From Anolis carolinensis (taxonomy: Eukaryota): DNA of 64,000 nucleotides. Below are positions 1 through 64,000 of the stretch, one piece after another. Below the pieces are notes generated by a model. That model did no database searches, was not told where the DNA came from, and saw only the letters and a program-made list of their open reading frames with translations. The stretch lies in contig NC_085841.1 in the NCBI RefSeq assembly GCF_035594765.1, forward strand, positions 61,177,636-61,241,635, given 5' to 3'. Positions within the stretch are counted from its first letter, which is position 1. Each line of letters starts with the position of its first letter. The position numbers were made by a program, and so were the translations under genes.

Positions 1-80
1 AATCTCTCCTTATTATCCAACATATTCGCTTATCCAACATTCTGCCGGCCCGTTTACGTTGGATAAGCGAGACTCTACTG
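1..80. mobile_element. Tc1/mariner (pogo/Tigger-like) MITE, right end, cut by the window start
   Basis: Ends in TIR ...ttggataagcgagactctactg followed by TA; near-identical to the end of the copy at 58548-58870. Confidence 0.85.
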
Positions 81-82
81 TA

Positions 83-742
83 TTTAGGTCTTTAGCCTTC
101 TCTGTGAAAGAATGCTGGTATTGAGCCATGGGAGTTAAAAGCTTTAATTCTATGGTGTAGATCTGGCAAGGGCAAACTTTTTCGCTTTGGGGCTCCATTG
201 CGGGCTGGGCCAGGAGAGCCTGGCTGGGTGGAGGTGGGGGGGGGTGTTCACCTGCTTTGTGAGCAGGGGCCTGCGAGGGGTTGGGCCTGGGAGAGGGCGG
301 GGCCAAGGCAGGGCCTGGGTCATCCTCGGGTTGTCCTCACAGCATAAGGACCAGTCTGCTTGCTCCATCCTGATGCCAGAAGGAAGGCGGGATGCATGAT
401 GACTGCCCCGATCCTCCTCGGGCTGTACTCTTGACATTGTGCCAGGAGGAAGGCAAGACAGGCGGCGGCTAAGAGTGCTCTGGAGGGCTCCCAGCTGCCA
501 CGTGCCTTCCTTGAGCAGTCCTCCCAGCTTAAGAATGGGGCCGCTCACACCGTCCTTATGTCGGGAGGAGGGCGAAACACGTGGTGGCTGAGAGTGCTCC
601 AGATGGCTCTCAGCTGCTGCGGGCCACCGTGTCCTTATGCTAAGATGACAGGGTAAATGAGGAGGGCCTGAGGTAAGCACCCCAAGGCCCACATCCGGCC
701 CCCAGGCCTTAGGTTGCCCATGCCTTGTGTAGATGCACCCTG
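83..742. mobile_element. Harbinger/PIF-like MITE (partial), host of nested insertions
   Basis: ggtctttagccttctctg...ttgagccatgg...gtgtagatgcaccc matches copies at 13275-13495, 21690-22371, 43731-43941 and 46552-46891. Confidence 0.65.
163..726. mobile_element. GC-rich non-autonomous hAT element
   Basis: Imperfect TIRs ctggcaagggcaaact / aggttgcccatgcctt; exact 8-bp TSD gtgtagat at 155-162 and 727-734. Confidence 0.85.
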
Positions 743-927
743 AGTCTTCATGCATGGCCCATAAGTATCTTCTTTCAGTGGTAGACCATTAGCGTTGTTC
801 TTAGACATGATTTCTGATGCCCTACTGGAGTTTTTAAACACAGAGATACCAGATTGAGGTACAGCTAGGAATGATAAACCCATACTTTTAAGTTATTGTT
901 TAGTTTTACAATTATTTAAATAGTTAT

Positions 928-1164
928 TATTTATTTATTTATTTATTATTTACAGCATTTATATTCCGCCCTTCTCATGCCGAAGGGGACTCAGGGCGGA
1001 TCACATTACACATATAGGCAAACATTCAATGCCTTTTAACATAGAACAAAGACAAACAAACATAGGCTCCGAGCGGCCTTGAACTCATGACCTCCTGGTC
1101 AGAGTGATTCATTGTAGTTAATTGCAGCTGGCTTGCTCTCCCGCCTGCGCCACAGCCCGGGCCC
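928..1164 (-). mobile_element. tRNA-derived SINE with L2-type 3' tail (Anolis SINE2-like)
   Basis: Minus strand: A-box-like tggcgcaggcgg, B-box-like gagttcaaggcc, tail ccgccctgagtccccttcgg...gaagggcgg...(taaa)n shared with the L2 at 62373-62989; TSD agttat at 922-927 and 1165-1170. Confidence 0.85.
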
Positions 1165-2204
1165 AGTTATGGTTTTGACTGGTCATTTCTTTCTACCATT
1201 GAGTACAATGTTAGGAACACACAAGTCCATAATCTTAAGAACACTAAAATTCTCTGGTGGCAAGATGTAGGAAGTTGTAGTCCAAAGAAATAACTTTTCC
1301 AAGCTTAGCTTAGTTGTGGCATATGGTACTATCTAGTTCAGATTTACTTGGAAGTTAATTCTGCCATAATTGATGGAGCTTACTTCCTGGCAAATAATTG
1401 TGTTTGGAATTAGAGCCCTTAGTTGCCAAGCAATTTTTTTGCCTATGAAAGCTCAGGCTGTCATAATCCAAGATTTTCATTTCCTATTCTTGCTTTGGTC
1501 CCAAAGAACCATAACAGAGAGATGATTCTAGGGCATTTTGCAAGCCTTTTTCATTCCACAGAGAAAAGGGAAAGAGGTTGTTAACACAATCGCTATAATC
1601 AGTTTGGCATACAACACTAGAAAGATGCTGTTCTTTTTCTGGAGAGCTCCCCAGCGAGGCTGAATATAGAAGCACCAGATGAGTATCAGCGACATGAAGC
1701 CTCTCAAAACTAAGTAGGAGCCAGTGAGAGTAAAAAGCATCAAGTAGCAGCTGTGGCCATTAACACACTTGCTCTAATCTGCATTTCTCTCATTCGCCCG
1801 CCCGAGTCTCTGCTGAGGCTTATTTCAGATGAATAGCCTGTGGCAGTTTTATTTTTATTTTAGTTGCCTAGTGGAAAGATGGAATTTTATTGACATAAAA
1901 TAACAGTAAAAAGAAGGGAGGAAAATGGAGATGGCAATATGTTTCATTTATTTTCTAATATCAGATAATGATCAAAATTCCAGCAGGATGGAGGAGGAAC
2001 CATTGTCCCGACTACAAAGTATGAGGCTGGATTGTTATTGGGACATTATGTGAAGAAGACTAATCTTTCCTCCTTTGGGCCATTTTCTGTTGTCTTGACT
2101 TTGGACAAGATGGGGAGATTTCTTGACTCAAATAGCTTTTCTCTAACCAGGAGCGTGGTTTCCTCTATATGGAGAGTACCAAGTTGGAGTGGAGGATGAC
2201 TGAG

Positions 2205-2890
2205 CTCTTAAAATCTTTGGCAGAGACACTTTCTTTGATCCCTCCAAAGTCATGTTTGGTGGAAACATGCGAGAAGGCCTTCTCCAAGATTGCTCCCAGA
2301 CTCTGGAACTTCCTTTCTAGGGAGGCTTGCATGTCTCCTTTTTCATTGTCTTTTCAGTAGCAGATGAAGGCTTAAAAAAAATTCTAGCAAGCTTTGGGGA
2401 ATGGATTGCTTTTACACATAAATGGCATTAAATGGCAATTACTGTTTTCATTCTTTGTTTTAGTGTAATAATTTAAATGTTTTGGTATGTTTCTATACAT
2501 TTTTACAAAATTGAAATTGCCCCCATTTAGTAAAGGTTTCCCCTTGACATTCAGTCTAGTTGAGTCCGACTCGGTGGGAAGGGGGTTCTCATCTCCATTT
2601 CTAAGCTGAAGTGCCGGTGTTGTCCACAGGTCTCCTAGGTCATGACAGCATAGAGCACCATTACTTTCCCACCGAAGCAGTACCTATTGATCTACTCACA
2701 TTTGCATGTTTTTGAACTGCTAGGTTGGCAGAAGCTGGGGCTAACAACAGGAGCTCACCCCATTCCACGGATTCGAACCACCGACCTTCTGATCAGCAAA
2801 TTCTGCAGCTTAGCTATTTAACCCGCTGTGCCATGACACCCCATTTAGCAAGCCACCTTAAATTCCAGTTTGGGGGAAAAGTTGAGGCTT
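2205..2890 (+). mobile_element. Old L2 LINE 3' fragment interrupted by a Sauria SINE
   Basis: ORF 2169-2360 contains EKAFSKIAPRLWNFL, like DRAFSVVAPRLWNSL in the L2 at 62373; AT-rich 3' UTR follows. Confidence 0.7.
2531..2838 (-). mobile_element. Sauria SINE
   Basis: Reverse complement of the copies at 8190 and 16847; 10-bp TSD ccccatttag at 2521-2530 and 2839-2848. Confidence 0.9.
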
Positions 2891-2989
2891 TAAAAAGAGG
2901 TTGAATGGTTAGATGCAAACTTCAGCCCATTTCTGCAAACAGATTTCCTGGGACTTTGCACAAGAAAGCATGCAATACCTCTTGGCACA

Positions 2990-3340
2990 AGCATTGTCAG
3001 GTTGACTTTGATTTATGGTGACCCTGTGAATGAGAGACCATAAGTCACCCTTATCGTTATCAGCTCTGCTCAGATCTTGTAGAGTCAGGTCCATGACTTC
3101 CTTGATTGAGCCTAACCATCTGGAATGCAGTCTTCTTCTTTTCCGGCTGCTTTCCACCTTACCAAGCATTAATGTTTTTTTCTAGTGAGTCATGTCTCTT
3201 CATGACATCACCCAAGTATGACAATCCCGGTTAGTCATCTTGCCTTTTAGCGCAAGTTTGGGATTGATTTGCTCTAGGACCCATTTATTTGGGTTTTTTA
3301 GAAGTCCATGGCCAGTCTCCAGCAGCACATTTCAGATGAA
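2990..3340 (-). mobile_element. RTE-clade LINE 3' fragment
   Basis: ORF 2909-3169(-) MLGKVESSRKRRRLHSRWLGSIKE...WSLIHRVT resembles the RTE/BovB C-terminus. Confidence 0.8.
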
Positions 3341-4633
3341 AGGGTCTGCCGAACATGCACAAGAGCAGTCTCTAATACTTACCCCTGCAACTAGAATAAG
3401 GACTACTTCAATTCCGCCAGTCAAATTTGCCCAAATTTGTTCAAACCAATTGGCTGGCAGTTCCCACTTCCTTCCCTGAAGTATATGGGCCATGCAAGCC
3501 CTTGGAAAGAAGGAACTGGCAACCTGCCATGAAGATGGCTCACCCAAACTCCCCTCCCTCCTTTCTTCAGCAAACTCTGCAGTGAAGTAAGTTGCACCGC
3601 TCCCTTTTTAAACAGTACCCTGACATGCAACCATCTAGGAGATGATGGTCTTCCTGTTATAGGGATCATGCTACCCTGTTTTCCTGAAAATAAGACAGGG
3701 CTCAATTTCTGCTTGTGAAATGTGACTATATGTTGCACATATACATTCTGTTTATATGCATTCATACATACAAAAATGGGTGGTTCAGTAAATAGCACAT
3801 TTTGCTTTTCACGTTCCATAATCAATCAAGGGACCCTAAACTGGAAACAAAGGCTCACCAACATTTGAAGCAACACTTTAGTTGTGCTTCTAATATTTCT
3901 TCCTTTTGTGCATCAACTATCAGGTGAACATGTTTATTTCTATTCTAAGAAAAAAAAACCTCACACCAAATTTCTGCAATTTTAAACTGCTACAAAAGGC
4001 ACCCAAACAGAACTAGTGGTCAATAACTATAATGTTGCAGTTTCTAAACAACTGTATATTGCATAATCATCTGCTAGAAAAATGAAAAAATAGAGAGAAA
4101 ATTAATACTCATTTATGAGAAGTTAATCCCAGACAAAGGTTTATCTGATTCTAGGATTTAAAATTAACATAGCACTACAACTTGGTTTAACTGGTTTCCT
4201 GAGGGAAGTGAGTCACGTTATGTATTTTGCTATGATATTAAAATTTTGCTGAGAATATGCCACTGTTTTTAAGAGCATGCTGACAATCACTAATGATGAT
4301 ACGGCATATTTAGGGATTAAATGAGGAACCATGCAGATGAGTCCAGCAAGTCAGAGCTACTGGGAGGGGCTTCCCCTCGGAATGTGAGAAGACTGCTCCG
4401 TCATTATGAACAGGGACTAAAACTTCATGTGTGGGCTTTTGTAGCCACTGGCTTAGAACACTGAGTACAGATTATAATTTTATAAATGCAATTAAGAATA
4501 CGCTTCCCTCCCGCCACTTTTTGCAGTCCAGTTACTCAAGCCGTTGTTATGCATTTACCAGGATGGCAAGTTGTATAAAATGGATAGATTTTACCCTTTC
4601 TATTTTTTCCAAAACGTCAAATAATCACAAGTA

Positions 4634-5571
4634 CAAGCAGTCCGCAAATTACAGACATCCAACTTACAAACAGCTCCTAGTTAAGAAGGGGGTTGAGACA
4701 ACAGGAAGTGAGAGAAATCTACCCCTCGGAAGGGAAATTCACTCCTGAAAGAGTTATCATGGAGAAAAGGTTGTTGGGGATTGTGGATGATTGATGAAAG
4801 CTCTTACGTGTGCCCATGAACCCAGAGTCACCCTGCAGAAAGATGTGTTAGCGAGTGTGTATAGCAGAACCAGCAGCGTCCAGTTAACACCATGTGCAAA
4901 AGACTCAGACTAGGCAGAGGAATTGAAAGAACAAAGGAAAACTTTACTTGTTGAGTTGAAGTCAAATAAACAGTTCAGCAATCGTACAATGTCCTTGTAG
5001 TTGCATAGGATCAATAACTAATCAATCAGCATTCAATATACCCAGCATAGCATATTTAAAACTGCTACTTGACCCTAGCTAGAGAGCCTGTCTTTTCTGT
5101 GCTCTCCCTACAAGCTCAGATTTCCAACTGACAAACCAGCCATCTGCCAGCAAACCGATACATTGTTTGAGGTGTGGCTTGCCTCTGCAAAAAGCGCAAC
5201 TCCCCTTTTGCAGAGATCTTTTACAAGCAACTTTGCAAGGATTTCTTTACACACACACACACATAGCAATTTGGCGCAATAAGATGCACCACTCAGTCCT
5301 TTCTTAGTCCATAAATCTGCTTCAGTGAAGATCAGCAGCAAACAAGGCCTCAGAAATAGTCAGGCCTCTCTTGAGTACAGAGTCATCTTCTGTCCAGAAG
5401 ACACACACACACACAGAAACCTGTTCAAACTGGTTTTCCGGCAGCAGGACAGCAACAGTTGCAAACCCATTCCCAGGTCCTTGCAAACTCAGCCAATCGG
5501 CTTCATACATTTGATTTTCCAGTTGGCACACATATAGTATCTTTGCAAACCATGACAAAGGTGTCTCCACT
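4634..5571. mobile_element. Truncated Tigger-like MITE interrupted by a solo LTR
   Basis: Starts ta|caagcagtccgcaaattac; inverted match to the right part of the MITE at 5627-6030; resumes after the LTR (gtctccac). Confidence 0.7.
4772..5557 (-). mobile_element. Solo LTR (~786 bp)
   Basis: TG...CA termini (tgttgggg...ccatgaca); exact 5-bp TSD aaggt at 4767-4771 and 5558-5562; splits a MITE; strand is tentative (TATA-like and AGTAAA signals on minus). Confidence 0.85.
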
Positions 5572-5626
5572 AGTGGGTGGGAAAAATTGCATTTGGGGAG
5601 AATCTAGCCAGGTGGGTGAGGGAATA

Positions 5627-6030
5627 CAGGCAGTCCCCAAGTTAGAAACAAGATAGGTTCTGTAGGTTTATTCTTAAGTTGGATTTGTTTGTTAGTCAGA
5701 ACAGGTACTTTTTAAAGTGTAAATTCACCCCCCCCAAAAAAAAAATCTTAGGATGGCATAGGGAAGCGCTAACACCCTTGTGGAGTTTGTTTTGCTGCCT
5801 GTGCCCCATTCTGAAGATTTCAACTCACTTTCTGTCCCTGTGATAGTTGAATTTTGGAAAATGTGACTTGTTGTGGAAACAAGGAATGGTGCTAAAGTTT
5901 CAGAGGAGACATTTTTACCCCATGATAACGCTTTCAGAAGTGGTAGAATTCTCTTACTTCCTGTTGTCACACCCACACTCTTAACGAGGACTCATTTGTA
6001 AGCTGGATGTTTGTAACTTGGGGCTGCCCA
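5627..6030. mobile_element. Tigger/pogo-like MITE
   Basis: TIRs caggcagtccccaagtta / taacttggggctgccca; flanked by TA. Confidence 0.8.
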
Positions 6031-6388
6031 TACTTGTGATTATTTGACATTTTGGGGAAAATGGAAAGGATAAAAATCCCCGCTGTTAATTTGAAGAGGG
6101 AAATAAAGCGATAAAGATTCTTATTTCTGGCAAAGGGATTGCTTTTTTTGGTCTTATCTATTTTTAAATGTACAGTCAAGGAGAACAACAGTGGTTACCT
6201 TGAAAGGGATGAAAAATGAATTCATGTCACAGAATCCAGGATGCCATTGTTTTCTGATATCCAGGAGTGTTGGAGGAGATACAGTGCCTTCACAATAGGC
6301 ACTGGAATTTGGTTTCAAGATTCGGTGTTGGTCCCAAAATTCATAGAAGCCTTTTGACCAATAACATTTTAACACCAGATGGTAAGTA

Positions 6389-6681
6389 CAGTGTTCCCTC
6401 ACTTATCGCGGGGGTTAGGTTCCAGGACCACCCGCAATAAGTGAAAATACATTATTTTAGTAGTTATACACTATTTTAAGTTTTATCAACAAATCGTGTG
6501 TTGATAAATCACCTCCTCCTCCTCCCATTGCCGCTTGGGCTCCTTTTCTCTCCCTTCAGCTTCTCCTTCATCCCTTTCTTAGGCTGTAATTTTTTATGAC
6601 TTATAATTCTTTTCATTTATTGAAAAACCGTGAAACAGCAAATCCTCAAAAAGCAAACCGCGAAGTAGTGAGGGAACACTG
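6389..6681. mobile_element. Tc1/mariner-type MITE
   Basis: TIRs cagtgttccctcact / agtgagggaacactg; TA TSD at 6387-6388 and 6682-6683. Confidence 0.85.
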
Positions 6682-6769
6682 TACTTCATCCCGTGGCATC
6701 CAAGGGTTTGTACATTTGGGGAGGTAACGGAGCATTCTGTCTGAGAATACTTCTGAATATTCCTCCCTA

Positions 6770-7360
6770 AACTGCCAAGGCTGCATTTTATCACCTATCT
6801 GTTTAATGTGTTGGCTGAACAGATCATATGTAAAGCAGGAGTAAACTTGGAGAAAGAAGGTGTGAAAATTGGGAGGAAAGAAACATTAATAATTTAAGAT
6901 ATGCAAATGATAACATCACTAGCAGAAAAGACCAAAGACATGGAATGATTACTGAAGGAAGTCAAAGAAAAGAGTTGAACATTAAGAAAATGAAACCAAC
7001 GACCACAGATCAACTTTAGACAATGAAGATATTGAATTAATTCAAGATTTTCCATATCAGGATGGAGATTGCAATCAAGAAATCAGAAGAAGTTTAGATC
7101 TTCAAAGGGCAGCTAGACAAGATCATGGAGTATAAAGATACATAACTGAATCCTAACGTTTAGGACTGTGAATTCCATTGTATTTCCCATTTCTCTATAT
7201 GTTTCTGAAAGCTGGACAGTGGAGAAAACTGATAGAAAAATATCTTTTAATTTGAAATGTGCTGGAGAAGAGTTCTACAAATACCCTGAACTGCTAAAAA
7301 GACATATAAATGTATCCTGGAGCCAAACAAATCTGAATGCTCTTGAGAAGCCAAGATAAA
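6770..7360 (+). mobile_element. Decayed RTE-clade LINE reverse transcriptase fragment
   Basis: Frameshifted translation gives QGCILSP.LFN...GVKIG..NINNLRYAND (YADD motif) and VFPISLYVSESWTVEK. Confidence 0.85.
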
Positions 7361-7519
7361 TCACACTGTTGTTGACTGCATTATGTGGAATTCTGGGACT
7401 TATAGTTTAGTGCGGCCTCTTGCTAAGAATTCTAAATGTCTCCTCCTAAACTGGCAATCCCACTAGACCATAGAAAGCAGCCATAGAAGTTAGTTGAATC
7501 ATAGCACCATAATATTTAA

Positions 7520-7704
7520 CTAATGTTTTATCATTGTTATTGTTAATTTTGTTTACTTGTGCTTTGGCTTATCTTATTTGTTTCTATATTGATTTAATGT
7601 GTTATTATTTGTTTACTTTATTTTTATGTATATTACCATATTTATTCATGTTGTAAGCTGCTCCCAGTCTCTTGGGGAGATGGGGCGGGGTACAAATAAA
7701 GTTG

Positions 7705-7765
<61 letters not shown>
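7520..7765 (+). mobile_element. L2-type LINE 3' UTR with (TTA)n tail
   Basis: tgtaagctgctcccagtctcttggggagatggggcggg...aataaagtt followed by (TTA)n at about 7706-7765. Confidence 0.65.
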
Positions 7766-7766
<1 letters not shown>

Positions 7767-8189
7767 ATATAAAGGAAGGGACTCCCTCTATTAAACTTTG
7801 AAGGTCCTGTTCTGTAAATCATCACAATTTGTTTTACAGATATAGACAAACTGCTGCACATTAAGACAGGGAAGTTCTTTGGAACTGTTTTCTTCCATTC
7901 CATCTCTTTAGCCGTAGGTCATGTTAATGTCTTTACTTATTACCGTCTCATCTAAAACCTGTTGATCCCAACAGGCTTGTCAGATCAGGGCAATGTCAGG
8001 CCCTGAGATTTTGGTGCTGAAACTAGGGTTGATCTTTAAGGATGTCACGGGGACAAGTCCTGATGTTGCCATTAAGCATGATGTAATAAGAAACAACCAT
8101 AGTTGCACAGAGAGTGTCATTCAGTCAAAAAGCACCAAATGAAGAAATCTATTTCAGGTTATATAGTACTTACCCTATGTTTTTCTTGC

Positions 8190-8516
8190 CCTCGGTAGTG
8201 CAGCGGGTTAAACCACTGAGCTGCTGAACTTTCTGACCGAGAGGTTGGCAGTTCAAATCCGGGGAGCGAGGTGAGCTCTCACTGTTAGTCCCAGTTTCTG
8301 CCAACCTAGCAGTTTGGAAACATGCAAATGTGAATAGATCAATAGGTACTGCTCTGGTGGGAAGGTAATGATGCTCCATACAGTTATACCGGCCACATGA
8401 CCTTGGAGGTATGTGCGGACAACGCCAGCTCTTTGGCTTAGAAATGGAGATGAGACCAACCTCCAGAGTAGGACACGACTAGAGTTAAAGTCGGGGAAAA
8501 ACATTTACCTTTACCT
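8190..8516 (+). mobile_element. Sauria SINE
   Basis: ggtagtgcagcgggttaaac head, gttcaaatcc B box, (accttt)n tail; flanked by a ~100-bp direct duplication. Confidence 0.9.
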
Positions 8517-8779
8517 TAATAAGAACCAACCATAGTTTCACAGAGAGTGTCATTCAGTCAAAAAGCATGAAATGGAGAAATCTACTTTGGATTGTACAGT
8601 ACTTATGTTCCTCTTGCAGCTGAATTGTGCTGGAAACCTAGAGAGCTGGCATTTGGCTTGGAGTAGTTTAATGGGAATGGCAGTAAAATCCTGAGTGGAT
8701 TCACTGTCCTGAAGTGGCAAATTAATCAGTTCACCTGACCTAAACAGTCTTTCTTTCACAAGCTCTCCATAAGTATAAA

Positions 8780-9130
8780 TTTGTGAGGGACGGTCTTGAT
8801 AAATCCTCTGTAGTCCCTCTTTTTCAGCTGTTTTTAAAATGTCCCAGTGTCTCTTCTTCCTCCTACTTTCCCATTTACCTCAAGCTTCTTTCAATTGCTT
8901 CAAAGTGTGTTCAAAGTGAAAAGACAGTTCCTACTCAATTAACTCAGCAGCAGAAAAAGGAGAGGACAGAAACGTGACCTCCCCAGTAGACTCAGGTAAA
9001 AGCAAAGTGCTGCAGCCTCTCGTAGCTTGTGATTTTCCTTGTTAATAGCTTTTGCATTCTGATCTTTCTAGGCAACACATACCTCAGTTTTTATCTGTGA
9101 AATATTGGACGGTATGTTATCATCTGAGAG
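8780..9130. mobile_element. Old DNA-transposon-like repeat fragment
   Basis: taaatcctctgtagtccctctttttcagc... recurs at about 43590-44100. Confidence 0.4.
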
Positions 9131-9254
9131 GAGGGGGATAGTGGTATTATAGTACCTAACAAGAAATGCTTTATATGTGACTTGCCCCATTGATCCATGT
9201 AGCCAAGGATTTTGAGTTCTGACTCTTTCGTTTCAGCCAGAATTCTTTCTTGTC

Positions 9255-9365
9255 CTTACCAGGAGATCTCTAGTGTTCTTTGGTGGTCATCCAGCCAAGT
9301 ACTAACTAGACTCAGTTCTGATTCATTTTTAATTAAAATGGTTTGTGTGTGTATTTAAGGTAGTG
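9255..9365 (-). mobile_element. Degenerate 5S rRNA-derived SINE fragment
   Basis: Minus strand contains ctagttagtacttggctggatgaccacc, like the 5S internal control region. Confidence 0.45.
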
Positions 9366-11661
9366 CAATGTTCAAGATTCCTTGATCCGCCTATCCTTTC
9401 TTAACTTCCTTTACTTCCTCACTGCCACAAGGAATTGATATTTCTACCACAGAGTCCCAAATGTCTTAAGAAGACTATGAACAGGAAAAAGCAAAAATGA
9501 CTCTGAATGTGTATCTTCTTATCTTTGGTGTTTGGCTCTACGTGTTATTTACCATTTGCTAGTATTTTAGAAATATCATCTCACTTTTCTCTAAAAGCAT
9601 AGATGGCGCCTAATCTAAATGCCAAAATTGTCATCCATGATAACAATGTCTGACAGAATTGTTGTTGTTTCTGGCCTTGTCATTTTTTAAACTTCAATCA
9701 ATTGAAAATAATCTTTCTTTCCCACTATTTCTAGTAAAACAATCTTTCTTTCCTACCATTATGAAACTGCTGGTGTAGACTAGCTAGATTATAGACTGCA
9801 AAATGAGTTCTCAGGAAAAGCAGAACCAGGCATGTGAGTCTTGAGCAGTAATTTTTTGCTTCTCAATTGCTCTCACAAACAGGGGGTTGTATCACAACTA
9901 CCTTGTTTCACTGAAAATCCACTTGCTTATTTTGGATATAATCCAAACTATTGTAGGGGATGGAATCAATTACCTTGAAATACATCTTGAAGATGTCAGT
10001 AGGCATACAGCTGGCAAGGCACCCCCTTTTTGTGTTTTGATCATGTTTATGCTGGAGAGTTTCAAAAACTATTACACCATAGCATGGGTTCTTGAGGCAG
10101 CCAGATGTGAGAGAGGTCACTGACCAGATGGAAAGCAACAGAAGATATAGTTAATATGGTGATAGTGCTCAGATTGCAGCTAACAAAAATAGTTGGGATT
10201 TTAAAAGCAAGGAAGATGGCACACATTCAGGGTGGTTCTACAGAAGCACATAACACAGCTCAAAACTGATATAAAACACACTGGTTTGGAGCAGCATTAT
10301 GGCCATTCGAGTTCAGTATGGCTGGGAAAGGGCAGGTTCCTACCCTAGCAACCCAAATGCCCATCTCAAAAGATAGTGGTGATTGTCTGCCTTTGAAGGG
10401 GAATTTGAGGTGCTGGTGGACAACCACCTTGCCACACCAGACAACTTGAGCCTGGGGAGTGTGATGTCTGTGGGGACATAATCCTTGATTCCATATATTG
10501 GTGTCTCCATTGCCCCAACATGTGTCTCCGTTGGCTAAATCCTGGACCAGGATCTGTACATTTTCTTGTGTTTTTTTTACCCATAATGCAAAAGCATTCA
10601 ATTTTAAGCAATCTTCTTTCCACTCCTAGCCTTAAGTGAAATATGCAATTAATGGTACAGATTTTTAAAGTTAACTTGCAGCAACTTAAACTTAACTTTC
10701 ATCAACTATAATCAGGCTGATGCAAACCCCACAGTACATTAAATGGCAGTATAGAACTACCCTCATAATGCAAAATTTAAAGTTAAGCATTTTTAGTATA
10801 GTTGATTTAGGTTCAGGTGGGCTGTTGCAGTGAGTCTGAAATACTATTTTCTTCTGCTGGCACCCTTTGAGTGATATATTGACTGCCAAAAGTGCTGATA
10901 AAGGAAGCCAAAAATACCACCAGAACTGGCTAGAATTCTGCTTCTCCCTTTGAAAATGGATAATTTCTTGTGAGTGAAACAACCAAGAAGTTCTACAAGT
11001 AAAATGTAGGAGTTCGGTTTGCCCATCCCAGTCTAGATAATGTCTGTAATATTCGCACAATGCCCGATTGTTGACACATTACATGACACCGACCAGGCAG
11101 TTGGTGTGTTAAGAATTATTTCGTTTTTAAGCAATCTTCTTCCCACTCCTAGCCTTAAGTGAGATATGCAATTAATGGTACTGATTTTATGGTAATGTGT
11201 GTGGTAACCTAGTAAATTAAACAATGGACTGGAAATAACAGGCCTGGATTCTGTTGCATACTTAGCAACTGTCACGTTATTTTAAGATCGCTTCAAGACC
11301 ATTAGTGTTTATGTTAAAAAAAAGTAATGGCTAGCTATTAATGCATCCTAGCAACAGATCAACATGATATTCCATGGCTGCCTTTCAACTATGGAATGCA
11401 TTGGGCGGCAGTCAGGTTGAATCTTCAGAGTACTTCTGTCTCAAATCTTTACCAAAGGTGCTTGACATGAAGCAACTAGAAGTACAGAAGGGGAAAAAAA
11501 CATCAATAGGAAGTTTGAGGACTGGTACAATTTTAGATTTCACTCATGAAGGGAAAAAATGGTAGGAAGGAGTAGTCAAACTCACAGCAAAAGTCAAAGA
11601 TAATCATTTGACTACATTTAACACAAAATAGCAGTTTAACTATTAAATTACTTTGCAACTA

Positions 11662-12002
11662 CAGTAGAATCTCACTTTTCCAACCTTCTCTCATCCGACA
11701 TTCTGTATTATCCAACGCAGTCTGCCTCCCACCCAAATGCACAACAGGATATACTAGCAAATGGTTTCTCTAGGCAGCAACGCACAATGGGCCAATATGC
11801 CCAACAACAACCCAAATGCAGCCACACTCCTAAACAAGTGGCAGACTTGTTGTAAAACACAATGTTTTGGTGCTTAATTTGTAAAATCATAACGTAATTT
11901 GACGTTTAATAGGCTTTTCCTTAATCCCTCCTTATTATCTAATATTTTCACTTATCCAATGTTCTGCCAGCCCATTTATGTTGGATAAGCGAGATTCTAC
12001 TG
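11662..12002. mobile_element. Tigger-like MITE, variant with a different internal segment
   Basis: TIRs cagtagaatctc...gagattctactg, TA TSD; ends match the 323-bp family, interior 11725-11850 differs. Confidence 0.85.
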
Positions 12003-24565: not shown

Positions 24566-25577
24566 TTCTTCCAATCACTGCAGTTTCTTGTTATAGATTC
24601 CAGTTGAGTTTATAAGGTTCTCCCTCTTTCTCTTCCTTTCTTTTCCACACACCCTTCTTTTCTTCTGTGCAACATTAAGAAATAGATTGTTCTTGCTTTT
24701 TGTTTTCATATATCAATATGAACAAAATAATTGAATGCATCCCAGAAATACAGACTCCCTACAAAGCGACTGTGGTCCATCTCTCTCTCATTCTCAGTCT
24801 CCCTCCTTCCCTCTCTCCTCCTCCTCCTCCTGCCTGTCTCTTGTCTGACTCACTGGGTCTTTGGCAGCCCTCCAAAACTGAGCCAGTAGCTGGGCTGGTG
24901 GGGGGGGAGGACCAGCATCCTGAGCATACCAAATGCCTGATTGTGATCTGTGATCCTGAGCACTCATTTCACTTCACAGACTCCACTGAGCCATGGCACA
25001 GAGATACAAATCCCAGGAGTGGTGGGAGGAAAGATGTGAGCCAAAAATGAGGTGCATTTATTAAGCTGTTTTTTTTGCCCTGAAAAGAAGCCTTTATCAG
25101 TGATTTCATATATCATGTGAGAGGTGGCTCCCTGCCAGTTTCCTGGGATCCAAACAATCCGCTGACATCATATGCTAACTATAGCCGCTGCCTTTTGCTT
25201 GAGGTGAATAAATAATGCAGCTGCAATGGCAGAGGTCTTTAGCAATACCGGGTTTTTTTATTATGATTGGGCTGTCAGGCTTGAACAATCAGAAGTGCCA
25301 TTCCCAGTTGCAACAAGAAATGCTAGTCACGGCATCATTTGGAATGGTTATCAAAAGAAGCAGACGAGGGGCACAATACACCCAGGAGTTATCTTGCTGC
25401 TCCAAGCTGCTTTGAACTGAGTGGAAGCAGCAAAAGACTGGCACGGTTATTGCATATCTCCAAATCATTTCAGTTGTGTTTATGCTAAAGAAAAAGAGCA
25501 GGATGCTTACAGTAGTTTTGGCCACGTGTAGTTCCACCAAAGGGGTTCTCTGAACCAAATTAAGGCTGACCTGGGAC

Positions 25578-25660
25578 TCACAGAACTGGAAGAGACCACA
25601 AGACTCATCTAGTCTAACTCCCTGTCATGAAGGAATACACAAAGCACTCCCAAGAGAAGC
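25578..25660 (-). mobile_element. CR1 3' fragment
   Basis: Reverse complement of the CR1 tail at 14030-14110. Confidence 0.55.
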
Positions 25661-25879
25661 GTACTCCTCACCAGGTGTTGCTGGCCTTAAATTCCCAGTA
25701 TTTCTCACCATTGGCTGTGTCAGTTTTGGCTAATGGGAAAACAACAGTTGAAGGGACTGTTTGCCATATTACTTTAGGTTTTGTCAAGTTAAGAAGTCCT
25801 ACTGCATTGCCCAAAAATTGTGTTTTACTTTAATATGACAGACATAACTCCTTGTTACATTTTTGCATTGAGAGACATC

Positions 25880-26250
25880 TATTTCAATTTCAATTTATTT
25901 ATTGATTAGCCAGTTGGCCTTATCAAGGACAGACAATACAAAAACAACATACAACACATACATCTGGTTCACTTAAAATAAAATACAGATATACAGGTGT
26001 CTGCCTGCTTGGTGCCAATGTAGTTTAGCTAAAGATCTATGCATCAACTATCCTCGTCTCCCCTACACTGCACCCCAATCTGATCTATGTACTCTGATCT
26101 CCTTTTAGCAGCTTTAAACAAATACAGGGCCACTTTTGTTGTCAGAGTGGGGTTATAACCGGCCAATAAAAATGAAGTTTTGGCTGAGAGACATCTAATA
26201 ATCTGGTGTTTTAGCATCTTGGCTTTCTTAGCTTGTGCATAAATCATATC
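25880..26250 (-). mobile_element. Non-LTR retrotransposon 3' end (RTE-X-like)
   Basis: ORF 26044-26247(-) YAQAKK...FLLAGYNPTLTTKVALYLFKAAKRR, then a UTR ending ggccaactggctaatcaataaa(ttgaaa)n. Confidence 0.6.
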
Positions 26251-26259
26251 CTAGAGTCA

Positions 26260-26847
26260 GCTTTCAAAAATGTACATCTCAAGCCAGCAGGATATTTTAA
26301 AGCACTGGTGGACCATGGTCCCCAAGAACTAAAATAGGGTCCATGGCCTTACCGTTACTACAATGTTCCATTGAGAGCAACTGGTCTCTTGAAACCCTCT
26401 TATAGTGTTGAGGCAATGAGTATCTCAGGAGGGGAGAGGCTGATTACCCCCACGAAAGGCGTGACAGCAAGCCTCCTGACTGCTGCTTCTCCTCCTCCCT
26501 CCCCCTGAGCAGAGCCATTCCATGTGGCACCTGGAAGCAGGGATGCCTTGGTGTCTTCATTTTTAGGCCTGTTCCTGGGGTGCTGATTCAGAAAATTGCA
26601 TGGGATAGACCACATCAGCTCTAGATTATTAAATGTGGTTTTCTGTGGGCGAGCAGATGGCACCTACTGGATAGCATATGTTCTGTATCAGAAGCTAGAG
26701 CTGATGTGGTCTATCTAATGCAATTTTCTGAATCAGCATCCCAAATAATCAAACTTAATCTAAAGTTGACCAAAACCTGATTCACAACCCATTTGGTACT
26801 AATGTTGGAGAGTGGTCCCTGGTCAAAAAAAAGGTTGGGAAACACTG
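26260..26847. mobile_element. Non-autonomous hAT element
   Basis: Right TIR aaaggttgggaaacactg; internal repeat of gctagagctgatgtggtctatc; left boundary approximate. Confidence 0.6.
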
Positions 26848-29240
26848 TTTTGAAGGAAATTGTTACTGGACATCCATTTTCTACTAGATACAAGCCTAAC
26901 ATTCATATTATGTTGAAAGGGATTTTTTAAAAAAAAGAGAATTTGATACATAGCTGAAAATCTATTTAAACACACCAATATCTTGGTAATTTTTATTATT
27001 CTGCCCCCAATCAAGAAGTACTTCATTTCAAAAGAAGAAAATTCTTAGAATTCTTAATAAAAATACCACAGACCTGGGATTCTGAAAGATACATGGGAAT
27101 TAGCGGTATGTTTATTTTTGCTGTACACTGCTTGGCAAAAGCCACACAAATGGGCTGATATTCATGAAGTCCCCCATTTAAATTACATAGACCCAGTTGT
27201 CTCCACTAGTGTTCCAAAAACCAGGAATGGATATCCAATTAGACACAGACCTATTCTTGTAAAAATGCCTTGCTAGCCAAAGAGCTTTCACTTGTAAGCT
27301 TTGAAAGAGAATAAAAATATATATCCATATTTACTTCAAGGAGGAGAATGAGTATCTTAATACTGAGTTGCATTGCAATTACTGCACATGACATATAAAG
27401 AAAACAACAATAAAATAGTTACAGCAGAGAACATAAAACACATGTTGATCTGCTTGGGCTGAGTCTAACTTCTTAGCATTCCCCATGACATACCGGTTAG
27501 GTGGTTTCCCAGCTTTTATCTCCCCCCCCCCTTGCTATTAATTCTGCCCATTACTAGACAATGTTATCCTAGATAGCTCTGAAATTATTTTCCCCACAAA
27601 TATGATTCAGTATCCTTTCTGTAGAGCAGGGGTTGGTTAGTGTGTGGGAATTATATTTCCCACAGTCCACAGGAGGGATACCAGTGTAGCACCTCCTTGA
27701 GTTCAGCGAGGCCATTTATACCTTAATATCACAGATACACATTTAAATGATTGTCAGACTTATGCAGGCTTTTTATCCTAAAAGCCAGCAACATAATTGC
27801 ATATTCTACACTGAAACCAACACAATCTCTCCAAGTTCCATGCACTCCACAAATCACCAGTGAAGCACCTACACACAGAAATCTTACTGCTCAGCAGTTA
27901 TTGTAATCAACCTCAAAGCCCTAAATGAAAATACAAAATATAGGCAAACAAATAATACAAAGTCAATTGGAGAGGATTAACCCTTCCATTTCCTCCTGAA
28001 TACCTTGTGTGTAGAAGCAGGAATTTTAGGAAGTGCTTCTTATTAAACAACTTAATAACAAGAAACATGTACTGAAATTTCTTCTTCTACAACTATAAAA
28101 AATACAAGAGCCTTCAACCATTTTTACTTTGGCAATCCTAATTCAAGGGACCATGGGCCCAGTTCACATTCTTGACAGACATAATCCCTCTTCTCTTCCC
28201 TCTCAATTTAGACTTGACTGATTACTAGAACCCCTTCATTAGATTTTCCATAATGACAGAGGTAAACCAGTAGTTCATAGGGGTTACAGGAAGTACTGAA
28301 TTGCATCCCTAGAAGCACCAACTGCAATGACCACCTCTGTTGTAGACTGGCAACATCCCGAGAAACTACAAAATACCCTTAAATACTCGCTTAAATAACG
28401 TTGCCTTAATATTTGCTCATAATGAATAACAGAAGAGAGACTGTTAAAACCCGGAAATTTGGGGGCCACTGTGGAAAAAGTTCTGTACTATCCCCCTGCT
28501 GTTCTCAGATCACTCACAGAAGTGGCTTTTCAGCATGGTCTTTTTAATTGTATTGGAAGCTCCTTTGATGACATGCGATCTGTTAGAACAGAGATTTCTC
28601 TGGATCATGTTCAGTGTTTCAGAAGTTGTTTAAAGGTTAGAAGAGGTAAAACATGTCCTTGACTGTGTGATTCACTTAAAATAAGGGCTGCAATTGTCTG
28701 ATGATCTCCTTAATTAATTTCCAGGCTTGGTGGGTGTGCCCAATTAGTGTCTTTTGCCTACTTTGAAGCAAGTTCACAGAGGATATTTACATAGAAAGCT
28801 TACAACACAATCCTGAGAATGTGTACTGGATAATAGATCTATTATACTCCTAGGTAAATAGTTGGTCCACCTCTCCCTTGGAAAGCCCTTATTTGAGAAA
28901 ATAAATAACAAATTTACTGTTTTAACCTCTATCCAGGTTTATGGACATTCACCAAAACATAAGCATATTTCATAAGAATTACAACAAAACAAAACAAAAT
29001 GAGTATAGACTGTCCCTATTCAACTGATCCATATTTCAGCAAGATTGTACCTGGCCCCTAAATCTCTTGGCCTCTAGTCCTGCTCTCACTAATGCTGTGC
29101 AGAGACTTGTGTGCGTGTTTCTATGTTGTATATAAAAACATGCAGACTCTAATTTGGACAAAAAGCAAGAATGAAAGTTGGGGAAGGGGGAGATTATGTA
29201 AGATTTCAGAATGGAAATGATTTCATGGTATGCTTTATAG

Positions 29241-29965
29241 CAGTGGTTCTCAACCTTCCTAATGCCACAACCCCTTAATACAGTTCTTCATGTTTTGGTG
29301 ACCTCGAACCATAAAATTATTTTTGCTGTTACTTCATAATTGTAATTTTGCTACTGTTATGAATCATAATGTAAATATCTAATATGCAGGATGTATTTTC
29401 ATTCACTGGACCACAGTTGGCACAAATACCTACCCGATACACCCAATTGGAATACTAGTGGGATGGGGGGGGGGGGGAGAATGGTTTTGTCATTTGGGAG
29501 TTGTAGTTACTGGGATTTATAGTTCACCTGCAATAAAAGAGCATTATGAACTCCACCAACGATGGAACTGAACCAAACTTGGCACACAGAACTTCCATGA
29601 CCAACAGAAAATACTGGAAGGGTTTGGTTGGCATTGACCTTGAGTTTTGGAGTCATAGTTCACCTACATCAAGAGAGCACTGTAGACTCAAACAATGATG
29701 GATCTGGACCAAACTTGGCATAAATACTCAGTATGCCCGAATGTGAACACTGGTGGAGTTTGGGGAAAATAGACCTTGACATTTGGGAGTTGTAGTTGCT
29801 GGGATTTATAGTTCACCTACAGTCAAATAGCCCCTTGAACCTCACCAACGATAGAATTGGGCCAAACTTCCCACGGCCAACAGAAAATACTGGTCTTTGG
29901 TGACCCCTCTGACACCCCCTTCATGACTCACCCAGGAGTCCCAACCCACAGGTTGAGAAATGCTG
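29241..29965. mobile_element. SPIN (Space Invader)/URR1-type hAT MITE with internal tandem repeats
   Basis: Starts cagtggttctcaaccttcctaatgcc...taatacagttc..catgtt..ggtgacc..aaccataaaattattttt, as in the recalled SPIN/URR1 consensus; exact 8-bp TSD ctttatag at 29233-29240 and 29966-29973. Confidence 0.85.
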
Positions 29966-30147
29966 CTTTATAGGGATTAATTGGATGCTCATATTTTAGA
30001 GGAGCAGTAGCAGCTTGCTTTATTACACGATACTGCTACTTTTAGAAACAGTCACCTCCTTGTTGTTGCTGGACTGCATCAATTAAACAACTGCTTCTGA
30101 AATTAATGGAGGAGAGAGGAGGGTCTTGAGCAACTGGCTTTGTGTGT

Positions 30148-30235
30148 ATGTGCCTTCAAGTCATCTCTTGACTTATGGTGACCCCATTAATTTCACAAGG
30201 TTTTCTTAGATAAGAATATTCAAAGGGGCTTTTCC
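30148..30235 (-). mobile_element. RTE-tail SINE 3' fragment
   Basis: tgtgccttcaagtcatctcttgacttatggtgaccc matches the tails at 22924 and 57480. Confidence 0.55.
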
Positions 30236-31570
30236 TATCTATGTAAGGGACCTTTTGAACCAGCCTTCATCAACATGGAGCCCTCCAGATGTTTTGGCTG
30301 ATAACTTCCATTATCTCCAACCAGCATGGCTGAGGGTTATAGTCCAGCACTTCTGAAGAGCATCACATTGGGAAAGGTTACTAAATGAATACACCCACAA
30401 TGGGATCTGCCTTAAACTATTTTAAGGGCTCTAACAGTATAAGCATGTTTTGTGTTGTCGGTTGTCATCAGAAGTTCTGTTCAATAGTGTACTGATTATG
30501 GAAAATTGTGACTGTTCCTCTTTCCCTGTTCCATCATTAGCATGAAGATTTCTACTGAACAATACCTTGTTTGTGAAACACATTTGCCAAGAGTGGGGCT
30601 GGTTCACTTATTCCTACCTGGGCACAGACCACTGTTTTTCTATTAGCAGAAGTAGCACTGTAGACACCACCATTCCTAAATGACACAATGTGTATAGATA
30701 AATGGGAATCCGTTAAGAAATGCATTCAGTATGAAAACTTTCCAGAAACTCACATGGTTTCTTTGAAGGCCTCATGTGGGAAACTCTGTGTGGGAATCAG
30801 TTAATAAAGAACCCAGCTTCCACCCTGACGGCTTGTCTGAGAGACTGCAGAAGTGTCCTGCTCTTGTCCCTATGAGGAAACCTTTTATTGCATTCCTGAA
30901 CACTTGGCTGGCATGTTATGCAACTGTGAGAACAAGTCAAGAAGTTGACTGTGCTCCCTCTGGGCTGCCGTGACTGACTCAACCTGGTTCACCTGTTATG
31001 AGTCATTCGCCTCTCCAGCCCTAGTGCTGCCATGTGACAACACTTCTTTGGTATCCAATCTGCTTCAAAGGACCTTCCGCAGGTTTTAAAAAAAAATCTT
31101 GGGCATGAATAGCCATGCTTTCCTTTCACACAAATACCTTGTCATTCATCAAACAAAAGGTATAAATTTTCTCTAAAATGAAAAAAAAATACACAAATGT
31201 TTAACACACATTTCCTTAACACTATAATTGGAATTCTTGATGAGTTTCAGATCTGTGCAATTTTACCAGTCTTTCCATTTGGGTAATAATAATAATGGTA
31301 ATAAAACTACTTAGAAAAACATGGAGATCATTTTTCTTTTTCTTGTTATTTTGTTTTATGTGCTTAGCTATAACCACAAGGACTTTCACAAATAGAAAAA
31401 TTACCCATTTCCTCCAATGTATGCTTTATATATTAATACGGTAACTTTTGTTTTGCTGGGTTTGGAGAGGAAGCAAAATCAGTGTTAGTAGCATCATAGT
31501 CTTGTTACATTAGAAAACTATTATTAAAAAGTGGGCTATTAAATACTGCATTTGGACTTCTCATTTTCCA

Positions 31571-33161
31571 TCTATATATATAAAAGAGTGATGGAATCGC
31601 GGCACTGAGCAAAACAACAAAACTAAAGGCCCCCCCAACCTTGAAATTTGACAACACAACCCATCATCCATGCCTCTAGGTTGATACAACAAAACATAAT
31701 GTCAAGAACCTCCACGGGGCCTTAAAAACCCAGCCGTGAGCCTGGCCAGAAGGACCCATGGTGGTCGGAGGAGGGGCCTCCACGCAGCGGGGCCTGGAAC
31801 GCCCGCCGAAGAGGAGGGCCACGGAGTAAGAATTGTCAGGCTACGGCTGGGCCCGAGCAGGCGTGGAACAACCCCCCCCCCCCGGCGAAGAGCCACCGCG
31901 GCCTCCTCCATGCGCCACAGGCCGGAGGGAGTCCCCCCCCCCCCCGAGGAGCCACCTCAGCCTCCCGCCAGCCGGAGGGAGGCCGCGAGGCCCCAAGGTT
32001 TCTTTTTTTTTTGGACATTAAGGCCTGCAGAGCCGAAGGCGGGGGGGCGGCCCCGGCCACGAGAGAGGCGGTGCCCGAACCTTCCCCCCGAAGACCCACC
32101 TCTGCCTCCCGCCAGGCCGGAGGGAGGCCGCAAGGTTTCTTTTGTTTTAACTATTTATTTTCTCTTTGACATAGAAGCCTGAAGGGGTGGCCTCAAGGCC
32201 GGGAAGCGCCGCGGCCCCAAGGAGGGAGGCCTCAAGGCCACAATGTTCTTGTTTTTGTTTTGTTTGTTTCAAATGGAGGCCTGCAGAGGCGGAGGCAGGG
32301 GTGGCCGCAAGGCCGGGAAGAGCCCCCCCCCCCCCCCCCCGCCGTGGCCAGAAGGCCCTGAACAGCTGACGAGGGCCCAGGCCTGCCACATGGGCCGGGC
32401 CTGGAGAGTGAAACAGCAGCCGGAGACCATGAAGGCCTAGGCAGGGCCACCCAGGAGCAGGGCCTTGACTCCTTGCACCCCCTCTCTCCCCTTTTCCCCT
32501 CTTCAGATGAGGGCCCTACCTTCCCAGCCTCAGCTGCCTGGGCCTCTGTCTCTCTTCCAGGGATTGGAAAGAGGGCCGCCTGCCTGTATTCTCAGGTAAC
32601 AAATATAATAGCTAAAATTACTGTGGTGTAATAATACAGAACAATATAATCTCTAAAATCAGGACATTAAATAAACAACAGCACTCTGAAAATGGGAATT
32701 CCAGACAGGAAACAACGAGGGCCAGCTAATACCTCTCAACAAAAGATTCCCCCAGGCAGAAAGCAACCAGCCTTGCAAACACCAAGGTTATTCACTGCTG
32801 TTCAACCTAACCAAGCAACATTTCCCCTTGATAGTACACCCTCAGGGTTTCAAGCCATGAGGCTACTCCGTCTCATTCAACCTACCCAAGAAAGGATGCC
32901 CCTATATAGAAAGCAGTCAGTCTTTCAAACAGCAAGGCTATCCAGTGCAATTCAAATTGGCTAAAAAACAATTTCCCTACAATGCAACTACCCAGCCTTC
33001 CAAGCAGCAAACCTATTCCATTCTATTCCAGCTCACCAAACAAGGATTCACGTAAGCAGAAAACACCCAGACTTTAAGGCTGCAAGACTATTCACTGCTA
33101 TTCCACCTGGTCAACAAATGATTCCCATCAGCCACACCAACGTGTGGCCGGGCACAGCTAG
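31571..33161 (+). mobile_element. Non-autonomous Helitron, complete
   Basis: Inserted between A(31570) and T(33162); 5' TC (tctatatatataaaa); 3' hairpin gccacac-caac-gtgtggc at 33131-33148 then CTAG at 33158-33161; no TSD. Confidence 0.9.
32737..33126 (+). repeat. Diverged 75-bp tandem array inside the Helitron
   Basis: Unit starts at 32737, 32812, 32887, 32962, 33037 and 33112. Confidence 0.85.
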
Positions 33162-33404
33162 TATCTAATAAAGCAGGGAGGGGTTGCTTGCCACAAGACA
33201 GACACAGTATTAAGATAGGTAGCGTAGTACAACCCTTGAGTTTGAATAATGATGCCTATCATTTGGGACGATTGCTTATGATGGCCAGAGCCGAAGTTCC
33301 AAATGTGTGATGGTCATCAGGTTGTCACATTATGACCAGAAGAATCCCAATAGTAATCTGGCAGAGAAAAACATTGCAATGAGGCAATAGCCAACATTCC
33401 TGAG

Positions 33405-33600
33405 AGAGCCAATTGTGGCTTGCATGGTGGATTAGAACTCCAGGTGACCAGGATTCAAATCCCTACTATGGTAGGTGGTTTTGGAGAAATGACACTCTCC
33501 CAGTCTCCTAAGAGGAAGGCTGAAACCCTCTCTTAACAAATCTTGACAAAAAAATTCTAGGGTAGATCACTCAAATCAGGTTGGAAGGCACAACAACCAA
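33405..33600 (+). mobile_element. Old tRNA-derived SINE with RTE-type tail
   Basis: B box ggattcaaatcc; tail ...ttggaaggcacaacaac; related copy at 57480-57712(-). Confidence 0.6.
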
Positions 33601-34320
33601 AACAGTAACAGCAACACAAGCATGCTCATTGACTACCAATCAGTGACCACAAGCATGCTCATTGGCTATCAACCAGGATGTTGATTATAGAGATTCGATT
33701 CACTTCCGAGTGCTTACATATGTATCCCAGGAACTGGCTGAAAGCTGTGACAGAAAAGTTTAAATCCAGGATTTTTTCCCCTCTATCTCCTCAGAAGCAT
33801 GCTTACATAAAACAGCTTCACAGTGCTTGACTGAAAGCAGAGCAAGGCAAGTCAAGTATTCCCATGAGAACGCTGCACTTTCTTTGCCGGGAGGGGGGTG
33901 GGGAGGTGTTTGTTTACCTTTTGACTTGGCTGCATATCTGATTTTTCTTTCTGGCTGCTCCAATGTTAGTCTTGTCTACATAAGGACTCTGTATGTTGGT
34001 TCTGATTCACAACTCTTCATGGGATATACACAGAGCAGACTCAGTGGATTTCATTTTATGGCTTGATTCAGAACATTTTTTAAAAAATCACTCTGTTTCT
34101 GGATGGATTTGTGTTGGAGCTTGCATGGGGGGGTGGGGGGCATTTTCTAGACACCCAGTCTTGAGCTGGCTTCAAGCTGGATTTTATTGTCTGTGTGGAA
34201 GGGCCCACAGAGATAAAATGCAATCATGCTGAAAAAATAGCACCGAAATGGGACCAAACCCTAAAACCCACCAGTTGACATGAACATTTGGGGAACTATG
34301 ATCTGTGAGAGTAGCCTGGA

Positions 34321-34868
34321 AATCAGAAGACATTTACTTCTTGGGAGGAGGAGCAATGGCCAACCTCGATAAAATAGTGAAGAGTAGAGACATCACACTG
34401 GCAATCAAGGTCCGCATAGTTAAAGCAATGGTGTTCCCCGTCGTAACCTATGGATGCGAGAGCTGGACCATGAGGAAGGCTGAGCGAAGGAAGACGCTTT
34501 TGAACTGTGGTGTTGGAGGAAAATTCTGAGAGTGTCTTGGACCGCAAGAAGATCTAACGAGTCCATACTACAGGAAATAATGCCCAACTGCTCACTGGAG
34601 GGAAGGATATTAGAGGCAAAGATGAAGTATTTTGCCTTTACATCATGAAAAGACAGGAAAGCTTGGAGAAGATAATGATGCTGGGGAAAATGGAAGAATA
34701 AAGGAAGAGGGGCCGACTAAGGGCAAGATGGATGGATGGTATCCTTGACGTGACTGGCTTGACCTTGAATGAGCTGGAAGTGGCCATGGCTGACAGGGAG
34801 CTCTGGCGTGGGCTGGTCCATGAGGTCACAAAGAGTCAGAAGTGACTGAACGAATAAATGTCAACAAA
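34321..34868 (+). mobile_element. BovB (RTE) LINE 3' fragment
   Basis: AMANLDKIVKSRDITLAIKVRIVKAMVFPVVTYGCESWT; 3' end gaggtcacaaagagtcagaagtgactgaacgaat; possible TSD cctgga. Confidence 0.9.
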
Positions 34869-37643
34869 CCTGGATTGAACATGGTTTTTTTGTATGCAAA
34901 ATTCCCGCTTTCCTGTCACCAGTGTTGCCCAATGGGCACTAAGTGTGCAGACCACTCACCAAAGAGGTGTACCCACATCCCTTATAATCCAAGTTACAAC
35001 AACCAGTGTTTGTGGATCTGTAGTGGTGTGCTATGATTGGGTGTTGCCTGATACCAGTCCGATGTTTCATCATGCTGATATGGGTAAAGTGGTTATGATA
35101 TGCTACCAGCAACTTCCCCACTCCTCTTGAAATAAGTGAAGGATGAGAGATTATTTGCCCAAGGTCCATATACTGTATGTTGTAAAGGATCACACTTGAT
35201 AAGAGTATGGTTATGGATGAGCGTATAAATGATATTGACGTAAGAAAACTGTTGCCCCCTATGCTGCTCATTTCCTGTCAACAGCTCCAACACATACTGG
35301 CTGTTCTGCAAGTAAATCTATATTAGTGGAATTGTTCTACTAATATATCTGATAATGCAGGGATCATATGGCAAATTCCTAAGTTCATGTTTAAATAACA
35401 GCATTTCTTTATATAGCTAACATATATAGGGGGGGGGGGGGTTAGCTATTGCCAGCAAGGGTGGGGACAAAATAAGGGCATTTCTTCCTCCAATGAAATT
35501 TCACTTAAGCACCTGAATTTCCAGCATTGCAACAGTTGAGTATTTAGAAAGAAAAATGTAGACAGCCATGGAAAAAGGACAATGTTATTTGATGTGACCA
35601 CAGCAAGTATAAGAGTTCTAGGTGTGAATGATTTTCATTGTCTTACTTCCTTCAGTGTTCAAAACTTGGGAACTGAAGGAAAATTTCATTGAGGGCAGAA
35701 TTCTTATTGAGAAAAGCAAGGCTGTAATCCCTGTTTACTATAACAGCAATTTAGCTGTAGTTCCGGTAGTATAATGGAGCTCTTTAGCTGGACCTTTGGT
35801 ATGGAATTATGCCCTTAGTGAGGATTATTCCTGATGCTATAATCAACTGAAGAGATGGGTTGTATAACGCCCATTTAAATCCCAGGAGAGCTGTTGAACA
35901 CATATAGTGCCTGGGTGACTGAGTTATTCAAAATGAGGCATTCCATCAGCTGAAAGGATCTGTTTGCCATTAAACAAAGTCTCTTTGTGCATTTTTTAAC
36001 ACATGGAGGGAGTTTTGGGTGTCCAAGGGACAGAGAATCCAGAAAGTGGTGTTGTTTTGTTCTTTTCCCTCTCCACGGGATAAGAAAACATGACTCCAGC
36101 ACTTTCTGCTTTGTTGTAGACTTCCTCCTGCAGTTTCTTCCACTCCTTTCTGGTCCTTGTTCTGAGAGCAGAAGAAATCTGCTTAGCTTTACTTTCTCAC
36201 ACATGTTTCAGATGTGCAGGGGTGTGATGGTAAACAATGTCGTCCAATGCTCCAGAACTGTCTACTCCTACCGTGTCTTGTTCCCATCACCCTTGGGGGT
36301 TGCAGCAACAGGGCGGAAAGCAAACAAAGCAAAACAGTAATCTGGCGTTCCAACTGCATTTTTGTCTAAAAAGAAAATTTTAATGATAGGTTATGTGATT
36401 ACCCTAGGTTTGGCTTCACTTACTCTTTATTAAGCACATCTGGTATTTTGTAACAATATAAGTAGCAGGAGATTTTGGCATCAAAATTACTCAGTGTTGC
36501 CATGCAGGATGGAAACTCATCAGGCACGCCAACAAACTGTGCAACTCCACAACCTTCTTGTACACTGGGCACCGGGCCAGAATAGCTAAAATATGTGGAT
36601 TGGCACAGAGTTCTTGCCACGCAAACACTTCTGGAAATTTCTGTGTTCAGGCCTGCCAGGTCCTTTATGCGTAACATGAGTTTCACTCTTCCTGAGCTTT
36701 CAGTCTTTGCTTGCCTGTACAGTTAAAAAGAAATACAATATCTCCGAGTCAAATTTCCATTTCACTATTGCCAAGGTCACCATTTCAATGAATTAGTAGG
36801 AATTTCCTAAAACATTTGTTTGAGTTATATTAAGTGTTACATGTGGAAGACAACTCTGTTTCCTGGAAACTTTTGAAAGGAAGACTGTCTCATTTCACAA
36901 AGACAGCCTAGCATCTGGAAAGAAAAAGATGTACACACAGTATATAGAGAAATAACATGTTTTTAAATACAGCAATTTGATTTATTTTAAGCTAAATAGC
37001 CTCCGGAAGACAGTCCAATATATATTTTTTGCAATTGCAAATTTGTCAAGAATGAAAGGAAATCATCCCAAGATTACATATAAATATGTTATGTTTAATT
37101 TTCCTGTTTGGAAAATGAGGCAACCTCTTCTTATCTTCAAATGTGTGAATTTCACATGTCATATAAACACTTGGTTTGGGCAGAATAATCCATAACAGAC
37201 ATTTGAAGTCAGACACTGGTGTTGTACATGAAATTAGGAAAGGATGTCATATTGAAAGGAATTTCAGTATGCCATATGGAAAGAAATTGGAAAGGATGTC
37301 ATATTGAAGTGTGAGCAGCCTTGTTATCTGCTACTGTAGAGACATGGACTTAAACTCATCAATCCATCATCCTCCAACCGTGGCTGCTTACCAGTATTGT
37401 TACCCTTCTCATCACACTGCCATTCAAGTTGCACAACTTCAGTGCCTTGGCATGACTCCACCTTCCTGTCCCCAGATGCCACCAGTGTACTGCCAAAGAA
37501 GTGCGTGGACCTCATCACACCAGCTAAGTCCTGGGACAGTGGCTCTGTTAGGGGCCATTATTTTGCCTTTCAGTAGCTGGAGACAGATTCATAGCAGGGA
37601 AGTGCTGGCTCAGCAAAAGGCAGCAGATGACATTGCATGATCA

Positions 37644-37692
37644 AATAAAATCAAATAAAATCATTTATTTCGGTCATAGACCAGCACAGGAA
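37644..37692 (-). mobile_element. Extremely 5'-truncated LINE tail (RTE-X-like)
   Basis: 12-bp TSD attgcatgatca at 37632-37643 and 37693-37704; minus strand ggtctatgaccgaaataaa plus repeat tail. Confidence 0.7.
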
Positions 37693-37751
37693 ATTGCATG
37701 ATCATATATCTGCTTATTTGCTGGTTTCCCACTCTCACGTGATAACATTCT

Positions 37752-37994
37752 AGGACATGGAGCAGTGGATTCAAACTGCAGGAAACGAGATTCCACCTAA
37801 ACGTTAGGAAGAACTTCCGGACAGTAAGAGCTGTTTGACCATGGAATATGCTGCCTCGGAGTGTGGTGGAGTCCCCTTTAAAGCTTTTTAACAGAGGGTA
37901 GATGGCCAGCTGTTGGGAGAGCATTGATGGTATATCCCTGCACATTAGGAGGTTGGGCTAAATGACCTTGGTTTCTTCCAGCTCTATGATTCTA
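37752..37994 (+). mobile_element. CR1 LINE 3' end
   Basis: ggattcaaactgcaggaaacgagattccacctaaacgttaggaagaacttcc...ctctatgattcta. Confidence 0.85.
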
Positions 37995-38637
37995 GGAAGG
38001 CAAGGATCAAGCTCTGCACCTGTTGGGTAAGGTGCTCAGTAAGGGAAAATGCATAGGACAGCACTGCAAATTGGCAATAGATTTAAAATGGTATGCCTAT
38101 GTGAAGAAGGCCTTGATTTGTCCCTTGATGTGAATCAAGCATTATCCTGTGATAGTCACATGGACCATCCAAAGAAGAACACCCATAGCTTCTTCCTAGC
38201 AATTCCAATTACTGGGTTGAACCTATGCACAGTGCTATTTCCTTTCCTAGCAATGTGGAAGAGCAACCGGTTATTTACATACAGCTTACAATTATTTGTT
38301 CTAACTAAGACACTTATAACTTGCTCTTCTTAAAAAGGCCAACTGAGAATAATCAATACGGTGACATGTTCATTGTTCATACCTCCACAAAAGGCAATAA
38401 AACCAATAAACCATTATTATTTTTTTAAGTGGCAATGAATACAGTAGAACAGGTTGACAATCCAATTAAATGACTGGGCAAATAGAACAGTTGGCAGGTC
38501 TGCAAGTCATTGCCAAGTACAGGTCTCTGGGGTGAAGCTTTTTCATCAGAAATCACCTGTCAGAATTCCTTGGTTTATGGATGCAATATATGAATATGGC
38601 AAACACAGAACAAACTCCACATTGAGAGGACAAACTC

Positions 38638-38661
38638 CACACACACACACACACACACACA
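38638..38661. repeat. (CA)n microsatellite
   Basis: Direct reading. Confidence 0.9.
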
Positions 38662-41404
38662 CCCATAGCTACATTCCAGGATCCATCAATACAACATTGT
38701 AGGAGAAAAATAACAGCAGTAAAACAAAAGACAACTCTTTAGTCCTTTTATGATACTCACTCACCTGTCAGGGACAGTCTTCCCATTCAAAAATGAACAG
38801 AAAATTTAATTCAGTAGCTTTTTTATTATTGTTTTAGAACTGTATTTTCTTGATATGTATAAAATATCAATAATATTTAATAATGAACAGAGGGAAACAA
38901 AACAATCCTGTGCTCAGAAAAAAAAAATCCCACTATCTTCAGTGGATCTGACCCGTATGTACATGTGTGAGACTGAAGCTATGGCTCTTAACAAGAATAA
39001 ATGATTTTAATTCAAAGCAAAATGCATTGTTCTATTACTTTCATTTGCAGAAAAAAGGGACAGTTCTCTTTCCAGAGATAAGTTCCTTAAGAACAGCCTA
39101 AAACAGTTTTATGTTTTGCCTGTTTGATACAGAACAAATCACATACTGAATTGTCTTACTCTTGGCCAAAACACTTCTCAGCAACCTTTTTACACATTCT
39201 AAGGTTCAAAATATTGAATTATAATTTTAGATGAAATGGATATCTGTCTATAACTTCTTGCATCTATAAGCTGTCTGTACAGGCAGAAAAAATAATCACT
39301 CGCACCTTGTTTCCATAGCTGTAGGAACATATGATGTATGACTGGTTTCACAGAGGAAGTGCTTCTTTTAGACAATAAGATTCTTTAAAATTTGCTTTTT
39401 ACTCTGCAGTTTTGGGAAACACTGGGCTTTTTACATGTGTGTCAGGATTGGGATGGAATCAGAAAGAGGTGGGCTAAACTGAAGGTACAGCAGATTCGTG
39501 GGTGGTTACTTAATCCAGTAAGTTTGGTGTGTGTTGCCACTTTTGTAATGGTTAGGGCTTCTGAAATGGGATGGGTACGAGGAGTGTATGAATGGATGGG
39601 AGGTGGTCAGATCATGGCAGGAAGGGTCCTAAAAGGATTTAAAGTTATGTCAACATGTTTTTATTTGTATGAGTGAGCAGTCACTCAATTACTTGCTAAC
39701 TTGGGTGGATATCGACATGCATACAAACACTGAAATTTAAAACATGGACACAAGGTCACCTTGGTGCTTTTTCTGCCATTAACTTTGCCCACCTTCCAAT
39801 TCCCCAAGGTTAGAAATTCTCTGCTTACCAGGAAATGTGTTACATTTTATTAAAATTTTAGTATAGTATTTTATAGTCAAGTGGTCAAAGGTTTCAGACT
39901 GAATTAGGTGGCCAACCATGAGATCAACAATAAAGGGGTAGCTCAATCTATCCCCTCACCATTGGTCTCTCGGTTGAGCTCAGTTGGAGAGGGAATGATG
40001 GCTTAAGAAGGAGAACAAGGTATTTTGTTTTTCTTCTTTTCTTGTGTGTGTATATGACATTTGAAGTTCTTGCTCATACTCATGATCACTAACTCCGGTA
40101 GAAAGGGGAAGAGGGGACTGGATGAAGGAGATATCCAATGAGAGTGCAAGGTGAGTGGTAAGACTAAAGGCTGTCTGTTGATAGGCTTGTGTATGCTGGG
40201 AAGAAGAAAAAGGTGCAGCCCTTTTGTAACCATTTGAATTTGAGCATGGGAAATGTGTGGCTATCAATACAATCAGAGTCCGGTTTATTTAGGGTAGGTG
40301 TGGCACTAACTGGGTGAATCCAGGGAAGAATATTGTGAATTGCAAATGAATTATTTTGCTGGTGTAGATAACTCCTGAGATATGGAAATACAGGAGGTGA
40401 AACTTTTCCTGGTACAGAATTAGACAGGAGAAGCTTTGCCTCTTTAATTTATGTCAGTCAGGCTGCTGTTAAAGACATGGGAACTAGGCCAGCAAAAATT
40501 GTGCCAGCCTTAGCAATGATAGCTCAGTAGTGAAGCATTTTTTTTTTCGTCTGAAAGGTCCTACATTTTATCAGCAGTTTATCTGGGAAGGAAAACATCT
40601 AATGAAACTCCAGAGATAGGTGTTGTAGACCACAGTAAGGATGTTCCAGTTGTCAAGAGCCAATTTTCTGCCCATGGGACCCACTGTAATCTTCACCTCC
40701 CTTGTCCAAAAAAAGAAACCCAAAAAAACAACAACCTAAAAATACCCTGAAGTCTATTACAAATTTAATAAAACCTCTAGGTGTTGTTGTTGCAGGGTAA
40801 CAATATCAATTTAGTGGGAAGAGTGTCTTGTTTTATGAGAAGAGAACTGCTGCTCCTGGAAATATTCTTGGCAATTGGTCCCATTCCTGAACTTGTATGA
40901 AGTGTAAAATAAACAGGGGGAGGGGGGTTGCAATGTGCTCAGTGTACGCAGGAGCAGTGTAGTGTTTCCAAGAGCAGTGTTCCTGGCAGTAGGAATTAAC
41001 CCCTTTCATCCAGTTTTTGGGATGTGTGGGTAAGTGGGCAAGGATTCTGGGAAGCAGCTAGAGATTGCAACAACACATGGGGTGAGACATGTATTGCATA
41101 CCCCTCTTGTAGACAGTGCTGAGTTAGGCATATCTATATCAATGACTCAGGTTCTGATATTTTGTGAGAAGGATCACTTCTGTCCTGGATGTACAAGGAG
41201 TTAGCTTCAGTGCCTCTTGGTACTGTTGGATTGCAACTCCCTTCATCCTATACCTATACTATTCAAGACTGTTGGGAGTTGTACTTAAACAACAACTGGA
41301 GTGTCACACAATTCCCAGTACTTGTGTGCATGGTGCTAATGCAAATAGCCACTCTGTTCCGCTTTGTTCAGATATCTCCTGGGAATATTGCACATGTTCT
41401 AGAC

Positions 41405-41860
41405 ACTACATTTTAAACTGGAATAACATCCAGAAGATAGGAAATGGTTTGGAACTAAGTACAACAAGAGACAGTTTGGGTGGCTGGATATGTTTAGCTT
41501 TGGAGGCATCATGGCTGGGAGGTGATATCATAGCTATCTTTAATATTTGAAGAAATGTCATGTAAAAATGGAGAGAGCTTGTTTTCTGCTGCTCCAGAGA
41601 TTAGAACATAAATTAATGGATTCAAATGACAAAAAAGAAGAGATTCTACATAAACATTGGGGAAAACCTGTTTACAGTAAGAGCTGTTCAACAATAGAAC
41701 AGACTACTTTGGAGGGTGGTAGGCTCATTCTTTAAATATCTTTAAACAGAAACTGGGTGGTAAACTTTCAGAAATGTTTTGATTGTCTATTTCTGCATGG
41801 TAAAGAGGTGAGACTAGGCAGCCCTTGTAGCCCCCCCCCCCTTCTAATGCTGTGCTTCTG
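41405..41860 (+). mobile_element. Older CR1 LINE 3' fragment
   Basis: tgtttagctt...ggtgatatcatagctatctttaa...aatggattcaaa...agattctacataaacatt, the CR1 ORF2 end and UTR. Confidence 0.8.
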
Positions 41861-42876
41861 TCAAACGGACACAGATGTGTGAAAGACGCAAGCATTAATC
41901 CACCTCCCTTTTTGCTCTGATCATTTCAAATAAATATTGCTGAAGAGTTAAGGGGGTTTCTTTGGGCATCTTGTTAAAATTCCATCACCAAAGGAATGGA
42001 GGGAAGCTTGAGGTGAATTTTTTTTTGGCCTCTACTGGAGTCAAACAACTTTCTTCTCATTCCAGCTAATCATCCCTGCCAGACATGACTGATCCCTAGA
42101 GCTCATGAAAATACTTTTGAAGAGTAAAATCTTTGCCTTGGGAATTAATCAGACTGTACAGTGAGTGTCAGGTATTTTCAAAACAAATTTCCTTAGGGGC
42201 ACATGGTAAATTAGGCTGTGAGAGACCGTATTCGGTTTCCTTTCCTTCTGTTTTTCTTGTTCCTCACCCGCCCCCTTCCTCCCCACTTCTCTTGGAAATA
42301 CCACGCAGGCTATCAAAGCCAAAGGCATGTGAATACTCACACAAACACACATGTAGAAGGCCAAAGGAATTCATCTTCTTGCACTCCACTTTGAGAGAGG
42401 GGAATGTTCTCAGAAGGGGATAATAAGACTTGTCAGGGGTTGTTTTTTTAGGTGTCGGGTGTCATGCAAAAATTATGTGTTGAGCCTACAAACCACAAGG
42501 TTGTTCATAAGGAGGTGGTTTCATGAACCCCACTGTTTTCCTCAGGAAAAAAATCAAGAGGAATGTAGCTGCACTACACTCACCACAGTCCTGCAGTTAC
42601 CATCAGAAGGAAGGGAGGCCCTAAATGAAATACAAAGCAGACCATAGCTGTGCTGGCCAAGAGATTCTAGCAGCTGTAGTCTCCCAAAATAACTTTTCCA
42701 AGCATTGGGCTCCCCTGACCTCAGTCATAGCCTCTATGCCCTTCTCAAAATATCCACTGAAAGAGATGGTACAAAAAGTAATAGACTCTCTGCAACAAAG
42801 TAAACAAATTTTTTGCCAACATAGTGGAAATTTTGTTACTTGACCTTTTTTCTCAGTCCCTGCAATAGCCCATATA

Positions 42877-43199
42877 CAGTAGAGTCTCACTTATCCAACA
42901 TAAACGGGCCGGCAGAATGTTGGATAAGCGAATATGTTGGATAATAAGGAGGCATTAAGGAAAAGCCTATTAAACATCAAATTAGGTTATGATCTTACAA
43001 ATTAAGCACCAAAACATCATGTTATACAACAAATTAGACACAAAAAGTAGTTCAATACACAGTAATGCTGTGCACTAATTACTGTATTTACGAATTTAGC
43101 ACCAAAATATCATGATTTATTGAAAACATTGACTACAAAAATGCGTTGGATAATCCAGAACGTTGGATAAGCGAGTGTTGGATGAGTGAGACTCTACTG
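42877..43199. mobile_element. 323-bp Tigger/pogo-like MITE
   Basis: TIR cagtagagtctcact; TA TSD; reverse orientation relative to the 58548 copy. Confidence 0.9.
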
Positions 43200-43730
43200 T
43201 AGTTAGTTCTCTACCTGCAGCAGCCATCTCTCAAGACCAATTTAGACCTAATAAAGGTATCACTGCAGTGTGTATTTTGGATCTAATGTATCCTCTCTGC
43301 CCTTGTAATCGGAGCACTGCCTCATTTCCCTCAAGGGTGTTGATTTTACACTTCACTCAAGCTCATGTATGAGACCATGTGCCAAGAATGTTTGGGTGAC
43401 AGCTGAAAATGTCCTTCTGATCCACAAGTAGATGGTAGGTGGATGGGAAAAATCCCAGCCTTTGTGAATGGTTTACTGTGATGTGTGTGTGTAAGACTGA
43501 TTCTTCCAGCAACCACCAAGAGAATGTCTTCTGAAGAACATGTGGCCTAGATACCAAAACTGCCCAGCCAAAGGAATGCTATGCCCTCCAACTATCCTGA
43601 TTTGGCAGCATGAGTCTTGGTTAATCCTCTGTTGTTCCACTTTTCAGCACTTTTAGAATCTTCCAGTTTTCTCTCCTTTTCCCTTTGTCCTTACTATATT
43701 TCAGTTGCTGCAAACTTAAGGTGCAATCAA

Positions 43731-43941
43731 GGATGCATCTACACTGCAGAAGTAAAACAGTTTGACCTCACTAACTGTTATGACTCAATGGATTAATAAG
43801 ATTTGTAATTTGGTGAGGCACCAGAACTATTTGACATAGAAAGCTAAAGATTGTGTAAAACCACTGCCATGTTTCCATAGCATTAAACCATGGTAGTTAA
43901 ACTAGTGTCAAACTGTATTAATTCTACATTTAGATGTACCC
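43731..43941. mobile_element. Harbinger-like MITE
   Basis: ggatgcatctacactg...tagatgtaccc. Confidence 0.7.
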
Positions 43942-44167
43942 TGAACTTGTATTAACTCAGTGAAGGCGGAAGAGAGAGGAAAGGGACCGAGCCTTGCTCT
44001 TCCCTGGCAAAAGAAAATTGTTGCAGCCTCTCCTTAATAATTCTTGATTTTCTTTGGTCATATATATCTCAATTTATATTTGTAAAATGTCAAAAAGTAT
44101 GAAATCAAGTGAACATTAGACAGACAACACCCTTCAATTTACTTTCCTACAGGTCCTAGTAGCATTC

Positions 44168-44330
44168 TCCGAGCCACTCCGAGCCTTGGGGGAGTGTTTT
44201 AAAGATTTTTTTTTTTTAAAAAGATATTTTAAAGATGTTTTAAATTATTAGATTTTAGCCTTTCTTGTAAGCCGCCCCGAGCCGTAGGGGAGTGACGGCA
44301 TATAAGTTTAAATAATAAATAAATAAATAA
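44168..44330 (+). mobile_element. L2-type 3' tail with a duplicated terminal motif
   Basis: gagccactccgagccttgggggagtg and taagccgccccgagccgtaggggagtg, then (taaa)n; attctc on both sides. Confidence 0.65.
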
Positions 44331-46551
44331 ATTCTCTGTCTCTTTTCCTAATATTGTCTATGCTGTGCATGCTGTGCATGCTTGGCCTGAAGTCACCAGA
44401 AATGTGCTGGATAATGCCAGCATAGCAACTACACAGCAAATAATTGTTGAGAAATTAATGTGGGAACATTTAGATTTATTCATGTAAACTCTCTGAAGTT
44501 TAAATCTTTTTAATGGCAAGTGATGAGGACCAAGTATGATATATTAGTTAAACGTATGGCTGACTGAGAAAGTGTAGGGGTGGATGATGTACTAAGGTCC
44601 CTCTGAACTGTGTGTTGGTTACTCCTGCTCCAAGACATGAAATAAAGGATTTCTAGTAGATGCATTTTTGCCTCTTTGAAGGTTTCTGTAATTCTCAATA
44701 TAGAAACATTGTGTACATACACTGGTTTTGATATCTATAGGAGGCATCCCTGGAGGGGAACCTTTTAAGAAGTTTTTCAAGATAGGCTCTTGGATATGTT
44801 CACAATGATAGTGTAAGCAATGCATTGAGTTCCCATCCAAAACCACTGTGGTGGTGATGTGTTTTATATCTCGGGCCATTAACAGCCATCTCTAGATGCA
44901 CCTGATGATTAATAGTGTGTAGTCTGGGGATGGGTACGAGGAGTGGGAGGAAGGCAGAGCAATTGTTTCCACTCACTGTCACATGTGGCCCTTCTCTGAG
45001 GCACAAGACGGAGCCTCAAAGCAGCATTTTCACAAGGGAAACAGCTAGTTTAGGCAAGCTTTAAACCAGGGTGTTTCCAGACAGAGGGTTGTTTGATTCT
45101 GCAGATGTCAGGCATGCTGAATCAGCATCCTTTGGCTAGTCGCATGATGCTTGGGAGAATACCCATGCTGCAAACTGAACACTATGAGCACAATGGGCTA
45201 CCGCATCAATAGCAATGCAGCCTTTATCAATGATTCCAGTATTTACATTCTGAACATGTTAGTGTCTCTTCTAATGAGCAAGGTCACAGTGAGATGCTCC
45301 CATTTTCAAGCTTAGCTCTGAGACAGAGAAGTTATGCCCTGGCTACTGCTTAGGATGTGGAACTTGGAACTATCCAGTTTTTAAAACTACAGATCCCAAA
45401 ATTACCCAGACAATATAACACTCTGCTGGATGGGAGCCACAAAAAAGTAACTTCTGACCGCTCTGATAGGATGTGTGTATACTTAAATCTTAATATTTTA
45501 TATGCCTTTCCTGCATTAATGTTAGTATCAGTTTCTGCCTCAATAATTTTTATAGCACCCTAAAGACTAATACTGTAAATTTATCGTTATGGCATAAACT
45601 GTTGCAGACTGTCATGGACTATCCGTAATATATGCTGTAATCCCATTCACACATAAGTGCGAGCTGCCTCAACTGCATTCAGTTAAACTGATTTCTGGAT
45701 ACACATGTTTGGGACTGCACTGGAAATGCATCAATGCATTTACTCTGCTATTTTAACAATAGGAGCTGTGATGTGCATGAGTATGTGGCGGAGGGGTCCG
45801 GTCTGTGACTAACAACTCTTTGTCCATCAAACATCTCATCAAAACACATGTCCAAAAGCTTCTAAGTGCTCCAAGAAGCCTCCTTCTAATGTCAGTAGCA
45901 GCTTTTGGGAACCATATTGACAGAACAATGGGAAAAGAGGAAACCTTGGCTGAAACAAACAAGCAAACCTCTTAAGAATGATTCTAGATCAGACCAAAGA
46001 CTTGTCTCAGGGATGGGCAAAGTTTGGTCCACTGGCCATATGGAGGCCCCTTGTCTCTTTTTTACAGCCTTTATGTCCTGAAAAAATATATTATTTTTAC
46101 TGGTGCTGGAAGCTTTCTGTTAGTGATGATTTTGGATTCAAAGAGGCCCTCCGCATGTATAAAAAACTGGAAATAGATTTCATATCAATTCTGGTATTAT
46201 TTCTGCCCAGTTTTCTGGGCATAGTGCAATTTATGGTTGATCCTGACACTGACAAATTGGCCCCTGGACACTCTGGAGTTTTCTATGTTTGACTTATCTG
46301 GGTAAGCATTCTGTTCCCTCAATGACCAATTCAACACACACACACAGTGAATCCACACTGAGAATTTCAGTGCAGTTACGTACTCCTGCATCCATATTTT
46401 AAGCAACTGGTGCTGGATTTGCACACTACAGCCTTTGATAATGAAATAATGCGTAAGTGCCATGAGTACTGGTCATTCACAACCTTATTTCTCACAAATA
46501 TATCAACCCCCTTTCTAACCCACCCAAGAGGCCATCAGTAGGGAGGGGATT

Positions 46552-46891
46552 ATACTGTAGAATGAATGCAGTTTGAGACCACTTCAACTGCTATGGCTCA
46601 ATGCAGAGAAGTTATAGCTTTGCAAGGTCTTTAGCCTTCACTGCCAAAGAATGCAGATGCCTTATTAAACTACAAATTCCAAGGCTCCTTATGACTGAAC
46701 CATGGCAGTTAAAGTGGGATCAAACTGCATTACCTCTAAAGCAGTGGTTCTCAACCTGTGGGTCCCCAGATGTTTTGGCCTTCAACTCCCAGAAATCCTA
46801 ACAACTGGTAAACTGGCTGGGATTTCTGGGAGTTGTAGACCAAAATACCTGGGGACCCACAGGTTGAGAACCACTGCTCTACAGTGTAGAG
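46552..46891. mobile_element. Harbinger-like MITE with nested hAT MITE
   Basis: Family sequence resumes after the insertion as ctctacagtgtaga. Confidence 0.7.
46742..46876. mobile_element. 135-bp hAT MITE
   Basis: Perfect TIRs; TSD ctctaaag/ctctacag. Confidence 0.9.
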
Positions 46892-49334
46892 CCAGTCTAT
46901 GTCTTATATTAGCCTGTCCTACAGTTTGTATTGTGTGAGGAAGTATGTTTTATTTTCCCATTTTAAACCATGTCAGTTCTGGGTCTGATAATTTTCCTCA
47001 GGACCCACAGAAGTTACACTAAACTGAGATTTGAAACAGGATCTTTCCAGAGCATTCTCTTGATTAGTAATGTAGATTGGTTTCTCCTTTGGATGACTGT
47101 TTAATGTATTCCTTAATTGGGCCAAGTTGAGCTGTTGGCAAGCCAAGGTTTTGTTACACATCAGTGTATGAGAGCTGAATTGCATTTAACAACCTCTTCT
47201 GCACTGAGAGTTGTGGGTGTAAGAAGACATACCCTACCGGGAGTGCCCAATTAATGCTCTCAGTTGGCAGTGTTGACCTTTCTGCTAGCATGCTATGTCC
47301 ACCCAACGTCCCATTGAGTCAGCTTTTGGCACAATACCCAAGTTACTCTAATTTTGGAGGTAAAATGTTTCAGGACCTTTACCTGACATGATAGGGAGAG
47401 GTTGCTGACAGAGGAAGCCAAGACACTCCCCAATTTGGTTTGTTTGTGTCTGAGAAAAAAACACTTAGTTTAGATGCGATCAATCACAACGAGAAAGGGC
47501 AAGTGTTTTTAGTGTATTTGGAAGAGCCCACAAAGTCTGAAAAGTTGTTACTTCCTCCATACCTGTAGTTTCTACGGGTAACTATAGTTTCCCATAATCT
47601 GATTGCATTGTTTGCAAGGAATGAAATGCAAAGCAGTGTTTACATATAATACTATATAATTATAGGGACATGTTAAGTCTTCCATTAAGGGGTACAGAGC
47701 TACTACACCTTTTTTCATAACTACAGTCAGACATTCAGCCAGTAATGCTTTTCTTGGTTACTGTAACAACTGGAGTTGATGTTGTTGAATATACAACTGC
47801 TGTTAGAGATACAAGAACTCTTCCAAGTAGGAGAGAGAGAAATCCTAAAGTTACAGGAGAGTTTATTTCATGAACTACTAATAAGTTTCCATGGACTACT
47901 AGACAGAGTAGACCAAGGAATCTGGGTTATGGAGACCAATAGTATGTAAGGTGCAATTAAATGAATGTGTTGGCATTTTTAGAAAATGTACTTGGGTGGC
48001 TTGACTAATATTACTACTTATTCTGCAACTGACATCATAGTCTTTTCCAAATTGCTTCTCTCCGAGGCATGTTGTAATATTGGGATGACACCAACAAGGT
48101 GGAGTGCTATGAATAAGAAACATTGCATGATAATACCTGAGTCATACTAATTGAAGCGTTCTCTGTGTGAGAGACTAAAACACCATGCACCCTGGAGGCC
48201 GCTGAGACTGATACCTATCTTCTCTTTAATATTTTTAGAGCACACCCCTTCCTGAAGTCAACTACATGCCTGCTCAGAAGACTTGTTCTGAGATTTCATG
48301 TTTTTTGCTGATCCATGCTCTAACTATGTCAGCTTTACACATTGAATTTGTATGAGTTTCAATCAGTTTTTTTTTTTGCTCTGGTATAAATAGTAAGCAT
48401 ACCAGTAGGATAATAAATCACTGCTGCTTAGAAGTCAGGAACATAAGGGATATAATTTCTGCATTTTACATACAGGATAACTCTGCATGTGGGGTAGCCA
48501 AATAGGACACATTTATTAGTTATGAAGAAGAAGACATCTCAGAAGGTGTAGCTTAATTACAAGCTGCATTCATTGAAATTTCCATCTTGCATGCAGCTAT
48601 TAAGGCAAAGCAGCCTTGCCCTCTTTTGCATCTGCTCAAGCTAACTTCACAAGAAAAGAATAGGCTTGCACGAGGTCATTGGGTAACTTGGGCCACTCAA
48701 CATGTGGTTTGTGGTTGCCCATGTCACCTCCAATGGAATGTTAATCTTGTGTCTTAATTTGCTACCTGTCAGGACTTGTTTGTAATGAAATGACTGTGCA
48801 ACACAATCAGGTAATGTGGGAAAATCCAGTACTCACCGGGCCTCACTTTTTATGTTTGCAGAGGTGTGACTCTGGGAAATAATACTTGTGGACATGTCAG
48901 GACGGTTCTTCCAGGGCATTTACATGGTCATTTAGGCAATAGGCCACCTTGAAGTGGCATTGGTTGGGGTATCTTCAGAAATGGAAAATGCTTTTAAGGT
49001 GCCCCAATGTTCAAAAAGATGAAAGGAAATTCTGGCTCTGTGGATTATGTGCTCAACCTTTCATAACATAAGGCCCATTAATCATTCTGTAAAAACAAAA
49101 TCGGGTCATGATCCTTTTCATTTTTGGCAGATGGGCACTCTGCTAACAATGTTATGCCAACTTGCCCAGCATCTACCTCAACCCAGAGATCAGTTTCATC
49201 AAGAGATACCTGACTTTGTTCAGTCCTCAGAGAGGAGGTGCTTTGGTAGGCCTTTTCAACAAGTGATATCCTAAGTCACACTTCCCATAGTGCTTTAGGT
49301 CCAATGAGTTAACAGCAATTTAACAATAAAATAA

Positions 49335-49430
49335 CTAAATAACTTAATTAATAAATAAAGATGATTTTATTTTTGTACTCCACCTCCATCTCCCCAAAGG
49401 GACTCGGGGCGGCTAACATGGGGCCAAGCA
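49335..49430 (-). mobile_element. L2-type 3' tail fragment
   Basis: Minus strand ttagccgccccgagtccctttggggagatggaggtgg...aaaataaaa. Confidence 0.6.
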
Positions 49431-50977
49431 CAGGTAATTACAAATAAAGCAGCTTTCAAACTAGCTTGTTTCGCTCAGGAAGCACATGCTGTGTGGTTGC
49501 CTCTCCATGGGGTGATGGCATACAGGTGCAGTGGGTGTGCACACCCATCAAGGTTTGTCATGCAAGCTCTGCCTTTGCTTTCACAGGAAAAATTTTTGAC
49601 TCTCTCCCTTCATGACCAACAGTGATGACAAGTCACCCATCAGAGATATTTGGATGTTGGCCTTGGATCTCACCATGACACAAATTAAATAAGGATGTTT
49701 ATATGTTCAATCATTATATTAATCACTTACAGTAAGGACATGAAACATTTGGGAGTAAACAGACACATGCATTAATAGCAGGAAACTGTAATACAGCTTG
49801 CTGTTGCTATCGGGGATAAATGATATTGCTACAGTAACTGCAAAACACAGCAAATATAAATTGAATTGGGATTGAGTTACTGGTGTTTTTTTTCTATGAC
49901 GAGAATACATGTTTTCCACCTTGACTATTTCTGTCTCTCGCCAGTGTCACGCTTATGCCAATACATATGCCAGGAAGCCACTGCAATGGATGAAAGAGAC
50001 TCAAGGAACTAGAAACACAACGAGCTCAAAAGAAAGGACAAATACTAGAGATGAATACTAAATACATCCTTTCATCTTTTTACACCATAGACGTCTTACT
50101 CTAGCTGCATAGTGTTAGTCAATGGCATGGATCTTACATTTTGCTTTTCGATGTAGTTATGATTATTATGTGTTTGTGTGTTTGTTTGTGTGTGTATGCA
50201 GCTTTGGGTTCTGAATGGCTCACTGCACTTCTGAGCTGATGAAACATTGCTTCCTTGAAGAGTCTGTCTGGCATTTGGTATCAAAGGTAGAAAGTCTAAT
50301 GGGGGAAAATGCTACATTTTGGCAGACTTCCCTTATTCTTAACGTGCTTCCAAAGCATGCCAGAATGGTTATAGTATGATAAACATCTGGATCAAATTAA
50401 ATAAGAAATGCTCAATATGTCTGTTTCTGCAAGGTTTCAGAGTCTAAAAAGGACAGCTATGTGTTTGCACAGGAATAAAAATAATGTGAATGCAGCATGT
50501 GTAATTCAGAGGAAAGGCAGATAGCTAGTGACTCATTTATATAACTCTCGATAAGCCACTGATTCCCAAATGGTGACTGGAGAGCAACAAATGGAATGTA
50601 GGGCAGAGTCTTGTTCTTTAATTAACAGGCTATTGTAAGCTCTAACAACTGGACCAAGAGGGCAGATGGCAGCTATAGTATTTTGCCATTTGATTAAAGT
50701 TTGACGAGCTGGTAACTACCATAAGTAATACTTATGAACATGGCCATACAGCCCGGAAAATATACAACAACCCTACCATAAGTAAATTTGAGGAATTACT
50801 ATTCTCCACTAGGTGACTGCAAATATTTTTGTTTTTCTTTTAAATTAAATTTGAATGGACAGCATTGCACTCTGTGACCGTTGTCACATGTTTTTGATAC
50901 CACTCCACTGATTTGCTTTGAAAAATTAAAGGGCAGAGATCCTGACTTGTTGCAGTGCAAGCTTTCCTTTGTGTCTA

Positions 50978-51123
50978 AGGTCCCTTCTACACTGTCCTAT
51001 AATCCAGATCAAAGCAAATAATCCACATTATCTCTTTTGAACTGGATTATATGAGTCTACACTGCCATATAATCCAGTTCAAAGCAGATAATCTAGATGT
51101 TCTATGGCACTGTAGATGGGGCC
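50978..51123. mobile_element. Short palindromic Harbinger-like MITE
   Basis: ggtcccttctacactg...ctgtagatggggcc; related copies at about 12157-12227, 55849-55995 and 56336-56473. Confidence 0.7.
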
Positions 51124-52575
51124 AAAGAGAGAGTTTAAAAGATAAAACAATGGAGCAGCAACTCCACACATACCGTAGAACATTTCCCCAAAAGCAGGAA
51201 TGGACAACACTGAAGCTGTTGCATCAACACCCCATGAAGCAACAACCCCATAACATGGAACAAAGTAATTTTCCATGATATCTTTTCTCTTCCAGTCCAG
51301 ATTTTAATCACCTAACTCCACAGGCATTCTAGTATGTACTGGCTTCCATAAAGCTTAATTAATGTTTATCAGTCTGAGGTTAAAACACCCATGTGATTAC
51401 ATTAGAAACCCACTTTCTCGTGCTTTAATACTAAGCAAATATTTCCCCAATATCATGCTGAGCATATTCTGCTCTTTCTGTACCATCTAACACAAACACC
51501 CCATTCTTCCTGGCTGAGGGTCTGCTGAAGTCAATGGACTGCCTTCATTTTGGGGGACGGTGGCATTTTCAGCTTTTGTATATGTGTGGATTTTTGGAGT
51601 CCATGCATGCCTGTGCAGAGATCCCAGTATCATTTCCCTTGTAGCACAAGACCCTTTTCTCACTGCATTTTGCAGCCGCGTTGGGTGTTTCAGGCATAGC
51701 TGTTTCCCTCCCTGCCTGCCTCCCTTCCCTTTTGCCTTTCTTGTGAAAAAGAACACTACAGAATATTGATTGCAGCAGAGAGAGAAGGGCTGTGGTTGAT
51801 AGCTAAGCACTAACCCAGATAGGGCTCAGCATTACATCAGACATCAGGCGAGAGAGTCTGGCAGCAGGCCAGCCTGTAAAAATGGAATGCATTTGCGTCA
51901 CTGTTCCCTTGGTAATGCTTCTTGGAGCCTTGTCAGCTGTCCCCTGAGGTTGTTTCCTTAATATGTCAACAGACATTCCTAAATCTTTAATGCTGAATAG
52001 CTCTTTTCCTCCTCCCAGAACAGTTAGGTGGCTGGGTTTGCAGTGTGTTCCACAGACACAAGTCCAGTTTAAAAACACAGAAAGTCTGAAAGGCGTTTTG
52101 GTGTGTAACAATTGCTCACATTTGGGCTGCGAGACAGCAAATGCTCGCTGTAAACTGGGAGGGGAAAGGCAAGGCATCTCAAAGAAACAATCCTCTCTTC
52201 TGCTTTTTCTCACAACATTAGATTTTGAAGAATGGAAATAATGTTTATTGAATATTTCTTAGGATTTCAGCTGCACTTTTTGACCAGAAATGCAAGTTAA
52301 ATCTGATAACCTTAAAAAAATAGAGCTTTTTTCTAAAATTGTGACCACAGTGACCTCTAGCTTCCACAATGAGATATTAAGGATAGTTTGGTGTCATATC
52401 TCAGCAGGTTCTTTACAAAAGCATTCTTTTGCTTTGCAGTATAATGAATAATGCTCTCTCCCTCTTGCATACTTCCCTTGTAGATGCATACTAATGCCTA
52501 TTTCATTAAGAGCATATAAACATGAGAATAATATTACAGGACATTCTGAGCCAAACAATGAAAGACAGAAACATT

Positions 52576-52978
52576 CCGTATATACTTGAGCATAAGCCAT
52601 GCTTTTCAGCCCTTTTTTAGGGCTGAAAAAGCCCCCCTCGGCTTCTACTCAAGTGAGGGTCCTGGTTGGCTTATATTTGAGTCGGCTTATACTAGTGTAT
52701 ATAGGTAATCAGAGTTGGACAGTTTTATCTCATTACAGTCTTATTTTTTATCTTAAATTAGAGTTTTATGTAAACATTCAAAAACATTTAACCTACTGAG
52801 GCCTCAATTAATGTAATTTTATTGGTATCTATTTTTATTTTACTTTTGAAATTTACTTGTAGTTGCTGCATTTCCTACCTTCATCTTATACTCGAGTCAA
52901 CAAGTTTTCCCAGGTTTTATGGCAAAATTAGTTGCCTCAGCTTAAATTCAGGTCGGCTTATACCTGAGTATATATGGC
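52576..52978. mobile_element. Tc1/mariner (Tc2/pogo-like) MITE
   Basis: TIRs ccgtatatacttgagcataagcc / ggcttatacctgagtatatatgg; internal repeats of cggcttatactcgagt. Confidence 0.75.
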
Positions 52979-53965
52979 AAGTAACTCAGCATATACATGT
53001 TTTGTGCATCAGGCTGTTTACATTCTTGTCAGATTGGTAAGCGTATATTTCAGCCTTCTAGTGTTTCAGCCTCTGTTTGCATTTGTTCCTCAGAAGGCGG
53101 AACCTCCCTATGCTGTCTGGCTCCACAAAAAGAATTATTATTATTTTGCATCCAAATGCCACCTAAACTTTCCAGAGGGGCATTTTTCCACATATTTCTT
53201 CTTCCATGGGCCATTTGAGATGCAAGAGGCATGGCTTTTTTTTTCTTTTTTTTTTGCAACAAAGACTTATACAAAATTTACTTCCATTTCACTTTCAATT
53301 TTCACTTTGCAGGAACCACAAAGGACAACTGGGGGTTATATGTTGCCCATTCCTGATCTAGACAGAGCTTTACCGAGTTACCTTTAGTGATTTGGGGATC
53401 CTTGTATTCCAAAGAAGTCATATTTCCATGCTCAGCCTTTGAAATGAAACAATCAAAATGTTTAACTGAAAGGGAAGAGGTAGAGAATCTTTCATTAGAC
53501 TCTTTCTGCTTATGCCTTGATATAAGAAATGTGTGTTTGGAGTAAAATTATTTAAACTTATTCACTGTATATAGAAGTGGTGTCAGCTGCATTCATCACA
53601 GCACTTCCATTGTTCTAGCTCCAGGATTTCAGGGCAAGCATTGCTGTACAAACATAAGAAAAAGAGACAGAAAACCTCTTGATGCACTTGAGATAGCCTT
53701 GGTGCTGGAGAACAGTCTGTCTCCCCTGGAAACAAAACAAACAGGAGACACAAGTTCCAGTGTCAGGAATGCAAGGTAGCATGAAACCAAAAATAAAATA
53801 AAATTGATCAGAACATGGAAAAGGGAGGTTTATTTTTTGCTTTGTTTCATTTTCTTGTTTTGTTTTGGTCTACAACCCCCAAACTCTCCTAGCCTGCATG
53901 CATGTGCAGACTGAGAAAAGCTGGAAGTTGTGAAATTATTATTATTGCAAGAAAATAGGGGTTAG

Positions 53966-54429
53966 AGCAGAGATATCACACTGGCAACAAAGGTCCGCAT
54001 AGTTAAAACAATAGTATTCCCCATAGTAACCCATGGATGTGAGAGCTGGACCATAAGGAAGGCAGAGCGAAGGAATAATAGATGTTTTTGAACTTTGGTG
54101 TTGGAGGAAAATCCTGAGAGTTCCTTGGGCTGCCAGAAGATCCACCCAGTCCAATTATTTCCTCCAGGAAATAATGCCCAGCTTCTCACTGGAGGGAAGG
54201 ATATTAGAGGCAAAAATGAAGAATTTTGGCCACATCACGAGAAGACAGGAAAGCTTGGAAAAGATCACGATGCTGGGGAAAATGGAAGGAAAAAGGAAGA
54301 GGGGCCAACCAAGATGGGTGGATGGTATCCTTGAACTCACTGGCCTGACCTTGAAGGAACTGGGGACAGTGACAGCCGACAGGAAGCTCTGGCGTGGACT
54401 GGATGACTGAATGAATAAACAACAACAAC
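53966..54429 (+). mobile_element. BovB (RTE) LINE 3' fragment
   Basis: SLEGRILEAKMKNFGHITRRQESLEKITMLGKMEGKRKRGQP; (CAA)n tail; 9-bp TSD aggggttag at 53957-53965 and 54430-54438. Confidence 0.9.
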
Positions 54430-54662
54430 AGGGGTTAGTTTGCTGAAAGAATTAAAAACAAATCAGGGTTCTGCCTGTAACCCAAATGTGTGCCAGATAT
54501 AGAGGCACCTATTGCAATCAATGATGCTTTTACTACTGAACATATGAATACATTATGTTTTAAATGTTATAATGTATTTTAATGATGTATTTTTATAGTT
54601 TTAATTGATGATATGTACTGTTTTTGTTTTATTATTATGTTCTTGGCATTAAATGTCTTTTT

Positions 54663-54815
54663 GCCTTTCCCTGCCAAAGTGGTACCTATTTATCTACTCA
54701 CATTTGCATGTTTTCAAACTGCTAGGTCGGCTAGTGCTAGGGTTAACAGTGGGAGCTCACACCATCCTGCAGATTCAAACTGCCAACCTTCAGGTTAGCA
54801 GTTCAGCAGCACATT
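54663..54815 (-). mobile_element. Partial Sauria SINE
   Basis: ggtacctatttatctactcacatttgcatgttttcaaactgctagg matches the other copies. Confidence 0.8.
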
Positions 54816-55848
54816 GGTATGTCTTTATATCAAATATTAGTTTTTCCACCACAGGACTGTGATCATGTATGATCTAGTATCTGGTCTAACAACTACCATA
54901 ATTTTATAGTATAGACATGTACAAGCAATTTTTCAAAATATGCCAAACTGTAATGTGATATGAAATGAACACTACTATAATTGATTACATACATTTATAA
55001 GTGAAGGAAATATTTGATTTCAGTCAGAAAAAAATAAAAGTAATAAGTTGATTTGTTTTTTAGTTCATGCTCATGAACTCCCTGAAACCTTTCCATGGAC
55101 CCCTGGTTAAGAACCCCTGGTCTAGTGTGACTGGTAGTGGCATGCTGGGATTTGAGGCAACCATTGTTGGCATCTCTTCTTCCCTATTTAACTTTCATGA
55201 AGGTGCAGAGGTGGCATTCTGGGGTCTTCCTCATGCAAAGCATGCACTGCATCCACGACCTCTGAGCAGGGGAACTGGAACTGCTTTTAAGGTGGGAGAA
55301 AGGGCTTAACATTGGCAGGCAGGTTGTTATTAATTTTGTCTACTTGCAAGTATCTGGTGTGAAAGGGCATGTTACTTCTCCATCAGTTATCATTCTTAAA
55401 TATCAAAATTCTGGCAACCACATGTACTTCGACATTTCCTCAATGTGTTTGGTTTAGCTTGATTTCAAATAACGAGCCATAGCATGGATTGCAGGAAGCC
55501 TGATTCCTGGGGGAGCTCAACCACAATATATGCAATACATGATTTATCATTTATTACACTTTTAATAGAGAATACCTGGGGAGGTTCATCTTAAAAGGGT
55601 CTTGCCAGAAAATGGGGAAGGGAGGGGGAGCCCAGCTAGTCTAGTCTTATAGGGGGTCCTATTCTCCCTTGATCTGGGTTGCATGGAGGGGTTTGTTGCT
55701 TATGGCAGTCATTTAATCACATTTATAAGCAAGACTACAATAAATGACTGATTTAAATGAATTATGTCTTCTCCTTGTATTTTATTATGTAGGGATTCAC
55801 TTTAAATTGTATAACCACTTGTTTGTTGTGTGTTTTCCTCTTGCTCTG

Positions 55849-55995
55849 GGGCCCCATCTACACTGTCACATAAGGCAGTCTCAAACTGCAAAAGTGTAGA
55901 TTCATGTAATGCAGTTTAACTGCGTTATATGAGTCTACAGCGACTACTATATATTGCAGTGTCAAATTGCACTATATGGCATTGTAGATGGGGCC
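55849..55995. mobile_element. Short Harbinger-like MITE
   Basis: TIR ggccccatctacact / tgtagatggggcc. Confidence 0.75.
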
Positions 55996-56335
55996 TTAGA
56001 TCTCCTCAACTCAAAAAGCACTAACATCACTTTCTGGATCTTGCATCCACTCTCTCCCTTTAATGTCTGAATCCAGGAGTGATTTCATATTAAACAATTT
56101 TAACACACTGCTTTGACTTCAGTTGCTGTGGAACTACAACTCCCAGGGAGAGGATTCTAAATGCCCTTCCTTAAACTGCAAATCCTAGGATTCCAACAGT
56201 TGCGAAAGCACTATTTTCTTGGTTCCCTCTACTAAAGTGAAAAGTATGGTTACAATCTTCTTCTTTTTTTTGCAAGTTTTGTATTGAGTTCCCTAAAGAA
56301 GATAGCATCAGTTTAGAAATTGCTATAGAATCCTC

Positions 56336-56473
56336 AGGGCCATATAACCCAGAATATCAAGGCAGAATAACCCACAATATCTGCTTTGAACTGGGTTATA
56401 TGAGTCCATATGGCCACATATCCCAGTTCAAAGCAGAAAATGTGGGACTTTATTCAGCTGTGTGGAAGGGGCC
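56336..56473. mobile_element. Short Harbinger-like MITE (partial)
   Basis: Internal palindrome ctgctttgaactggg...cccagttcaaagcag; ends tgtggaaggggcc. Confidence 0.65.
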
Positions 56474-57479
56474 TCTGGGAACTGAGACTTTCTCTGTGTG
56501 TGTTTAGTTCCTTCCTCATGCTGGTTACAATCCGGTGCAACATCTTTTCTGAACAATAGCTAGATCTGAATACTGATAGCCTAGAGAACGTTGAATAAAA
56601 ACTGTTTGTTGGAAACTTGATTTTCAGAGGGCAAAATCTTGGCATCTGCTCTAACAAGAAGGGGAAAAGAAAGAAGATGGATAACCTAGGCTTAAAAATA
56701 TAAACACTGCTTCCCTTAAGTGCAGTAGAGACCATCTATTATGTGTCTGTATGTATGAGAAAGAGATAGATAGACACACACACACATAGACTGTTTGGAT
56801 ATGAAGTAACTTCTCTGATATTCTGTGTTGCCTGAGAGATTAGTGCAGGAGGCCTTTGTGTCTTCATTTATTAACCAGTCTTTTTCAACCTAAAGTAATT
56901 GTTGGGAAGGTTAAGGGTTGGTTGATTCGGGGTTATGCTTGTCTTCATCCATAACAAACTCATTTTCATTAAACTCTGGTTTGGAATCAACAGCCTCACT
57001 GTATTTTACTATTGCACAAGAAGAAGGGAACCTCCAATCTATGGGTTTCATTCAGTCCAGAGGAGATTTCCTCTCTAACTCCACAGAGGATATATTCTGC
57101 CCTCATCATAGAGAAAAAAAAAACATTCAAAACCTGGAAAAGGCATGCAGTGTAATGACCTCTAGTTTACAAACTGCCCAGTTTTTGTGTGAATCAGGAG
57201 CTCTGGTTTGTAAACTGACATGGATTTCAACAGATCAGTAGCTCTGATCTGCAGATGCCGGAGTTCAATTTTTGTAGAGTGGCAAGATTAATTCAGTTTA
57301 GGTAAAACTGAAACAGGAATATGGATGTTAAAATATACCATTAAATACGGCACTCTTTATGCCTGAGAAAATAGTTTGATTTTAAAAAGCAATTTTTTGG
57401 TTCACACAATTAATTTTGGATTGATATTTTAAGCAATAGCTTTCTTGTACAACACAATGATAAAGGAATAGGATTGCGA

Positions 57480-57712
57480 TTGTGGTGATGTGCCTTCAGG
57501 TCAATTGCAAGGACTGATGACTGTAAGGAAACCTCTCATGGAGTTTTCTTCGCAAGAGTTGTTCAGGGAGGGTTTGCCTTTGCTTTCCTCTGTGGCTGAG
57601 AGAGTGTGACTTGCTTAAGGTCTCCCGATGAGTTTTCAGGGTCATGCAGGGGTTCAAACCCTGATCTCCAGTGTCTTAGTCCAATGCTCCATCCACTACA
57701 CCACATAGGCTC
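57480..57712 (-). mobile_element. tRNA-derived SINE with RTE-type tail
   Basis: Minus strand ggtgtagtgg (A box), gggtttgaacccc (B box), tail gaaggcacatcac. Confidence 0.7.
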
Positions 57713-58547
57713 TAAGGAATAGGTGCTGAGATTACAACTAATTCTTGCTGGAAAGAACAGTACTAATAGGGTTCAATTAAGGTAATATGTCACTGGAATA
57801 ATTTTTGTTTCAAGCATTTTCAGCTTTCATCATGTCTTGGATAAATTAGAATGAGCTGAGAATATTTTTTAAAAAAAACCTCTGGATGATTTTTTCCTGA
57901 ACCATCCGTATTCATTGCTACCTTTATGGCAATTTACTCCCCAAATATGTAATTCCTTCTGTTTGTTCTAAAAATTGTGACCGTTTCTTAGGTGAGGAGA
58001 TGGATAGAATGATCCTGGCACCTATTCTTCCTCCTTATCTTTCCCACTAATGTGAGAGATTGTGGTGCATTCAAGAATTTGGATTGTGCATGCTGACGTG
58101 TACAATTCAAATGATAAAACCAAGAGCAGATTTTATATTGGAACCAATGTTGTCCTGAAACCTATTTTTGCATATATATTATACAGAACATGGTTTTCTC
58201 TTGATCTCAGCACCTGTGCTTTGTTGTACAGAAAGTCAAATAGATGTTATTGAAAAAGTAAAGACTTGAGAACATTTCCATTCACCTGCAATAAAATATT
58301 CAAACAAAGCAGTGTATGATTCAGATAAATTGCACCTTTGTAGAACACGGAATTTATCCTTGTGTTTAACCAGCGTTAGGGAAATGTTAACCGAGTTTGG
58401 TAAGTGCTCTTTCATGTACTCGGTGACTTGGAAAGCTGAATCTTGACTTTATTAGCATACTTATTGAAATAAACATACTTACCTGTTTCCTGATTTAGAG
58501 TTCTTCACTGAATACCCCAAAACAGCCCACTAAGGCCTTTGGATATA

Positions 58548-58870
58548 CAGTAGAGTCTCACTTATCCAACACTCGCTTATCCAACGTTCTGGATTATCCA
58601 ACGCATTTTTGTAGCCAATGTTTTCAATAAATCATGATATTTTGGTGCTAAATTCGTAAATACAGTAATTACTACGTAGCATTACTGTGTATTGAATTAC
58701 TTTTTATGTCAAATCTGTTGTATAACATGATGTTTTGGTGCTTAATTTGTAAAATCATAACCTAATTTAATGTTTAATAGGCTTTTCCTTAATCTCTCCT
58801 TATTATCCAACATATTCGCTTATCCAACGTTCTGCTGGCCCGTTTACGTTGGATAAGTGAGACTCTACTG
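58548..58870. mobile_element. 323-bp Tigger/pogo-like MITE
   Basis: TIR cagtagagtctcacttatccaac / gttggataagtgagactctactg; TA TSD. Confidence 0.9.
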
Positions 58871-59006
58871 TACCACTCAATTAGCTGTGAGCAGTGAGAC
58901 GGCAGGATCCCTAAAACCAAATACCATTAATTTCCATCTTTGTGGAAAGCAGGTTCTGGATTCAATCTAGTGACCTGTCCATATGATAGCTTTTAATGTT
59001 CTTGGT

Positions 59007-59296
59007 GGAGTCCCTGATGGCACAGTGGGTTAAACCCTTGTGCCAGCAAGACTGATGACTTGAAGGTTGGGTTGCTGACCTGAAGGTTGCCAGTTCGAAT
59101 CCAACTCGGGAAGAGCGCGAATTAGCTCCCTCTATCAGCTTTAGCTCCATGCGGGGACATGAGAGAACCATCCCACAAGGATGGTAAAAACATCAAAACA
59201 TCCGGACGTCCCCTGGGTAATGTCTTTGCAAACGGCCAATTCTATCACACCAGAAGCAACTTGCAGTTTCTCAAGTAGCTCCTGCCATGGAAAAAA
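59007..59296 (+). mobile_element. tRNA-derived SINE (same family as 18956-19252)
   Basis: B box gttcgaatcc; tail gcagtttctcaagtagctcctgccatgg + A-run. Confidence 0.8.
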
Positions 59297-59325
59297 GTTC
59301 TTGGTTTGCCTTCTGCTTTTTAACC

Positions 59326-59460
59326 CAATGGTTCCCAACCTTTGGTCCTCCAGGTGTTTTGGACTTCAGTTTCTACAACTCCTAACAGTTGGCAAGATGG
59401 CTGGGATTTTTGGGAGTTGAAGTCCAAAATATCTGGAGGACTAAGGGTTGGAAACCAATG
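59326..59460. mobile_element. 135-bp hAT MITE (second subfamily)
   Basis: TIR caatggttcccaacc / ggttggaaaccaatg; exact 8-bp TSD ttttaacc. Confidence 0.85.
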
Positions 59461-60979
59461 TTTTAACCCAATCAACCCCACTGCCCCAGTCTCATTACAG
59501 TGCCAATAATCCTCCACATAGATGCAAGAGATTATAGGACTTGTGTCTTGCATATCTGGAGGGAAATTTCTATTTAATCCATAAGTTAGGGTACACTAGT
59601 TTGGGAAATATCAACAGAAGGACTTGGGTGATGAATATGTATTTCTGTTTTAAGTGAGATGCCATGTTTTCAAAGAAGCACACACACTGCTGGGTTCTCC
59701 ACCCTCCTCCACTGCTGCTTATCAGTTGTACAGACTGGTGCAAATCCAGTTTGGGGGGAAACACACTCTGCTTTGCCTGGATTAGAATGTGCTGAATCAT
59801 GGCATCTGGTCCCCTACATTTAAGCCACGTGGAATGCCTTCTCTTCCCAACCTCTCAGCTTTAAAACCTAGTAATTAGTAGCTCTTGTTTCATCTTCCTG
59901 ACTGGTTACAACCTGCTGTGGTATCAGGCACAGACTTTGACAAACAACAAAACAGCTAGCTCAAATTCCACACTGGAGTGCATGCACCTCAGTCTGGTGG
60001 AGTGCATGCACCTCAGTCTGGATTGGGCTTCCCTCTACAGAGTAGTAAAACCTGTCCTCTTTACTTTGCTAATGTCTGCATGATATAAATGTATATTTGA
60101 ACTACGTGATAAAGGAATTGATTTTACTGAATTAGTGGATAACATTTATGTGAAATGTATGTCTTTAATCATTCTCAAGACACTCTCCAGATCTATTGAT
60201 TAATCATCTGTTAGCCATGGTTGCTAGAGGCTATAGAAGTTTCAAATCCATGCATGGTAGAGGGTAATAAGTTAGGAAAGACCAAATTATAAAACCTAAC
60301 TAAACATCACTGAATCAACTGCTGAATAGTAAAGTAACACTTCTAGAATCCCATTGATTCAATGGATGTATTTTAGTTGAGGCTAGCAATTGGATTTAGG
60401 CCTCAGTATGTACATAAATAGAAACACAGTACAACAGAAGTTAATGGATCCAATAAATAGATCAGGTGAAAAAGATCACAGAATGACATTTGCCTTCAAA
60501 CCTCCAACATATAGAGGGCTGGCTTGGATTGTGACAGTTTTGCAGAGATTAATAAAAGAAGCCAATGTAACTGAGCCACATCCAAAAAACATTTAGGAAG
60601 TTGGTTCAAAGGGATTCACCATAATTTGTGTTAGCTTTTCTCAGGGCTGGCTCTCCCATTACATTTTGTAATCACATTTGAGGTGGGGATTTAAAAAAAA
60701 ATAGCTTAGCTATAATAGGTACTATGTGTACGAGTAAGGACACCATTTGTTATTTTTCCTAGGTCCACAAAATATAGTGGGCCAACCCTAGTTTTACATT
60801 CAAACTGTATGTTCTAAAGAACCAACACACGGAAACAGTCATGTATTTTCCCCCACTTATTAGATTTTGAAGCAATTGTTTGGTTTTCTTGGAGGTTTGC
60901 CAATTTCTTTAGGACTTTTAACACACAATGCAACACCTACTATTAATGACTGTTAGCCTCCTATAGTAAAGAGAAAAGT

Positions 60980-61665
60980 GTTTAGGCAGGCATAATAAGC
61001 AGGTTTAATAAGCAGGTTTAATAAGCAGGCAGTGGCATGAACAGCTAGAACACTGCTAACAGGATGTGTTGCAGATGATAGAGCTTTGATACTTTTTATC
61101 TATTGTCCAGAATAGGAGACAAGTATCTAATTTCCCCATTCAAGAGATATAAAAATCCTTTCCTCTTTTGAAGATGCTCAGTGTAAAGGAATGGCCTTCC
61201 TTACCTATGGAAGTGACAGTGAATCGGCTCTCCACTTAAAAAGTTTGAGGACCCCCTGCTCTAGAGGATAGAGTGCTTAAGTTTAGTGCCTCTAGAAAGG
61301 AGGACTGTGAGGTTTTAAAAAGCCTGTTTTGTTCTTTTGTGAGGGAACATAGTTTCTGAAGAAGTCAGGTTGAAGTACCATTTTATTTTAAGTAACCAGT
61401 CTGTTTTGTTCTGTAACCAGTGTGCAACCTTTTTGTTCAAGTGCAAATAAACTTCTCAGTTCAGTTTTTCTTCACCTCAAGTTTTCGTGTGCCTTTCTGT
61501 TCATCATAATAAAGAGGTGGCCTGTCTATTAACCATCGCTCCGTAAGTCAGAGTTTCCCTCCATTTCTTTCTGTATCTCTGTATGTTGGCTCTGGTGAGT
61601 GGTGGCACATATTTGTTATAATTGGTGGCAGCAAAGGTACATATAATAAAACTGGTGGCAGCAAA
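60980..61665 (+). mobile_element. Possible degraded LTR
   Basis: TATAAAA near 61148, two AATAAA, then repeated tggtggcagc (tRNA-Leu PBS-like); boundaries uncertain. Confidence 0.3.
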
Positions 61666-62209
61666 TGGCCTTGCCTGCCAGACTCAGCCTAGAATTCACT
61701 CAGCTTTTGATTTTAGAGAGCAATTAAATGCTGATTATTATTCACCACTATAATAGGCCATTGAATCAATGAGAACCTAATAAGTCAATATTTTCTCTCT
61801 AAGTTCTCGTGAAGCAATGGGTCTAATCTTGTTGGGAACATCTATTGGATGCAGGCCAACCTATAAAAGTGTTGATTTACAAGGCTTCCAGTGAGTGACT
61901 GAGTCTATGCTTGTTGTGACGATTGCAGTCCTGGAAAAATGCACCGCACACAGATACAATTGAACTGTAGTTTTCAGTACTCATCACCACTGGCTGTAGC
62001 TGGCTAGAGTTGACAAGGTTTGCAGTCCAACAGCATCTGGAGGGCCACGTTTTGTTTACTGTTAAACTACTGAATTTATACCATACGCACAAATACTGTG
62101 TGAGAGAATAGAACACAAAGATTTAGAATAGTGTTTTTACAATGTGCCGGTTAAAATTGAAACATTAGTTTCTTAGGATATTATTAAGGATGTGTTTTCC
62201 CCAATAAGG

Positions 62210-62344
62210 TAGTGGTTCCTAACCTTGTGTCCTCCAGGTATTTTGAACTTCAACTCCCAGAAATGCCAGCAATCTAACAAGCTGTTAGTAATGGTGGGAG
62301 CTAAAGTCCAAAACACCTGGAGGACTAAAGGTTGGGAACCACTG
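62210..62344. mobile_element. 135-bp hAT MITE
   Basis: agtggttcctaacc / ggttgggaaccactg; inverse of the 59326 copy. Confidence 0.8.
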
Positions 62345-62372
62345 CCCTCGGAGAATATTTTAGAGACATCAC

Positions 62373-62989
62373 GAACGGCAGCCAGGCTTATAACTGGAGC
62401 GGCATACAGGGAGCACACCACTCCTCTGTTGCGTCAGCTCCACTGGCTGCCAATATGCTACCGAGCCCAATTCAAAGTGCTGGTTTTGGCCTACAAAGCC
62501 CTAAACGGTTCTGGTCCAACTTACCTATCCGAACGTATCTCCTCCTATGAGCCCATGAGAACTTTAAGATCGTCTGGGGAGGCCCTGCTCTCGGTCCCAC
62601 CTGCCTCACAAGTGTGGCTGGTGGGAACGAGGGACAGGGCCTTCTCGGTGGTGGCTCCTCGGCTGTGGAACTCCCTCCCCAGTGACATCCGGCAGGCTCC
62701 ATCCCTTCTGAGTTTCAGAAAAAAGGTAAAGACCTGGCTTTGCGAACAAGCGTTTAATGAATGAATTATGATGGCTTTAACTCGGTCCGGACTAAGGTTT
62801 ACGTGCAAGGTTTATGTGGACGAATGGATTAAGTATTTTATTATACTGTTTTAAATGTATTTATGGGATTGTTTTAAATTGATTGTTTTAATTGCTATGT
62901 TTTATTTTTCTACTGTATTGTGAGCCGCCCTGAGTCCCTTCGGGTGAGAAGGGCGGCATATAAATGATGGAAATAAATAAATAAATAAA
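62373..62989 (+). mobile_element. Young L2 LINE, 5'-truncated (ORF2 C-terminus and 3' UTR)
   Basis: Open frame AARLITG...HTTPLLRQLHWLPI.YRAQFKVLVLAYKALNGSGPTYL...RAFSVVAPRLWNSLP...KKVKTWL, stop at 62764; (taaa)n tail; TSD atcac. Confidence 0.92.
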
Positions 62990-63011
62990 ATCACCTCTAT
63001 TTTTATATATA

Positions 63012-63132
63012 CAGATTGAACATTCCTTACCTGAATTCCAAAATAGTTCATATGGGTGGCTGAGACAGTGACACTTTTGCTTTCTGCTGGTTTAGTGTAT
63101 TTAATGTACATAAGCCTTGTTTCAATGCTATC

Positions 63133-63189
<57 letters not shown>

Positions 63190-63395
63190 ATATTGTGTAA
63201 ATTTACTCACAGCCTGTGTTTAGAATGTATATATGAAACATATGTGCATTTTGCATTTAAACTTGGATCCCATCTCCAAAATATCTCATTATGTACGTAA
63301 ATGCAAATAGAGGTATTTCTAAATAAATAATAATAATAATCTGAAATTCAAAACACTTTCGTCCTAAGTATTTGGGATGTGAGCAAAGGCAACTG
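63012..63395. mobile_element. Old Tigger-like MITE containing an (ATCT)n microsatellite
   Basis: ta|cagattgaacattcctta...ggcaactg; (ATCT)n at about 63134-63188. Confidence 0.55.
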
Positions 63396-64000
63396 TGTGT
63401 GTAGCTTGGGGAAAGGAAGAGGAGAAGGAGGTGGAAAATCCCCATCTCTCCAGACTTATAAAAAAAGAGGAGTAACATTACATATTGCTTGAACTTTCTG
63501 ATACGGTAGTATATTTTGATCAAAAATATTGTACGATAATGTAATAAAATGTTTAATTATTATAAATATTTTAGATATATTTTCAAAATATTGATGTATC
63601 TGTACCCTGTTCAATGTCTAAAAGTTCAGGGGATTCTACAATAACAATTGTTTCCCCCCTCTATTGATTTCAATTTTAAAAAAATAAAATAAGGTCACAG
63701 CATTGAGCTTCTTTCATTCATTATGGCTTCCTTCTACCACCTGCTGGATTTAGAGGTAACTGCAGCAGAAGACAACATTGTCAAATTTCTATCCAAAATC
63801 TTTCATTCCTTAAATCCATTTTGTTTCCTTCAAAAATGTTCCTAAGTGGGAATAGTCAAGATGTAGCATTAGATATTTTACTGCCTGATAAGTCCAAGAA
63901 AGTTGCCAAAGCTGAAAGCAATCCCTAGACATATTTTACAGATGCACAAGGCTTAGTTTGATCATCCAATAAAAAGTGAAATACTGAGTAATGGTTGATG

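What the first reader, a model, noticed from the sequence alone, without database searches (positions are those of the whole stretch)
31571..33161. Composite Helitron carrying a CpG-rich cargo with exon-like splice signals
Seen: canonical Helitron ends enclose a ~900-bp GC/CpG-rich block (about 31700-32595), unlike the AT-rich surroundings. It has long C-runs and a thrice-repeated gaggcc.caagg...tttcttttt motif. It ends with two pyrimidine-rich acceptors (ctcttcag at 32506, ctcttccag at 32560) and a donor CAG|GTAAC at 32596. Established: Helitrons capture host fragments. Inference: this element may disperse a CpG-island-like or promoter fragment plus a splice-competent cassette.
Basis: partly seen in the sequence, partly recalled or inferred. 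Interest (0 to 1): 0.7.

Follow-up and report, generated by a model that had tools for sequence, protein, structure and literature searches.

The report
Lizard Helitron carries zinc-finger gene scrap
A real 1.6-kb rolling-circle transposon copy carries a 134-base piece matching the start of a host zinc-finger gene, but its splice donor is a one-off mutation and its CpGs are decaying, so it is likely inert cargo rather than a spreading promoter-and-exon cassette.

Summary
The element at 31571-33161 is a genuine non-autonomous Helitron with roughly 50 to 190 relatives, depending on the part counted. The "GC cargo" is two layers. 32469-32602, which holds the acceptors and donor, matches the predicted first intron of a host SCAN-C2H2 zinc-finger gene (family majority equals host at 81 of 89 columns). 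A sister subfamily also carries that gene's predicted first-exon end and a piece of LSM11 exon 1, so host capture in this lineage is shown. 31732-32468 (C-runs, repeated motif) occurs only inside Helitron copies; ten targeted genome searches found no parent. The 3' part is a Penelope-like fragment. The splice cassette is not a family trait: the GT donor is in 1 of 77 copies (this one), and such acceptor-donor pairs occur about every 5 kb here. CpGs decay six times faster than other C/G, as in methylated DNA. Splicing and chromatin were not testable. Verdict: capture real, function unlikely. Capture of gene 5' ends is published for bats and Xenopus; I found no report for anoles. The scan had no look-alike note.

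The parts
31571..33161 (+). Non-autonomous Helitron copy, 1,591 bp
   Evidence: Ends and junctions; relatives
31571..31731 (+). Left end; first ~120 nt 84-85% identical to RepHel-coding Helitrons L046 and L049; all 161 nt shared with the sister subfamily
31732..32468 (+). Orphan GC-rich block (GC 0.67, CpG o/e 0.55) built partly of degenerate tandem duplications; found only in Helitron copies
31974..32259 (+). Three degenerate repeat units (31974, 32119, 32221) ending in T-rich tracts; number and spacing vary between copies
32323..32340 (+). C18 run; two longer copies (L057, L058) hold about 190 extra nt at this place
32469..32602 (+). Piece matching the predicted first intron of a host SCAN-C2H2 zinc-finger gene (G000:C2:16929644-16929762), same orientation
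32505..32506 (+). Acceptor-like AG 1; lies in a 17-nt stretch absent from the host match; AG in 59 of 80 copies
32559..32560 (+). Acceptor-like AG 2; present in the host match; AG in 72 of 80 copies
32596..32597 (+). Donor-like GT, private to this copy (1 of 77 covering copies; 74 read GC)
32603..32647 (+). AT-rich linker shared with other Helitrons of this genome that lack the GC block
   Evidence: L129, L132, L134 and others
32648..32805 (+). Fragment of the 3' end of a GIY-YIG (Penelope-like) retroelement, 75-84% identical to free copies
32806..33125 (+). Degenerate internal duplicates of the Penelope-like piece
33131..33161 (+). Right end: hairpin 33131-33148, then CTAG; 94% identical over 32 nt to autonomous elements

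Best explanation
This is one copy of a non-autonomous Helitron family whose interior holds a host zinc-finger-gene fragment, an orphan GC-rich block and a Penelope-like fragment, likely added in steps and likely carried as methylated, inert cargo. Shown: ends, relatives, the host match, the private donor and the CpG decay. Inferred order: (1) an older Helitron took up the Penelope-like piece and duplicated it; (2) a descendant took up the 5' region of a SCAN-zinc-finger gene and part of LSM11 exon 1, the state still seen in the sister subfamily; (3) in this subfamily the orphan block replaced everything from 31732 to 32468, leaving only 134 nt of host intron; (4) slippage and tandem duplication made the C-runs and repeated units; (5) RepHel from autonomous elements with the same ends spread the copies; (6) after insertion here a C-to-T change made GT at 32596. 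Because the cargo lies between the old ends and no Helitron end was seen beside the host gene, uptake was more likely by template switching or gap repair than by simple 3' read-through.
For: Ends: T follows CTAG in 23 of 24 and A precedes TC in 34 of 34 ends that the patterns detected among 73 family loci. Autonomous partners share both ends and nothing else; L043 encodes 1,511 aa with Helitron_like_N and PIF1. Host match: profile E 1.7e-24 in 372 kb; 81 of 89 columns for this family, 141 of 150 for the sister; SCAN domain 1.1 kb downstream, 26 zinc fingers further on. Direction: no Helitron end motif in the 20 kb around the match, and older 68-77% duplicates of the same piece lie in several paralogues of the gene cluster. 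The sister's match to the host runs across 32469, ours does not. LSM11: 83% over 212 nt, 186 of 199 columns, ORF matches human LSm11 at E 1.5e-25. Donor 1 of 77. CpG transition rate 0.159 against 0.026, the same as in the left end and the Penelope part (0.15); this copy keeps 21 of 31 consensus CpGs.
Against: The source of the 737-nt orphan block, the larger part of the finding, is unknown. Only one paralogue matches the 134-nt piece well, and it lacks 17 nt and carries two later insertions, so it may not be the exact donor. The host exon structure is predicted from splice motifs, not from RNA. CpG decay reports germline methylation averaged over time and does not exclude activity in some tissue. 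The 5' half still meets loose island thresholds (o/e 0.60-0.77 in many 200-bp windows). The order of steps was read from shared breakpoints, not from a tree.
Confidence: 0.8

Rival explanations
1. The orphan block is a captured CpG-island promoter or first exon of a host gene whose parent is lost, too diverged or missing from the assembly.
For: The same lineage captured two gene 5' ends. Majority sequence of 31745-31870 has GC 0.74 and CpG o/e 0.92. Longer copies hold donor-like GGG|GTAAGA and CAG|GTAAGG. Bias to 5' ends is reported in bats and Xenopus (passages).
Against: No non-Helitron hit in ten targeted searches, including the segment that only 2-3 copies keep (with follow-ups 24, 43, 55, 62), whereas the same search type found both parents of the sister cargo. 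No profile match to LSM11 or the zinc-finger cluster.
Confidence: 0.4
2. The orphan block is the Helitron's own sequence: the GC-rich 5' untranslated region of a lost autonomous variant, reshaped by duplications.
For: Autonomous elements here have GC-rich, variable 5' regions with donor-like sites, and another subfamily's GC interior matches the 5' region of RepHel-coding L050 at 69%.
Against: None of 21 Rep loci fetched holds the block, by BLAST or profile. Composition does not separate the two origins.
Confidence: 0.35
3. This one copy has gained a working 35- or 89-nt exon through its new GT donor and is spliced into a host or non-coding transcript.
For: Pyrimidine tracts are 14 of 14 and 13 of 14, and the donor matches 7 of 9 consensus positions.
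Against: Equal pairs occur 26 times in 128 kb of both strands. Both lengths shift frame. No host exon was recognised in the window (27 ORFs, of which 26 from the window; 129 of 165 candidate exons).
Confidence: 0.06
4. The match in the zinc-finger gene is a truncated Helitron that inserted into the intron, not a parent.
For: Only one paralogue has the high-identity piece.
Against: No Helitron ends nearby; the piece before it is kept at 83-93% in five other paralogues, and older duplicates of the piece itself exist; the match stops where the Helitron backbone resumes.
Confidence: 0.07

Closest known systems
Helitron-2N3_AC and other non-autonomous Helitrons of Anolis carolinensis (PMC3014272; passages read; no supplement readable)
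   Same: Non-autonomous Helitron with a Penelope/Poseidon-type fragment; the paper names 2N3 as composite.
   Different: 2N3 is given as 2,000 bp, over 1,000 copies, 0.85% from consensus; this family is mostly 1.2-1.8 kb, about 50-190 copies, about 4% from majority. The paper calls capture rare and names only Poseidon and SINE fragments; here host gene pieces are shown.
HelibatN3 (NUBPL capture) and other Myotis Helitrons (PMC4224331, PMC4778049, PMC2997563; passages read)
   Same: Capture of the 5' region of a host gene and amplification to many copies.
   Different: HelibatN3 carries promoter, first exon and a donor as a family trait and drives chimeric transcripts. This subfamily keeps only 134 nt of predicted intron and has no fixed donor there. 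The sister subfamily (LSM11 start plus zinc-finger donor-like site) is closer in anatomy, untested in function.
Heli1Xen1 of Xenopus laevis (PMC12001565; passages read)
   Same: Non-autonomous vertebrate Helitrons with host fragments, 17 of 19 from 5' ends, mostly regarded as neutral.
   Different: Those are coding fragments in a frog; the piece here is non-coding.

Membership tests
Helitron (non-autonomous, canonical type) | 5' TC and 3' CTRR ends | tested here: met
Helitron (non-autonomous, canonical type) | Insertion between A and T without target duplication | tested here: met
   34 of 34 and 23 of 24 detected ends; no empty site was available
Helitron (non-autonomous, canonical type) | Short hairpin about 10 nt before the 3' end | tested here: met
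   33131-33148, z -2.7; weaker in the two autonomous ends folded (z about -0.8)
Helitron (non-autonomous, canonical type) | Autonomous partner with Rep and helicase sharing the ends | tested here: met
Helitron (non-autonomous, canonical type) | Interspersed copies with different flanks | tested here: met
Helitron-2N3_AC | About 2,000 bp, over 1,000 copies, under 1% from consensus | tested here: not met
Helitron-2N3_AC | Carries a Poseidon (Penelope) fragment | tested here: met
   Penelope-like by GIY-YIG likeness (Pfam itself gave no hit); the name Poseidon was not tested
Helitron-2N3_AC | Identity to the published consensus | not testable with these tools
   No repeat library; supplement not readable
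HelibatN3-type exon trap | Captured host sequence with an identifiable parent | tested here: met
   32469-32602 only
HelibatN3-type exon trap | Captured promoter and first exon | tested here: inconclusive
   Matched piece is predicted intron; orphan block has no parent found
HelibatN3-type exon trap | Splice donor fixed in the family | tested here: not met
   GT at 32596 in 1 of 77
HelibatN3-type exon trap | Chimeric transcripts | not testable with these tools
   No run on record as RNA
CpG island | GC over 0.5 and CpG o/e over 0.6 across 200 bp or more (thresholds recalled) | tested here: met
   5' half only, marginal; whole block 0.49
CpG island | Protected from methylation-driven CpG loss | tested here: not met
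   CpG transitions 6.1 times other C/G; direct methylation data not available

The most novel reading that the evidence does not exclude
This lizard Helitron lineage repeatedly lifts the 5' ends of host genes (LSM11, a SCAN-zinc-finger gene, and an unfound CpG-island gene behind the orphan block), and some copies act as portable promoters or exon traps like bat HelibatN3, with this copy having completed a new exon by one mutation.
Probability: 0.12. Interest if true: 0.7.

Novelty: new member of a known kind. Interest (0 to 1): 0.38.

Why it matters
It extends Helitron capture of host gene 5' ends, published for bats and Xenopus, to a lizard-like genome where the main survey reported only transposon fragments as cargo. 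Named parents (LSM11, a SCAN-zinc-finger gene) make the capture steps datable and allow a test of whether copies cross-silence the parent genes. It also shows how an exon-like signal can be pieced together from host intron, a small insert and one private mutation without being a trait of the element.

Tried and rejected
No RNA holder listed. Four runs guessed as RNA were laid as contigs on 27000-36000: none of the 15 joints shown lies at 32506, 32560 or 32596, but 262 rows were hidden and one run looks like DNA, so this says nothing on expression; position 32597 read C in nearly all laid depth, in line with the copy census. L078 as parent: rejected, it is an interrupted family copy. Motif hits outside the family: 3 of 56, 9 of 60 and 1 of 55 were fetched and align only at the motif. 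In one search only 100 of 192 hits were listed; 11 new ones fetched were all family copies. One search listed no three-mismatch rows, so its reach may be two. DNA searches score at most 40 candidates, so a weak parent can be crowded out. Orphan block from LSM11 exon 1/intron 1: a short likeness by eye, not significant. Orphan block from the GC insert in L052: z 5.1 for one of four copies, low-complexity alignment, not accepted. Coding potential of the cargo: no Pfam hit. Rfam: none. Pfam GIY-YIG search found a different Penelope-like family that does not match the element. Literature searches for a report of host-gene capture by anole Helitrons (listings and abstract starts only, apart from the five papers named) found none; repeat databases and subscription papers were not searchable.

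Full report
Observation. The element runs 31571-33161, starts TC after an A, ends CTAG before a T, without target duplication, and has a hairpin at 33131-33148. The block 31700-32595 has GC 0.655 and CpG o/e 0.49; only its 5' half reaches 0.62-0.65 over 500 bp. The window lies in a 1.85-Gb genome. Its repeats resemble those of anole lizards (my recall), and earlier notes on this genome call it green anole (not checked).

Family. The block has 249 first-look candidates, 40 scored. A motif at 31756 has 192 hits (control 6); motifs in 32350-32480 have 56, 60 and 55. Fetched hits are whole or interrupted copies with the same ends. Copies differ from the majority by about 4% at non-CpG sites. Among 26 matches to Helitron_like_N, 21 loci were fetched; several share the first 120 nt (up to 85%) and last 32 nt (94%) but none holds the GC block. 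One has an intact 1,511-aa RepHel frame.

Layers. A sister subfamily (L101, L109, L113; about 18 loci) shares 31571-31731 and everything from 32469 on, with a different GC-rich middle. Searching the sister's middle, which has few copies, exposed two non-Helitron loci. One (G000:C2:16928757-16929762) lies at the 5' end of a SCAN-C2H2 zinc-finger gene in a tandem cluster and also matches our 32469-32601: profile E 1.7e-24, family majority equal to host at 81 of 89 columns. By splice motifs it lies between a donor-like site and an acceptor-like site, so in intron 1 (predicted). The other (G000:C2:91943995-91944193, minus) is the 5' UTR and first codons of LSM11 (83% over 212 nt; protein E 1.5e-25 to human LSm11). 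No Helitron end motif lies in the 20 kb around the zinc-finger match, and older duplicates of the piece occur in paralogues, so transfer was likely host to element.

The orphan block. 31732-32468 is specific to this subfamily and replaces the sister's middle. Two longer copies keep about 190 more nt. Searches with that rare segment returned only 2-3 family copies; a second rare segment returned 16 of 16 family copies; profiles found nothing in 372 kb of host and control loci or 343 kb of autonomous and related Helitrons. It may be a lost host capture or the 5' region of a lost autonomous variant; another subfamily's GC interior does match such a region. Unit number and C-run length vary among copies, which fits slippage and tandem duplication.

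The 3' part. 32648-32805 matches the end of a high-copy retroelement (3,617 candidates; 75-84%) whose frame resembles GIY-YIG proteins (atlas 0.95, family on 20-24% of cluster members; BLASTP E 2e-4; no direct Pfam hit). It is Penelope-like, followed by degenerate duplicates.

Splice signals. Of 84 copies examined, 80 aligned to this piece; AG 1 is kept in 59, AG 2 in 72; of 77 covering the donor, 74 read GC, 1 AC, 1 TC and only this copy GT. The host reads CAAGCAAC there and lacks the 17 nt that hold AG 1. A GC donor with this context would be weak (established knowledge). With one crude rule, 26 of 87 acceptors in the window have an equal donor within 200 nt. The 89- and 35-nt exons would shift frame, and no host exon was recognised in the window. 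So the family does not carry a cassette; this copy has a pseudo-exon that is probably unused. RNA could not be tested.

CpG state. Consensus CpGs in the GC parts show transitions at 0.159 per site against 0.026 for other C/G (410 of 2,575; 348 of 13,417), equal to the left end and the Penelope part; this copy has lost 10 of 31. That is the pattern of germline-methylated DNA, not of a protected island.

Comparison and verdict. It meets every tested Helitron feature. It is not Helitron-2N3_AC by length, copy number or age (PMC3014272, passages), although both carry a Penelope-type piece; the published consensuses and that paper's supplements could not be seen and may already include this family. 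It works like bat and Xenopus Helitrons in capturing gene 5' ends (PMC4224331, PMC4778049, PMC12001565, passages) but fails the fixed-donor feature of HelibatN3. Six literature searches found no report of host-gene capture by anole Helitrons. New member of a known kind; interest 0.38.

Noticed in passing
L109 (G000:C1:280545720-280548920, minus) and L171-L188: Sister Helitron subfamily carrying the LSM11 5' UTR and start codon region followed by the predicted first-exon end and donor-like site of a SCAN-zinc-finger gene; the better exon-trap candidate.
   Followed up: partly
L192, L194, L196, L235: Other Helitron subfamilies carry LSM11 exon 1 pieces of different length; L194 holds a much longer part of the coding exon.
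   Followed up: partly
Sister cargo against its host parents: Host G changed at 16 of 156 sites and host C at 5 of 168 on the element's top strand (Fisher p 0.011; 10 are G to C), a strand bias that may erode likeness to parents.
   Followed up: partly
G000:C2:16900001-17100000 (L201-L220): Tandem cluster of at least six SCAN exons and eight long zinc-finger exons.
   Followed up: partly
L043, L044, L045: Near-identical autonomous Helitrons (97-99%) with long open frames, so recently active.
   Followed up: no
L043:9885, L139, L149, L160, L288: Head-to-tail Helitron junctions, as expected from rolling-circle copying.
   Followed up: no
L052:1480-2255: GC-rich (75-79%) repeat-laden insertion of about 780 bp that splits a Helitron Rep frame.
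   Followed up: no
L229:2107-3160: Family copy with four tandem copies of a 125-bp unit of the Penelope-like part.
   Followed up: no
L133:1-1056: 352-aa open frame with lysine/glutamate-rich repeats ending in a stretch that recalls the first exon of cGAS (recalled; no Pfam hit).
   Followed up: no
window 29107-30000 and 34224-34900: Two high-copy repeats flank the element; no host exon recognised anywhere in the window.
   Followed up: partly
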